64,000 bases of DNA from Candidatus Omnitrophota bacterium (GTDB lineage: Bacteria > Omnitrophota > Gorgyraeia > Gygaellales > Profunditerraquicolaceae): contig JAQUQW010000001.1 of NCBI GenBank assembly GCA_028716245.1, positions 549,925 through 613,924 on the forward strand, in the 5' to 3' direction. A program made the translations under genes and the position numbers. Positions 1-64,000 of the stretch are shown piece after piece (position 1 is the first letter of the stretch; the number at the start of each line of letters is the position of its first letter). Below the pieces are notes generated by a model that worked only from the letters and a program-made list of their open reading frames with translations, was not told where the DNA came from and made no database searches.

Positions 1-2007
<2,007 letters not shown>

Positions 2008-2280
2008 CTAGAATACAATTCGAAAATCGCGGAATTCACCGCTTGCCGGCTTCCATTCTATATGCACATCTGCGATATAGCGGGAAAAAGACTGGTTGAC
2101 CTGCTGAAGGAAGCTATCCAAAACATCCTCCTCGGCTTCCGCTACCACCTCAACCCTGGCGTCATCTAAATTCTTAGCCCAACCAAGAACCTTCTGTTGA
2201 TTTGCCATATCCTGGACAGTATAGCGAAACCCTATTCCCTGGACTCTACCCGAATAAAAAAGGTGTAGTTGTTTCTTCAT
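2008..2280 (-). CDS. acyP: acylphosphatase
   Basis: 90-aa ORF with the VQGIGFRY acylphosphatase signature. Confidence 0.8.
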
Positions 2281-2342
2281 ATAGCAAATTCCTTGCTCGT
2301 TTCACTCGCAAGGATTTCGTTAGATCAAAACTTAAGGTGCTC

Positions 2343-2400
2343 AAATTCGGCCAACAAACTTATGTTCGCTGTCGCTCCATAAGTTGGGGCCTCATTTAAG
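2343..2400 (-). repeat. partial, inverted copy of the 84-nt hairpin element (first hairpin only), directly after the tRNA-Pro 3-prime end
   Basis: The minus strand reads ttaaatgagg...aacttatggagcgacagcgaacataagtt...cgaattt. It shares ttaaatgag, the aactta/taagtt stem with a compensated C-to-T/G-to-A pair, and cgaattt with the full copies. The atcccgcc/ggcgggat hairpin is absent. Confidence 0.5.
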
Positions 2401-2474
2401 TCGGGGCGACAGGACTTGAACCTGTGACCTCAGCGTCCCGAACGCTGCGCTCTACCAAGCTGAGCCACGCCCCG
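2401..2474 (-). tRNA. tRNA-Pro (anticodon CGG)
   Basis: Reverse complement CGGGGCGTGGCTCAGCTTGGTAGAGCGCAGCGTTCGGGACGCTGAGGTCACAGGTTCAAGTCCTGTCGCCCCGA folds into a 74-nt cloverleaf: 7-bp acceptor stem, D-arm GCTC/GAGC, anticodon stem CAGCG/CGCTG with loop TTCGGGA, T-arm ACAGG/CCTGT. CCA is not encoded. Confidence 0.9.
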
Positions 2475-2528
2475 TATTAATTAAATAAGTATATCAGAAA
2501 TTTAGAGTATGCGCAATAATAGAAAGGA

Positions 2529-3104
2529 TTAAGCGGGATTCTTTTTGGCGAGGATATCAAATTCCACGTTCAACTTATCCGCAGGACCCTTAAAATTTAA
2601 AGTTGTATTCTTAAGGGTATGCGGAATAATACAAACATTAATGATATTGGCGCGCGCGCCGGCTAAGGTTAAGCTGATCCCATCCAGGGCAATTGACCCT
2701 TTAGGCAGGCAATAACGCATAAAAGAGGCGGGAATTGAAATCTCAAACTCAAAGCTGCCATTACGCAAACCTTTCCTGCGCACCAGCCCCAGGCAATCGA
2801 TATGCCCCCTGACAAAATGCCCGCTGACCCGGTCTCCCACCTTAAGGCTGCGCTCAAGATTAACTTTTTGGCCGGTTTTTAATAATCCCAGGTTGGTATT
2901 TTTGCGGGTAGTATCGATGACTTCAAAACTAACCGAATTATTTCCTATAAAAACTGCGGTAAGGCATACGCCGTTAACCGCGATGCTCTCACCAATCTTG
3001 GTATCAACCAAAACTTCTTTAGCGCCAACCTCCAAGAGGGTTATCCCTGCCTGGTGAGCTATTTTTTTTACCTGCCCCAACTCTTCGACAATACCCGTAA
3101 ACAT
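2529..3104 (-). CDS. ribE: riboflavin synthase alpha subunit
   Basis: MFTGIVEELG N-terminus. I took the start as the internal ATG at 3104; the track ORF extends to 3125 and would overlap the ribD stop. Confidence 0.85.
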   Translation of the reverse strand: MFTGIVEELGQVKKIAHQAGITLLEVGAKEVLVDTKIGESIAVNGVCLTAVFIGNNSVSFEVIDTTRKNTNLGLLKTGQKVNLERSLKVGDRVSGHFVRGHIDCLGLVRRKGLRNGSFEFEISIPASFMRYCLPKGSIALDGISLTLAGARANIINVCIIPHTLKNTTLNFKGPADKLNVEFDILAKKNPA

Positions 3105-3105
3105 T

Positions 3106-4200
3106 TTAGCCAACCCTTGCCTCAATTAAAAACTCTTCATCAAAACGCCTGATCTTTAAACCGTGTAATTTTATTGCCTGGTCTACGCGCTTAACCCCGG
3201 TACCCATCACCGAAGAAACAGCGTCTTTGCCGCCGATAATCTTAGGGCTGATAAAAAATAAAATCTTATCCACCAGCTTTTCATCAAAGAGCGAGCCGAT
3301 CAAAGTCCCTCCGCCTTCGACGATAATACTGCTAATTTGTAATTGTGCCAATTTCTTAAGCGCGTCGCGTAAATTAATCTGGCCGCTTTTCTCCTTAACC
3401 TCAAGGATTTTGGCTTTTGCCGCCAGGTGCTTGCGATTTTCGGTCTCCTGGCCCGGGCGGCTGGGTAAAGTAACAATGATCACCTGGGCATCCCCTGAAA
3501 AAATATCGGAATTCTCAGGCGTACTCAAATTGCTATCGACAATTATCTTGATTAATTTTTTTTGGGAAAACCAGGTATCCAGGCGCGGGTTATCCCGTAA
3601 GACGGTATTAACCCCCACCATAATCGCGTCATAATCTTGGCGTAATTTATGCGCAAAACTCCGGGACTTATCGGAAGTAATCCATTTAGAGTCCCCGGTG
3701 CGCGTGGCGATCCGTCCATCCAAAGACTGGCCGACTTTTACCGTAATAAACGGAACCCTGGTCGTAATATATTTTATAAAACTCTCATTAATTTTTTTTA
3801 GTTGATCCTCTAAAAACCCCGCTCTTACTTTAATATTACTTTGCTTAAGCAACATCAGGCCCCGGCCATTATTCAAGGGGTTAGGATCAATCATCCCGAC
3901 AACCACTTCTTTTATGCCGCTTTCAATTATCCGGTTAACACAAGGCGCAGTTCTGCCGGTATGGGCGCAGGGCTCAAGAGTAACATAGAGAGTTGCCCCT
4001 CTTGCTTTATTTCCCGCTTCATCCAGAGCAATAATCTCCGCGTGCGCCAGCCCGGCTTTAGCATGAAAACCCCGTCCGACAATCTTGCCGGCCTTTACTA
4101 CCAATGAGCCGACCAAAGGATTGGGGGAGGTTTTTCCTTTTGCTTTAAGCGCTAACTTTAAAGCTAATCCCATATAATATTCATCCGTACGTTTAATCAT
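3106..4200 (-). CDS. ribD: bifunctional diaminohydroxyphosphoribosylaminopyrimidine deaminase / 5-amino-6-(5-phosphoribosylamino)uracil reductase
   Basis: 364 aa with the CMP/dCMP deaminase zinc motif HAEIIAL...PCAHTGRTAPC and a C-terminal reductase domain. Confidence 0.9.
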   Translation of the reverse strand: MIKRTDEYYMGLALKLALKAKGKTSPNPLVGSLVVKAGKIVGRGFHAKAGLAHAEIIALDEAGNKARGATLYVTLEPCAHTGRTAPCVNRIIESGIKEVVVGMIDPNPLNNGRGLMLLKQSNIKVRAGFLEDQLKKINESFIKYITTRVPFITVKVGQSLDGRIATRTGDSKWITSDKSRSFAHKLRQDYDAIMVGVNTVLRDNPRLDTWFSQKKLIKIIVDSNLSTPENSDIFSGDAQVIIVTLPSRPGQETENRKHLAAKAKILEVKEKSGQINLRDALKKLAQLQISSIIVEGGGTLIGSLFDEKLVDKILFFISPKIIGGKDAVSSVMGTGVKRVDQAIKLHGLKIRRFDEEFLIEARVG

Positions 4201-5011
4201 TTTTTAGCCCGCGAAGTTTTTCTACCAGTTCAAACGGTATTTTAACCATACCCAGCTTTATATCCGGTTTTGCGCTGCCGTGAAAATCACTGCCTCCGCT
4301 AACCGCAAGATTAAGTTTCTTAGCTAATTCCAAATAAAAATTAACCAGCGATTGGGAATGTTCGGGGTAATAAATCTCTATTCCCTGTAAGCCATATCCT
4401 GCGAATTCAGTAATCAAAGCGTCATTACGCAGTAAATAGGGATGCGCCAAAACAGCCACCCCGCCGGCATCTTTAATCATTTTTATCGCCTCCTGCACGG
4501 AAAGATAAAAACCCAAAACATAGGCCGGGGACCTGTCCCCTATATATTTACGAAATGCCTCGGGGATATTGGCGACATGGCCCTCTTTGACTAATGCCCG
4601 GGCAATATGCATCCGGCCCACCGTAGATTCTCCGGAAATGCCAAAAACAGTATTGGCATCAAGATTAACTCCCAATCCTGCTAAATTTTTTACGATTTTA
4701 TACACCCGCTCAACACGGTTTTCCCGTAATGAAATTAATTTTCTAAGCAACGCCTTATTTCGATAATCCAGGAAATACCCGAGTATATGTATCTCCTGGC
4801 CTTCATGTCGGGCGGTCAATTCAATCCCGGGAATAATTTCCAGATCTTTACCTTCTGCTTCAGCTATTGAGGCAGAAATCGCATCCACGGTATCGTGATC
4901 AACTATGGCAATTGCCGAAAGCTTACGTTTGATACTTTCCTTGACTAATTGCGCCGGCCCAAATGTACCGTCGCTAGCCAAAGTATGCACGTGCAAATCA
5001 GCGTATTTCAT
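4193..5011 (-). CDS. PHP-domain phosphoesterase (TrpH/YciV-like)
   Basis: N-terminal DLHVHTLASDG metal-binding PHP signature, 272 aa. Overlaps the ribD start by 8 nt and the nusB stop by 4 nt. Confidence 0.7.
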   Translation of the reverse strand: MKYADLHVHTLASDGTFGPAQLVKESIKRKLSAIAIVDHDTVDAISASIAEAEGKDLEIIPGIELTARHEGQEIHILGYFLDYRNKALLRKLISLRENRVERVYKIVKNLAGLGVNLDANTVFGISGESTVGRMHIARALVKEGHVANIPEAFRKYIGDRSPAYVLGFYLSVQEAIKMIKDAGGVAVLAHPYLLRNDALITEFAGYGLQGIEIYYPEHSQSLVNFYLELAKKLNLAVSGGSDFHGSAKPDIKLGMVKIPFELVEKLRGLKND

Positions 5012-5424
5012 TTTTCTTTCTCAATTTTTACTTGGTCCAAAATGGCGTTGACAAATTTTCCGGACTCAAGGCCGGAATATTTCTTGGCCAACTCCACAGC
5101 TTCGTTGATGGCAACCTTAGGCGGAATATCCTGCCGAAACAAGAGTTCAAAACAACCCAGGCGCATAATATTGCGGTCCACAAATGCCATACGTTCAAGC
5201 TGCCAGTTGGCCGCGTATTTGCTGATCTTTTTATCAATCTCCTGCATATGGTTGACTACCCCGCCAAGCAGTTCCGCGGAAAAATCCTTAAGTTCACCGG
5301 GAATATCATCCCGCTCATTACTCAGCCAGAAATTTTCCAAAGTTTCCTGCCAATTACCGCGGGTAATCTCCACCTGGTAAAGCATTTGCAACACATATTC
5401 ACGCGCTTTAGTCCGTTTTCTCAT
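5008..5424 (-). CDS. nusB: transcription antitermination factor NusB
   Basis: MRKRTKAREYVLQMLYQ... is a typical NusB N-terminus. I chose the ATG at 5424; the track ORF start at 5454 lies inside the repeat element. There is no SD before the ATG. Confidence 0.85.
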   Translation of the reverse strand: MRKRTKAREYVLQMLYQVEITRGNWQETLENFWLSNERDDIPGELKDFSAELLGGVVNHMQEIDKKISKYAANWQLERMAFVDRNIMRLGCFELLFRQDIPPKVAINEAVELAKKYSGLESGKFVNAILDQVKIEKEK

Positions 5425-5516
5425 TAAATGAGCGCTTAAGTTATGGAGATGCATGTTGAATGTATCGACATAACTTAATGCGCGAATTTATCCCGCCGAA
5501 TAATTTGAGGCGGGAT
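5424..5516 (-). repeat. two-hairpin intergenic element, copy 1 (variant with a compensated stem and a larger loop)
   Basis: ttaaatgagcgcttaagttatg...cataacttaatgcgcgaatttatcccgccgaataatttgaggcgggat. It lies between the ribH stop and the nusB ATG, and the nusB ATG directly abuts it. Confidence 0.8.
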
Positions 5517-5523
5517 CAAGTTA

Positions 5524-5991
5524 TTATTTTAGCTGTCCTGATAAATTGATCATCTCAATAGCCGAAAGAGCCGCGTCCCTGCCCTTGTTGCCATCTTTAG
5601 AACCTGCGCGTTCTACCGCCTGTTCGATGCTATCGGCGGTAATTATACCAAAGATAACCGGTAAGTTGCAATCCAAAGATACCTTGGCAACGCCTTTGGC
5701 GACTTCCGAAGCGATATAATCAAAATGCGGAGTTGCCCCGCGGATCACCGTGCCCAAACAAATCAAAGCATCAAATGATTTTGTTTTAGCCATTTTCTGG
5801 GCAACCAGCGGAACCTCAAATGCTCCCGGAACCCAGGCTACCGTAATATCTTTTTCTTCGGCGCCATGCCTGATCAAAGTATCAACGCAGCCGCTGACCA
5901 GCTCTTTGGTCATGAAATCATTAAACCGGGAAGCCACCAAACCAAAACTCTGCCCCTTTGCCAACAGCTTACCTTCAATTACCTTTACCAT
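5524..5991 (-). CDS. ribH: 6,7-dimethyl-8-ribityllumazine synthase
   Basis: 155 aa in the lumazine synthase family (GAFEVP...[14 protein letters not shown]). Confidence 0.9.
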
Positions 5992-6004
5992 GTTTCCTCC
6001 CTTG

Positions 6005-7213
6005 TTAAAGTTCCAACTGATGCCCTAGTTTCTCTTTTTTTGTTTTTAAATATTTATAATTTTCCGCGTTGGGCGCGATCTCTAAAGGCAGGCGCTCGGA
6101 AACCTCCAGGCCATAACCTTCCAGACCCACAATCTTGCGCGGATTATTCGTTAACAACCTGATCTTTTTAACCCCTAAATCTACCAGGATCTGGGCTCCG
6201 ATCCCGTAATCGCGCAGGTCAGCCTTATGCCCTAATGCTTCATTGGCTTGGACCGTATCCATTCCCTTATCCTGAAGATTGTACGCGCGTATCTTCTCAA
6301 CCAATCCAATCCCCCTGCCCTCCTGGTTCATATAAAGGATTATCCCTTTTTTCTCGCGGGCAATAATCTGCATGGCTTTCTCTAACTGCCGGCCGCAGTC
6401 ACAGCGTAATGAACCAAAAACATCTCCGGTTAAACACTCTGAATGCACGCGCACCAATATCGATTCATCAAACCCGCTCCCCATGCACAAAGCAATATGG
6501 GTTTGGCCATTGGTTTTATCGCGATAAATAGTTAACTTAAATTCTCCGAATTTTGTGGGCAATTTAGTCTGGACAACCGCTTCCACTAATTTTTCTCTCC
6601 TGCGGCGATATTCAATCAGGCTGGCAATAGTGCAGATCTTTAAACTATGCTTTTTGGCAAACTCCCGAAGCTGCGGCAGGCGGGCCATGGTCCCGTCATC
6701 ATTCATAATCTCACAAATCACTCCGGCAGGATAAAGCCCGGCCAGGCGCATTAAATCCAGGCTGGCTTCAGTATGCCCTGCCCTGACTAAAACCCCGCCC
6801 AGGTGGGAACGTAAAGGGAAAATATGCCCCGGACGAATTAGATCCTCCGGCTTAGCTTGAGGATTAATTAAAACTTCAATTGTCTTAGCCCGGTCATGAG
6901 CCGAAATTCCCGTAGTTATCCCGTGAGCCGCGTCCACTGAAATCATCCAGGCAGTTTTAAAAGGATCTTCTTTGGAAGCTGCCAGGGTATTCTTAAGCAT
7001 CGGGTCAAGCTCCAGGAAGCGCAGCCTTTCCTCCTCCATTGGAACACAAATAAGCCCCCGGCCGAATTTAGCCATAAAGTTTATATCTTCAGGCTTGACG
7101 CTTGAGGCAGCCATCACTAAATCACCCTCATTTTCGCGGTCCTCATCATCAATGACGACCACCATCTTACCGGCTTTTAAATCTTCGATAATTTCTGGAA
7201 TGGTGTTAAACAT
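6005..7213 (-). CDS. ribBA: bifunctional 3,4-dihydroxy-2-butanone-4-phosphate synthase / GTP cyclohydrolase II
   Basis: 402 aa: an N-terminal DHBP synthase domain and a C-terminal GTP cyclohydrolase II domain with the CxCxRQ zinc motif (CDCGRQ). Confidence 0.9.
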
Positions 7214-7228
7214 AAGTTATCCGCTCAA

Positions 7229-7256
7229 TAAAAAACCCGAAAACAGAATCTTCGGG
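7229..7256 (-). terminator. Rho-independent terminator/attenuator between the FMN aptamer and ribBA
   Basis: Minus strand CCCGAAGATTCTGTTTTCGGG followed by TTTTTTATT. Confidence 0.7.
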
Positions 7257-7271
7257 CGTATTGATTTTAAT

Positions 7272-7490
7272 CTTCTCTCATCTGGACTTTCCCATATAGA
7301 AGCAACACCCCGCGCTAAATGGAATCACGCGGGTGTCCATCTGCATGGACCATCGGCCCTGGAATCTCACCAGATCTGCGGGCGCCTGCATCTTTGCGCC
7401 TGCTCGCGGGCTTTTCACTTGGCGCTATTAGGAAGCGCCGGTGCGCGCTTGTTGCGCGACCGCCGGTAAGGATTTACACCTTGCCCTAAA
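7272..7490 (-). promoter_or_regulatory. FMN riboswitch (RFN element) aptamer
   Basis: Minus strand: GGGCAAGGTGTAAATCCTTACCGGCGGT...CCAAGTGAAAAGCCCGCGAGC...GCAGATCTGGTGAGATTCCAGGGCCGATGGT...AGTCCAGATGAGAGAAG. These match the conserved RFN blocks. The element is GC-rich relative to its surroundings and lies upstream of ribBA. Confidence 0.9.
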
Positions 7491-7505
7491 GATTAATTGT
7501 CTATT

Positions 7506-7555
7506 ATTTTAACAGAAAAACTAGCCTTGTCAACACAATTAAAAACGATTATAAT
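7506..7555. promoter_or_regulatory. face-to-face divergent sigma70-like promoters sharing the -35 region
   Basis: Plus strand: TTGTCA (7527-7532), 17-nt spacer, TATAAT (7550-7555), then ATG at 7556. Minus strand: TTGACA (revcomp of 7528-7533), 16-nt spacer, TAAAAT (revcomp of 7506-7511), driving the riboswitch. Confidence 0.6.
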
Positions 7556-8038
7556 ATGGTTATGTTCGACAAAATCCTAAAACAGGTGCATAAAAAATTA
7601 CTTAGGAATGAAAAAACCATCGCCGTTGCTGAATCCTGCAGCGGAGGACTGCTCTCTTACCTCTTAACTGATATCTCCGGCTCTTCCGGATACTTTCTTT
7701 TAGGGGTAGTTGCCTACAGCAACAGTTCCAAGGAAATAATCTTGAATATTCCCGCCCAAACAATCGCCAGATACACAGCAGTATCCAGCCAGGTAGCGGT
7801 ATTAATGGCAAAAAATGTCCGCAAAAAAGCAAAATCCGACTTGGCCTTAAGCATAACCGGGATTGCCGGGCCAACGGGAGCAACCGCGAATAAGCCCGCA
7901 GGCACTGTCTTCATCTGCCTGTCCGATAAAAACAAAAACGACTGCCGGAAATTTTCATTCCGAGGCAGCCGCCAGGATATCCGTAAAAAATCCGCACAAG
8001 AGGCTCTACGTTTATTATGCGCGCGTTTATCGCTATAG
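7556..8038 (+). CDS. CinA C-terminal domain / nicotinamide-nucleotide amidohydrolase PncC-like
   Basis: AVAESCSGGLLS motif, 160 aa. The transcript is probably leaderless; the second ATG at 7562 may be the true start. Confidence 0.75.
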   Translation: MVMFDKILKQVHKKLLRNEKTIAVAESCSGGLLSYLLTDISGSSGYFLLGVVAYSNSSKEIILNIPAQTIARYTAVSSQVAVLMAKNVRKKAKSDLALSITGIAGPTGATANKPAGTVFICLSDKNKNDCRKFSFRGSRQDIRKKSAQEALRLLCARLSL

Positions 8039-8589
8039 ATCTTCCTTCAAATATCAAAAATGCTATTTCTAAAATGCAGGATAAATTAAACACCAGCCTG
8101 CCTAAGGTCAACTGGGTTGCACCGGTTAACCTGCACCTTACTTTAAAATTCCTCGGCGAGATTTCTCCCAAACAACTGGACAGTATTAATCAAATAATTA
8201 GCCAGACAGTAAAAACAATTACTGGCTTTAAAATTAAATTGGAGTCTCTGGGAGCTTTCCCAAATGAAGCTTGCGCCCGGATAATCTGGATAGGCACCGA
8301 CCAGGCGCCCAAAGCCTTAGAACAGATTGTCGCGCAACTGGAAACCAAGCTTGCCGGACTGGGAATCCCCAAAGAAGGCCGACCCTTTCGCGCCCATATT
8401 ACTATCGGCCGCATTAAACACCGCCTTAATCCTTGCGATTTAGAGAAGGGAATTGATCAGGTAAAAAACGATGTGGTTTATGAAAATTTGGAATTTAACA
8501 CCCGGGGAATTACTTTATTTCAGAGTACGCTGGGTAAGGAATGTCCAACTTATACTGTCTTAAAAGAAACTAGCTTTAAAATTACCTGA
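8017..8589 (+). CDS. thpR: RNA 2',3'-cyclic phosphodiesterase (2'-5' RNA ligase family, ThpR/LigT)
   Basis: Two H-x-T-x motifs (HLTLKF and HITIGR), 190 aa. Confidence 0.8.
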   Translation: MRAFIAIDLPSNIKNAISKMQDKLNTSLPKVNWVAPVNLHLTLKFLGEISPKQLDSINQIISQTVKTITGFKIKLESLGAFPNEACARIIWIGTDQAPKALEQIVAQLETKLAGLGIPKEGRPFRAHITIGRIKHRLNPCDLEKGIDQVKNDVVYENLEFNTRGITLFQSTLGKECPTYTVLKETSFKIT

Positions 8590-9029
8590 ACTACGATATT
8601 GGCATAGATCCCGGCGATCAAATCATCAACCATCACCCCAACTGAGCCGTGCAAATTCTGCAGCCTTCCGGCAGGATAGGGCTTAAAGGTATCCAGGATC
8701 CGAAAAATTACAAAAGCCAGAACAACTATTTTCAAATCCGCCGGCAGAAAACTAAGGGCAATAAGCATGCCCATCACTTCATCAATAACCACACAGCTGG
8801 GGTCCTTCTTATTCAACAATTTCTCCATCCGGCCGCTGGTAAATAGCCCCAAAACTATTATACAAAGGATACCTAAAAAATAGACCGGCCGACCAGACCC
8901 TTGAAGTAAATAAAACAAACCGACCCCGGCAATACTGCCGAATGTCCCCGGGATCAAAGGCAAATAGCCGATAAAAAAAACCGAAGCTATTGCTTTAACC
9001 AGAAAATTTCCCAAGTTGTTCAACTTCAT
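8550..9029 (-). CDS. pgpA: phosphatidylglycerophosphatase A
   Basis: FFIGYLPLIPGTFGS PgpA signature, 159 aa. Its 3-prime end overlaps thpR convergently by 40 nt. Confidence 0.8.
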   Translation of the reverse strand: MKLNNLGNFLVKAIASVFFIGYLPLIPGTFGSIAGVGLFYLLQGSGRPVYFLGILCIIVLGLFTSGRMEKLLNKKDPSCVVIDEVMGMLIALSFLPADLKIVVLAFVIFRILDTFKPYPAGRLQNLHGSVGVMVDDLIAGIYANIVVQVILKLVSFKTV

Positions 9030-9604
9030 AGGCGGGTAATTACCTTACGATTTTCCCAAAGATATGACAAACCGGAATAAAGAGTAAGTCCTACGGTAAT
9101 TAACATCAGGAAAAAGATCCCCTGGCGGAAGACCTTTTCCCATCCGGGATTCCAGGTATAATATTGCAGCACGATTTCTTTAAACACGATAAAACCAAGA
9201 ATAGCAAAAATGACGGTCATTTGTAAAACAGTTTTATGTTTACCTGCCCGGCCGGCGGATAAGACCTTGCCTTTATTTAAAGCAAATAGGCGTAAGGAAG
9301 TAATCAGGATTTCCCGCGAAACAATAATCACAAACATCCAGGCATCGATTAACTGCAGCTGGACAAATACCGCAAAAGCAGCCAGGACCAGGATTTTATC
9401 GGCGATCGGATCCATCAGCCTGCCGAAATCCGTGACCATATTCCTGCGCTGGGCAATCATGCCGTCAAACAAATCGGATAAGGCGGCCAAGGTAAAAACT
9501 ACCAGGCTAAGCACTTTAAACCAGAGCCCATGGCAAAACAAAAAAAACATAAACACAAAAGTCAATAAGATCCGCGACACAGTAAGGCGATTGGCAAGAT
9601 TCAT
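9026..9604 (-). CDS. pgsA: CDP-diacylglycerol--glycerol-3-phosphate 3-phosphatidyltransferase
   Basis: CDP-alcohol phosphatidyltransferase motif DLFDGMIAQR...G...D...D, 192 aa. Confidence 0.8.
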   Translation of the reverse strand: MNLANRLTVSRILLTFVFMFFLFCHGLWFKVLSLVVFTLAALSDLFDGMIAQRRNMVTDFGRLMDPIADKILVLAAFAVFVQLQLIDAWMFVIIVSREILITSLRLFALNKGKVLSAGRAGKHKTVLQMTVIFAILGFIVFKEIVLQYYTWNPGWEKVFRQGIFFLMLITVGLTLYSGLSYLWENRKVITRL

Positions 9605-10848
9605 AGTTTTAATTCCCCCGCTAAGTCATACTCTAAAGTATCGGTAATTTTGGCCTTCACAAATTCACCTTCTAAAAGCCGCTTCTTACTATTCACATAA
9701 ACCATTCCGTCTACCTCCGGGGCATCTGCCTGGCTGCGGCCGATATATACGCCATCCTGTTTTTCTTCAACAAGGACTGAGATAGTTTTGCCTAAAAACC
9801 TGGAATTTAATTCCGCGGCTATTTTCTGCTGCGCCGACATAATCGCCGCAAACCTCTCCTGCTTAAGCTTGCGGGGAATTTGCCCTTTAAAGCTGTAGGC
9901 CGCAGTTCCTTCTTCCCGGGAATAAATAAAAACCCCTAACCTATCAAATTTTACCTCTTTAACGAATTCAAGCAACTCGTTAAATTCCTTCTTTGTTTCC
10001 GAAGGAAAACCTGCGATCAGCGAAGTGCGCAAACAAACACCGGGAATTTCCTTCCTGATCTTGCCGATTAAAGATACGATTTCCTGCTTGGTAATTTTAC
10101 GATTCATCAGCTTCAGGATACGGTCATTGATATGCTGTATGGGCAAATCAATATATTTACATACCCGTTTACAAGAAGCGATTAACTCCAGCAGTTCATC
10201 GGTAATACGTTCGGGATTTAAATACAAAAGCCGAATCCAGCCGATATCAGGCGAATTCTTGATTATTTTTTTTAAAAGCCCGGCTAACTGGCTTGCCCCG
10301 CCAAGATCTACGCCAAACCCGGTTATATCCTGGCCGATGATATTAAGCTCTGAAATTTTCTCCCGGTTAAAACGCCTGACTTTTTGAATTATTACTTCTT
10401 CATCCAGGCTTACCAGTTTACCTTTAATCTTAGGGATTACACAATAGCTGCACTTATTCAGACAGCCTTCACATATTTTTAGATAAGCGTAGTGCTTAGG
10501 AGTTAGAGCAAACCTTAATTGTTGCTGGTTTGGCCCCGGCGTTCCCACAAAAGCATCAACTTCGGGCAGCTGGTTTTTTAAATCCTTATAACGCTGCGCC
10601 AGGCATCCGTGAACAATTATTTTTTTAAGCTTTCCTTGCTTTTTTAGCTCGATCAGCTCAAGGATAGCATCAACTGACTCACGTTTTGCTTCTTCAATAA
10701 AAGCACAGGTATTTACTAAAACTACCTGTGCGTCTTTTAAGTCATCAACAATAGAATAGCCCTTAGAACTAAGCCGTCCAAGTATGTTTTCAGCGTCTAC
10801 CAGATTCCTGGGGCAGCCTAGACTTAATACCCCTAATTTCTGCTTCAT
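9601..10848 (-). CDS. rimO: radical-SAM methylthiotransferase, ribosomal protein S12 methylthiotransferase RimO-like
   Basis: LGCPRNLVDAE N-terminus, LTPKHYAYLKICEGCLNKCSYC radical-SAM motif and a C-terminal TRAM domain. Confidence 0.75.
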   Translation of the reverse strand: MKQKLGVLSLGCPRNLVDAENILGRLSSKGYSIVDDLKDAQVVLVNTCAFIEEAKRESVDAILELIELKKQGKLKKIIVHGCLAQRYKDLKNQLPEVDAFVGTPGPNQQQLRFALTPKHYAYLKICEGCLNKCSYCVIPKIKGKLVSLDEEVIIQKVRRFNREKISELNIIGQDITGFGVDLGGASQLAGLLKKIIKNSPDIGWIRLLYLNPERITDELLELIASCKRVCKYIDLPIQHINDRILKLMNRKITKQEIVSLIGKIRKEIPGVCLRTSLIAGFPSETKKEFNELLEFVKEVKFDRLGVFIYSREEGTAAYSFKGQIPRKLKQERFAAIMSAQQKIAAELNSRFLGKTISVLVEEKQDGVYIGRSQADAPEVDGMVYVNSKKRLLEGEFVKAKITDTLEYDLAGELKL

Positions 10849-11630
10849 CTGGAAATTTTTAAGCCTTCTTTATTGATCAGGATATTTTTCAAAGGCTTTC
10901 CGCGCCTGCCCAGATTAGGAAAACGCTGGTCATTAACCTGCAACTCTACTGCTCCGGCATCCCCTAACGACAATTCAATTTTTTCTTTAGCGCGCCAGGT
11001 TTCGCTCCTGCCACGCGTAAGTACTCCGTGGAAAATAGTTTTACCGTCGGCTTTAGCGGATACCCAGGATTTATTGCGGGCAAATATCCCCACCGTAAGC
11101 CCCTGAACCAGATCTTTGGAAACCTTGTTCTGCAGGGTGGCGGATTTTGGCACAGAAGTAACCATAAGAACTTTGGCTCTTTCTAAAGGGCTCTTTTTGC
11201 GCGAAAAAATAAACTTGATCAAATTAACTCCTAAAAATATAAAAATCAACGCCAGTACCGCCAATACAGCTATTTTCTTAAGGTTAACCGAAAGGTTCAT
11301 GGTATTTAATTTCATTGAAGCATCTTTAATAAAAGAAGTCGTATTTTCAATACGCCCTCCTAGCGGCCTGCCGACAGTGGCATTCAATACCGGCTTAGTC
11401 GGCGGCTGGCTGCTTGAACCGATATATTCTTTGGGATCAAGACCGAGCGAACCGCAATAAATTTTAATAAAACCTTTTAAATAAATCGGGCTTAAATTCG
11501 AGATACTGTCGCCTTCGATTGCGCGCAAGACGTTAAGATGGATTTTAGTCTTCTTCTGTATGTCTTCAAGGGATAAGCCTTTTTCCTGACGGATCTTTTT
11601 TAGCCGGGCTCCGGCTGTTTCGATATTCAT
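10845..11630 (-). CDS. rodZ: RodZ-like cytoskeleton protein (N-terminal XRE HTH, TM segment, C-terminal DUF4115-like)
   Basis: ARLKKIRQEKGLSLEDIQKKTKI HTH, then a hydrophobic segment, 261 aa. Confidence 0.6.
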   Translation of the reverse strand: MNIETAGARLKKIRQEKGLSLEDIQKKTKIHLNVLRAIEGDSISNLSPIYLKGFIKIYCGSLGLDPKEYIGSSSQPPTKPVLNATVGRPLGGRIENTTSFIKDASMKLNTMNLSVNLKKIAVLAVLALIFIFLGVNLIKFIFSRKKSPLERAKVLMVTSVPKSATLQNKVSKDLVQGLTVGIFARNKSWVSAKADGKTIFHGVLTRGRSETWRAKEKIELSLGDAGAVELQVNDQRFPNLGRRGKPLKNILINKEGLKISR

Positions 11631-11662
11631 GGTTTTTCTACCTCCTTGGCCACAAGGCCATA

Positions 11663-11735
11663 CCCGCGTAACTCCTTATAAACGCGGGGTATTGCCCACA
11701 AGGGCACACCCGCGCAATTCCTTATTCGCGCGGGG
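11663..11735 (-). repeat. two GC-stem hairpins whose loops contain TAAGGAG/TAAGGAA, in the ftsK-rodZ intergenic region
   Basis: cccgcg/cgcggg (11663-11688) and cccgcgc/gcgcggg (11709-11735). The second hairpin straddles the ftsK stop codon. Confidence 0.5.
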
Positions 11736-13902
11736 TGTTACCGGCGGTCAAATCTCTAAGCCAGGCTTCCCGGTCAACTAAAATCCTGCGTGGCTTACTG
11801 CCTTCAAACTGGCCGACCAAACCCTCCATCTCCATAGTATCGATAATCCGCGCGGCGCGCGTGTACCCTAAACGCATACGCCTCTGCAATATAGAAACCG
11901 AGGCCTGGTTACTTTCCATTATAACACGCACCGCTTCGTCGTAAAGCTCATCTTTTTCCCCGCCGCCGGATGAACTGCTTTTCTGCTGATCCTTAAGAAT
12001 CTGATCATCATAAACCGGCTCTCCTTGGGCCTTAATAAAATCGACAACCCTTTCAATCTCTGAATCTTTAACCAGGGCCCCTTGAATACGGATTAAATCT
12101 TCTTTTCCGGGCTGTAAAAATAACATATCCCCTTTACCTAACAAAGTTTCCGCCCCATTCATATCCAGAACTGTGCGCGAATCCACTTTAGAAGCTACCT
12201 TAAAAGATACGCGGGCCGGTAAATTCGCTTTGATGACCCCGGTAATCACGTCAACACTCGGACGCTGCGTAGCAAGAATTAAATGTATGCCTACTGCGCG
12301 GGAAAGCTGGGCCAGGCGGGTGATGGCGTTCTCAATCTGGTCGCGCGCCACGCTCATTAAATCCGCGAACTCATCCACGACTACGATAATATAAGGAATC
12401 TTTTCCTGCTTCTGGTTATAAGCTTCAATGTTCCTTGCCCCGGCTTTAGACAAAAGCACATAGCGTGACTCCATCTCAGAGACCACCCAATTAAGCGCGA
12501 CCGCCGCTTTTTTGGCATCGGTAACCACCGGGCATAAAAGGTGCGGCAGGCCGTTAAAAGGCATCAGCTCGACCATCTTCGGGTCAATCATTAAAAATTT
12601 TAAATCATTGGGAGATTCCTTAAAAAGTAAAGATAAAATACAGGTATTCACGCATACGGTTTTACCTGACCCGGTAGTTCCGGCAATCAAAAGATGCGGC
12701 ATATCATCTAAATCGCCAAATATCGGTTTACCGGTAATATCTTTGCCCAATGCCAAGGTCAAAGCTGATCTTTGTTTATGGAAGTCCGCGCAGGTAATTA
12801 AATCTTTGATGCAGACTAAAGCGCTGTGCAAATTAGGCACCTCAACCCCCACCCTGCCCTTGCCCGGAATCGGAGCAATAATCCTGATCGACTGGGCTTT
12901 AATCGCCAAGGCAATATCATCGCTTAATGCTTCAATGCGGTTAATCTTTACTCCCGGAGCCGGCTCAAGTTCATAGCGGGTAATTACCGGGCCGCGGATA
13001 ATGTCGGTAACTTTTGCCGAAATTCCAAAATCTTCTAGGGTATCCTCTAATGTCCGGGCGCAAGCCTCAAGGTCCTCTTTAATTTGCTTGGTATCCGGGG
13101 CAGGCGGCTCATCCAATAAATCTACAGAAGGCAAATGATAATCACCGATTTTTAAGTCACTTGCCTTTGGCTTAACCTTTTCGTCTTGCGGCCGGGCCTT
13201 AATCTGAATATTTAATTTTGACTCACTACGGGGTTCAGGTATAAATATTTTTGGCTTTGATGAAACCTGCTGCTCTTCTTTCTTAGAAAAAAGATTGGTT
13301 TTATTCTGGGGCTTGATCTTAACCAAAGCAGCTTTTCGCGTATTCGAAAAAGCGAATAACCCGGAAAAAATAGATTTTAATTTTTCAACTGCGTTGAGAA
13401 ACAAGGAAGAGATGAGGATCTCAGTGACTAAAGCCAGAGAAAGTATAACAAAGGTAATGAAAATAATAAACCCGCCTAAGCGGCTAAAATAAGTAGTGAC
13501 AAAATTAGCGGTAAGGGTGCCAAAGAACCCGGCGGTTTGAAATCTAAAAGAATCGTTACTTAAATTAAACATCCCGATGAGCGAGCTTATCGAAACCAGC
13601 AATACAAACATTCCTAAGATGCGCGGGATGCTTAAATAAGGCTTGTCCTGGCGGAAATATTTTACGCCAAGGGCGATCACTAAAAACGGAATAATGAAAC
13701 TGGAGATATTGCCAAAAAGCAAGACGATGATACCGGCTAAATACGCGCCGAAGACTCCCAGAAGGTTTTTAGGGGGGAAATTTGGATGCGAAGTGTAAAA
13801 GACAAGGTCAAGGCGGTCGAAGCGGATAAGGCTGGCTAAAACCATCAGCCCTACTGCTACTAGAATGACGCCTTTAACCTCATTTATTCTTCTTTCTCTC
13901 AC
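11722..13902 (-). CDS. ftsK: DNA translocase FtsK/SpoIIIE
   Basis: 726 aa with N-terminal TM helices and a Walker A motif GTTGSGKT in an FtsK ATPase domain. The C-terminal gamma domain is present. Confidence 0.9.
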   Translation of the reverse strand: MRERRINEVKGVILVAVGLMVLASLIRFDRLDLVFYTSHPNFPPKNLLGVFGAYLAGIIVLLFGNISSFIIPFLVIALGVKYFRQDKPYLSIPRILGMFVLLVSISSLIGMFNLSNDSFRFQTAGFFGTLTANFVTTYFSRLGGFIIFITFVILSLALVTEILISSLFLNAVEKLKSIFSGLFAFSNTRKAALVKIKPQNKTNLFSKKEEQQVSSKPKIFIPEPRSESKLNIQIKARPQDEKVKPKASDLKIGDYHLPSVDLLDEPPAPDTKQIKEDLEACARTLEDTLEDFGISAKVTDIIRGPVITRYELEPAPGVKINRIEALSDDIALAIKAQSIRIIAPIPGKGRVGVEVPNLHSALVCIKDLITCADFHKQRSALTLALGKDITGKPIFGDLDDMPHLLIAGTTGSGKTVCVNTCILSLLFKESPNDLKFLMIDPKMVELMPFNGLPHLLCPVVTDAKKAAVALNWVVSEMESRYVLLSKAGARNIEAYNQKQEKIPYIIVVVDEFADLMSVARDQIENAITRLAQLSRAVGIHLILATQRPSVDVITGVIKANLPARVSFKVASKVDSRTVLDMNGAETLLGKGDMLFLQPGKEDLIRIQGALVKDSEIERVVDFIKAQGEPVYDDQILKDQQKSSSSGGGEKDELYDEAVRVIMESNQASVSILQRRMRLGYTRAARIIDTMEMEGLVGQFEGSKPRRILVDREAWLRDLTAGNTPRE

Positions 13903-13910
13903 TTCAAAAT

Positions 13911-16001
13911 TTAACTGCTTGGTTGCTCGGTTTCCGCTTGTTTTTTGCTTAAGTTAATTCTGCCTAACTCATCGATACCGATAACCTTAACTTTAAATTC
14001 ATCGCCGACCTTAACCACATCATCGATTTTCTTGACGAATGTAGCGGATAATTCGGAAACATGCACCAGCCCCTCTTTACGCGGGGCGATCTCGACAAAG
14101 GCGCCAAATTGCATAATCCTCTTTACCTTGCCAAAATAAATCTTGCCTACCTCAACGTCATTGGTAATTGCTTTGATCATTTTAATCGCCGCGTCGGATT
14201 TGGCCGCGTCGATTGAACCGACTAAAACCGTACCGTCATCTTTAATATCGATACTGGCTCCGGTTGCCGCGATTATTGCCTTAATTGTCTTGCCTCCCGG
14301 GCCGATCAGTTCTCCGATTTTCTCAGTATTAATTTTTAAAACATCGATGCGCGGGGCAAAGCTGGAAAGCTCTTCCCTGGGAGCGGTTAATGCCGCACCC
14401 ATCTTATCCAGAATAAATAACCTTCCTTCTTTGGATTGCGCCAGGCATTCCTTAAGCAAATCTAGAGATATCCCGTCAATTTTAAGATCCAGCTGCACCG
14501 CGGTAACTCCGGAGCGCGTTCCGGCAACTTTAAAATCCATATCTCCGAAATGATCCTCAAGTCCGGCGATATCGGTTAAAATTATCGCTTTATTGCCTTC
14601 TTTAACCAACCCTAAAGCAACCCCGCCCACAGCTTCTTTAATCGGAACACCGGCATCCATTAATGATAAGGTCGCAGCGCACACCGAAGCCATGGAACTG
14701 GAGCCATTAGATTCTAAAATTTCAGAAACTACTCTGATAGTATAAGGGAATTTTTCTTTTGAAGGCATTACCGCCAGTAATGCTTTCTCGGCTAGAGCGC
14801 CGTGGCCGATTTCACGCCTGCCAGGGCTGCGCACCGGCCTGGTTTCTCCCACGCTAAAAGAAGGAAAATTATAATGCAACATAAAAGATTTCTTCCTCTC
14901 TCCGTCTAAGGCCTCAATCAGCTGCTCATCTTCACCGGTGCCTAATGTGGTTACAGCCAAACTCTGAGTTTGTCCGCGGGTAAACAGGCTTGAGCCATGG
15001 GTGCGCGGAAGAATCGAAACTTCACAAGAAATCGGGCGGATCTCTTTAAAAGACCTGCCGTCAATACGGACATTCTCTTCAGTAATCGTTTTGCGCACCT
15101 GCCGCTTCTCTACTTCCTCCAGGCCCTTACGGATATCCAGACTTAAAAATCCTTCGCTGATCAATTGCAATTCCAGCTCTTTAGCCAGTAAAGCTACTTT
15201 TTCCTCGCGCTCTTCCTTCTTGCTTAGCTTATAAACATCGGCTAATTTATTCTGAGAAAGCGATTCAATCTTCTGCATTAAAGCAGGATCAATTAATTTA
15301 AGTTCAACTTTAGCTTTAGTCTGTCCATAAAGGCGGGTGAATTCTTCCTGCATATTTAAGATGGGCTTTAAACTGTCCATCCCGAATTTTACCGCCTCAA
15401 GATATGCTTCTTCGGAAACTTCTTTAGCTTTTGATTCAAGCATCACTACGCCGGTACTATTAGCAGCCACGACTACTTCTAAATCCGCGCTCTCAATTTC
15501 AGCGTAGGTAGGGTTTAAAACCAATTCATTGTTGATCCGGGCAACCCGGCAGCTGGCTAAAGGGCCTTTAAAAGGAATATCCGAAATGGACAAAGCCGCG
15601 CTTGCTCCGATTAACGCCAAAACATTCGGATCATTCTCTCCGTCGCTTGAAAGGACAATCGCCATCACCTGGACTTCATTTAAAAATCCTTCGGGGAATA
15701 ACGGGCGTATGGGCCGGTCGATTAAACGGGAACCTAAAATCTCATTTTCCGAAGGCCTGCCCTCGCGCTTAAAAAATCCCCCGGGGATCCTTCCGGCGGC
15801 GTAAGTTTTCTCCTGATACTCAACGGTCAAAGGGAAAAAATCCTGGCCTTCCCGGATTTCACCAGACATGCAGGCGGTAACCAGGATCACGGTTGCCCCG
15901 TAGGTAACGGTGACCGAACCATTAGCTTGCTTAGCAATTTTACCCGTTTCTAAAATAAGATCGTTTTTGCCAAATTTAATTTTTAAACTTTTACTTTGCA
16001 T
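13911..16001 (-). CDS. pnp: polyribonucleotide nucleotidyltransferase (PNPase)
   Basis: 696 aa with two RNase PH domains plus KH and S1 domains. Confidence 0.95.
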   Translation of the reverse strand: MQSKSLKIKFGKNDLILETGKIAKQANGSVTVTYGATVILVTACMSGEIREGQDFFPLTVEYQEKTYAAGRIPGGFFKREGRPSENEILGSRLIDRPIRPLFPEGFLNEVQVMAIVLSSDGENDPNVLALIGASAALSISDIPFKGPLASCRVARINNELVLNPTYAEIESADLEVVVAANSTGVVMLESKAKEVSEEAYLEAVKFGMDSLKPILNMQEEFTRLYGQTKAKVELKLIDPALMQKIESLSQNKLADVYKLSKKEEREEKVALLAKELELQLISEGFLSLDIRKGLEEVEKRQVRKTITEENVRIDGRSFKEIRPISCEVSILPRTHGSSLFTRGQTQSLAVTTLGTGEDEQLIEALDGERKKSFMLHYNFPSFSVGETRPVRSPGRREIGHGALAEKALLAVMPSKEKFPYTIRVVSEILESNGSSSMASVCAATLSLMDAGVPIKEAVGGVALGLVKEGNKAIILTDIAGLEDHFGDMDFKVAGTRSGVTAVQLDLKIDGISLDLLKECLAQSKEGRLFILDKMGAALTAPREELSSFAPRIDVLKINTEKIGELIGPGGKTIKAIIAATGASIDIKDDGTVLVGSIDAAKSDAAIKMIKAITNDVEVGKIYFGKVKRIMQFGAFVEIAPRKEGLVHVSELSATFVKKIDDVVKVGDEFKVKVIGIDELGRINLSKKQAETEQPSS

Positions 16002-16039
16002 AATCTAGCTCTTTCTTTTTTTGGATTTAATTACGGGAC

Positions 16040-16309
16040 TTACTTTCTAAGCTTAAGTTTTCCCAGGATCTCTTCGTACTTCTTCATATCCTTGTCCTTG
16101 AGGTACTTGAGGAGTCTGCGGCGCCTGCTTACCAATAGAAGAAGGCCGCGGCGAGAATGGAGATCATTCTTATGTGTTTTAAAGTGCTCCCCTAAATCAT
16201 TGATTCTCTCGGTTAAGATAGCTATCTGGACTTCGGCAGAGCCGGTGTCCCTGGAATGCACCTTAAAGTCATTGATCAATTTTTCTTTTTGTTCCTTTAC
16301 CAAAACCAA
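16040..16309 (-). CDS. rpsO: 30S ribosomal protein S15
   Basis: ...[35 protein letters not shown]... I inferred a TTG start preceded by GGAGG; the track ORF start is further upstream. Confidence 0.85.
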
Positions 16310-16340
16310 ATTTCTACCTCCTTGTGTACGGACACACACC

Positions 16341-16361
16341 GGCGCAATTCCAATTAGCGCC
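16341..16361 (-). promoter_or_regulatory. rpsO 5-prime-UTR hairpin (GGCGC UAAUUGGAAUU GCGCC), downstream of a TTGACT-17-TATAAT promoter at 16381-16409
   Basis: Minus-strand promoter: TTGACT (revcomp of 16404-16409), 17-nt spacer, TATAAT (revcomp of 16381-16386). The hairpin sits in the roughly 65-nt leader. Confidence 0.55.
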
Positions 16362-16450
16362 GCGTGCCACTTTTTTAAAGATTATACGATAACTAACCCG
16401 ACAAGTCAACAAATTAATGCGTGATTTAATATTTTATCATAAAAACATGT

Positions 16451-16867
16451 TTATGCAACCTCAATTTCACGGATTTTTCTGCGCGTGGACTTTTTTTCCG
16501 AATGCCGGCGCTTGTTCTCCAGGATTTTTATTTTCAGGCCCTTTGGCTTTTTGCGGTTGCCTCGCATGATTTGGGCCTTCAGCGACTGCTTCTGTAAACT
16601 ATCCTGCCGCATCCTCTGGGCAATCTTGCTTAAAAGGATGTGCCTGGCCAGAGAACGATTTAATAACTGCGAACGCTGGCGCTGGCATTTTACTTCTAAT
16701 CCCGTAGGTAAATGTTTCAAATACACGCAAGTAGATGTCTTATTGACGTTCTGTCCGCCGGGGCCGCTGGAACGGATAAATTTTTCGACAATGTCATCTT
16801 CACGCACGCCCAGTTGCGCCATTCTTTCTTCCAGGCTCATTGTCTTACTTGCTTCAGGCAGCATCAA
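16451..16867 (-). CDS. arfB: alternative ribosome-rescue factor ArfB (peptidyl-tRNA hydrolase, GGQ family)
   Basis: GPGGQNVNKT GGQ motif and a basic C-terminal tail, 138 aa. Confidence 0.8.
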   Translation of the reverse strand: MMLPEASKTMSLEERMAQLGVREDDIVEKFIRSSGPGGQNVNKTSTCVYLKHLPTGLEVKCQRQRSQLLNRSLARHILLSKIAQRMRQDSLQKQSLKAQIMRGNRKKPKGLKIKILENKRRHSEKKSTRRKIREIEVA

Positions 16868-16869
16868 AA

Positions 16870-17526
16870 TTACTCCTTGATCTCTAAATCAATATTCTTG
16901 ATTAACGCATCCAGGTCTCTAATCAACGGTGAGGGAAGCAGCTTTAACACCTGGACTTCCTGCTTAAGCAGGCGTAATTGGCCAAGCAGCCTGCTTACTG
17001 CCGTGCGCTTTCTTTTTTCCTGCGCCTCAACCGGGTCAAGCTCCTGCCTCTGCCGGATAATCACTCCTAAATTTTTCTTGATCTCCCGCGCGTCGCGGCC
17101 CTTCTCGAAAATCTCTTTCTTTAAATTACTGTAATCTTCTTCATCCAAACCTTTCTTATTTTTCGCCTGGCGCAGGATATCAACTGACTCATAACTGGGG
17201 ATATTGGCGGGCTTGGCTGAATCGGCGTAATCGGTTTTTAAATACTGCGGCTCCTCTTTTTCCAAAAAATAATACGACTTCAGCAGCTTCATCGCGGTTT
17301 GTTTGCGGATCCCGATTTCACGGCTGACATAAATATCAAAATTAACATACCCCCACTCTTTATACATCTTGTCTTTGTAGACCGAATATAAAGAACGGCC
17401 CAGCTCAATCCAGGAGCATTTGAAATTCTTGGCGCTCTCTAAGATATGGTAACGCAGGGAATTAACATCTAAGTTCTCCATTTTGGCTTCGATATTCCGG
17501 AGTGATTTTGATTTAGCCTCTTCCAT
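16870..17526 (-). CDS. hypothetical protein, possible HTH-containing
   Basis: 218-aa ORF with no recognisable family. The segment FDIYVSREIGIRKQTAMKLL looks HTH-like. Confidence 0.4.
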   Translation of the reverse strand: MEEAKSKSLRNIEAKMENLDVNSLRYHILESAKNFKCSWIELGRSLYSVYKDKMYKEWGYVNFDIYVSREIGIRKQTAMKLLKSYYFLEKEEPQYLKTDYADSAKPANIPSYESVDILRQAKNKKGLDEEDYSNLKKEIFEKGRDAREIKKNLGVIIRQRQELDPVEAQEKRKRTAVSRLLGQLRLLKQEVQVLKLLPSPLIRDLDALIKNIDLEIKE

Positions 17527-17540
17527 TTATCCTGATTCCT

Positions 17541-18605
17541 TTATTTTCCAAAAATGCTTTTTAGTTCCTTGCCTAAATCTTTATACTTATTGATGGCGTT
17601 GGTTACTTTATCCACCAACTGCTCCGGGGACTGCCTGGACAAGTTTTTCGCTGCTGCTTTTAAAATTATTTTTCTGATCTTTTCCTGGCTTAAGGCCGGA
17701 TTATCCAGCGTGGTATCGATCTTAAACTCCAATTTTAAATTGCCGTCAGCATCAGTGAAAAAGTCCAAAGCGTCTTGCACCAAATTCAGCTCCGGCAGCT
17801 GCTGCTCTTCAGTTTTTTCATAAACCATCTTGGAAAGATTAAAATTCGTAATAATTTCTAAAGCATTGTTTTTAGCCTTAAAGGCGGAGTTTAGGTCAAG
17901 CATGGCTTGAGCCAGCTTTTTGCTGGATATGAAATTACCGTAGTAAGGAGAAAGATTAACAACATCCAAATCCTTAACCTCTAATTTGGCATCCATACCT
18001 TTGGCCAGATAATCCAGCCAGCCGCCAAATACAATATTACCAAAAGCCTTGCCCTGGCTATTAACCAGTTCGGCGCTTATTTTAAAATTTGTCGCCAGCG
18101 AAGTAACCGGCAAAGCGACTTTAGCCACTTTGACATTTAATTTATCTACGACTACCTGAAAACCTTCGGGAATAACTTTTCTGTCCGTAAAAATTACTTT
18201 TCCGTTCTGCACTCTTAAGCTGGTTAGATAAACCGCCGGAGGCTTCCCTTTCTGCTCTAGAACCGGTAGATTCAATTTTCCATCCGCTGACTGCACAAGA
18301 TTAATCACCGGCTCAACAACATTTAAACCGTGGATAACTATCTTACCGAATAATAGCCCGATTAGATTGGGCGATAACGCTACCTTTTTAATACTGGCAA
18401 AATCACCAATCTCTAATCCCTCAAGGGTAATGGTAAATGGCGGGCTTAAACTTATTTTTCTCAGGCTGGTTTTAACTTTTAAATTCTGCTCAATCTGCTG
18501 CTCGACAATCCGCGGCGCATAAACTGCGGTCAAAATACTGGCCACCAGAAAAATTACCAATAAAACCGCAAAAACCCAAATTATAACTTTAAATTTTGTT
18601 TTCAT
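17541..18605 (-). CDS. AsmA-like membrane-anchored protein
   Basis: N-terminal TM helix and a long beta-rich periplasmic region. I took the start as MKTKFKVIIWVF at 18605. The family assignment is weak. Confidence 0.4.
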   Translation of the reverse strand: MKTKFKVIIWVFAVLLVIFLVASILTAVYAPRIVEQQIEQNLKVKTSLRKISLSPPFTITLEGLEIGDFASIKKVALSPNLIGLLFGKIVIHGLNVVEPVINLVQSADGKLNLPVLEQKGKPPAVYLTSLRVQNGKVIFTDRKVIPEGFQVVVDKLNVKVAKVALPVTSLATNFKISAELVNSQGKAFGNIVFGGWLDYLAKGMDAKLEVKDLDVVNLSPYYGNFISSKKLAQAMLDLNSAFKAKNNALEIITNFNLSKMVYEKTEEQQLPELNLVQDALDFFTDADGNLKLEFKIDTTLDNPALSQEKIRKIILKAAAKNLSRQSPEQLVDKVTNAINKYKDLGKELKSIFGK

Positions 18606-18620
18606 CGCACTACCTAGTGC

Positions 18621-18650
18621 GCGCCGACGCAATACCAATTAGCGTCGGGC
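18621..18650 (-). repeat. GC-stem hairpin with a UAAUUGGUAUU loop, between the plsC stop and the asmA-like start
   Basis: cgccgacgc aataccaatta gcgtcgggcg. It has the same loop consensus as the rpsO leader hairpin but a different stem. Confidence 0.5.
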
Positions 18651-18651
18651 G

Positions 18652-19374
18652 TCATTCCTCCAGCGCTTCCTGGATCTTAAAGCGGACAGTATCTCTAAGC
18701 GAAGCAAAATCTCCGGGGCCAAACCCGTCTGTTGCAATCTCAGGTAAAACAGTAACTACGCCTGTTACTTTAGTATTAAAAATCCAACTGCCCTTAGGGA
18801 TTGCTTCCTGCGTCCCCTTGATGCAAACCGGAAGAATCGGCTTTCTTTCCTTAATTGCCAGCTTAAACGCCCCGTTCTGAAATTCACCCATCCGATCATT
18901 GGTGCTGCGGGTGCCTTCCGGAAAAAATAAAACCGACATATCTTTTTGCAGCCAGGCGCTTGCCTGATGATAAATCTCTTTGATACTGGCAAAGTCACCG
19001 CGGGTAAGCCTGATGTGTTTAATCAAGCTTAGGCACCAGCCGATAAAAGGAACATTGAATAAACTTGCTTTAGCCACCCATTTAAATTGCGCCTTGAGCT
19101 GGTAGAGCACCGCGATATCCGCCATACTCTGATGGTTAGCAATGATTACGTAGGTTTTTTTAGGGTCGATATTCTCCAGGCCTTTGACTTTTACGCTCCA
19201 AAAAGGATTTAAGCCGATTACCGCATCCGACCACCAGAAACACTGCGCGTGAGTTATCTTCTTATTTTTATCAAACGGGAAAAGCAGAATGGTTAGAACT
19301 AAGACCACAAAAAACAGCAGAATGGTTATTAGAATACTGCCAATCCAGATCCAAATCGAAATAATCGTCTTCAT
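18652..19374 (-). CDS. plsC: 1-acyl-sn-glycerol-3-phosphate acyltransferase
   Basis: NHQSMADI (HxxxxD) acyltransferase motif and an N-terminal TM helix. Confidence 0.8.
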   Translation of the reverse strand: MKTIISIWIWIGSILITILLFFVVLVLTILLFPFDKNKKITHAQCFWWSDAVIGLNPFWSVKVKGLENIDPKKTYVIIANHQSMADIAVLYQLKAQFKWVAKASLFNVPFIGWCLSLIKHIRLTRGDFASIKEIYHQASAWLQKDMSVLFFPEGTRSTNDRMGEFQNGAFKLAIKERKPILPVCIKGTQEAIPKGSWIFNTKVTGVVTVLPEIATDGFGPGDFASLRDTVRFKIQEALEE

Positions 19375-19440
19375 TCTCTTACTTTTACTCTAATTCTTAC
19401 CTTTAACTTTAACCCAAATACCGGCGATTGTCAACCTCTA

Positions 19441-22353
19441 TTAGCGGATTACGGCAAAGGGGCAAATTTGGTTATAAGCGCAATAAGTGCAGGCTTTGTA
19501 TTCGGGTTTGGCCGGGTACTCTTGCTGGCGAATACCCTTAGAAACGATCAGAATATCCTCTTTTACTTCCTCTATTTTATCCTCGGTAACCTTATGCCTG
19601 CCGACAATCCCGGACTCTAAGAAGTATAACTCTACCGCGGCAGGCAAGACTCCGGAAATGTGCTGATAGGCCAGGGCATAAAGGATCAACTGCTTATTTT
19701 CCTTGACCCGCTTGTCCGCGTCCTTCTGGGTTTTGATCTCGGAGGTCTTAAAATCCATAATCACCGCTCCGTCATCCCGTATATCGATGCGGTCAAACCT
19801 GCCGGTAATCTTATTGCCTCCGATAACAAAAGAAAAAGGCTCCTCGATAAATTTGGGAGTCAAATTACGCCTTTCTTCATCCTTATAAAATCTGGATAAA
19901 GCCTCCCTGCCGATGCGAAAACGCTCCTCCTGATGATTAGAATCTAAAAAACCCTGCGGATCAAAACTAGCTTCAAAACAATCCAGGAGTTTATCCATAG
20001 ACACCTTTTCCCCTTTAAGCTTACGCAATAAATATTGGCTGACTGCCTCGTGCATTGCCCGGCCGTAAATAACCGTATGATGCTCCATAATCGGCACGCG
20101 CAGGATATTGACATATTTATATTTTAAAGGGCAGGTCAGATAATCATCGATCTGATAATAACTTAAAGTGATTAACTTATCTTCCGGGATTTCCTGGAGA
20201 GCTGATTTCGACAACTCCTTAACCGGAGTAAAACGCTGGATACTTTCAATCGCCGCGGTTTTTTTCTTTTCCACTTCTTCCACGGATTTTTTACCTAACG
20301 CCTCCAAGACAAATTGGCTTACCTTACGCAGGCGCTTGCCGCCATAATCATCAGCGCTGGTTAAATACAATTCTTCTTTGGAGCGGGTCATTCCCACATA
20401 AAAAAGCCGGCGCTCCTCCTGAGTATGAAAATCTCCGGTCGGCAAAACTTCTTTAATCAAAGCATCCGGCAATTCGATTTGCTGTGAACGTCTAGGCAGG
20501 GGAAATTTTCCCTGTACCAGGCTGACTAAAAATACCGCTCTAAATTCCAAACCTTTAGCTTTATGGATAGTCAAAATATTCACCGCATCCTGATCTAGGT
20601 CCGCCTCGACTGTCGGCGGGTCATCTCCGGAATCAATCAAGAGGTTAAGGTGTTTGATAAAACTAATTACTCTGTCCTCTTTAGCGATCAGTTCATAATC
20701 ACGCACCTGATTAAAAAATTTAGCGATGTTTTGAATCTTAGCTTCTTTTTCTAAAGTTGGATTATGGGTTAAATATTTAAGATAACCCGTATCAGTCAAA
20801 AAACTATACAGCAGCCTGCCGGTTGTCTCATTACGGGAAACCTGCAGAAATTTTTCAATTTCTTCAAGCACCCGCTTTATTTTATCCTTAGTCTGGTCCT
20901 GAACCTGGGCTAACTCCGGGATCTTTTCCAAATCGCCAAACACCGAATAAAGCGAACGGTTCCTGCGCCGGGCAAAGTGGTTGCACAATGTCAAATCAGC
21001 TAGGTTTACTTTATAGATTTCAGAACTTACCAGATAATATAAACTTAATGAATCCGAAGGATTGGCAATTACCCGCAGGAAATTAATACACAACTTGACC
21101 TCTTCCCGGGCGTATAAACCCTGGTTACCGCTAAACTGCCAGGGAATATTCTGCATATTCAGCGACTGGATAAAACTTTGGGCATCGGAATTGGAGCGCA
21201 CCAGGATGGCAAAATCCCTATACTTAAACTTACCTAAACTTACTTTATCTAGTATAATCTTACTTACATTATCAGCCTCAGCCGAATGCGTATCAAAGTG
21301 CAAATGGATTGGCTTTTCGCCCTTTTTAGTCAAGCCGATCAGGTGTTTATCGATTTTAGCTTTGACCTCAAAACGCTCGGGATTATTATTTTGGATCAAC
21401 TGGTAGGCGCTATCTAAAATTGGCTGGGTCGAGCGGTAATTCTGGATCAGGGTAATTTTTTCAGCATCAGGATATTCTTTATTGAAATTTACCAGATTAC
21501 TGTAGGCAGCTCCGCGCCAGCGATAAATACACTGGTCATCATCTCCGACAACCGTAACATTTTTTAAGGAGCCGGCAAGCAACTTGACAATTTGGAACTG
21601 CGCAAAATTAGTATCCTGGAATTCATCAACTAAAATATATTTAAATTGTTTCTGGTAATTCTGTAAAACCAAAGGATGCTCCCGCAACAGTTGTAAACTT
21701 AAATAAAACTGATTGCCAAAATCAACCAATCCTTCTCTGGCCAAAAGTTCCTGGTATTTAACGTAAGAAGCGGCTACCTCCATCTGCTGCGCTGCCAATT
21801 CTTCCGTGGCTTTGTCTTCCGGATTGCTCTTGGCCTGGATTAGAAAATCCTGCGCGTATTTTAAATACTCTTTGGCTGAAATATCCTCATCTTTTGCCCG
21901 GCTAAAAAATGAAATCAGCGCTTCGATAAAACGGGTGGGCTCAGCTAACGGCCGGTAATAATCAAGCGTGAATTCAAAAAGATGCTCGCGGAAAAACACC
22001 GCTGCCTCCGGCTGGGTGAGCACCTTAAAATCCGGATTTAATCCGGCAACTAAAGCGTTCTCGCGCAAGAGACGATCACCAAAAGCGTGAAATGTAGAGA
22101 TCCAAATATCCGTATAACCGTAAGGCATCAGGATATCCACCCTTTCCTGCATTTCCTTAGCTGCCTTATCGGTAAAAGTAAGCGCTAAGATTTCATCGGT
22201 CTTGGCCAAGCTCTGATTAATCAACCAGGCAATGCGCTGGGTAATTACGCGGGTCTTGCCCGTCCCCGCGCCGGCAATAATTAAAAGCGACCCGTCTTTA
22301 TGGGTAGCCGCCTGCACCTGCTCTTTATTTAATCCTTCTAATACTTTATCCAT
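19441..22353 (-). CDS. UvrD/PcrA-type superfamily-1 helicase fused to a C-terminal Cas4/AddB-like PD-(D/E)XK nuclease with a Cys4 cluster
   Basis: N-terminal GAGTGKT Walker A and UvrD motifs. The C-terminus has TCPLKYKY, DFKTSE and C-x2-C-x5-C (CTYCAYNQIC). Confidence 0.8.
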   Translation of the reverse strand: MDKVLEGLNKEQVQAATHKDGSLLIIAGAGTGKTRVITQRIAWLINQSLAKTDEILALTFTDKAAKEMQERVDILMPYGYTDIWISTFHAFGDRLLRENALVAGLNPDFKVLTQPEAAVFFREHLFEFTLDYYRPLAEPTRFIEALISFFSRAKDEDISAKEYLKYAQDFLIQAKSNPEDKATEELAAQQMEVAASYVKYQELLAREGLVDFGNQFYLSLQLLREHPLVLQNYQKQFKYILVDEFQDTNFAQFQIVKLLAGSLKNVTVVGDDDQCIYRWRGAAYSNLVNFNKEYPDAEKITLIQNYRSTQPILDSAYQLIQNNNPERFEVKAKIDKHLIGLTKKGEKPIHLHFDTHSAEADNVSKIILDKVSLGKFKYRDFAILVRSNSDAQSFIQSLNMQNIPWQFSGNQGLYAREEVKLCINFLRVIANPSDSLSLYYLVSSEIYKVNLADLTLCNHFARRRNRSLYSVFGDLEKIPELAQVQDQTKDKIKRVLEEIEKFLQVSRNETTGRLLYSFLTDTGYLKYLTHNPTLEKEAKIQNIAKFFNQVRDYELIAKEDRVISFIKHLNLLIDSGDDPPTVEADLDQDAVNILTIHKAKGLEFRAVFLVSLVQGKFPLPRRSQQIELPDALIKEVLPTGDFHTQEERRLFYVGMTRSKEELYLTSADDYGGKRLRKVSQFVLEALGKKSVEEVEKKKTAAIESIQRFTPVKELSKSALQEIPEDKLITLSYYQIDDYLTCPLKYKYVNILRVPIMEHHTVIYGRAMHEAVSQYLLRKLKGEKVSMDKLLDCFEASFDPQGFLDSNHQEERFRIGREALSRFYKDEERRNLTPKFIEEPFSFVIGGNKITGRFDRIDIRDDGAVIMDFKTSEIKTQKDADKRVKENKQLILYALAYQHISGVLPAAVELYFLESGIVGRHKVTEDKIEEVKEDILIVSKGIRQQEYPAKPEYKACTYCAYNQICPFAVIR

Positions 22354-22408
22354 AATAAAATTATACCACTCTAATTAAAGAATTGAAACAAAAAGGACTC
22401 AGGCGAGA

Positions 22409-22720
22409 TTATTTTAAGGTCACGGTTTGTGACCTTAAACGTAAAGGGACTACGTTGAATTTTAGGCCTAAACCAAGCGGAACTAGCATTTTTTCAAGCG
22501 TTGACATATTACTGAATTCACCACTTTCAATTTTTGAAACATGCTGTTGAGTTACCCCTACCTTTTCGGCAAATTCTCCTTGAGTTAAATTATGCTTGAT
22601 ACGATATTTAATAATCAGTTTGGCAATAATAAGCTTTTGCTGATCCAGTTCGTAAACTTCTCTAAACGCCGGATTTTTAAGCTTACCCCTTAGATGTTCT
22701 TCTACTCTCTCACTTTTCAT
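22409..22720 (-). CDS. higA: HigA-like XRE-family antitoxin/transcriptional regulator
   Basis: NPAFREVYE antidote-type N-terminus plus the HTH LTQGEFAEKVGVTQQHVSKIESGE. I took the start at the ATG at 22720, preceded by AAAGGCAGG; the track ORF begins at an upstream TTG. Confidence 0.7.
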   Translation of the reverse strand: MKSERVEEHLRGKLKNPAFREVYELDQQKLIIAKLIIKYRIKHNLTQGEFAEKVGVTQQHVSKIESGEFSNMSTLEKMLVPLGLGLKFNVVPLRLRSQTVTLK

Positions 22721-22734
22721 GATATCCTGCCTTT

Positions 22735-22924
22735 TCAATCTTTGCGCAGCGCTAAATACGCCTTTCTTCTATCTACAGCTAACTTTTTCTGATTAGCCGG
22801 TGTTTTATTGGTTTTCTTAATGAAACTATTTGTTTTGAGAATATCTGTCCAGCGCTTCAACAAACTCTTTAACCGGACACCTGCCGCTTTCGTTTTTAAA
22901 ATAAACGCATACTACACTAGACAC
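22735..22924 (-). pseudogene. degraded HigB/gp49-like (DUF891-type) toxin gene with an internal deletion plus frameshift
   Basis: GTG at 22924 gives VSSVVCVYFKNESGRCPVKEFVEALDRYSQNK, then a stop. The +1 frame continues with SFIKKTNKTPANQKKLAVDRRKAYLALRKD, the conserved toxin C-terminus, and its TGA overlaps the higA start region. Confidence 0.65.
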
Positions 22925-22940
22925 TTTCTCTACCTCTTAA

Positions 22941-22969
22941 AGTATACAACTAAATAGTTGTATTGTCAA
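22941..22969 (-). promoter_or_regulatory. TA-module promoter (TTGACA-17-TATACT) overlapped by a perfect palindromic operator ATACAACTAAATAGTTGTAT
   Basis: Minus strand: gaacTTGACAatacaactatttagttgTATACTttaagagg. The palindrome at 22944-22963 has 9-bp arms. Confidence 0.65.
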
Positions 22970-23036
22970 GTTCATAATTTTCTTCTCTACATCAATTGAC
23001 GTAGTAAGAGGTAAAATCTAACAGGTTATTTCCTTA

Positions 23037-23798
23037 TTATTTATTCCCTAATACTTCCGAGGCAGCTTTTCGGTAGACACAGAGATCACAGTCTTCCGCG
23101 GCTTGCGGAATCGTATCGCTATTTAAACACTGATGTATCTCTTTAATTGTGCCGCTAACCCAGCTATCATTGCCTTCATACGCGATAAGCGTTAAGTTAA
23201 ACTCTAATTTTGCGTCAAATTTCTCAAGCGCGGTATTACCGTTACAATATACAAAATATCCTGTGTTGATTACATTAAAACCATTACCCCGCAGCAACCA
23301 TTGGTAAATCTCCATCTGGCGCTTATATCCACCGTGCCACTCCTCATCCAAAGCATTGATTTCTTCAGGCTTGCTGGTAGACTTATAATCCACCACCATA
23401 TATTCGCCTTTACTGTTCTGCCATAAATCATCGATTGCCCCAAAGATTAGTAAATTCGTCGGCTTATCCAATACCTGAACCCCTTTGAAATTATTTCTCC
23501 ATTCATCCAACTGGGCAAGTTTTGCCGGGAACGCGTCCACTCCGTATTTTTTCATCAACGGATGCGCCTGGCCGCTTTTACGCAATAAATCAAACTCTTT
23601 TTTCAACAAGGTATCCACCGCGCTGTTTAAGGTATACGGGAACATCGGCGGAGCCCCCACCCCCAGCCGGCGGTCCAGGTAAAAACACCGCGGGCAATTC
23701 GTAAAAAGCTCAATCTTGGAACGGCTCAGCTTAAAGGGCTCGACGCTTTTAGGATTATAAAGGTTCCTGTCTCTTTTTGGCGTGTAGTATTCTGACAT
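23037..23798 (-). CDS. standalone Cas4-like PD-(D/E)XK nuclease with a Cys4 cluster
   Basis: N-terminal CPRCFY, the D...VVDYKST core, and C-terminal C-x12-C-x2-C, 253 aa. Confidence 0.65.
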   Translation of the reverse strand: MSEYYTPKRDRNLYNPKSVEPFKLSRSKIELFTNCPRCFYLDRRLGVGAPPMFPYTLNSAVDTLLKKEFDLLRKSGQAHPLMKKYGVDAFPAKLAQLDEWRNNFKGVQVLDKPTNLLIFGAIDDLWQNSKGEYMVVDYKSTSKPEEINALDEEWHGGYKRQMEIYQWLLRGNGFNVINTGYFVYCNGNTALEKFDAKLEFNLTLIAYEGNDSWVSGTIKEIHQCLNSDTIPQAAEDCDLCVYRKAASEVLGNK

Positions 23799-23805
23799 AT
23801 TTTCT

Positions 23806-24198
23806 CTATTTACGCTCTTTTACAAAAAGCGGCAATGAGGCTTTCTGCTGCCCATCGATGGCTAAATCAATCGAATACTCTCCCAGCCTCTGCAGATTTA
23901 ATCCTTGAATATTCAGAATCAAATGCGCTGAACCGGAGCTTTGCTCTTCGGGGAAATTCATGGTTATTACCCCTTGGGCGGGTGGAATGACATTTTTCCC
24001 ATCCGCGTCCACAAAATGCACCACGACTTTATGCTCTCCCCGTTCAATTTTCTCAAATCGCGCTCTCAAGGCAATCGCGCACTGTTGATGCACCGCCGGA
24101 GTTTTGGTTACCCAAATCGTGTCAAAGGCGCCAAGCATGCTAAGTTTACCGAAATCCGCGGTTGCCGCGTCACATAAAGCAAAGATTTCTATTTGCAT
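23806..24198 (-). CDS. hypothetical protein
   Basis: 130-aa ORF with no recognisable motif. Confidence 0.4.
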   Translation of the reverse strand: MQIEIFALCDAATADFGKLSMLGAFDTIWVTKTPAVHQQCAIALRARFEKIERGEHKVVVHFVDADGKNVIPPAQGVITMNFPEEQSSGSAHLILNIQGLNLQRLGEYSIDLAIDGQQKASLPLFVKERK

Positions 24199-24220
24199 CT
24201 AGGCCTCCCACTTATTTTTT

Positions 24221-24799
24221 TCAATAATTTTCCGCTAAAACTTCGTAATATGCCTGCGGATGTTTACAGGCAGGGCATTCTTTAGGCGCCTCAGTCCCTT
24301 CTACCACGTAGCCGCAGTTAATGCAGTGCCATTTAACAACCGCGTTTTTCTTAAATACTTCAGCATTGCCGATATTATTAATCAGTTTCCTATACCTGCT
24401 TTCATGAAATTTTTCTACTTTGGATATCTGCTCAAAACTCCGCGCTATCTCAGCAAACCCCTCGTCTTTTGCTATCTTGGCGAAATCCGAATAAAGAGTT
24501 GTCCATTCTAAATTTTCTCCGGCAGCGGCCGCCTCAAGATTGCTTTTGGTATCCTCAATCATTCCTGCTGGATATGCCGCGGTAATCTCCACATCACCGC
24601 CCTCCAAATGTTTAAAAAACATCTTGGCATGTTCCTTTTCGTTTTCCGCTGTCTCGCTAAAGATATTGGTGATCTGTTCGTACCCCTCTTTTCGTGCCGC
24701 GCTGGCAAAATAAGTATACCTATTCCGTGCCTGAGATTCCCCGGCAAAAGCTTTCAGGAGATTTTTCTCTGTCTTTGAACCTTTAATTGTTTTGCCCAT
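24221..24799 (-). CDS. rubrerythrin
   Basis: Ferritin-like diiron domain with E..E..H motifs and a C-terminal rubredoxin-like CINCG...CPACK. The probable start is MGKTIKG at 24799; the track ORF runs to 24814. Confidence 0.85.
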   Translation of the reverse strand: MGKTIKGSKTEKNLLKAFAGESQARNRYTYFASAARKEGYEQITNIFSETAENEKEHAKMFFKHLEGGDVEITAAYPAGMIEDTKSNLEAAAAGENLEWTTLYSDFAKIAKDEGFAEIARSFEQISKVEKFHESRYRKLINNIGNAEVFKKNAVVKWHCINCGYVVEGTEAPKECPACKHPQAYYEVLAENY

Positions 24800-24827
24800 T
24801 TTTGCCACCTCCATCCACTTCTGGTTT

Positions 24828-25064
24828 TTAATAATTGAAGAGATCCTTTAATAGATATTGTTTACCCGCGGCCTTGTTCAAAGCATTAAGTATCCGGTAT
24901 TGGATTTTTAAATTCAAACGCCTGCCTTTGGCCGCGCGAGCAACCATTTTATGCGTAATCTGCTCGGTGGAATTACTTACCAAATCATGCGACTTAAACC
25001 CATGTTCAGCCATAATTTTAGCAATCGGCTGCTCCCCAAGATCGCGTTCAATTTCGTTATTCAT
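24828..25064 (-). CDS. hypothetical small protein
   Basis: 78 aa with no recognisable family. Confidence 0.35.
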   Translation of the reverse strand: MNNEIERDLGEQPIAKIMAEHGFKSHDLVSNSTEQITHKMVARAAKGRRLNLKIQYRILNALNKAAGKQYLLKDLFNY

Positions 25065-25100
25065 GATAAAAATAGAAACGGTCCCATTATTTTTATCTTC

Positions 25101-25322
25101 TTATCCTCTCCAGAAATACAGTGATGCGGTTAAAACAATGCCAATAAGATAAAGAAACAGCGTCCCTGATATAAAGTAGGGATAGATCATTAAAACAATC
25201 CCAATAACCATCGGCCTAAATGACGCTATTTTCTTGCCATAAATAAAAGCTACAAAACCAATGGAACCGAAAATTAAACCTGCGAATAAATTAGATGGAC
25301 TAAAATTACCAAGCTGGAACAT
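25101..25322 (-). CDS. hypothetical small membrane protein with two TM helices
   Basis: 73 aa, strongly hydrophobic, in an AT-rich segment. Confidence 0.4.
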   Translation of the reverse strand: MFQLGNFSPSNLFAGLIFGSIGFVAFIYGKKIASFRPMVIGIVLMIYPYFISGTLFLYLIGIVLTASLYFWRG

Positions 25323-25436
25323 AATAAAGCCTCATCCTTGCTATAAAAGACTAGATTATATTGCTCTACATCAATTGGCTATTACTTATTGAAAAATGAA
25401 CACTTACAAAAGTAAACTTATCTTCTTATTTGTCTC

Positions 25437-26021
25437 CTACTTCGACAACGACATCTCTTCTTTTAAAAATTCTGCTTTGTTGAATTTACTGATAAATCTT
25501 CCCTGGTTTAACTTGTTTTCAACAGTTAGAAGCTCATTATATAAATATATCAAACTATCGAAACTTGAAGGATCTTTTTCTCTTTCGCGTTTAATATACT
25601 CTTCTAATAAAAAATAATATCCGTGAAGCCAATAAAAAAACATTCTCCACAGAACTTCTTTGTCAAGAACTCCTTTTCGAAATAGAATTCCTATTGTTCC
25701 AAAGAATTCAAGCACGCCCCCCTCATCTTTACAATGATTCTCGTGACAACTTTCAATAGACTTGGCAGTTTTCTTTCTAGCATCCATCATTTCGCGACTG
25801 TTAAAACGTTCATCTAGTTTTAAAATTATATCAATATTCAAAACAAGTCTGGAACGATGATTCTCCTGGATAACTGCCCAAATTGCAATTACAGCTGCAG
25901 CTACGGTCCCCCATGCACTAATCATTTCATAATGCTGAAATTTAGGGAAACTCTTTATGAGTATTATAGTAGTCAGAACCCAAAGAGCAGCAATAGTAAG
26001 CCATTTTTGCAATTTATTCAC
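25437..26021 (-). CDS. hypothetical membrane-anchored protein
   Basis: 194 aa with two N-terminal TM helices. Inferred GTG start preceded by AAGGAGGG. AT-rich codon usage. Confidence 0.45.
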   Translation of the reverse strand: MNKLQKWLTIAALWVLTTIILIKSFPKFQHYEMISAWGTVAAAVIAIWAVIQENHRSRLVLNIDIILKLDERFNSREMMDARKKTAKSIESCHENHCKDEGGVLEFFGTIGILFRKGVLDKEVLWRMFFYWLHGYYFLLEEYIKREREKDPSSFDSLIYLYNELLTVENKLNQGRFISKFNKAEFLKEEMSLSK

Positions 26022-26168
26022 TAGAACCCTCCTTCTTTAAACCCTAGAACACCTCGTTCTACACCAATTGACTTTTATCTATTATCTGGCAACTAATTAG
26101 AAATACCACTCTCTATTCTGTGCCCAAAACGTGCCCAATTTACTAAGTAATTTTTTTTAATGTATATC

Positions 26169-26275
26169 AGCGGGTGACGATGGCTGGATTCGAGGACGCT
26201 TCAGGCGGCCGAGAAACAGGCATCGGCAGGACCCGCGTAAACCGAGATTGCTTCGTCCGCCTTCGGCGGACTCGC
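26169..26275 (+). ncRNA. GC-rich structured element A (AGCGGGTGAC...GGCAGGACCCGCGTAA) plus a UUCG-tetraloop hairpin, candidate ncRNA or leader upstream of rpmB
   Basis: About 62% GC against an AT-rich background. Closing helix GCGGGU/ACCCGC, inner helix CGATG/CATCG, then GTCCGCCTTCGGCGGAC. Confidence 0.45.
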
Positions 26276-26304
26276 AATGACACGGAATTCGTATATATTC
26301 TAGC

Positions 26305-26332
26305 TTGACAACGCCGGGATTTCAAGTATACT
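26305..26332 (+). promoter_or_regulatory. rpmB promoter TTGACA-16-TATACT
   Basis: TTGACA at 26305-26310 and TATACT at 26327-26332. The RBS AAAGGA lies 8 nt before the ATG at 26362. Confidence 0.55.
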
Positions 26333-26361
26333 TATTAAACTAAATTGAAAGGATATTTAAA

Positions 26362-26616
26362 ATGCTTAAAGAATGCGTAATCTGTAAAAAAGTCGCCCTT
26401 ACCGGAAAAGTTTTATCCAGAAAAGGACAGTATAAGTCCAAGGGCGGAACCGGTTCCAAGATCGCCCGCTGGAGCAAACGCAAATTTCTGGCCAATCTTC
26501 AGACTGTGCATATAGTAGTTAATGGCACGCCGAAGAAGGCCTACATCTGCACCAAGTGCATCAAAAAAGGCAATTTCCAAAAAGCGGTTCCCAGAAAACC
26601 CAAACCTGCTATTTAA
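26362..26616 (+). CDS. rpmB: 50S ribosomal protein L28 (zinc-ribbon type)
   Basis: CVICKK...RKFLANLQTVHIVVNGTPKKAYICTKC matches the bL28 consensus (RRFLPNLQ...VNG.PKK.Y.S). Overlaps recJ convergently by 8 nt. Confidence 0.85.
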   Translation: MLKECVICKKVALTGKVLSRKGQYKSKGGTGSKIARWSKRKFLANLQTVHIVVNGTPKKAYICTKCIKKGNFQKAVPRKPKPAI

Positions 26617-28297
26617 AAAAGATATCTTTGGCCTCAAGGATCATTGATTCCTCCTGGCGCCAACTGTCTATTTTCGGGGTATAAACCAAGTCAAAAGAAG
26701 TTGCCTGCAACAAACTTTCTCTTAAACTGCTCATCCCAAAAGCAATTACCTGGCTGGTAGTCACTCCGTCAGTTGCCCAAAACTTTAAAGTCCCACGGTT
26801 TAAAAGCTGAACTTCTCCTTTAAGCCTCAATGCGCGCGTATAAAATAAAGGTTCGGGATTGGCCATACCAAACGGCTCCAAAAGTTCCAATTCCTTAACT
26901 AACCCCTCATTTAAATCCGCGAAACTAAGCTCTAAATCAATATCCCGGCTGGGAAGCAAATCATCAAAGTTCAACCGGTCGCTGGCCAACTTATTAATAC
27001 TTTTCCTGAAATCATCGATATTATCTTTAGTAATTAAGAGGCCGGCGGCATGGGCATGGCCGCCAAAACTATCCAGGAGCTCCTTAGAATCCATCAACGC
27101 GTCAAAGAGATGGAAATTTTGGATGGAGCGCGCCGAGCCCTTGCATAAATTTTCATTAATTGAGATAACAATCGCCGGCCGGTAAAATCTATCCGCCAGC
27201 TTGGAAGCCACAATCCCTAAAACACCCTGATGCCAGTCTTCTTTGGCAATCACAATGACTTTATGGTCCTTAAAATTAACCTGATGGTTAATCAGCTCCT
27301 CAGCTTCTTCTAAAATTTTCCCTTCAACCTTCTGGCGCTCGCGATTTAACTTCTCTAATTCTTTGGCTAAATCTTGCGCATCCGTGATACTCTGGCTCAT
27401 CAGCAGTTTTAAGGATACTTCGGCATTAGCCATCCTGCCGGCAGCATTTAAGCGCGGAGCAATAATAAAACTTACATAGGTAGAATTAAATTTTTTATTT
27501 TCGATTCCCGCGTTTTCGATGATCTGCCGCAAGCCCAATCTTTTAGTCTGCGGTAATCTAAACAAACCTTCTTTGACAATAATCCGGTTTTCTCCGGTTA
27601 ACGGCACGCTATCGGCAATTGTGCCTAAGGTAACCAAATCCAGGTCATCAACTAATAAAGAACCGGCTAAGCCTTGAGCGAATTTATAAGCTACCCCTAC
27701 CCCGGCCAGCTCCCGGTAAGGATAACCGGAATGTTTTACTTTGGGATTGATAATACAGGATGCCGCGGGTAAATTTGAATTTTGCGGCTCATGATGGTCG
27801 GTAACGATGACATCGATATTTGCCTGCCTCAAAGCCTGGATTTCTTTGTGGTTAACGATCCCGCAGTCAGCGGTAACCATAAGCCTTACCTGTTTTTCTT
27901 TGGCAAAATTAACAATTTCATTATTTAGGCCATAACCTTCGGTAATCCGGTGCGGAATATGGTGCAAAACATCCAAGCCCATTGCCTCAAGCGTAGTTTT
28001 AAGCAAGACCGTGCTGGTTATCCCATCCACATCATAATCGCCAAAGACCATTACCCTTTCTTTATTCTCTTGCGCCTTCTTCACCAGGCTGATTGCTTTA
28101 GGTATATCCGCGAATAAATGCGGGCTGAATAAATCGCCGATTGAAGGTTTGAGGAATTTTTCCGCCGAAGCTACCGTGGTGACTTTGCGGTTGATTAATA
28201 TTTGGGCTAATATTTTTGAGATGCCTAATTCTTTGGAAAACTGATTTTGCAGAGAAACATGGGGAGTGGCAATCCTTAAGATTTTATGCGAGGACAT
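26609..28297 (-). CDS. recJ: single-stranded-DNA-specific exonuclease RecJ
   Basis: DHH motifs (DYDVDGITS, VTDHH) and a DHHA1 domain, 562 aa. Confidence 0.9.
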   Translation of the reverse strand: MSSHKILRIATPHVSLQNQFSKELGISKILAQILINRKVTTVASAEKFLKPSIGDLFSPHLFADIPKAISLVKKAQENKERVMVFGDYDVDGITSTVLLKTTLEAMGLDVLHHIPHRITEGYGLNNEIVNFAKEKQVRLMVTADCGIVNHKEIQALRQANIDVIVTDHHEPQNSNLPAASCIINPKVKHSGYPYRELAGVGVAYKFAQGLAGSLLVDDLDLVTLGTIADSVPLTGENRIIVKEGLFRLPQTKRLGLRQIIENAGIENKKFNSTYVSFIIAPRLNAAGRMANAEVSLKLLMSQSITDAQDLAKELEKLNRERQKVEGKILEEAEELINHQVNFKDHKVIVIAKEDWHQGVLGIVASKLADRFYRPAIVISINENLCKGSARSIQNFHLFDALMDSKELLDSFGGHAHAAGLLITKDNIDDFRKSINKLASDRLNFDDLLPSRDIDLELSFADLNEGLVKELELLEPFGMANPEPLFYTRALRLKGEVQLLNRGTLKFWATDGVTTSQVIAFGMSSLRESLLQATSFDLVYTPKIDSWRQEESMILEAKDIFFK

Positions 28298-29937
28298 TAC
28301 ATTTTTTCCGGTTGAGCAATACCTAAAAGCTCTAATCCACAGGATAAAACAATTTTTACTCCTTTAATCAAGGCAAGGCGGGCGCCGGTTAAGGCGTCAT
28401 CCTGGCCTAAAACGCGGTGTAAATCGTAAAATTTATGGAAACTTTCCGAGAGCTCCTGAAGATATACTGTAAGCATATACGGGTCGCAAGTAACCAAACA
28501 AATGTTTAAGGCCGCCTCAAACTCTAACAATTTCTTGATCAAGCTTAACTCTTCTTTCTCTTTAAGCACAGAAAGATCTAAATCATCTTTAATTTTTACC
28601 GCGCTGCCGCGCAATATGCTGCAGATACGCGCGTGGGCATATTGGACATAGTAAACCGGGTTTTCCGAGGATTGTTTCTTGGCTACCTCTAAATCAAAGT
28701 CCAAGTGGCTGGAGGTGCGCCGCATTAAAAAGAAAAACCTGGAGGCATCTTTACCCACTTCCTCCAAAACCTCACGCAAAGTGATATATTGGCCGCGCCG
28801 GGTAGACATCTGGATTTCTTGTCCATTCCTAAAAATAGTCGCTAGCTGGACAATAACTACGGATAGGTCATCTTTATTATGTCCAAAGGCCTCAATCGAA
28901 GCCTTGATCCGGTTGATATAACCGTGATGGTCCGGGCCCCAGAGATTGATCAACCAGTTAAACCCGCGCTTAAATTTATCCTCGTGATACGCGATATCCG
29001 GCGCCAAATAGGTCTGGCTGCCATCGCTTTTAATAATTACCCGGTCCTTATCATCGCCAAAAGCGGTTGATTTAAACCAAAGCGCTCCGTCCTGCTCGTA
29101 CAAAAATCCTTTTTGTTTTAATTGCTCAAACGCCTGCTCGACTTTGCCGCTTTTAGCCAACTCTTTCTGCGAATACCAGCAGTCAAATTTAACTCCAAAA
29201 TCATCCAGCTCTTGCCTGATTATTTTTAAGATGTGTTCAGCGGCAAAATCTCCCAGATTATCCTCTTTGATTTTCTTATCTTGCGCTTCTTTGGCAATAT
29301 CTCTGATATAATCTCCCTGATAATAATTTTCAGGGAACTCAATAGTTCCGCCTTTTAATTCTTTAAGCCGTAACTGGACAGACTTGCCCAAAATATTTAT
29401 CTGGTTACCCTCATCATTAAGATAATATTCCCGGCTGACCTTAAAACCGATAAAAGACAAAACATTGGCCAGACAATCCCCGACTGCCGCCTGACGGGCG
29501 TGGGCAACCGATAAAGAACCGGTGGGATTGGCGCTGACAAATTCAATTAAAACTTTTTTGCCGCATCCTTTATCTACCCTTAACGCCTCTTTGCCTTTAA
29601 TGATTATTTTACGCAGCTTCTCATAAAAATAATCTTCTTTAAGGTAAAAGTTTATAAACCCGGCGCCCTCCACTTTTACCTGGGTGATTAAATCTTTTAA
29701 ATCTTTATTTTTTTCGATTTCCTTCTGAATGGATTCAACTAACTGGCTGGCAATAACCCGCGGCGGCTGCTTTAGCTCTTTACTTAATTTTAAGGCGATA
29801 TTGGTGGTAAAATCGCCGAAACGCTTATCGGTAGGAAGTTCAAGAAAAATATCTTCCTTTTGATTAGCGGCCAGGCCGCAACGCGCGAGGCCTGCGCTAA
29901 CTAAAGCAATAAGCTGCTGTTGAACATCATTCTTCAT
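28297..29937 (-). CDS. argS: arginine--tRNA ligase
   Basis: 546-aa class-I synthetase with the HIGH-type motif ANPTGSLSVAHAR and a C-terminal DALR anticodon-binding domain. Confidence 0.9.
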   Translation of the reverse strand: MKNDVQQQLIALVSAGLARCGLAANQKEDIFLELPTDKRFGDFTTNIALKLSKELKQPPRVIASQLVESIQKEIEKNKDLKDLITQVKVEGAGFINFYLKEDYFYEKLRKIIIKGKEALRVDKGCGKKVLIEFVSANPTGSLSVAHARQAAVGDCLANVLSFIGFKVSREYYLNDEGNQINILGKSVQLRLKELKGGTIEFPENYYQGDYIRDIAKEAQDKKIKEDNLGDFAAEHILKIIRQELDDFGVKFDCWYSQKELAKSGKVEQAFEQLKQKGFLYEQDGALWFKSTAFGDDKDRVIIKSDGSQTYLAPDIAYHEDKFKRGFNWLINLWGPDHHGYINRIKASIEAFGHNKDDLSVVIVQLATIFRNGQEIQMSTRRGQYITLREVLEEVGKDASRFFFLMRRTSSHLDFDLEVAKKQSSENPVYYVQYAHARICSILRGSAVKIKDDLDLSVLKEKEELSLIKKLLEFEAALNICLVTCDPYMLTVYLQELSESFHKFYDLHRVLGQDDALTGARLALIKGVKIVLSCGLELLGIAQPEKM

Positions 29938-29976
29938 TTTTATTTTTAAATTACGGTTGGTGCGAATAAAGGTAAG

Positions 29977-30333
29977 CTATTTTCTAGGGGCAATCACTCT
30001 TACTTTTTTAGCGTCAGACCAAAGCCCCTCTAAAGAATAAAACTCTCTCACCGGTTCATAAAACGAATGGGCGATTACGGAAACATAATCCAGGGCGATC
30101 CAGCCCGACTCATCGTTTCGCGAAATCTTAGAGAGAGATTTTATTTTTTTTAATTCCAGGTCGTCCTGAATTGCCTGGGCGATCGCCGTGGCCTGCCTGA
30201 TCGAAGTACCGCTGGCAATGACAAAATAGTCGCAGAACCCGGCTATCTTGGAAACATCCAGAATTACAACATCCTCGGCTTTTTTGGCTTTAGCAACCCA
30301 GGCAATGCGTTGGGCTAATTGTTTCGAGTCTAT
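29977..30333 (-). CDS. rsfS: ribosome silencing factor RsfS (Iojap family), apparent AUA start
   Basis: The minus strand reads IDSKQLAQRIAWVAKAKKAEDVVILDVSKIAGFCDYFVIASGTSIRQATAIAQAI...WIALDYVSVIAHSFYEPVREFYSLEGLWSDAK. There is no in-frame ATG/GTG/TTG; ATA is preceded by AGAGG with a 7-nt spacer. Not in the ORF track. Confidence 0.75.
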   Translation of the reverse strand: MDSKQLAQRIAWVAKAKKAEDVVILDVSKIAGFCDYFVIASGTSIRQATAIAQAIQDDLELKKIKSLSKISRNDESGWIALDYVSVIAHSFYEPVREFYSLEGLWSDAKKVRVIAPRK

Positions 30334-30359
30334 TTTATTACCTCTATTCTAAAAAGCGG

Positions 30360-30512
30360 CTACTTGGCTTTTCCTAAAATCTTATACATACCGGTCCCGC
30401 ATTCAGGGCACTTGCCTTTCATCGCGGCGCGGCCGTTTTTCATGGTGACCTTCTGTTCATCCTTCATCGCTTTCTTGCCTTTGCATTTTACGCAATATCC
30501 TGTTTCTGCCAT
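30360..30512 (-). CDS. small zinc-ribbon protein (DUF5679-like), 50 aa
   Basis: MAETGYCVKCKGKKAMKDEQKVTMKNGRAAMKGKCPECGTGMYKILGKAK has two CxxC pairs. GGAGG lies 6 nt before the ATG. It falls below the ORF-track size cut-off. Confidence 0.65.
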   Translation of the reverse strand: MAETGYCVKCKGKKAMKDEQKVTMKNGRAAMKGKCPECGTGMYKILGKAK

Positions 30513-30524
30513 TTGTTTCCTCCT

Positions 30525-30608
30525 TTAAATGAGCACTTAACTTACGAACACGATAGTGTGAGTAAGTTAATGTGCGAATTTATCCCGCCGAATAATTTGA
30601 GGCGGGAG
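30525..30608 (-). repeat. two-hairpin intergenic element, copy 2
   Basis: ttaaatgagcacttaacttacgaacacgatagtgtgagtaagttaatgtgcgaatttatcccgccgaataatttgaggcgggag. It starts 12 nt before the Zn-ribbon ATG. Confidence 0.85.
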
Positions 30609-30666
30609 AATGTCTTATCGTTTTCAATACCCCTTGATTCTAACACAGGTTAATTTTGATGTCAAA

Positions 30667-31668
30667 TTATTTACTGATGCTTTTCCTTCGGGAATATTTT
30701 TCTTCGATCTCTCCGACAATTTCTTCAATCAAATCTTCTAATGTCACCAACCCCAGAGTTTTTCTGTCTTTATCCACGATAATGGCTATCTGCCTTTTCT
30801 CCGTCTGGAACCTTTTTAGGAGGTCATTTACCCGCGTTGAACTGGAAACAAAACAGGCTTCATGAAGCAGATCCTGCAATAGGAATAAACCTTTTTCGCG
30901 CAATATATAAAGCAGGTCTTGGGCATAAACTATGCCGACAATATTATCTTTACTCTCCTTATATACCGGAAGCCGGGCGTGGCCTTCCTCGACAAATATA
31001 TTTAACAGGTCATTGGAAGTAGTATTTATATCTACGGCAATAATTTTTTCTTTAGGCACCATTATATCCGTCAGCTTAGTATCGCCGAATTCAAAGATAC
31101 GATGCAGCATCTTAAGCTGATCCTGGGTTAAAACCCCCTCCTCCTGGCCTATTTCAATCATCGTTTTTAATTCTTCTTCGGTAATCAAAGGGGATTTTTT
31201 AGCAACACTTAAACCAAAAATTTTTAAAATGAAATTGCTGATCCCGATAAAGAATATGATCAGGGGCTTAAAGATTACCAAAACTACCTCCATTAATGGC
31301 GCGGTAATTAAGGCCATCTTTTCCGTATGCTTAGCCGAAAGGATCTTGGGAGTAACTTCGCAGAAAATAAGCAGGACCATGGTGGTCACAAAAGTAGAAA
31401 CAACCACCCCCCAGCGATAACCGTAAACCTGGACAAAAATACCGGTTACAATCGATGAGACGGCAATATTGACGATATTATTGCCGATAAGTATGGCGGC
31501 AATTACTTTATCTAATTTAGACACAAGGCGATGGATACTGGAAGCCCCGGTAATCCCTTTTTGCACCATATGGCGCAACTTGATTTTACTTAATCCGATA
31601 ATTGAAGTCTCGGAAGCAGAGAAAAAGAACGAAAGCACAGCCAGGATTATTAAAATTAAAAATATCAT
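30667..31668 (-). CDS. CNNM/HlyC/CorC-family transporter (DUF21 + tandem CBS domains)
   Basis: 333 aa with an N-terminal DUF21 membrane domain and a CBS pair. Confidence 0.8.
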   Translation of the reverse strand: MIFLILIILAVLSFFFSASETSIIGLSKIKLRHMVQKGITGASSIHRLVSKLDKVIAAILIGNNIVNIAVSSIVTGIFVQVYGYRWGVVVSTFVTTMVLLIFCEVTPKILSAKHTEKMALITAPLMEVVLVIFKPLIIFFIGISNFILKIFGLSVAKKSPLITEEELKTMIEIGQEEGVLTQDQLKMLHRIFEFGDTKLTDIMVPKEKIIAVDINTTSNDLLNIFVEEGHARLPVYKESKDNIVGIVYAQDLLYILREKGLFLLQDLLHEACFVSSSTRVNDLLKRFQTEKRQIAIIVDKDRKTLGLVTLEDLIEEIVGEIEEKYSRRKSISK

Positions 31669-31670
31669 CT

Positions 31671-32939
31671 TTATCCTAAATTAAGTTTTGCGTAAATATC
31701 TTTCTCTTTATTCCCGGGCGGGCCGATTAAGGCCAAATTTATCTTTTTATTATTAAAAATCTTACCGGCAACCTCGCGTACATCTTCCATATTCACTTTA
31801 TTTACTTCTTTGATAATCTGCTCCAATGTATATGCCTTATCTAAACAGGCAACGCTCTCGCCCATCCAAAGCATATACTCCATCGTATCTTCTAAAGCCA
31901 AGCTAAGCTGGCCGGCATAAAATTCTTTTGCCCGGCAAAACTCATCTTTGCGCACAATGGTTTTTCTTAGTTTTCCTAGCTCTTGAAATATCAGGCCCAG
32001 GCAATCTTCTACTTTATGGTTATCAATCCCGGCGTGCACCAGGAACTCCCCGGTATCGGCAAAACGTTTAATCCCTGTTCCAATTTCATAGGCCAAACCT
32101 CTTTTTTCTCTAACCTCATTAAAAAGCCGGCTGGACATATTGGCGCCTAAGATTATGTGCAATAACGCCTGAGCGTGCCTTAAAGGATCTCCGCGTTTTA
32201 AAGCATGAAAACCCAGGGCCATATGCGTTTGTTCAGTGTCTTTGTGAAAAATTTTTAACTGCGGTTTTCCCTGGCCCTCTTTAACCGCCGTGAATGTATT
32301 TAATTTAGCCGCAGCCTGCGCTGAAAAAATGGCGGAAACCTCATTTACCAGTAAATCATGCTCCAGCAATCCGGCCGCGCTGATTACGATATTAGCCGGG
32401 GTGTAGCGGCTGGCCTGATATTTTTTTAAACTATCCCGGTTAATACTATTTACCGAATCTACGGAGCCGATTATCGGTAAGCCTAATGGCTGGTGCGGCC
32501 AAAGCAGTTCATCCAGCAGCTCATAAACATAGTTTTGCGGAAGATCGCGGTACATCTTCAGCTCTTCCAGGATGACTGTTCTTTCTTTGGTAATATCCGC
32601 CTGTTTTAAAGACGGATTAAGGACCATATCGGACAAGATATTTAAAGCGTGGATCAAATAACGGCTGGGGATTTTTACCAGATAACAAGTAAACTCTTCG
32701 GAGGTAAAACCATTCAATGTCCCGCCGACTCCCTCAATCGACTCTTTAATCGCGCGGCAGGAATATTTTTTGCTGCCCTTAAAAAGAAGGTGCTCCAGGT
32801 AATGCGAGATCCCTTTTTGAAAAGCCGCCTCATAGCGGCCGCCGATATTGATCCAAATACCTAAAGATACGGATTTGGCCTGGCTTAAGGATTTGGAAAT
32901 TATCCTTAAGCCATTGCCTAATTTGCTCCTTCTATACAT
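31671..32939 (-). CDS. M16-family zinc metallopeptidase (insulinase-like)
   Basis: Inverted zinc motif HYLEHLLF (HxxEH), 422 aa. Confidence 0.8.
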   Translation of the reverse strand: MYRRSKLGNGLRIISKSLSQAKSVSLGIWINIGGRYEAAFQKGISHYLEHLLFKGSKKYSCRAIKESIEGVGGTLNGFTSEEFTCYLVKIPSRYLIHALNILSDMVLNPSLKQADITKERTVILEELKMYRDLPQNYVYELLDELLWPHQPLGLPIIGSVDSVNSINRDSLKKYQASRYTPANIVISAAGLLEHDLLVNEVSAIFSAQAAAKLNTFTAVKEGQGKPQLKIFHKDTEQTHMALGFHALKRGDPLRHAQALLHIILGANMSSRLFNEVREKRGLAYEIGTGIKRFADTGEFLVHAGIDNHKVEDCLGLIFQELGKLRKTIVRKDEFCRAKEFYAGQLSLALEDTMEYMLWMGESVACLDKAYTLEQIIKEVNKVNMEDVREVAGKIFNNKKINLALIGPPGNKEKDIYAKLNLG

Positions 32940-33717
32940 TAAGCCTTTCTACAAAGCTGCCTACTCTTTGCACTAAGTTGCCGCGGCCGATATTTTCTTT
33001 GATCTGTTTGACGATAGCGCTTCCGACAATTACGCCGTCGGAAATCTTCGAAACTTCTTTTACCTGAACCGCGTTAGAAATACCAAAACCGACGCAAACC
33101 GGTTTAGCGGTTAATTTTTTTATCCTTAAAAGGTTGGCTTTAAGATCCGCGCTTAAATTATCGCGGCTGCCGGTTACTCCGGTCAAAGAAACATAGTAAA
33201 TAAAACCTTGATCAGCTTTAGATATTAATTTGATCCGCGCGTTGGAACTGGTCGGAGCGACAAAACAAATATTGACCAGGCCCTTCTTATTGGCGTAATG
33301 CATAAAATCTTTTGCTTCCTCAGGCGGTAAATCCGGAATAATTACTCCGTCAACTCCGGCGGCTGCGGCTTGATTGATAAACCGCCTGTCTCCAAAACAA
33401 AAAACAGGATTGTAATAGGTCATTAAACATATCGGCAACTCTGTAGTTTGGCGTAATTTCTTTACCAAATCTAAAATCTTAACCAGATTGGTTCCTTTTT
33501 TAAGAGAATAACCGGAGGCCTCCTGGATTACCGGGCCGTCAGCCAAAGGGTCTGAAAAAGGCACCCCTAATTCAATTATATCTGTGCCTCTTTTTTCAAG
33601 TTCAATCACCAATTTTGCGGTTGTCGATAAATCCGGATAACCGGCGGTTATAAAAGCAATAAATGCTTTCCTGCCCTGCTTCTTTAATTGGATAAATTTC
33701 TGATCAATACGATTCAT
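32932..33717 (-). CDS. trpA: tryptophan synthase alpha chain
   Basis: 261-aa TrpA family ([18 protein letters not shown]). Confidence 0.9.
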
Positions 33718-34879
33718 GCAGGTCCTTATCCCCTCTTCCGGAGAGGCAAACGATCACAGTGGCGTCTTTCTTAATCTTTTTCCCCGCTTTTTTCAAATAG
33801 GCAATGGCGTGGGCGGATTCTAGCGCCGGGATAATCCCTTCCACCTTGGATAATAATTTAAAACCTTCCACAGCTTCTTTATCGGTGATGGCCGCATAAT
33901 CGGCCCGTTCTATCTCTCGATAATAGGCATGTTCCGGCCCGACCCCTGGATAATCCAGCCCCGCGGCGATTGAATGCGCGTTTTTGATTTGGCCGAATTT
34001 ATCCTCTAAGATTTTTGATTTTGAACCGTGCAAAACTCCGGTTGAGCCAAATTCAAGGCTTGCCGAATGTTTTCCCGATGCTATTCCTAAACCCGCGGCT
34101 TCTACCCCGATCATCTTGACATTACTATCATTAAAAAATGGGTGGAATAAACCAATAGCGTTGCTTCCTCCGCCAACACAAGCAACCAAATAATCCGGCA
34201 GGCGGTTATCTTTTTTTAAAATTTGGGCGCGGGCTTCAACTCCGATCACGGATTGAAAGTTGCGCACCATTTCAGGATACGGATGCGGCCCAGCTACTGT
34301 TCCGATCACATAATAAGTATTACGTACATTAGTTACCCAGTCGCGCAAGGCCTCGGTCATGGCATCTTTTAAAGTCTGCGTTCCGCTTTTAACGCTAATT
34401 ACCCGGGCGCCCAGTAGTTTCATCCGCAGGACATTTAAAGCCTGGCGATGGATATCTTCTTCCCCCATATACACATCGCATTCCAATCCGAATAAAGCCG
34501 CCACCGTAGCGGTAGCTACTCCGTGCTGGCCTGCCCCGGTCTCGGCAATCAATCTTCTCTTGCCCATCCTGACCGCCAAAAGCACCTGGCCCAAAGTATT
34601 GTTAATCTTATGCGCGCCGGTATGTAAAAGATCCTCGCGTTTTAGATAAACCTTTTTTATCCCTAAATACTGGCTTAAATTTTTCGCTAAGTATAACGGA
34701 GTGGGCCGGCCGGCGTAATCGCTCAGATAATAAGTGAGTTCTTTGGCAAATTTTTTATCTTTCCTGGCTTTGGAATACTCGTTTTCTAATTCATCGAGGG
34801 CATAGATCAGCGTCTCCGGGACAAATCTTCCGCCAAAGATACCAAAGTGCCCGCTTTTATCCGGTAGTTTATTTTTCAT
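33704..34879 (-). CDS. trpB: tryptophan synthase beta chain
   Basis: 391-aa PLP enzyme ([19 protein letters not shown]). Confidence 0.95.
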
Positions 34880-34881
34880 AA

Positions 34882-35490
34882 TTAAATTTTCTTCATAAAT
34901 TCCTGGATCTTCTTATGGTCCTTCTTGCCGGGCTTTGATTCCAGGCTGCTGGAAACATCCACCCAATCGGGCCTTAATAATTTAATCGCCTTCTTCACGT
35001 TGCCGGCAGCCAAGCCGCCTGACAAAAATACAACAGGCTCCATTCTAGCTGTTTGCGCGAGTATTTTCCAGTTAAATTTTTTCCCTGTCCCGCCCAGCTT
35101 GGTTCTTGAAAAACTGTCGAATAGATAAGCAAAAGTTTTATACCTGGCTACGTCCTCTAAATCTTCCTGATTATTTATCCTGAAGGCCTTGATTACTTTA
35201 TATCCTTTAAATTTCCGGCAGTAATCGGGTGATTCCTGGCCGTGAAACTGCAGTATATCTAAATTACAGAGCCTGGCGATTTTTTTTACTTTTGCGATAT
35301 CTTCGTTGACAAAAACCCCCGCCCGTTTGATTTTTTTCGGTAAAATCCGCGATATATTTGCCGCTTTGGCCGGGCTGATAAAACGGGGGCTTTTATCATA
35401 GAAGACAAATCCGATAGCGCTGGCTCCGGCAAACAATGCCGCCAAAGCATCCTCTAAATTAGTAATCCCGCAAATCTTAACTTTTACCAA
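34882..35490 (-). CDS. trpF: phosphoribosylanthranilate isomerase
   Basis: VKICGIT N-terminus, 202 aa. Confidence 0.85.
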
Positions 35491-36272
35491 CCCATTACCT
35501 CATCCACTTTACTTTTTATATCCGCTGACTCCATAAAAGCAGTTCCGACTAATACGGCGCTAGCCCCCAGAATTTTCAGGAATAAAACATCCTGGGAATT
35601 TTTAATTCCGCTTTCCACAACCACTATTTTATCTTTGGGGACCAAAGTAAATAATTTTTCCGTAGTCTTAAAATCAACCTCCAGTGTATGCAGATTGCGG
35701 TTATTAATTCCGATTATCGGCACCTTTAAATTCAACACCTTCTTTAATTCCTTCTCATCGTGCACCTCGACCAGATAATCCAGGCCAAGCTCATCGGCAA
35801 TCCGCATAAACTCAACTAATTTGTCTTTGGTCAATAAATCCGCGATTAAAAGAATCGCGTCAGCCCCTAAAAAACGCGATTCATAAACCTGATAGCTTTC
35901 CAAAATAAAATCTTTTCTTAAAACCGGGCCGCTAAATATGGCCTTTACTTCATTTAGGTAAGCGGGATTGCCATTAAAAAAATCCTCTTCAGTTAATACG
36001 GAAAGCGCCTGAACCCCTGCCTCTTGATAAGCCCGGGCAATATCAGCTAAATTAAAATCCTGGCGGATTACCCCTTGGGAAGGCGAAGCTTGTTTTATTT
36101 CAGCGATAAGTGAAATCTGCCGCGGTTTACTGATTGCCTCTTTGAACGCACGCGTAGCCGGCAAGCCGGCTAATTTTGCTTTTAAATCTTCCGGACTTAA
36201 TTGTTGTTGGCTTAAAGCAATTCTTTCCTTCTTTTTGGCGACGATCTCTTTGAGTATGTCGGTTTTAGCCAT
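35484..36272 (-). CDS. trpC: indole-3-glycerol-phosphate synthase
   Basis: IAEIKQASPSQG motif, 262 aa. Confidence 0.9.
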   Translation of the reverse strand: MAKTDILKEIVAKKKERIALSQQQLSPEDLKAKLAGLPATRAFKEAISKPRQISLIAEIKQASPSQGVIRQDFNLADIARAYQEAGVQALSVLTEEDFFNGNPAYLNEVKAIFSGPVLRKDFILESYQVYESRFLGADAILLIADLLTKDKLVEFMRIADELGLDYLVEVHDEKELKKVLNLKVPIIGINNRNLHTLEVDFKTTEKLFTLVPKDKIVVVESGIKNSQDVLFLKILGASAVLVGTAFMESADIKSKVDEVMGW

Positions 36273-36273
36273 C

Positions 36274-37281
36274 TTATTGCGAATATTCCTTTAATAGCTC
36301 AAGTTTTTTAAGCGCCGCGCCTGAATCAATTGCTTTCTGCGCTAGTTTTATTCCCGCGGCAATCGTTTCCGTTTTATCCGCGGCGTAAATAGCGCATCCG
36401 GCATTAAGTAAAACAATATCCCTCTTGCTTCCCTTCTTGCCGGCCAATACCTCCTGGACAATCTTTACATTTTCAGCGATGGACCCGCCTAATAAATCAG
36501 CAAATTTAGCCCTCTTTAAGCCAAAATCCTCCGGAGTAATTTGGTAATCTTTTAACTGGCTGTTTCTTACCTCGGAGACAAAAGTTTTATCAGTAGTCGT
36601 AACTTCATCCAGGCCATCTGCGCCATGCACCACTAAAACGTGCTTGGTGCCTAAATTATGTAAAACTTGCGCTAACGGCTTGGTCCATTCCTTGGAATAT
36701 ACGCCGATTAGCTGGTTAGTTGCCCGCGCCGGGTTAATCAAAGGCCCTAAAATATTAAACATGGTCTTACGCGCAATTTGTTTTCGAGCCGCCATAACAA
36801 AACGCATTGCCGGATGCAGGTTTGGGGCGAATAAAAAAGCAATGCCTATCTCTTCCAGGCATTTTTTGATTTTTGCCTTATCCATATTAATATTAACGCC
36901 GAGTGCCTCCAGGATATCCGCGCTGCCGCATTTACTGGATACCGAGCGATTGCCGTGTTTGGCCACGGTTACCCCTGCGCCGCTGGCTACCAAGGCAGTT
37001 ACCGTTGAAATATTAAAAGTCCCTTTTTTATCCCCGCCTGTTCCGCAGGTATCCAGTATGTTTGGCTTATCGACGATAATCGGCTCAACGTATTTAAGCA
37101 TTACATTGACCGCGGCAGTTAGCTCTCCTACTGTTTCGCCTTTAGCATTCAAAGAAGTCAAAAACTCGACGATATCGGCGGTTTCCGCCGCGCCGCTTAA
37201 AATCTCCTGCATCACCTGCTGCATCTGCAGATCGGTCAGATCTTTTTTATTAACCAGTTGTTTAATTAAATCTTTGATCAT
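36274..37281 (-). CDS. trpD: anthranilate phosphoribosyltransferase
   Basis: [16 protein letters not shown] motif, 335 aa. Confidence 0.9.
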
Positions 37282-37859
37282 TTGATCTTGATAAAATTAT
37301 CCAATATCTGTTTTCCGCTTTTGGTAAGTATGGATTCAGGGTGGAACTGCACTCCCCAGATAGAGTATTCTTTATGTTTTAACCCCATAATTTCATCTTC
37401 CTTGGTGCTGGCGGTTATTTCCAGGCAAGCCGGTAAACTTTTTTTCTCAACCAGCAGGGAATGATATCGGGTAGCCAAAAATGGATTGGGAATATTTTTA
37501 AAAATATCTTTTTTATTATGATAAATCTTGGAGGTCTTCCCGTGCATGAGTTTTGCGGCTCCGACGATCCTGCCGCCAAAAACATAACCGATCGCCTGAT
37601 GCCCCAGGCAAACCCCCAGAATCGGAATTTTACCCGCGAATTCCCGGATAACCGCGCAGGAAATCCCGGCATCCTCCGGCCTCCCCGGCCCCGGAGATAT
37701 AACAATTCTATCCGGATTAAGTTTTTTAATATCCTTAATGGCCAAGGCGTCATTGCGGTAAACTAAAACCTTCTGCCCCAATTCCCCTAAATACTGCACC
37801 AGGTTATAGGTAAAAGAGTCGTAATTATCAATCATTAAAATCATTCTTTTTCTCTCCAA
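37278..37859 (-). CDS. trpG: anthranilate synthase component II / glutamine amidotransferase (TrpG/PabA)
   Basis: Class-I GATase with the GVCLGHQ catalytic Cys and HPES, 193 aa. Confidence 0.85.
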
Positions 37860-39103
37860 ACTTTGGCGCCTAAGTTAACTAATTTTTTTTCGATAAATTC
37901 ATAGCCGCGTTCCAAATGATAAATCCTGGAAATCGATGTTTTTCCGCCTGCGGCTAAACCGGCCAAAACCAAACCCGCGGAGGCGCGCAAATCCGAGGCC
38001 ATTACCGGGGCTCCGGATAATTTTTTTATTCCTTCAACAATAGCGTGCGGCCCCTCTCTCTGGATATGGGCGCCCATACGGTTAAGTTCGGAAACATGCA
38101 TAAACCTGTCCGGGTAAATTTTCTCGGTAATTACGCTGATGCCGCTGGTTACCGCCATTAAACTCATCATCTGCGCCTGCATATCCGTCGGAAATCCGGG
38201 ATAAGGAAGCGTAGTTATATTTACTGATCTTAACCCCCGGTTGCCCTGAACGCGTAACGCCCCGTCAACGCAAGCAATCCGGGCGCCGGCTTCATCTAAT
38301 TTATCAATCAGAGCCCCCAGGTGATGATACACAACATTTTTAATTAATACGTCTCCTTCGGTAATCAAAGAAGCCAAAATCAATGTCCCGGCTTCAATGC
38401 GGTCGGGGATTATCGAATGCGTTGCTCCGTGCAAATCTTTTACTCCCTCTATTTCAATAACCGGTGTGCCCTGGCCCTTGATTTTGGCGCCCATCTTAAT
38501 CAAAAACTCCGCTAAGTCCACTACCTCCGGTTCGCATGCCGCCGATTCAATTATCGTTTTACCGCTGGCTAATACCGCGGCCATCATCACGTTATCGGTC
38601 GCTAAAACCGACGAACCGTATACACCGCCCAGATAAATGTAGGAGCCATGCAGCTTCTTGGCCTTGGCAATTACATAACCTGAATCAATACTGATATCAG
38701 CACCTAAGGCCTTAATACCTTTAAGATGCAGGTCAACCGGGCGCACCCCGATAACGCAGCCCCCGGGAAGAGAAACCTTGGCTTGTTTTAATTTACCTAA
38801 AAGCGGGCCCAAAACGCAGAATGAAGCCCGCATCGTCGAAACCAATTTATATTCAGCAACATATTTTCCGGCTTTACCGGCACCGACACTTACCCTGCCC
38901 TTATCAAATTCGGCAACCTTTCCTAGCGCGCGCAAAATCTTCAGCATACTATTGGTATCCCGCAAATTCGGAACGCCTTTAATTACGCACGGCTCATCAG
39001 TAAGTAAAGTCGCCGCCAATATCGGCAATACCGCGTTTTTTGCCCCGGAAACCGTAACCTCGCCTTTTAATTTCGCCCCGCCTTCAATAATCAGTTTATC
39101 CAT
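37841..39103 (-). CDS. murA: UDP-N-acetylglucosamine 1-carboxyvinyltransferase
   Basis: 420-aa EPSP synthase-fold enzyme. Its 3-prime end overlaps the trpG start by 19 nt. Confidence 0.9.
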
Positions 39104-39104
39104 T

Positions 39105-39887
39105 TTATCCAGTCCTTTTTTTGGCTATAATTACGCGTTGGATATTATTATAATCCTTAATTATTTTTATCTCGCTGAAATTTTTCTCTTCCAGCATCGC
39201 TCTCACCGCTTTAGCCTGCTTAGCCCCCACCTCAAAAGCTAACAAACCGTTATCACGCAAATGGACTGCCGACTGGCTGATTATCAAACGGTAAAAATCC
39301 AAACCATCGACGCCGGCAGCTAATGCCTGTTTTGGCTCAAAGGATATCTCTTTGGCCAGTCCGCTCAATTCTCCTCTGGATATATAAGGAGGATTGCTGA
39401 TAATTAAATCAAATTTTTTATTTTTAAGCTTGCTAAAAAGATCTGTGCGTAAAAATTTAACCTCTACTTTATTTAAACGGGCATTCTCGCCAGCCAGCTG
39501 CAAAGCCTCTTTCGATATATCGGCAGCCCAAACACGCGCCCGGGGCAATAGTTTGGCAATTGATACGGCAATACAGCCTGAACCTGTGCCCAAATCAAGA
39601 ATTTTAGGAGAAGCCTTAGCCATCGCCTTTAATTCTGCTATGGCGGACTCAACTAAAATCTCTGTTTCCGGGCGGGGGATCAAGGCGCGCTGATCTACTT
39701 TAAACTCACATCCCATGAATTCGCATCTGCCTAAAATATACTGCAGCGGTTGACCGGAAATTCTGCGCTTTAATATATTTGAGATAATGGCAGCTTTATC
39801 TTTATCTAAAACCCTATCTTTATTCAGGTATAAAGACAGCCGGTCGCAATTTAAAACCTGGCTTAAAACTAATTCCGCCTCATTCAT
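39105..39887 (-). CDS. prmC: release-factor glutamine N5-methyltransferase PrmC (HemK)
   Basis: SAM-binding motif DLGTGSG and the NPPY motif. Confidence 0.85.
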   Translation of the reverse strand: MNEAELVLSQVLNCDRLSLYLNKDRVLDKDKAAIISNILKRRISGQPLQYILGRCEFMGCEFKVDQRALIPRPETEILVESAIAELKAMAKASPKILDLGTGSGCIAVSIAKLLPRARVWAADISKEALQLAGENARLNKVEVKFLRTDLFSKLKNKKFDLIISNPPYISRGELSGLAKEISFEPKQALAAGVDGLDFYRLIISQSAVHLRDNGLLAFEVGAKQAKAVRAMLEEKNFSEIKIIKDYNNIQRVIIAKKRTG

Positions 39888-40953
39888 TCTTCTTCTCTAA
39901 TTCTGCCTTTAATAAAGCCGCAAAGAGTTCATCCATCTGCCCCTCCAGGATCGCCTCTAATTGGTGCGAGGTATAATTAATCCTGTGGTCGGTAACCCTG
40001 CGGTCCGGGAAATTATAAGTGCGGATTTTTTCACTGCGGTCGCCGGTCCCAATCTGGATTTTCCGGGCGCTGGATAATTTTTTTGCTTCGGCTTCGATTT
40101 TAACCTCTAAGATACGGGCGGCTAAAACCCGCATTGCCTTGGCTTTATTCTTTATCTGCGAACGCTCATCCTGGCAGGCAACTACTGTATTGGTTGGAAT
40201 ATGCGTAATCCTTACCGCTGAATCAGTCTTTTGCATATGCTGGCCGCCGGGCCCGCTTGAGCGGTAGGTATCAATCCTTAAGTCCTTTGGCTCAATAACC
40301 AAATCCACCTCTTCAGGTTCAAGCAATACCGCAACGGTCGCGGTAGAAGTATGGATCCTTCCCTGCGCCTCAGTAGTCGGAACCCGCTGCACGCGGTGCA
40401 CTCCGCTTTCAAATTTAAGGAAACGAAAAGAATCTTTTCCCTTTACGCCAAAAATTATTTCTTTGATTCCGCCGGCTTCATTGACGCTGGAGGACATCGG
40501 CTCAATCACCCAGCCTTTAAGCGCGGCATATTTTGAATACATCCGGTAAAGATCCGCCGCAAAAAGCCCGGCTTCATCTCCGCCGGTACCCTGCCGGATT
40601 TCAATGATGCAATTACGGCCGGCGTCTTTATCCTCGCCGGCCAGGATTTTTTTTAATTCCGACTCCTTGTCTGTTTTTTTGGCTTCCAGGTTTCTAAGCT
40701 CCTCCTGCGCCAACTCCAGGAAATCTTTATCATGCTTTCCGGATAACACGCTCTCCAGGCCGCTTATCTCCTTAAGCAGGTTTTTGTAGTCGCGAAATAT
40801 CGAAACTACCTCCTTAAGATCGGAAAGCTCTTTGGCCAGTTTATTATATTGCTGGCGGTCGGCAATCTGTTCATTGCTAGCTAGAAGATGTTCCAGCTCT
40901 TGGTAACGCGCAGTTAGTTTTTCTAACTGCTCATGCATTTTATTTTTTACCAT
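39880..40953 (-). CDS. prfA: peptide chain release factor 1
   Basis: [19 protein letters not shown] (GGQ) and a PTT tripeptide region ([17 protein letters not shown]). Confidence 0.9.
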
Positions 40954-41140
40954 ATTTTTTCATAAACTTATCCACCCGGCCGGCGGAATCCACCAGCTTT
41001 TGTTTTCCGGTAAAGAACGGATGGCACTTTGAGCAAATCTCAACGCGGATACTGGGTTTAGTCGAGCGGGTATGCACCGTCTCACCGCAGGCGCAGACAA
41101 TCGTGCTCTCTTTGTAATTGGGGTGAATTTTTTCTTTCAT
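40940..41140 (-). CDS. rpmE: 50S ribosomal protein L31 (zinc-binding C4 form)
   Basis: MKEKIHPNY...CACGETVHT...[13 protein letters not shown]. Confidence 0.9.
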
Positions 41141-41152
41141 TTCTTTTCTCCT

Positions 41153-41236
41153 TTAAATGAGCGCTTAACTTACGAATACGACAGTGTGAGTAAGTTAATA
41201 CGCGAATTTATCCCGCCGAATAATTTGAGGCGGGAT
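41153..41236 (-). repeat. two-hairpin intergenic element, copy 3
   Basis: It fills the gap from the rho stop codon (41237) to 12 nt before the rpmE ATG. Confidence 0.85.
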
Positions 41237-42496
41237 CTATTTCTGGTTCATGCTGTTTAAAAACTCTTCATTATTCTTTGTCTTTCCTAACTTTTCAATC
41301 AATAACTCCATCGCCTCCACATTATTTAACTCATTTAAAACTTTCCGCAAGATCCAGGTTTTCGACAATACATCCGGTTTGACCAGAAGCTCTTCATGGC
41401 GGGTGTTGGAACGCTTGATGTCAATGGCCGGATAAATCCTGCGCTGGAATAAATTACGGTCCAGCTGGGTTTCCATATTGCCGGTGCCCTTAAACTCTTC
41501 AAAAATAACTTCATCCATCCGGCTTCCGGTATCAACCAGGGCTGTGGCGATAATCGTAAGACTGCCGCCTTCATCTACCGCCCGGGCCGCTCCGAAGAAT
41601 CTTTTTGGTTTCTGCAGGGCGTTGGAATCAATACCGCCGGAAAGGACCTTGCCGCTGTGCGGGACCACCGAGTTATAGGCGCGCGCCAGGCGGGTTATGC
41701 TGTCTAAAAGAATTACTACATCGCGTTTATGTTCAACTAAACGTTTGGCCTTCTCCAAAACAATTTCGGCTACCTGCACGTGGCGCTCCGGCGGCTCATC
41801 AAAAGTGGAGGAAATTACCTCGCCTTTAACATTACGCTGCATATCCGTAACTTCTTCCGGACGCTCATCAATAAGCAAAACGATCAAAATTACGTCAGGA
41901 TTATTGGTGGTGATAGCATTGGCGATCTTCTGCAGCAAAACAGTTTTGCCGCTATAAGGCTGGGCAACGATTAAACCGCGCTGGCCCCGGCCAATCGGAG
42001 TAAGCAGGCTCATAATCCGCATAGATAATTCATCCGGCTTAGTTTCCATGTTAAACGGGGCGCGGGGATAAACGGGGGTGAGGTTATCAAAAAGAACTTT
42101 TTCTTTTACTTCTTCCGGATTTTCAAAATTCACCGCTTCCACCTTAAGCAGGGCAAAATATTTTTCCCCTTCTTTAGGCGGGCGGATCTGGCCGCTTACC
42201 GTATCTCCGGTGCGCAGCTCAAACTTCCTAATTTGCGACGGAGAAATATAAATATCATCCGGACAAGGCAGATAATTGTAATTGGGGCTTCTTAAGAAAC
42301 CAAAGCCCTCGGAAAGGATTTCTAATACACCCTCCCCGAACATCAACCCTTCTTTCTCAGCCTGAGCCTGAAGTATTTTAAAAATCAGGTCCTGTTTCTT
42401 CAAGCCGCTGGTGCCGTTGGCATTTAATTCTTTAGCTAATTTATTCAACTCGCTAATTTTCATTTCTTTGAGATTCTTTATATCTAACTTTTCCAC
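41237..42496 (-). CDS. rho: transcription termination factor Rho
   Basis: 419 aa with an N-terminal RNA-binding domain, a Walker A-containing RecA-like ATPase domain and a Q-loop. Confidence 0.95.
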
Positions 42497-43092
42497 AAAT
42501 TCCTCCTTATTGCTAAAACCTGTTTCCTGGTTTTTCTGATTGAACCGCTGTTATCTATGATGAAATCCGCAAAACGCGACTTTGCACCTTGCGAAATCTG
42601 AGATTTCATTATCCTGGCAATTTCATCCCTGTTAAACCCTGAACTTTTTTGACTGCGTAAAATCTGCTGGCTTTTCTTAGCCGTAACCACAACCAAACTA
42701 TCAACCATTTTTCTTAATCCCGCTTCAATAATTAACGCTGCATCCAGGATTATAATCTTCTTCTCTGATTTTTTAATGCGCCGGTTAATCTCCCGGATTA
42801 ACTCCGGATGCACGATATTGTTAAGCCGGGCTAAGGCCTTCTTATCGGCAAAAACTATTTTTGCTAACTTCACCCGGTCAATACGGTTATTGGGCTTGAT
42901 AATCTCCCGGCCAAAAGCCTTTTTGATCTTTCTATAGATGCCGTTGCCGGGCCGGTACAGCTTATGCGCCAGAACATCAGCATCGATAACCCGGACATCT
43001 TTTGTTTTAAACATCGCCGCGGCCGTGCTTTTTCCGCAGCCGATATTGCCGGTAACCCCCAGGACAAACTTATTTTTCCTTTGCTTTAGCAT
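42484..43092 (-). CDS. coaE: dephospho-CoA kinase
   Basis: [13 protein letters not shown]-loop. I took the internal ATG ([12 protein letters not shown]) as the start; the track ORF extends upstream into glgA. Confidence 0.8.
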
Positions 43093-44458
43093 ATAACCGG
43101 ATATATTTGTCGGCCGAGGCCTTCCAGGAAAAATTGCATTCCATGGCATTAACAACCAGGCGGCCCCACTTATCCTTATTTTTAAAGGCAAGCACCGCTT
43201 TCTGGATTATTTTTTGCAATTCCTCCTCGGTATAATCGTCAAAAACAAAACCATTGTTCTTATTTATCGTGTCCGCCAGGCCGCCGGTCTTAAAAACAAG
43301 CGGTATCGCCCCGTAGCGCAGGCTGATCAATTGCCCCAGGCCGCAAGGCTCATATCTTGATGGCATAAGAAAAATATCGCTGCCGGCATAAATTTTATGC
43401 GCCAGGGGATCATCAAACTTTAAACTTAAGGAAAATTTCTGCGGGTATTTTTTAGCAAATGTTTTCAGGATCCGGTGGTATTTCTGGTCTCCGGTCCCCA
43501 GGATAACCAACTGCAGGTCCATTTTACAAATCTCATCTAAACCCCGGGCAAAGATATCAAAACCTTTCTGTTCCGCCAGGCGGCTGACAATCCCCAATAC
43601 AGGTATATTCCTGTTTACCGGTAATCCGCAGGCCTTTTGCAAATTCTCTTTATTTAAGACTTTAAATTCCGGGCAGCCCGCGGAAAAATTCTGCAAGATG
43701 AATTCATCCGTATCCGGGTCCCAAACAGAATAGTCCACCCCGTTTAATATCCCGCTTAAAACACTTTTACGCTCTTTTAAAAGGCCTTCTAAACCAAAAC
43801 CAAACTCTTCGGTCTGGATCTCCTTGGCGTAGGTCGGGCTGACGGTATTGATAAAATCCGAAAATATTATTCCGCCTTTAAGCAGGTTGACCTTATTGTA
43901 AAATTCCAGGCCGTTGATAGCAAAAACTTTCCAATCCAGCCCGAGTTTTGTAAATTCCTCTTTGGCAAAAATCCCCTGGTAGCCGATATTGTGGATGGTC
44001 AAAACGCTCTTGATATTTTTATAAAAATCCCGGTTGATATATAAATTTTTTAAATACACCGCCATAAGGCTGGCCTGCCAATCGTGCAAGTGCAGGATAT
44101 CCGGGCAAAAATCAATCTCCTTTAATAAATCCAGGCCGGCCCGGCAGAAAAAACTAAACCGCTCTAAATTATCTTTATAATCACCGTACTTATTCATATA
44201 TAAGCCATCGCGGTTAAAATAAACGCTGTTTTCGATGAAATAAACTTTAATATTTTTCCCAATAACCGAACAGGATATGTCTTTGGAAATCCGTTCAATT
44301 TTAAATTTACTCTGCGTAACGCACTTATACCCGGGCATAATCACAATAACCTCATGGCCGCAATACTCCAGGGCCAAAGGCAGAGCCCCGCCTACATCCG
44401 CTAGCCCCCCGGTCTTGGCAAAAGGCACAACCTCAGAAGCTGCCATTGCTATTTTCAT
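43070..44458 (-). CDS. glgA: glycogen synthase (ADP-glucose type)
   Basis: KTGGLADVGGALP N-terminal motif, 462 aa. Confidence 0.9.
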   Translation of the reverse strand: MKIAMAASEVVPFAKTGGLADVGGALPLALEYCGHEVIVIMPGYKCVTQSKFKIERISKDISCSVIGKNIKVYFIENSVYFNRDGLYMNKYGDYKDNLERFSFFCRAGLDLLKEIDFCPDILHLHDWQASLMAVYLKNLYINRDFYKNIKSVLTIHNIGYQGIFAKEEFTKLGLDWKVFAINGLEFYNKVNLLKGGIIFSDFINTVSPTYAKEIQTEEFGFGLEGLLKERKSVLSGILNGVDYSVWDPDTDEFILQNFSAGCPEFKVLNKENLQKACGLPVNRNIPVLGIVSRLAEQKGFDIFARGLDEICKMDLQLVILGTGDQKYHRILKTFAKKYPQKFSLSLKFDDPLAHKIYAGSDIFLMPSRYEPCGLGQLISLRYGAIPLVFKTGGLADTINKNNGFVFDDYTEEELQKIIQKAVLAFKNKDKWGRLVVNAMECNFSWKASADKYIRLYAKAKEK

Positions 44459-47019
44459 TAGCTATCCCCCTTTACCTTCGGGTAAGCCGACATCTCCAGC
44501 CAATTTTTCCCTTTTTTCATAGCTACTTTTATCGGCACATCCAATTTCATAACCTGCTCCATCTCTTTTTTGACCAAAGCCGCAAGGACATCTAATTCAC
44601 GGTTGGCCAGGTCAAAAACCAACTCATCGTGGATCTGTAAAATCATTTTAGCCTCTAAGCCCTTGGATTTAATCTGCGCCGATATATTGATCATTGCCAG
44701 TTTAATCAAATCGCTGGCTGCCCCCTGAAGCGGAGTGTTTACCGCCTGACGCTGGGCAAACTGCCGGATACCCAAATTCTTATTATTAATCTCAGGGAGA
44801 TACCTTCTTCTGCCCAATAATGTCGTGACAAATCCCTCAACTTCTGCTTTTTTAATTTGCGCCTCGATATATTTTTTTACTTTAGGGTAACGCAGGAAAT
44901 AAGCATCGATAAAATCCTGCGCCTGATTCACCGGGATACCCAAATCTTTACTCAAACCGTAGGCACTTTGGCCATAGACAATACCGAAATTAACCCTCTT
45001 GGCCACCTCGCGCATATTATCCTTAACCTCGGATTCAGGGATATTATAGATTAAAGACGCGGTCAAGCGGTGTATATCTTGATCGCCATGAAAAGCCTTA
45101 ACTAATGTTTCATCGCCGGAAAGGTGCGCCAGCACCCGTAATTCAATTTGCGAATAATCGCAGGATAACAGACAATTATCCGCTCCTGTGGCAATAATTG
45201 CCTGACGGATCTTGCCCCCGATATCGGTTTTAATGGGAATATTCTGCAGGTTCGGGTTGCTTGAACTAAGCCTGCCGGTCTCGGTTCCGGTCTGGTTAAA
45301 CGATGTATGCACCCTGCCGGTTTGAGGGTCGACCAGTTTAGGCAGGGCATCCACATAGGTGTTTTTTAGTTTAGTCAGCTGCCGGTATTCTAACAAAAGA
45401 GCGGGCAGGGCGTGTTTGGCCGCCAGCCGATTCAGCACTTCTTCATCCGTAGACGGGCCGGTCTTGGTTTTTTTGATTACCGGAAGGCCCAGCTTCTCAA
45501 ACAAAACCTGACCCAGCTGTTTGGGTGAATTAATATTAAATTGCGTGCCGCTTGTCTCATAAATATCCGAAATTAATTTTATCAGGCGCTGTTCGATTTC
45601 ATGCGCAAGGCCTTTAAGCAGTTTTAGGTCCAATTTTATACCGTCCTGTTCCATCTGGGCCAGAACACTCACCAAGGGCATCTCCAGATTACAAAATAAC
45701 TCCAACAAATCTTTTTCCTGTAAGGCCTTGGCAAGCACCGGTTTTAACCTGGCAACTAAAGCCAATGCCTCTTTTGCCTCAAGGCTCTCTCCCTGACGGA
45801 TAAATTCACCTAAATTTTCCAATGCCAGGTCGCTAATAGCGTAACTTGAGCGCGAAGGATTCAATAAATAGGCGGCGATCATAACATCAAAACCTAAACC
45901 GTTTAAAATCAACCCTTCCTTAAAAAGGGAAACTTTTAATTTTTTAAGGTCATGCCCGGTCTTCTTTATATGAACACTGGAAATTACCTTAAGCAATTCT
46001 TCTTTGGCTCTCCTTGCATCGAAGCATTTGTTATTAACGGCAAAAAGCAAGTCCTCGGCGCAAGTTCCAAAAATGGCAATTTCATCATAGTCTTTAAGTA
46101 AATCTTTTATTTCATTCTGGCCGCAGCTATGCAGATTAACCGCGGTTTTTTTGTCCTCGGTATCCGGCAATTCCCCAAGCAGCTTCTTAAATTCTAACTT
46201 TTTAAAAATCCGGGATAACTCTGCGTAATTTGGCTGGCCGATTTTAGCTTTCTTTAAATCCAGCTTCATAGCTACTTCCTGATTGAGGCTGATGAGCTCT
46301 TTATTCAATTTTATGCGTTCGATATGCCCGGCCAGCGCCTCCCTGATTTTTTCTGGCTCCACTTTGGAAATGTTTTTAAGCAATTTATCCAGCGAACCGA
46401 ATTCCAAAATAAGTTTTTTTGCGGTCACCTCCCCGATCCCCGGAACTCCCGGGATATTATCCGCATCATCCCCCATAAGGGCGATGATGTCGCTAATCTT
46501 CTCCGGGGCTACCCCAAAACGCTCTTTAACTTTAACCGGATCATACAACACCCCGCTGTCTTTGTAAGGGCTGAATACCGAAATACGCTTGCCCACTAAT
46601 TGCAGGATATCTTTGTCGCTGCTGACAATGGTCACCGCGATCTTTTTAGCCGCGGCACTCCTGGCAAGCTGGGCAATTATGTCATCGGCCTCAAAACCTT
46701 TTTTCTCAAATATAGGAATACCGTAAGCAGCGACAATTTCTTTGATTATCGGAATCTGGCTAGCCAGGCCATCAGGCATCGGGCGCCTTTGCATCTTATA
46801 CTGGGCAAACTTGGCCAGCCGGAAGGTGTCCCTTGATACATCAAAACAACAAACCAGATAATCCGGTTTCTGTTCTTTTAATATTTTGTTAAGGATATTC
46901 AGGAACCCGTAAATCGCGTTGGTCTGCTGGCCCGAAGAGGTGCTTAATCCGCTTAAGGCATAAAACGCCCGGTAGCAGAAGGCGGTCGCGTCAATCAAAA
47001 ATAAACTTTTTTCAGCCAT
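44458..47019 (-). CDS. polA: DNA polymerase I
   Basis: 853 aa with a 5'-3' exonuclease domain and a family-A polymerase domain (motif A DYSQIELR, motif B RQAVNTPLQG). Confidence 0.95.
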   Translation of the reverse strand: MAEKSLFLIDATAFCYRAFYALSGLSTSSGQQTNAIYGFLNILNKILKEQKPDYLVCCFDVSRDTFRLAKFAQYKMQRRPMPDGLASQIPIIKEIVAAYGIPIFEKKGFEADDIIAQLARSAAAKKIAVTIVSSDKDILQLVGKRISVFSPYKDSGVLYDPVKVKERFGVAPEKISDIIALMGDDADNIPGVPGIGEVTAKKLILEFGSLDKLLKNISKVEPEKIREALAGHIERIKLNKELISLNQEVAMKLDLKKAKIGQPNYAELSRIFKKLEFKKLLGELPDTEDKKTAVNLHSCGQNEIKDLLKDYDEIAIFGTCAEDLLFAVNNKCFDARRAKEELLKVISSVHIKKTGHDLKKLKVSLFKEGLILNGLGFDVMIAAYLLNPSRSSYAISDLALENLGEFIRQGESLEAKEALALVARLKPVLAKALQEKDLLELFCNLEMPLVSVLAQMEQDGIKLDLKLLKGLAHEIEQRLIKLISDIYETSGTQFNINSPKQLGQVLFEKLGLPVIKKTKTGPSTDEEVLNRLAAKHALPALLLEYRQLTKLKNTYVDALPKLVDPQTGRVHTSFNQTGTETGRLSSSNPNLQNIPIKTDIGGKIRQAIIATGADNCLLSCDYSQIELRVLAHLSGDETLVKAFHGDQDIHRLTASLIYNIPESEVKDNMREVAKRVNFGIVYGQSAYGLSKDLGIPVNQAQDFIDAYFLRYPKVKKYIEAQIKKAEVEGFVTTLLGRRRYLPEINNKNLGIRQFAQRQAVNTPLQGAASDLIKLAMINISAQIKSKGLEAKMILQIHDELVFDLANRELDVLAALVKKEMEQVMKLDVPIKVAMKKGKNWLEMSAYPKVKGDS

Positions 47020-47605
47020 TAATTAAATATGCAAGGAATTCACTATAGGGAAAGATATTCTTGCGGTACGCTTCTATTTTATTCTTCCCGCTGATCAGAA
47101 ATCGGCTGCTTAGATACGCGGATATCTTTAGGCGGCGGGCTGCCTTTTGCGTCCAGGGATCATCCGGAGAACCAACCTGAGCGCGCTTGCCCCAATACAA
47201 TGCGGCTTTTTCCAGATCACGCTGATTCTCATAAAAAAGCGCCAGGTTAGTGTAAGCTCCTGAATAACCGGGGTCAATTTTGAGCGACTTTAAATAACTT
47301 TCCTCTGCCCGCTCCGGAAAACCCATAGCTTCATAAATAACCCCTAAATCATTGTAGGCAACCGCATAACCGGGATCAATGGTAATAGCCTTCTGATATA
47401 AACTCATGGCTTCAGCCAGATTACCAATACGCTGTTTTTCTAATCCTGCTTGCCGGTATTGCTGGGCTTGCAGATGTAATTGGTCCGCATCTTCCTGGGC
47501 AGGATTGGCTATTGCCCTTTGGGCAAAGAAAATTCCGCCGGAGGAAAAAACGCATAAAAATACAATTAAAGTAATTAGGAATTTAGGCAGGATGTCTTTA
47601 TTCAT
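47012..47605 (-). CDS. TPR-repeat lipoprotein/secreted protein
   Basis: Signal/TM segment followed by three or four TPR repeats, 197 aa. Confidence 0.6.
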   Translation of the reverse strand: MNKDILPKFLITLIVFLCVFSSGGIFFAQRAIANPAQEDADQLHLQAQQYRQAGLEKQRIGNLAEAMSLYQKAITIDPGYAVAYNDLGVIYEAMGFPERAEESYLKSLKIDPGYSGAYTNLALFYENQRDLEKAALYWGKRAQVGSPDDPWTQKAARRLKISAYLSSRFLISGKNKIEAYRKNIFPYSEFLAYLING

Positions 47606-47615
47606 TTATTTATTA

Positions 47616-47644
47616 ATTATATACATTTAATATGCAATCGTCAA
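47616..47644 (-). promoter_or_regulatory. minus-strand promoter TTGACG-17-TATAAT upstream of the TPR gene; predicted near-leaderless transcript
   Basis: -35 is the revcomp of 47639-47644 and -10 the revcomp of 47616-47621. The ATG at 47605 is only about 4 nt from the predicted TSS. Confidence 0.5.
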
Positions 47645-47668
47645 GAAAAATTTGACTTTAGATCGACT

Positions 47669-50233
47669 TTAGATAATCGCTTCCATGGTTAAGGACGGAT
47701 GTTGCGCTTGTTTTAAAAAAGCCATAAGTTCTTCGGAGCTGGTGGCTGTTGACTCATCGGCAATTTTATCCAATAGATCCGCCTGCCCGATTTCTCCGGC
47801 CGCCCTTCTTAGTTTATCCCCCAAGATCTCTTTTAACTCTTTGGGCATCCAGACCACTCTTTTTAATCCGCCTTCAGCCGAAATAAATTTCTTGCTCAGG
47901 ATGTATAATTTACCGACACCCAGGAATCCGGGGGTCTGCACCCCGCCGCCAACTGAACCGGCTAAAGTAGTAAAACTCATTCCGGAAGGAGTCGTTCCGG
48001 GATAGTCCCGGTGGACGATCATTACCCCGTTAGCCTCGGGGATAATGGCCACGATACATTCAAAACATCCGCAGGAAGATTGCGGCCCATCCATCAGCGA
48101 ATACATACTTACCGTATCAATGGTATGATTGGATTTCTGCTGTACGAATTTATTGATATTATCCCATTGGCCCAGCCGCTCATCCAAGAGATTGCCTTTG
48201 AGGATGGGCTGATTCGGGCCGGTGGGAATAATTTCAAAAGAAGCCTTGGCATCAAGCCAGGAATATGCCCCGCATAAACCTAAGCGCTCCGGAGTAACCA
48301 CGCAGACATGGTTTGGGGCAAAAGATTGGCATAATAAGCAGGAATAGAATGTATCCACGCTCTCATCGGTCATCCCGGCTAAGCGTTCATCGCGCTGGCT
48401 GTATATTTTTTGCGCTTGAGCCGACAATCTCTCTACCTCTTCTTGATTGGTATAAAGCTTAACCTGCACCTTATCCACGATCGCGCTGTACTCCTGGTGT
48501 AACATCGCGTGCAAAATAATCCCCAAATGCGCCAGGCGAAAACCCTTGCTATAAGCGTCATTGGATACCCTGATCCAAACCATATCGCGCTGCCCCATAT
48601 GCATAAGGCCCATCGCGTAATTGGTAAAACGATGGATCTGCCGCTCTAAGATCGGTTCAAAATCTTTCTGCATCTTACGGCCGAAAACATCGACCATGAT
48701 CGCCAAAGGCAATGCTTTGGACCCTGCGGGAAGCTGATCAATATCCGGGCCGATCAACTCCACTTTGCCGTCATCAACGCTGGCTTCATCTCTGGCTTCT
48801 AAAAATTCAATCGCCCGGCTTACTTTGCCTCCGAACTCAACAGCCAATTGCTCCTTGCGCACGCGTTCGCCTTCGAATGCCGCCGCGTATGGCAGTGGTA
48901 TAGCCACCTCGGACATTTTAACTTTAATTCCCCGAGTCAAAATACATTTAGAAGGTAATTTTTGGTAATCTTTCTCGGTAACCAAAGCTTCAAATAAAGT
49001 AGTATCGATCTTAGGCAACTGCGGAACTTCTAAATCCGTAATTATGGGCAGGCCAAACGCCAGGCCGCCTAAACCCGTAGCCGCCAAAACCTCATCAATA
49101 TGGCTAAGCAGGAGGATAAATGCCGGAACACGGTTACGGATATAATCGGCTATACCCTCCCACTGCCCGGGTTTATTGCCTCCGTAAATTAAAGGGGCGC
49201 GCACCGCGAAATTTACCGCGTAAATTGCGGAAAGATAATCATCGCCTAGGGGAACAATATAATTCTCTAAACCTAGCTCAATCCCCTGGTTGAGAAGTTG
49301 CTGCCTAAAAGTGTTTCCATTAATATTGCCCGCCAGTAAACTGACAATACTTTTAGATTGAAAATCACGAATTAACCCCGCGGCTGACTCCTCATCCTCG
49401 GCCGGACCCAAAATTACGGCAATACCGCTGATTCTTCCGTCAACTAACTGCAGCCCAAGTGAACGCAAAATGTTATCTGGGATAAAACCCAATCCTTCTT
49501 TAGGATGCTCCTGATTTAATACGGCTAAGGCCGCCAAAATCTCTTCGCAGATTAAAGTAGCAACCCCCTTATTCAACAGGCCGCCCAGGCTGTTAATAAC
49601 CAGGCCGCTCACAGTTGCCTGGTTATTCGCCAAACCTTGGGCCTGGACAAAGGCAGCCAAACAATCGCCAAGATTTTTCACCTCAATATTCAAAAGCGCG
49701 TTGATTAAAGGCAAATAATAATTAGTTTCAGGGAACTCAATTTTTGCGCTTTGGCCTTTACGGCTTATCGCGCTATCCAGAGATTGACGGGTAAGGTTTA
49801 ATACCGTGTCCGTTCCCTTTGTTCCCAGATCTACAATCACCTTAGTCATATCCTGGATATTGTCCGGCTCCTCTGATTTAGCCGACATTGCTTTATCGAT
49901 AAACAAAACTAAACATACCCCTACCGCTTTACCATCTTTAAATTTGACTGCCTCTGCCCTGCCTTCGCCCACAATCTCCTGTATCGGGCTATTGATTACT
50001 TCGATATCCGCCGGCAAGGCTTCGCTAAACTTATCCAAACTATTTACAAGCTTAATTCCGACTTTATGTTTTTCTTGAATTAACTTAGCCAGCTTCAAGG
50101 AAACCTGCGCTGGCCCATCAATACAAACCGTATCGTTGATCAGGTAATCGTCTAGTTTCTTAAAATCATCCTCAGAGCTTAATAAAACTACCCCTTTTTT
50201 TCTGGCTCCCGGTATTTGCGGCAGGTTGGACAT
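47669..50233 (-). CDS. acsB: CO dehydrogenase/acetyl-CoA synthase beta subunit (acetyl-CoA synthase, A-cluster subunit)
   Basis: FYSCLLCQSFAPNHVCVVTPERLGLCGA ([4Fe4S] ligands) and the CGCFE Ni-Ni site motif. Long collinear similarity to Moorella AcsB, plus an extra N-terminal region of about 120 aa. The ATG directly abuts the metF stop. Confidence 0.9.
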   Translation of the reverse strand: MSNLPQIPGARKKGVVLLSSEDDFKKLDDYLINDTVCIDGPAQVSLKLAKLIQEKHKVGIKLVNSLDKFSEALPADIEVINSPIQEIVGEGRAEAVKFKDGKAVGVCLVLFIDKAMSAKSEEPDNIQDMTKVIVDLGTKGTDTVLNLTRQSLDSAISRKGQSAKIEFPETNYYLPLINALLNIEVKNLGDCLAAFVQAQGLANNQATVSGLVINSLGGLLNKGVATLICEEILAALAVLNQEHPKEGLGFIPDNILRSLGLQLVDGRISGIAVILGPAEDEESAAGLIRDFQSKSIVSLLAGNINGNTFRQQLLNQGIELGLENYIVPLGDDYLSAIYAVNFAVRAPLIYGGNKPGQWEGIADYIRNRVPAFILLLSHIDEVLAATGLGGLAFGLPIITDLEVPQLPKIDTTLFEALVTEKDYQKLPSKCILTRGIKVKMSEVAIPLPYAAAFEGERVRKEQLAVEFGGKVSRAIEFLEARDEASVDDGKVELIGPDIDQLPAGSKALPLAIMVDVFGRKMQKDFEPILERQIHRFTNYAMGLMHMGQRDMVWIRVSNDAYSKGFRLAHLGIILHAMLHQEYSAIVDKVQVKLYTNQEEVERLSAQAQKIYSQRDERLAGMTDESVDTFYSCLLCQSFAPNHVCVVTPERLGLCGAYSWLDAKASFEIIPTGPNQPILKGNLLDERLGQWDNINKFVQQKSNHTIDTVSMYSLMDGPQSSCGCFECIVAIIPEANGVMIVHRDYPGTTPSGMSFTTLAGSVGGGVQTPGFLGVGKLYILSKKFISAEGGLKRVVWMPKELKEILGDKLRRAAGEIGQADLLDKIADESTATSSEELMAFLKQAQHPSLTMEAII

Positions 50234-51103
50234 TTATAATCCGCTTGCCTCTAAAACTTTAGGCACAATTTTATCCCAGCCAATCGGCATAATATGAATT
50301 CCCTGGCACATGGGTTTTAATTCCTTGATCAGGCGGCTGGCGATTTCTATAGAAGTAGATGCTTTGTCTTTACTTGACTCCATCTCTCTAATCAAACTGT
50401 CCGGGACTAAAACTCCGGGTATGTTTTTATTCATATAGTTGGCCATTTTTGCCGACTTCAGCAAGACAATGCCTGCCATAACCGGCACTTTTACCTGCTT
50501 TATCTTAGCGGCAAATTTTTCAAAACTCCTTACATCAAAAATTGCCTGCGTTTGAAAAAATTCTGCTCCGGCCTTGATTTTCTTCTCCATCTTCATGATC
50601 TGCGGCTCTAAAGGATCAGAACCTGGGTTAACCACCGCGCCCAGGCAAAATTTTGGAGGATTGCCGGTTAACTTATTACCGTTCATATCCTGGCCGGTTT
50701 CTAATGTCCTGGCCGCCTGCAATAACTGCACTGAATCCAGATCAAAAACCGGCTTGGCTTGTGGATGATCCCCGAGGCTGGGATGGTCCCCGGTTAAAAT
50801 CAGCACATTTTGGATACCTAATGCCGAAGCAGAAAGTAAATCTGATTGCAGGGCAAGCCGGTTGCGGTCACGGCAGGTTAACTGGTAAATCGGCTCAAAA
50901 CCTTTTTGTTTTAACAGGTAACTTACAGCTAATGAACCTAAACGCATCACTGAACTTTGCAAATCAGTGACATTAATTCCGTCAACTTTGCCCCGGATAA
51001 GCTCGGCGTCCTCTAAAAACTGTTGCGTTTGGATCCCTTTGGGCGGGCCGATCTCCGAAGTCACTAAAAATTTTCGCGCCTGTATTTTTTCCTTAAATGT
51101 CAT
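50234..51103 (-). CDS. metF: methylenetetrahydrofolate reductase (acetogen-type MetF)
   Basis: 289-aa MTHFR fold. Confidence 0.75.
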   Translation of the reverse strand: MTFKEKIQARKFLVTSEIGPPKGIQTQQFLEDAELIRGKVDGINVTDLQSSVMRLGSLAVSYLLKQKGFEPIYQLTCRDRNRLALQSDLLSASALGIQNVLILTGDHPSLGDHPQAKPVFDLDSVQLLQAARTLETGQDMNGNKLTGNPPKFCLGAVVNPGSDPLEPQIMKMEKKIKAGAEFFQTQAIFDVRSFEKFAAKIKQVKVPVMAGIVLLKSAKMANYMNKNIPGVLVPDSLIREMESSKDKASTSIEIASRLIKELKPMCQGIHIMPIGWDKIVPKVLEASGL

Positions 51104-51110
51104 AAATTAT

Positions 51111-51908
51111 TTACTGCTGAAGTTTGGCTGCCTCGACCAGGTTGCGCATTAAAATAGCTACAGTCAAGGGGCCCACTCCTCCCGGCACTGGAGTAATATA
51201 AGAGGCTCTTTTTTCTGCTGCTTCAAATTCCACATCCCCGACAATCTTATCACCTAAACGGTTAATACCCACATCGATAACAATCGCCCCTTCTTTAATC
51301 CAATTGCCCTTGATTAATCCGGCTTGGCCGACAGCCACAATCAGCACCTCTGCCCTGCGCACATGCCCTTCTAATCTGCCTGCTTTGCTGGTTGCGATAT
51401 GGCAGATGGTAACCGTAGCCAATTTTTCCAATAAAAGTAGCGCCAGCGGTTTACCGACGATCTCACTATGGCCGACAATAACCACTTCTTTTCCGTACAA
51501 ATCTATTCCCGTAGAGTCCAGCAGTTCCATTACCGCCGTCGGCGTACAAGGATGCATGCCTTCAATGTCTTTTTTTGGCGAAATATACCCGCTTATTTTC
51601 TTGTAGTCCAGATATTGAGGCAGGGGCATTTGCAAAATAATACCGTTAACCGACTTATCGGCATTAAGCTTAATGATAAAATCGATCAATTCATCCTCGG
51701 AAATATTCTCAGGCAGCTGATGCAGCTTATAGGCAATGCCCAGGCCCAAAGCGGTTTTTTCCTGGCTTCTCACATAAGCAGCCGCAGCGGGATTAGCCCC
51801 CACTAACACACTGGCTAAAACCGGAGCCGAAGTTAAGCTTTGCACGTTAAGTTTTATCTGAGCTTTAATTTTTTCAGCAACAGGCCTACCCTCTAATAAT
51901 TTTGCCAA
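51111..51908 (-). CDS. folD: bifunctional methylene-THF dehydrogenase / methenyl-THF cyclohydrolase
   Basis: MAKLLEGRPVAEKIKAQI N-terminus. DGLLVQLPLP is conserved here as GIILQMPLP. 265 aa. Confidence 0.9.
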   Translation of the reverse strand: MAKLLEGRPVAEKIKAQIKLNVQSLTSAPVLASVLVGANPAAAAYVRSQEKTALGLGIAYKLHQLPENISEDELIDFIIKLNADKSVNGIILQMPLPQYLDYKKISGYISPKKDIEGMHPCTPTAVMELLDSTGIDLYGKEVVIVGHSEIVGKPLALLLLEKLATVTICHIATSKAGRLEGHVRRAEVLIVAVGQAGLIKGNWIKEGAIVIDVGINRLGDKIVGDVEFEAAEKRASYITPVPGGVGPLTVAILMRNLVEAAKLQQ

Positions 51909-52449
51909 CTTTTTCCTCCATCTGAGCCCTGCTCTGCTTAATTAATTTTGCTTTTAGCCGTAATTCTTTATTTATTGCTTTAGCTAATTTATGATCATCA
52001 AGGATCTTCAAATTTATATCGACATTAAAACAAGCGGCGCTAAATGCCGACTCTAAAAATATTGCCGCCACTGCCAGATCGCTGATTAAACTCGGGTTTG
52101 TTTTTTTAATTAAAGATGGCAGTATTTTTGCCCCTTCAGCACAAAGCCTGGCCAGCATTAACGGCACATCCGCTGCTTTACGGGGATCTTTACTTTTGTA
52201 CGCTGCGACATCTAAATCTACCAAATCTAAGAAATCATTTGTTAATTTATTGGATTTTCTTAAGGCTGCTTTAAGCTCTGCTTCATATTTGGAATATTTA
52301 GGCTTACCCAAGGTAAAATTAACCACCATACTAATCAAGCTGGCAGCCATAGCCGCGTTCATTGCCGCGGCCGACCCGCCTCCCGGAGCGGGAAGCCTTG
52401 CGGATAAATCATTGAGGTATTTAGTTAAACTTGCAGTTTTATATTTCAT
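51886..52449 (-). CDS. fchA: cyclodeaminase/cyclohydrolase family protein (FTCD C-domain; FchA-like methenyl-THF cyclohydrolase)
   Basis: 187 aa with LPAPGGGSAAAMNAAMAASL in an all-alpha FTCD_C fold. Confidence 0.7.
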   Translation of the reverse strand: MKYKTASLTKYLNDLSARLPAPGGGSAAAMNAAMAASLISMVVNFTLGKPKYSKYEAELKAALRKSNKLTNDFLDLVDLDVAAYKSKDPRKAADVPLMLARLCAEGAKILPSLIKKTNPSLISDLAVAAIFLESAFSAACFNVDINLKILDDHKLAKAINKELRLKAKLIKQSRAQMEEKVGKIIRG

Positions 52450-52453
52450 AATT

Positions 52454-52834
52454 TTAAAGGCTAAAGCAGGCGTTTAATTCAAAGGCATCCTTGATCAAAG
52501 ATATCTCAGGCACCTTATCCTTATATAAAAGCGCAAGCACATCAAAACGCGCCGGTTGCTCCAAAAGTTTATTCATTTTCAAATAATGAATAGCGGCTTT
52601 AGAGATTTGTTTTTGTTTTCTTGCAAAAACCGCTTCCTCAGGAGAACCCAGATTAAGGGAATGCCTGGCCTTAACCTCCACAAAACAGATCACATCTTTA
52701 TCCTGCGCGATTATATCGATTTCCCCAAACCTGGTCCGGTAATTGCATCGGCGGATCTTGTAACCTTTAACTTTTAAAAAATCTACCGCGGCTTTTTCAG
52801 CTGCCTTACCAAATTCTAATTTGTTTTGAGGCAC
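52454..52834 (-). CDS. yraN: YraN-family (UPF0102) endonuclease
   Basis: GEIDIIA...VCFVEVKAR motif, 126 aa. Confidence 0.75.
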   Translation of the reverse strand: MPQNKLEFGKAAEKAAVDFLKVKGYKIRRCNYRTRFGEIDIIAQDKDVICFVEVKARHSLNLGSPEEAVFARKQKQISKAAIHYLKMNKLLEQPARFDVLALLYKDKVPEISLIKDAFELNACFSL

Positions 52835-53430
52835 TTTAAAAAGCTCTTTCGATGAATAGCTGCAGGCCCAATTTGTTTTAAGATGTCCCGGTGCATTCGC
52901 GTCGGATACCCCTTATGTTTAATAAAACCGTATTGCGGATAAATTTCATGGTAAGCATCCATAATCTGATCCCGCCGGACTTTTGCCAATATGCTCGCGG
53001 CGGCAATACTTAGGGATTTTCCATCCCCCCTGACAATGCTCTGATAAGGAAGTCCCAGCTTAAAACGCATATTGCCGTCGATAAGCACAAAGGCGCGTTT
53101 TAATTTTACCGGATCACACTGCCTGACTAATTTAGAGATTGCTTTTTGCATGGCCAAAATTGTAGCCTGCAGGATGTTGATCCGGTCAATCTGCTTATGG
53201 CCGACTATTGCTATTGCGTATAAAGATTTGCTTTTTATTTCAAAAAACGCGTCTTTTCTTCTTGCGGGAGTTAGTTTCTTAGAGTCATCAATACGATTGT
53301 CGAAACGAAAATCCTTTAACCACACTGCTGCAGCCACTACCGGCCCGGCTAACGGGCCGCGTCCGGCCTCATCCACGCCGATAATTAAATCAAAACCTTT
53401 ACCTTTTAGTTTCTTTTCGTAGCGCAGCAC
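52816..53430 (-). CDS. rnhB: ribonuclease HII
   Basis: LIIGVDEAGRGPLAGPVV motif, 204 aa. Confidence 0.9.
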   Translation of the reverse strand: MLRYEKKLKGKGFDLIIGVDEAGRGPLAGPVVAAAVWLKDFRFDNRIDDSKKLTPARRKDAFFEIKSKSLYAIAIVGHKQIDRINILQATILAMQKAISKLVRQCDPVKLKRAFVLIDGNMRFKLGLPYQSIVRGDGKSLSIAAASILAKVRRDQIMDAYHEIYPQYGFIKHKGYPTRMHRDILKQIGPAAIHRKSFLKCLKTN

Positions 53431-53786
53431 TAACTTGTTGCTTCTTCCTTACTTTCTATTTTAGTAGCGTGCTTGCCGACCTTTTCCCTTAGGTAGTAAA
53501 GCTTGGCTTTTTTAACTTTACCGGAACGGATCAGCTCAATACGCTCGATAACCGGAGAATAAAGCGGAAATACGCGTTCAATCCCCTCGCCGAAGGAAAC
53601 TTTTCTCACCGTGAAGTTAAGTTTGGCTCCGGAGCCGCTCTTGGCGATCACCACGCCCTCAAAAGGATGCAGGCGGAACTTATCCGGACCTTCCGGGATC
53701 CTGGTCAGCACCTTTACCGTATCTCCGACATTAATGGCAGGCATCTGCTTCTTGGCAAATCCCGCCTCAATTGATTTGATGTCCAT
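53430..53786 (-). CDS. rplS: 50S ribosomal protein L19
   Basis: MDIKSIEAGFAKKQMPAINVGDTVKV... The true start is the ATG at 53786, preceded by AGGAGG. The track ORF start at 53846 reads through the repeat element. Confidence 0.9.
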   Translation of the reverse strand: MDIKSIEAGFAKKQMPAINVGDTVKVLTRIPEGPDKFRLHPFEGVVIAKSGSGAKLNFTVRKVSFGEGIERVFPLYSPVIERIELIRSGKVKKAKLYYLREKVGKHATKIESKEEATS

Positions 53787-53800
53787 TCTTGTTGCCTCCT

Positions 53801-53884
53801 TTAAATGAGCGCTTAACTTACGAACACGATAGTGCGAGTAAGTCAATGCGCGAATTTATCCCGCCGAATAATTTGAGGCGGGAT
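53801..53884 (-). repeat. two-hairpin intergenic element, copy 4
   Basis: ttaaatgagcgcttaacttacgaacacgatagtgcgagtaagtcaatgcgcgaatttatcccgccgaataatttgaggcgggat. It sits between the trmD stop (53892) and the rplS SD. Confidence 0.85.
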
Positions 53885-53891
53885 CTTACTC

Positions 53892-55678
<1,787 letters not shown>

Positions 55679-55684
55679 TTAACC

Positions 55685-55769
55685 TTACGCGGGTCCTGCC
55701 TGCCAATCCACCTCGCCGTGCTCACTTTCGTTGCGCGCGGCAAGGGCTTCGTCTTGGCAGTCACCCGCT
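55685..55769 (-). ncRNA. GC-rich structured element B (AGCGGGTGAC...GGCAGGACCCGCGTAA), filling the queA-tgt intergenic region
   Basis: It has the same 10-nt 5-prime and 16-nt 3-prime termini as element A (26169-26240). Its inner helices differ in sequence but pair: CUGCCAA/UUGGCAG and CCUUGCCG/CGGCGAGG. Confidence 0.45.
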
Positions 55770-56760
55770 AAATAATTAACATTGCATCACCATAACTATA
55801 AAATCTATATTTATTATCCACTGCCTCTTGATATGCTTTTAACATCAGCTCTCTTCCCCCAAATGCGCAAACCAGCATTAGCAGAGTGGTTTTGGGAAGA
55901 TGGAAATTGGTTAAAAGGCAATCGACCAGTTTAAATTTATAACCCGGATAAATAAATAATTCGGTATTGCCTTCTTTGCGGCCGGCGGCATAAGTTTCCA
56001 GCGCCCGAAGCGCGGTAGTACCGACAGCGATAATCCTTCCTTTGTCGGCCTTTGCCTGATTAACCAAAGCAACCGTCGCATCGGGAACTAAAAAATATTC
56101 CGGTTCCATCTTATGCTCGGTTATATCTTCACACTTAACCGGGCGAAATGTCCCCAAACCCACATGTAAGGTCAGGTAAGCAAAATTAACTGATCCCTGC
56201 CGGATATCCTTAAGTAACTCCTGGCTAAAATGCAGGCCGGCGGTCGGTGAGGCCAGCGCCCCCGCGTTTTTTGCGTAAACCGTCTGATAATAGAGCGTGT
56301 CTAAATCCTCAGGCTCTCGCCTGATGTAGGGCGGCAAAGGGACAATCCCAAAATCATAGATTGTATCCGCGTCGGATTGTTTAAAACGGATCTGCCCGCG
56401 GCCGCTTATAACTCCCTTAATCTTACCGTCAGCGAAAAGGATATTTTCGCTGACTTTTGTGCGACTGGGCTGAATGAGGCAAGAAAAAGTTATCCCGTTG
56501 ATCCGCCGGGTCAATAAAATCTCCACTCTGCCCCCGGTTACTTTTTTGCCGATTAAACGGCAATGCAAAACTTTGGTATCATTAAAGGCCAATAAATCAT
56601 TTTTTTTAAGGAACTGCCGGATATCTTTAAATACGCTATGGATAATTTGGCCGCTCTTGCGATTGATAACCAGGAGCCTGGCCTCTTCCCTGTTTTTCAA
56701 AGGATATTGGGCAATTAATTCTTTAGGCAGTAAATAATCGAATTCAGCAAGTTTTAACAT
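55768..56760 (-). CDS. queA: S-adenosylmethionine:tRNA ribosyltransferase-isomerase
   Basis: FDYLLPKELIAQYP N-terminus, 330 aa. Confidence 0.9.
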   Translation of the reverse strand: MLKLAEFDYLLPKELIAQYPLKNREEARLLVINRKSGQIIHSVFKDIRQFLKKNDLLAFNDTKVLHCRLIGKKVTGGRVEILLTRRINGITFSCLIQPSRTKVSENILFADGKIKGVISGRGQIRFKQSDADTIYDFGIVPLPPYIRREPEDLDTLYYQTVYAKNAGALASPTAGLHFSQELLKDIRQGSVNFAYLTLHVGLGTFRPVKCEDITEHKMEPEYFLVPDATVALVNQAKADKGRIIAVGTTALRALETYAAGRKEGNTELFIYPGYKFKLVDCLLTNFHLPKTTLLMLVCAFGGRELMLKAYQEAVDNKYRFYSYGDAMLII

Positions 56761-56842
56761 AATTTAAATAGGGACAGCGACCATTTTTTAGATAAGATGC
56801 TGATTGATTAAAAAATAGTCGCTGTCCCTAATTTCTAATTTT

Positions 56843-58057
56843 CTAATTTAGGTAACCAATCACTTGATCAGTTAAATCGTCAATGGAGAAGATGACTACT
56901 CCGTCGGGAGCCAGCTCAGTAACCATCCGGTATTGGTTAAAGAACAGGTCCGGGTTATTTTTCATTAAAAATAACCCCAGGCCTATGTAAATCTTTCCCT
57001 TACCGCGGTGGCCAAGGCTGGATTTGACGATTTCCTTAGCGAACTGATTATCCTTAGTGTAAGCCATTAATACGGCATAATCGATAATCCCCTCTTCTAA
57101 CCAAGCTGACCAATCCTGGAAGGCGTTGGCATAGGCGCGCTCAGCCAACGGAATAACCGCGCAGGAAACAGCCAGGTTTGCGGATTTAACTTTAACTAAA
57201 CTTGAGATTTTACGCACTAATTCCGTAACCTGCGCTCGCCTCCAATTATCCCAGGCCAAATACTCATCTTCGTTATTCAACGTCTCCAGGCTGTTCAAAC
57301 CGGTTTTTTCTTTAAATCGCTCCACATTTTTTGCCCCATAGCCGTAAGAGAGGCCGAATTTATTAAACCTTGAACCCGGAGAAAACGGCACCGGTGAAGG
57401 ATAACGCAGGTAATCCAAATGTATCCCGCTAATTAATGGATAGCGGTTAATGATTTCATTAATGATTGTTAGGACATACTCCTCTACCCGGGGATCTCCG
57501 GGCTCAAGGAAGATCATATTCTCTCTTAAATAATACTTGTCCAGTTCCATATTCGAGACGCCTTTAGAAGGCCGCTGGTACTGGTCGCGGGTCAGAATGG
57601 AGGTGCCGTATTTATTTAAAATGTCCGCCTTTTCATTAACACCCAGACTTAAAACATTTACCCAGGCAAAAACATTAATATTATTCTCCTGCGCCTCCCT
57701 AAGCAAAAGGTCCAGAGTATCCAGGCCTGCGGCTTTAACCATCTGCTCGTATTTTATTTTATCGCAGATCTTAGAATCATAATAAGCATTACCGGATTGA
57801 AAAACCTGCAGGTAAATTTCATTTATCTTGGCTTTCTTACATTGGGCAATCAGCTTTTCCACTCCCTCCTTTGAATAAAGGATTTTTTTGGCGGAAAACA
57901 CCGATACCCAGATGCCCCGGCCGGAAGCTTTAACCTGAACTTGCCCGCCTTCAGCTAGAGCAAAACTGAAATTCAATAAAAAACCGAATAACAATAAAAA
58001 CAGTGTTTTAGCAACTTTCTTATTTTTTATTTTCATTTTTTTATTGAATACTTGCAC
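56843..58057 (-). CDS. glycoside-hydrolase-like family 10 (GHL10/DUF187) lipoprotein
   Basis: Signal peptide followed by a TIM-barrel-like GHL10 region (RGIWV...VFAWVNV), 404 aa. Confidence 0.55.
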   Translation of the reverse strand: MQVFNKKMKIKNKKVAKTLFLLLFGFLLNFSFALAEGGQVQVKASGRGIWVSVFSAKKILYSKEGVEKLIAQCKKAKINEIYLQVFQSGNAYYDSKICDKIKYEQMVKAAGLDTLDLLLREAQENNINVFAWVNVLSLGVNEKADILNKYGTSILTRDQYQRPSKGVSNMELDKYYLRENMIFLEPGDPRVEEYVLTIINEIINRYPLISGIHLDYLRYPSPVPFSPGSRFNKFGLSYGYGAKNVERFKEKTGLNSLETLNNEDEYLAWDNWRRAQVTELVRKISSLVKVKSANLAVSCAVIPLAERAYANAFQDWSAWLEEGIIDYAVLMAYTKDNQFAKEIVKSSLGHRGKGKIYIGLGLFLMKNNPDLFFNQYRMVTELAPDGVVIFSIDDLTDQVIGYLN

Positions 58058-58551
58058 CCGCAGTATTTTTGCAGATAAAGCCCTTTTACTTTGGCTTCTT
58101 TATACGCCTGCCTGAAACCAATCCGAAAATCTTCATAATAAAAATCCACGCCTGTTTCTTGGGCGATTTCTCCGCCTAACTGCTTAAGCCGCTGGTGATC
58201 CTGGTATGGGCTGACTAATAGGGTTGTGCTAAAGAACGGTATTGCGTTTTCCCTGGCATGTTCAGCTGTTTTTTGTAAACGCAGCGACCAGCAAATTACG
58301 CAGCGCTCCGGGGTATTTTCTTTAGCCTTAATTGCCCGGGAAAAATCGGATTCTTGATACTCGGGGCTCTCTACTCCAAGCCCTAAATCCCTGCTTAAAA
58401 CTTCCAAAGTTTCTTTACGCCTGCCATATTCCTGGCAGGGATAGAGATTAGGATTATAATAAAATCCTTTTATGCTAAATCCCCGGCCTTTTAACCTGCT
58501 AAAAGGATAAATCAAACACGGGCCGCAACAGATATGCAGTAGGATCTCCAT
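58033..58551 (-). CDS. queH: epoxyqueuosine reductase QueH (DUF208)
   Basis: HICCGPC motif plus downstream Cys residues, 172 aa. Confidence 0.8.
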   Translation of the reverse strand: MEILLHICCGPCLIYPFSRLKGRGFSIKGFYYNPNLYPCQEYGRRKETLEVLSRDLGLGVESPEYQESDFSRAIKAKENTPERCVICWSLRLQKTAEHARENAIPFFSTTLLVSPYQDHQRLKQLGGEIAQETGVDFYYEDFRIGFRQAYKEAKVKGLYLQKYCGCKYSIKK

Positions 58552-58562
58552 ATTTAAAACCG

Positions 58563-59684
58563 CTAGAAAATCTCTTCCTGTTGCTCTTTATTAAATTTTA
58601 AGCCAAAGTGCTCAAAGGCCTTTTTGGTAGCCAGCCTGCCCCGGGAAGTGCGTTTTAAATAACCGGCCTTTAAAAGATACGGCTCCACCGTATCGGCAAT
58701 CGTATCAACCTCTTCATTGAGGCTGGCAGCCAAAGATTCAATCCCCACCGGCCCGCCGCCGAATGATTCAAGGATTAATTTTAAAACTTTGCGGTCCAAA
58801 TCATCAAAACCTGCCTGATCAATACCCAGCTCATCAAGAATCTTGGAAGCCGCCGCCTGATCCACCTTTTCAATTTTTAAAACCTGGGCGTAATCCCGCA
58901 CCCGGCGCAAGAGCCGGTTAGCAATGCGCGGAGTACCCCTGGCGCGCTTGGCAATTTCCATACAGGCATCTTGATCGATTTGCACCGCCAATAACTGGCT
59001 GGAATTTTTTATAATTTTAGCCAAATCCTCTATTTTATAGAAATCCAGGCTATAAAATATACCAAACCTCCCCCTAAGCGGAGCGGCCAAGAGTCCGGTG
59101 CGCGTAGTTGCCCCGATTAAAGTAAACGGCTTAAGGTTAAACTTGATCGTTTTGGCATACGGCCCTTTATCGATTACAAAATCAATCTGAAAACTTTCCA
59201 TTGCCGGGTATAAAAATTCCTCGACAACCTTAGACATCCGGTGGATCTCGTCAATAAAAAGAATATCCCCCTTTTCCAGGTTAGTCAAAATCCCGATTAA
59301 ATCTCCGGCTCGCTCAATCGCCGGGCCGCTGGTTGCGGTAATTTTTGCGCCCATTTCATGCGAGATAATATGGGATAAGGAGGTTTTACCCAGACCCGGC
59401 GGGCCGCTTAAAAGCACATGTTCAAGAGGTTCTTTTCTCTGTTTGGCCGCCTGGATGGCGATTTTTAAATTATCGATGATGTCTTTATGGCCGATGAACT
59501 CGCCAAACTTCTTCGGCCTTAAGGATATATTCAGGACAATATCCTCTTCGGATTCCTTAGCCTCGGCAATAACCGGCTCGGGCCTAAGCAGTGTGCGTCT
59601 GGTCTCTTCGCTCATAAGGTATAATGTTTTCTTTGTTCCTGGATATAACGATATCCTCGAATTCCACGTCTTGGCGGGCAACAA
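58563..59684 (-). CDS. ruvB: Holliday junction branch-migration helicase RuvB
   Basis: LLSGPPGLGKTSLSHI Walker A. The probable true start is the internal ATG at 59615; the track ORF overlaps the scpA 3-prime end. Confidence 0.9.
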   Translation of the reverse strand: MLPAKTWNSRISLYPGTKKTLYLMSEETRRTLLRPEPVIAEAKESEEDIVLNISLRPKKFGEFIGHKDIIDNLKIAIQAAKQRKEPLEHVLLSGPPGLGKTSLSHIISHEMGAKITATSGPAIERAGDLIGILTNLEKGDILFIDEIHRMSKVVEEFLYPAMESFQIDFVIDKGPYAKTIKFNLKPFTLIGATTRTGLLAAPLRGRFGIFYSLDFYKIEDLAKIIKNSSQLLAVQIDQDACMEIAKRARGTPRIANRLLRRVRDYAQVLKIEKVDQAAASKILDELGIDQAGFDDLDRKVLKLILESFGGGPVGIESLAASLNEEVDTIADTVEPYLLKAGYLKRTSRGRLATKKAFEHFGLKFNKEQQEEIF

Positions 59685-60351
59685 TTTCTTTCATTTTGGC
59701 CAACTCCAGGATCGCCAGGAAAATCACGATTATTTCTATCTTGCTTTTTGATTCCCGGAATAATTCCAAAAGTTTAATCTCTGTTTGCACCAATAACAAG
59801 TGCAGGATACCGTGCACCTTCTGTTCAACTGTAAATTGATCCTTAACTACTTCATAAAAAACTTCCCGGGGTACATCTTTTAAGGCCCGGGAGAAAGCAT
59901 TGATCAAATCAAATATACTGGCCTCAAAATACTGGCTCTCTCCTTTATCCGGTATTTGATCACCTTGAGAATTTTCAGTCTTGGGGCGCTTAAAAACTTC
60001 CTGCTGACTAACCTCCCTCTGCCTTAAGTTTTCCGCGACCTGTTTAAACTTTTCATATTCAAGCAGCCGCTTGACCAGTTCAGCGCGGGGATCCTCTTCT
60101 TCCTCCAAAACTGCCAACTCTTCAGCCGGCAGCAGCATTTTGGATTTTATCTGCATCAGTGTTGAGGCCATCACCAAAAATTCACCGACAATATTTAAAT
60201 CCAAAAGCTGTATAAAATTTATATATTCCAGATATTGCGCGGTTACCTCGGCAATAGGAATATCATAGATATTCAGGTGGTCTTTCTTTACCAGATATAA
60301 CAACAGGTCCAGCGGCCCCTCAAAAATATCTAACCGTATTTTGTAGTTCAT
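59584..60351 (-). CDS. scpA: segregation and condensation protein A
   Basis: FEGPLDLLLYLVKK N-terminal kleisin motif, 255 aa. Confidence 0.85.
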   Translation of the reverse strand: MNYKIRLDIFEGPLDLLLYLVKKDHLNIYDIPIAEVTAQYLEYINFIQLLDLNIVGEFLVMASTLMQIKSKMLLPAEELAVLEEEEDPRAELVKRLLEYEKFKQVAENLRQREVSQQEVFKRPKTENSQGDQIPDKGESQYFEASIFDLINAFSRALKDVPREVFYEVVKDQFTVEQKVHGILHLLLVQTEIKLLELFRESKSKIEIIVIFLAILELAKMKEIVARQDVEFEDIVISRNKENIIPYERRDQTHTA

Positions 60352-60352
60352 C

Positions 60353-61333
60353 TTATATTTTAAGCAACTCTCTTACCTGGGCAATTGTCTTTTTTGCCGC
60401 CTCCGTTGCCTTGGCGCTTCCAGAAGATAATATTTCCTGGATATACTTTTTGTCTTTCTGCAGGGAATTTATTTTTTCCTGGATCGGAGCCAATAAACCA
60501 ATTATCCTGTCTGCCAACTCTTTTTTACATTCGGTGCAGCCGATTTCAGATTTACTGCAACGCTCCTCTGCTTCATTTTTCATCTTTGGGAAAAACACGC
60601 CATAATAAGAAAAAACATTGCATTTATGCGGATGCCCGGGATCAGTCAGGCGGATACGCTGTGGGTCGGTGAACATACTTTGGATCTTTTTACGGATAAC
60701 CTGCGGCTCTTCGGATAAACCGATATAATTATTATAGCTCTTGCTCATCTTGCGGCCGTCTAAACCCAAAAGGCGCGTAGTTTCGGTAAGCAAAGCCGCC
60801 GGTTCCACAAAACAATCCGTTTTATAAAGATGGTTAAATTTACGCACAATCTGACGGCTCAGCTCTAAATGCGGCAGTTGGTCCTCCCCCACCGGAACCG
60901 TAGCCGCCTTATAAAGCAGGATATCGGCAGCCTGTAAAACCGGATAACCCAGAAAAGCATAAGTCTTTAAATCACGGTTGGCTATTTCCCGTAACTGCTC
61001 CTTATAAGTAGGGCAGCGCTCAAGCAACCCTAAAGGCGTAATCAAGGAAAGAATGAAATAAAGTTCCAGATGTTCGGGAACATGCGATTGGATAAAAATA
61101 GTGGATTTTTCAGGATCAATTCCGCAGGCAAACCAGTCAATGACATTATCCAGTATATTTACTTTTAGATCATCCGGATTTTCATACTCCGACATCAGCG
61201 CGTGCCAATCGGCAACCATAAAAAAACAATCATATTCATTCTGCAGTTTGGTCCAATTAGCCAAGGCCCCGACCAAGTGGCCCAGGTGCAATTTACCCGT
61301 GGGGCGCATCCCGCTTAATATTCTTTTTTTCAT
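60353..61333 (-). CDS. trpS: tryptophan--tRNA ligase
   Basis: HLGHLVGA (HIGH) and KMSKS motifs, 326 aa. Confidence 0.95.
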   Translation of the reverse strand: MKKRILSGMRPTGKLHLGHLVGALANWTKLQNEYDCFFMVADWHALMSEYENPDDLKVNILDNVIDWFACGIDPEKSTIFIQSHVPEHLELYFILSLITPLGLLERCPTYKEQLREIANRDLKTYAFLGYPVLQAADILLYKAATVPVGEDQLPHLELSRQIVRKFNHLYKTDCFVEPAALLTETTRLLGLDGRKMSKSYNNYIGLSEEPQVIRKKIQSMFTDPQRIRLTDPGHPHKCNVFSYYGVFFPKMKNEAEERCSKSEIGCTECKKELADRIIGLLAPIQEKINSLQKDKKYIQEILSSGSAKATEAAKKTIAQVRELLKI

Positions 61334-63453
61334 AGTTTCCTGGCAATCTTCTCTATGTCGTAGGCTTCGATGATGTCGCCTTCCATTAACTGGTCAAATC
61401 CGCCAATGGCTATACCGCATTCAAAACCCTCCCCAACCTCACGCACATCATCCTTAAAACGCTTCAAACTTGAAAGCTTGCCTTCAAAAGCAGCTTCCCC
61501 GTTGCGCATCACCGTGACCATGCAATTACGATTAATCTTGCCTTTGGTCACAAAACAACCGGCGATTAAACCGGAACGGGAAAGTTTAAACATTTTTCTA
61601 ACTTCGGCCCTGCCTAAAAATACTTTCTTTAGCTTCGGAGAAAGCATGCCCTCCACCGCGGCTTTGATATCATTAGCCAGCTCATAAATGATACTATAGG
61701 TTTTTACATCAATGCCTTCTTTAGAGATCAACTCTTTGGCCGGTTCATCGGCGCTGACATTAAATCCCAAAATCAGCGCGTCCGAAGCCATCGCCAATAC
61801 TACATCCGAAATATTGATGTTTCCGGCTCCCATATGGATTATATCGATCTTTATCTCGGAGACATTCAACTTATCCAGCGTGTCCTTAATTGCCTCAAGG
61901 GAACCCTGCACATCGGCCTTAATAATTAATTTCAATTCTTTAATTTTACCTCCGGCAATCTGGGCGTGTAAATCTTCCAAGCTTACGCGTTTGACTTCCT
62001 TTACCTGCTGCAGCCTTTCTTTTTCTACGCGCGCTTGAATTAAACTTTTTGCCAGTTTCTCATCTTCAATCACAAAAAACTGCTCACCTACCTGCGGGAT
62101 CCCGCTTATGCCTAAGACCTCTACAGGACTTGCCGGGCCGACGCTAGTTATTCCCTGGCCCCGGTCATTAAGCATTGCCCGGATCTTTCCGTATAAAGTA
62201 CCGACGATTATACTCTGATTAAGGTTTAAGGAGCCATTCTGCACAAGAAGCGTGGCTACCGGCCCCCTGCCCTTGGACATTCTTGCCTCCACAACTACTC
62301 CGTAAGCCAGGCGGTCGGGATTTGCTTTTAATTCCATAACTTCTGCCTGCAAAAGAATCATTTCCAGTAAATTATCTATTCCCTCTCCGGTCTTGGCAGA
62401 AACCGGCACGGTAATGGTTTTTCCGCCCCAATCTTCGGCGGTCAGGCCGATTTCCGATAATTGTTTTTTGACCATATCGACATTTGCCTGCGCTTTATCT
62501 ATTTTATTGATCGCCACGATAATCGCCACTCCGGCTGCCCGCGCGTGATCAATTGCTTCCTGGGTCTGCGGCATAATCCCATCATCGGCTGCTACTACCA
62601 ATACCACAATATCGGTAATCCGCGCGCCGCGGGCCCGCATGGCGGTAAAAGCTTCATGGCCGGGCGTATCCAAAAATGTAATTTCTCCCTGAGGAAGGCT
62701 TACCCGATACGCGCCGATATGCTGGGTAATCCCTCCGTGCTCTGCTTCGGTAACTTTAGTCTTGCGTATCGCGTCAAGAAGAGAGGTCTTACCATGGTCA
62801 ACATGCCCCATAAGAGTAACTATCGGCGGGCGGTTTTTAAGTTCCTGCGGCTGGTCTATTTTTTTATGCATCTCTAAAGCTAATTCTTCGGCATCAGGAG
62901 CCTTCTTAATTTTAAAGTTATATTTCAGGCAAAGCTTATTTAAGATATCCTCATCCAAAGTCTGGTTGATACCGATCATCACTTTCATATCCATAAGATG
63001 CTTAATAAGAACCGATGATTTCTCCTGCAATTTTATCGCCAAATCCTTAACCGTAATCGGAAGTTCAAGTTCGATCTCTTTGCCCGGGGCAGCTTCTACT
63101 TTAATCTCCGGAACAGGTTCCGGTTGAATATGGACAGCTGGCTTGGGTTTAATTACCGGCGCAGCTTCAGGTTTTATTTCAGGTTTTACTTCTATTTTAA
63201 TTTCCGGCTTGGCTTCAACTTTAACCTCAACTTTAGGCGCCGCGTGTTTTACCGCGGGCTTTACGGATTTTAGTACCGGCTTAATTTCTTCCTTTACCTT
63301 TTTTACTGCCGGCTTAGGCTTAAGCGGCTTAGCTGCGGGCTTAGGCTTCAAGGCATGAGCCTTAGCAGGGGACTTCTTGGCTTTTGCTTCAACTTTAACC
63401 TTGGTTTTAACTATCTTCTTTACTATTGTTTTTTCTTTTTTGGCTTTGGGCAT
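61330..63453 (-). CDS. infB: translation initiation factor IF-2
   Basis: 707 aa with a Lys/Pro-rich repetitive N-terminus (KPEIK repeats) and a GTPase domain [12 protein letters not shown]. Confidence 0.95.
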
Positions 63454-63479
63454 AATCTCTCCATCTTATATTGAAAAAC

Positions 63480-64000
63480 TTATAATAGTTTTTTAGCTTC
63501 GGCGATAATTTTCTGGGCTTTCTTTTCTCCGATGCCTTTAATTTTTATCAGCCCCTCTGCCTTTGCTTCAATTATATCATTAATACTCTTGATTCCCGCT
63601 TCTTTTAAACTTTCTACAATTTTTGGCCCTATACCGGATAGATCCCCTAAAGAAACGCCTTCTTTTTTGGCTGTTTTCTTAACTGCCTTCTTGGCTTTTT
63701 TAGCCTTAGGCTCTTCCTCTTTACCCTCTTCTGCCTTTGGCCCAACCGCAGCTTTTTCTTCCTTTTTCTCGCCGAGTGCCTCAGCGGCAATCATACTTTT
63801 AGTGCGGATATCTAACTCCCAGCCAACGAGCCGGGAAGCCAAGCGCACGTTCTGTCCGTGTTTACCGATGCTCAACGAAAGCTGGTCATCATCAACAATA
63901 ACCTCAGCCTTAATTTTATCCCGGTCTAGCTTGATTTCAGAAACCTTAGCCGGAGAAAGAGCGGCCTTGATATATTCACGCACATCATCATTAAAACGCA
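63480..64000 (-). CDS. nusA: transcription termination/antitermination factor NusA (3-prime part; the N-terminus lies beyond the window end)
   Basis: KH domain (GKHGQNVRLASRLVGWELDI), a Lys/Glu-rich linker and a C-terminal HhH module. The reading frame is open to the window edge. Confidence 0.85.
   Translation of the reverse strand, partial: RFNDDVREYIKAALSPAKVSEIKLDRDKIKAEVIVDDDQLSLSIGKHGQNVRLASRLVGWELDIRTKSMIAAEALGEKKEEKAAVGPKAEEGKEEEPKAKKAKKAVKKTAKKEGVSLGDLSGIGPKIVESLKEAGIKSINDIIEAKAEGLIKIKGIGEKKAQKIIAEAKKLL

Follow-up and report, generated by a model that had tools for sequence, protein, structure and literature searches.

An 85-nt hairpin in the queA-tgt spacer of an Omnitrophota bacterium is probably a copy of a cross-phylum selfish hairpin-repeat family

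The hairpin that fills the spacer between queA and tgt in the analysed window (the whole stretch of 64,000 nt from a Candidatus Omnitrophota bacterium), here called element B, is probably a copy of a large selfish hairpin-repeat family of the REP, MITE or Rickettsia palindromic element (RPE) kind, and not a dedicated regulator of tgt. A scan with the core pattern GCGGGTGAC-N30-60-GGCAGGACCCGC, with one genome per species, produced at least 123 matches at no fewer than 120 loci in at least 10 phyla. The existence of further homologues of element B was thereby confirmed, and a strongly self-complementary interior was found in 106 of the 123 matches listed.

Element B lies in a gene run ordered queH, a GHL10-family gene, queA, tgt, trmD and rplS (Table 1) and is probably co-transcribed with queH-queA-tgt-trmD-rplS. 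Its minus-strand sequence from 55769 to 55685 is AGCGGGUGACUGCCAAGACGAAGCCCUUGCCGCGCGCAACGAAAGUGAGCACGGCGAGGUGGAUUGGCAGGCAGGACCCGCGUAA, with the 5' end AGCGGGUGAC and the 3' end GGCAGGACCCGCGUAA; the bases 3' of it are GUAAGGUUAAAAUAUG. The initial annotation had placed the start of the element inside the queA stop codon and its end 10 nt before the tgt ATG, and both limits agreed with the sequence and the gene calls, as the element overlaps the AG of the stop codon and its final base lies 10 nt before the first base of the ATG (A, 55675). The stop codon TAG is native to queA and not supplied by element B, since three relatives with an empty spacer (L130, L133 and L134) likewise finish with ATTATT-TAG. 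The AAGG site of tgt begins within the final two bases of the element, 3' of P1, and in the 146-nt fold (ensemble frequency of 0.012) it was touched by weak A-U pairing only. Neither the queA stop codon nor the tgt ribosome-binding site is disrupted by element B, and no convincing promoter was found at this locus.

Table 1. Positions of elements A and B, their parts and the neighbouring genes in the 64-kb window.
Feature	Positions	Strand	Basis or remark
Element B	55685..55769	-	85 nt, limits of the initial annotation; fills the queA-tgt spacer
Element B, family-conserved part	55689-55768	-	80 nt
5' core GCGGGUGAC	55760..55768	-	GCGGGU is the P1 5' arm
3' core GGCAGGACCCGC	55689..55700	-	ACCCGC is the P1 3' arm
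Variable interior	55700..55760	-	RNA fold
P2, CUGCCAA/UUGGCAG	55754-55760/55700-55706	-	RNA fold; internal loop above
P3, CCUUGCCG/CGGCGAGG	55738-55745/55711-55718	-	RNA fold; one U·G pair
Apex, CGCGCAAC-GAAA-GUGAGCA	55719-55737	-	RNA fold
queA stop codon TAG	55768..55770	-	AG overlapped by element B
AAGG, Shine-Dalgarno-like site for tgt	55683..55686	-	Direct reading; 7 nt before the ATG (55673-55675)
queH	58033-58551		Same gene run as queA and tgt
GHL10-family gene	56843-58057		Between queH and queA in the run
queA	55768-56760	-	Pfam PF02547, E 1e-123
tgt	54563-55675	-	Pfam PF01702, E 2e-159
trmD	53892-54572		After tgt in the run
rplS	53430-53846		After trmD in the run
Element A	26169-26240	+	72 nt; core as in element B, interior of type A (G·A pairs in tandem)
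DUF4760 gene	25437-26021	-	Flanks element A
rpmB	26362-26616	+	Flanks element A on the other side
Best rpmB promoter-like site	26305-26332		11/12 consensus positions

Folding of element B as RNA gave -44.5 kcal/mol compared to -29.0 ± 3.0 kcal/mol for dinucleotide shuffles (z -5.26), and none of the 200 shuffles was as stable, so that the element is clearly stabler than its composition would give. Element A gave -34.8 kcal/mol (z -4.86, dinucleotide shuffles). The complement of element B folded more weakly (-39.1 kcal/mol), and the DNA fold of element B was -22.8 kcal/mol (z -3.45). Both nested helices proposed earlier, P2 and P3 with its single U·G pair, were present in the minimum-free-energy fold. 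After GCGGGU, the 5' core continues with a G that pairs with the C of GGCAGG, an A that stands opposite a G in a non-canonical pair, and a C that forms the first P2 pair. In the 3' core, G-G-C pairs back to G-A-C and is followed by a 3-nt bulge (55695-55697), which reads AGG or, in an alternative register, GGA. The DNA fold showed a G-C pair across the loop with the 3-nt bulge left over. Element B thus withstood both refuting checks proposed in the initial annotation, although neither excess stability nor further homologues can tell a regulatory RNA apart from a selfish hairpin.

The description of element B as the second copy of a structured motif was upheld by the exact termini that it has in common with element A. 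The 10-nt head and the 16-nt tail of element B each occur exactly twice in the 64 kb, in elements A and B. With up to three mismatches, the 16-mer had five matches in the 64-kb window compared to 0.43 expected, and none of 100 shuffles reached five. The three non-exact matches were rejected as family members: those at 22245 and 981 were read as coding DNA (a helicase P-loop and a ligase-like gene) and the one at 11656 is in an intergenic spacer beside an inverted repeat (11651-11690). Among the matches listed, the nearest relative of element B was at locus L047 and that of element A at L053, both in Omnitrophota genomes and in unrelated contexts; the interior of element A has a near-identical counterpart at L053. 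Among the loci compared, proteins of the window matched those of Omnitrophota best, with 69% and 59% identity, and synteny, to locus L044 and 62% identity to L064. Element A is located upstream of, and not inside, the best rpmB promoter-like site, so that its placement before the L28 gene is a matter of position. It is also downstream of a divergent promoter-like site aimed at the DUF4760 gene.

The core was identical across the 123 matches by the design of the scan. The remaining 17 of the 123 matches listed were non-hairpin chance matches in high-G+C coding DNA together with a few true members with a weaker interior. Only two isolate genomes were among the matches listed and both were non-hairpin chance matches, while all true hairpins among them were from metagenome- or single-cell-derived genomes. 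Hairpins among the matches listed were found in Saccharibacteria (about 32), other Patescibacteria, Omnitrophota (about 18), Planctomycetota, Myxococcota (Polyangia), Acidobacteriota (Vicinamibacteria), Nitrospirota (Nitrospirales), Actinomycetota (including Solirubrobacterales and Acidimicrobiales), Bacillota, Pseudomonadota, and Gamma- and Deltaproteobacteria, with one Coxiella-like genome. Several hairpins were on megabase contigs, and mis-binning is therefore not the explanation. In 2.9 million viral contigs, the strict core pattern had no match and a looser pattern, which served as negative control, had 80 matches of which one was hairpin-like. These results showed that matches arising by chance do not form hairpins and that the hairpin family is essentially absent from recognised viral sequence. 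A stable hairpin at the end of queA might also be an ordinary one, either an intrinsic terminator or a chance G+C-rich palindrome. This is extremely improbable: no terminator-like call was made at element B or element A and a U tract is absent, element B is inside an operon, its core is exactly common to more than 100 hairpins elsewhere, and the family data, with chance matches that are not hairpins, contradict it.

A search of the literature on the core sequence, in-frame palindromes, repeats of the CPR, Saccharibacteria and Patescibacteria, and MITEs, which covered part of the journals, found no description of the family; PMC11109978 was checked as a source on it and was not relevant. The covariance-model approach proposed for both elements was successful for one of them. 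With a 53-position model built on the hairpin base, element A (+) scored 29.8 bits and element B (-) was missed because of its long interior, and the model was replaced by fuzzy-pattern and pairing scans.

Pairing was evaluated in 86 distinct copies among the matches listed. The three pairs immediately outside the fixed core were paired in 81, 73 and 65% of these copies with all four Watson-Crick pair types, and the first two P2 pairs were paired in about 98%. The covariation score was 0.405 compared to 0.117 for shuffles and ≤0.12 for slid registers. The one-mismatch scan showed compensatory changes in P1 (ACGGGU/ACCCGU, GGGGGU/ACCCCC and AUGGGU/ACCCAU) and, in three independent copies, a linked swap that turns GUGAC...GGCAGG into GUGGC...GACAGG; one G·U variant of it was also present. 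From these one-mismatch copies and the DNA fold, the hairpin base is defined as P1 (GCGGGU/ACCCGC), the 3-nt bulge, a G-C pair, an A·G pair, a C-G pair and P2.

Generally, the elements of the family are G+C-rich imperfect palindromes of 60-95 nt, with several subtypes above P2. The type B interior was aligned in 24 copies among the matches listed, from six groups (Omnitrophota, Patescibacteria, Planctomycetes, Gammaproteobacteria, Actinomycetota and Acidobacteriota). Its apex has the consensus GC(G/C)CGCA(A/G)C-loop-G(U/C)GAG(C/G)AC and covaries, with G-C in 18 and C-G in 6 copies at one pair and A-U in 12, G-C in 10 and G-U in 2 at another. Copies from Saccharibacteria were mostly of a third type, marked by an extended stem that reads GGGGG(A/U)CCCCC...A/U-rich. 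Stem and inner-stem covariation in the 86 members bears out the earlier view of elements A and B as variant forms of a single structured motif. Several non-Watson-Crick features were precisely conserved across phyla, namely the AGG bulge, the A·G pair with its exchange for G·A, and the mismatches (G·A and C·A) in the type B apex; such features exceed what a simple palindrome needs and would fit a protein-bound RNA too.

Several known motifs were considered and rejected. A kink-turn does not fit, as the helix 3' of the bulge opens with Watson-Crick A-U and C-G pairs and the 2b position would be G. No Rfam match at E up to 10 was found for self-cleaving ribozymes (hammerhead, twister, pistol, hatchet and HDV-like), and direct reading of the CUGAU..GAAAC-like string of type A showed that it does not have the G8/A9 core positions. 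SRP RNA, the bacterial SECIS (UGA plus hairpin), the BHB splicing motif, KOPS, dif/Xer and retron msr were dropped on sequence grounds.

The queA-tgt spacer was compared in a sample of 80 metagenomic loci with QueA relatives, 38 of which were examined in detail. In nearly all 38 loci tgt follows queA, and the spacer is highly variable. It is 2-22 nt long in L130, L132-L137, L144 and L148; in L130, where QueA is 76% and Tgt 84% identical, it reads TAGCAGAAGAT-ATG. The spacer of L122, L123, L126, L127 and L156 had A+T-rich repeats, that of L121, L124 and L138-L147 had nested palindromes of another kind, and whole accessory genes were present in L121, L125, L129 and L160. Family members in sense were found in L131, L129 and L125, 10-25 nt before the tgt ATG. 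Those of L131 and L129 have the type B interior of the window with compensatory P2 changes and lie 11-16 nt before the ATG, and that of L125 is a different type B variant with P1 altered yet paired. In L199 and L128, a member with a third interior is antisense and starts in or just after the queA stop. A pairing-filtered scan of 404 kb of the relatives' loci produced four copies, all of them in the queA-tgt spacer, and the L125 copy, spotted by eye, was the fifth in the 404 kb and in the same spacer; three of the five sit just 5' of tgt. Since the spacer of relatives is empty, filled by unrelated palindromes or occupied by the family in sense or antisense, it is best read as a hot spot that has been repeatedly and differently occupied and not as a conserved leader. 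As all five copies in the 404 kb are at queA-tgt, with three just 5' of tgt, copies there may bring a local benefit.

The initial annotation had also connected elements A and B with translation-apparatus genes. In this reading, element B would be a structured RNA that acts in cis from the tgt 5' leader, and element A would do so from the rpmB leader, to regulate translation-apparatus or queuosine genes. The hairpin is indeed very stable and strand-specific, element B ends at the tgt ribosome-binding site, and the members of L131, L129 and L125 are also 10-25 nt upstream of the tgt ATG. However, relatives with 76-84% identical QueA and Tgt do without the element, with spacers down to 2-11 nt, and at the queA stop of L199 and L128 the family is antisense. 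In no fewer than 10 phyla, copies in both orientations lie beside unrelated genes or within them. Element A precedes the promoter-like site of rpmB, and the variable interior rules out a common ligand pocket. An Rfam match is absent as well: with Rfam 15 at gathering thresholds, the whole window had only an FMN riboswitch (7266-7497, -) and a tRNA (2401-2474, -), and the 251 nt around element B, at E up to 10, gave noise only (≤16 bits). Element B had no Rfam 15 match to a known cis-regulatory RNA, including the preQ1-I/II/III riboswitches and ribosomal-protein leaders. Overall, a leader role for either element is very improbable, and the link to translation genes is not supported by the distribution of the family.

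Comparison of copies with local gene direction at the loci listed showed the same direction in 21, the opposite in 26 and mixed gene directions in 18. Many copies take up the entire gap between two co-directional genes, and they do so in both orientations. Among the matches listed, about a quarter of copies were inside conserved long ORFs with the frame open; these in-ORF copies were in at least 16 genes and in both orientations, adding a peptide loop. Sense copies were identified in the genes for Tgt, TsaD (two different sites), MurB, TyrRS, MnmA, ArgRS and an RNA methyltransferase and used only two stop-free frames, AGD...QDPP or RVT...AGPA. The third sense frame has a UGA in GCGGG-UGA-C, and the upstream ORF stops there in 11 of the loci listed. 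Antisense copies, in the genes for GatA, MnmA, TopA, CysRS and RNase HII, read AGPA...SPA. Alignment to insert-free orthologues showed clean extra loops of about 26 residues, and as far as can be read from the sequences the in-gene inserts are tolerated, translated DNA. Splicing or another intron-like removal of the RNA is ruled out by the antisense copies in frame within essential genes. One CysRS site carries an antisense copy in L095 and a sense copy of a different subtype in L006 and is empty in L070, and L014 and L115, from one metagenome bin, have different subtypes in opposite orientation at the same site.

Of 105 copies among the matches listed, 87 folded better on the strand defined by the core than on the complementary one. 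The interior alone, which is not constrained by the scan, gave 83 vs 21 (Wilcoxon p = 1e-9, among the matches listed). One strand therefore matters, and the strand could matter as RNA or as DNA. As RNA, the family would be a functional module copied around genomes, for example a small RNA or a hairpin for protein binding, processing or stability, with the base as an RNA-protein site and the spacer copies selected through mRNA fate. The 87 of 105 copies agree with this, as do the conserved bulge and non-canonical pairs, the A·G to G·A covariation, the apex module that covaries across phyla and the many copies that exactly fill spacers between co-directional genes. Such a module is nevertheless unlikely, because the orientation relative to host transcription is even (21 vs 26 at the loci listed), antisense copies are inside essential ORFs, no conserved promoter or terminator goes with the copies, and the orientation bias tracks GC skew and not gene direction.

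For the skew analysis, 8-kb flanks, crude gene calls and possibly related, and hence non-independent, loci were used. Among the loci listed, the core strand was on the C-rich strand in 50 vs 15 of those below 55% G+C, in 45 vs 9 where |skew| was >0.05, and in 15 vs 3 of those with mixed gene direction. By lineage, the loci listed gave 26 vs 3 in Saccharibacteria and 28 vs 13 in other phyla; the bias was absent in Omnitrophota (9 vs 7), and within the window element A follows the majority pattern and element B does not. Since orientation tracks GC skew and not the direction of transcription, we infer a DNA-level, replication-linked process behind the bias. This could be strand-biased insertion, or preferential loss of copies with the stabler strand exposed on the lagging-strand template. 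Replication-linked strand behaviour occurs in IS200/IS605, REP/RAYT and attC systems, and the parallel is one of analogy only, as their defining features were not found in the copies and flanks examined.

A search of the flanks of copies did not reveal a mobilising gene. At the loci listed, no protein family recurred near copies beyond ABC ATPases, SDR, Mur and similar proteins, neighbour-gene clustering showed no transposase, recombinase or reverse transcriptase recurring within 4 kb, and a RAYT was not found as recurrent neighbour within 4 kb. Flank logos of the copies showed no target-site duplication or conserved flank; the R at -1 and Y at +1 are simply one further base pair, and the outer bases of copies are complementary (inverted) and locus-specific. 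With no target duplication and no recurrent mobilising gene, mobility is inferred from distribution.

In L129, L125 and L044, accessory ORFs next to a family member separate genes that are neighbours in relatives, and tandem copies 0.5-0.75 kb apart are present in L073 and L008. Both would fit an attC-like recombination site, with the folded strand as substrate of a site-specific recombinase for the insertion and excision of gene cassettes and element B as the mark of a cassette boundary by tgt. The conserved basal stem, the unpaired or extrahelical bases that mark the strand and the variable terminal structure parallel attC, and the better-folding strand tends to be on the C-rich strand, as reported for attC bottom strands in chromosomal integrons. 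Direct reading, however, showed that the GTTRRRY / RYYYAAC boxes are absent, no integrase gene or long array was present at any locus listed, most copies are solitary, and in-frame copies in housekeeping genes are unexpected of cassette sites. The inserted ORFs share no family: those of L121, L125 and L129 were rejected as cassette ORFs, having no common family among themselves nor with the DUF4760 gene. An attC-like site is thus improbable.

As a selfish repeat, the family is of a kind already known, namely interspersed palindromes some of which are in frame. A close likeness is to RPE, which were reportedly described by Ogata et al. in 2000 as interspersed palindromes inserted in frame and translated as extra loops. 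They are also mentioned in PMC3733652. Both are palindromic repeats of about 100 nt in spacers and in frame in genes, with a conserved hairpin and no transposase of their own, and in the present family, too, the copies inside ORFs leave the frame open and contribute a peptide loop. RPE differ in being known only from Rickettsia and close relatives, whereas the hairpin family, with 21 core bases identical throughout, occurs in at least 10 phyla and has an asymmetric base (3-nt bulge and A·G) and a skew bias in some lineages. The taxa of the two do not overlap, and the likeness is one of description. Yeast mitochondrial GC clusters and fungal double-hairpin elements are G+C-rich palindromic mobile clusters in A+T-rich genomes; they invade spacers and, in frame, genes, and carry characteristic AG flanks. 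They differ in being organellar and eukaryotic, with unrelated sequences.

Like attC, the family is sequence-conserved only at the hairpin base, the rest being structure with a variable terminal part, and has unpaired bases that tell the strands apart and a presumed function as folded single-stranded DNA; unlike attC, it has no R/L boxes (GTTRRRY), integrase or cassette arrays and has copies in ORFs. REP and BIME sequences are similar as G+C-rich imperfect palindromes in spacers between co-directional or convergent genes, with some in genes, and in their proposed action as a folded single strand and their presence in several phyla. REP sequences measure 20-40 bp, have stems of 8-9 bp and carry at one terminus an unpaired tag, GTAG or CGTC (PMC3733652). 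In contrast, members of the hairpin family are 60-95 nt long and their conserved part is a paired stem with an internal bulge. The terminal GTAG or CGTC tag is absent from the family, no gene like RAYT, the Y1 HUH transposase of REP, was found in the flanks of copies at the loci listed, and the REP families of PMC3733652 do not fit as its identity. Bacterial MITEs (Correia/NEMIS, ERIC and BOX) are short, non-autonomous, multicopy foldable elements (PMC10969869). They are comparable in being co-transcribed with neighbours and able to give stop codons or change mRNA stability, but they have the terminal inverted repeats of a parent IS and target-site duplications; no direct repeat, flank consensus or parent IS was identified for the hairpin family. 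What appears new compared to these systems is the invariant asymmetric core across phyla, the modular interiors and the orientation bias.

The most probable course is that the family spreads within and between bacterial genomes. Its asymmetric base would be recognised on one folded DNA strand by an enzyme acting in trans, as in attC, IS200/IS605 and REP, and copies would persist only where they are harmless, in operon spacers or as in-frame translated surface loops of proteins. Element B would have landed, or been kept, in a spacer prone to palindromic insertions. It is most likely a passenger hairpin in a polycistronic transcript and may at most act as a generic stable hairpin, for example by slowing 3'-to-5' decay of the queA segment. 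A wider proposal is put forward tentatively, as somewhat short of an even chance: that the family is an undescribed, cross-phylum, strand-asymmetric hairpin class with a basal GCGGGU/ACCCGC stem, 3-nt bulge and A·G pair and interchangeable terminal hairpins, which colonises the operon spacers of streamlined bacteria such as Saccharibacteria and Omnitrophota and, in frame, their essential genes, and which moves between phyla. Its mobilisation, as single-stranded DNA in folded form, would take place at the replication fork through a broadly distributed enzyme that is not encoded beside it.

For annotation, a stable covarying hairpin by tgt is easily misfiled as a riboswitch or leader, and on the family data element B should instead be masked as a repeat. 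If undescribed, the family would offer a rare example of a tiny non-coding element whose core is invariant across Patescibacteria, Omnitrophota, Actinomycetota, Acidobacteriota, Myxococcota and others, and a second, much broader case of palindromic DNA of the Rickettsia type translated inside essential proteins. Its asymmetric base and replication-linked orientation would make the search for an enzyme acting on single-stranded DNA concrete and testable. Finally, the family would explain many unexplained insertions of about 26 Gly/Pro/Ala-rich residues in proteins of the candidate phyla radiation.

A frame of about 32 codons, opened by a GTG start, crosses the whole of element B (the 85-nt hairpin of the queA-tgt spacer) and ends just within tgt. 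This frame corresponds to the stop-free 'RVT' frame found in intragenic copies of the hairpin family, and the same arrangement has been described for the MIRU spacers of mycobacteria. The frame is probably meaningless. The coordinates of this and the other features are listed in the table.

Coordinates of features in the window and in related loci
Location	Feature	Position	Strand	Details
Window	~32-codon frame	55764-55661	-	direct reading; GTG start right after queA stop
Window	Inverted repeat AAATAGGGACAGCGACCATTTTTTA / TAAAAAATAGTCGCTGTCCCTAATT	56766-56833		25-nt arms, 92% complementary, 18-nt loop
Window	Second G+C-rich hairpin GAUUGCUUCGUCCGCC-UUCG-GCGGACUCGCAAUG	26247-26280	+	directly 3' of element A
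Window	Inverted repeat AUACCCGCGUAA-CUCCUUAUA-AACGCGGGGUAU	11651-11690	+	spacer upstream of 261-aa ORF
Window	261-aa ORF	10845-11630	-	
Window	FMN riboswitch	7266-7497	-	RF00050, 77.8 bits
Window	402-aa ORF	6005-7213	-	downstream of FMN riboswitch
L125	Accessory-gene insert	3990-6581		
L129	Accessory-gene insert	3990-4967		
L121	Accessory-gene insert	3180-5093		
L160	Accessory-gene insert	606-1548		
L044	Accessory-gene insert	3082-7315		oxidoreductase / ferredoxin / Hcp-like operon
L073	Hairpin-family copies	991, 1495, 2746		

The queA-tgt spacer of the relatives contained at least two further families of long nested palindromes (metagenomic loci L121, L124 and L129; L138-L147 and L155), one beginning GCCACUGGCAAGUUU...CUUGCCAGUGGC and the other UGUUAAUGACGACACAACUUAUGGAGC...GUUCGUGCAUACAAUUUACG. 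Several hairpin-repeat families are present in the genomes of these relatives. The long palindromes of L121, L124 and L129 contain CCGCC-UUCG/UGCG-GGCGG hairpins that resemble the second G+C-rich hairpin beside element A, the copy upstream of rpmB.

Other palindromes were also identified in the window. One spacer upstream of element B, between queA and a gene of the GHL10 family, an A+T-rich inverted repeat unrelated to element B occupied the entire spacer. The inverted repeat upstream of the 261-aa ORF has ACCCGCGUAA in common with the tail of elements A and B; it may be either a fragment or a palindrome resembling an operator.

In five loci, inserted accessory genes separated genes that lie side by side in the window, often with a member of the hairpin family at one edge of the insert. 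The inserted genes included small membrane proteins of unknown family.

The plus-strand GC skew was negative across the whole window (cumulative -4.3) and nearly all genes were carried on the minus strand, which places the window inside one replichore with co-oriented genes. Compared with the RF00050 model, the FMN riboswitch carried two large insertions, one of 45 nt and the other of 63 nt.

In Actinomycetota copies of the family (loci L009, L022, L058, L088, L089 and L094), the stem was lengthened by the flanks CUCCUCC...GGCCGGAG; on the opposite strand these flanks give a strong GGAGG sequence, like a ribosome-binding site, adjoining the element. With one core mismatch permitted, two to three members were found within a single 8-kb locus in L073, L079, L028, L061, L107 and L010, and the TopA gene of L079 held two copies, both in-frame. 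Such density implies that the copy number of the hairpin family is high in some Saccharibacteria genomes.
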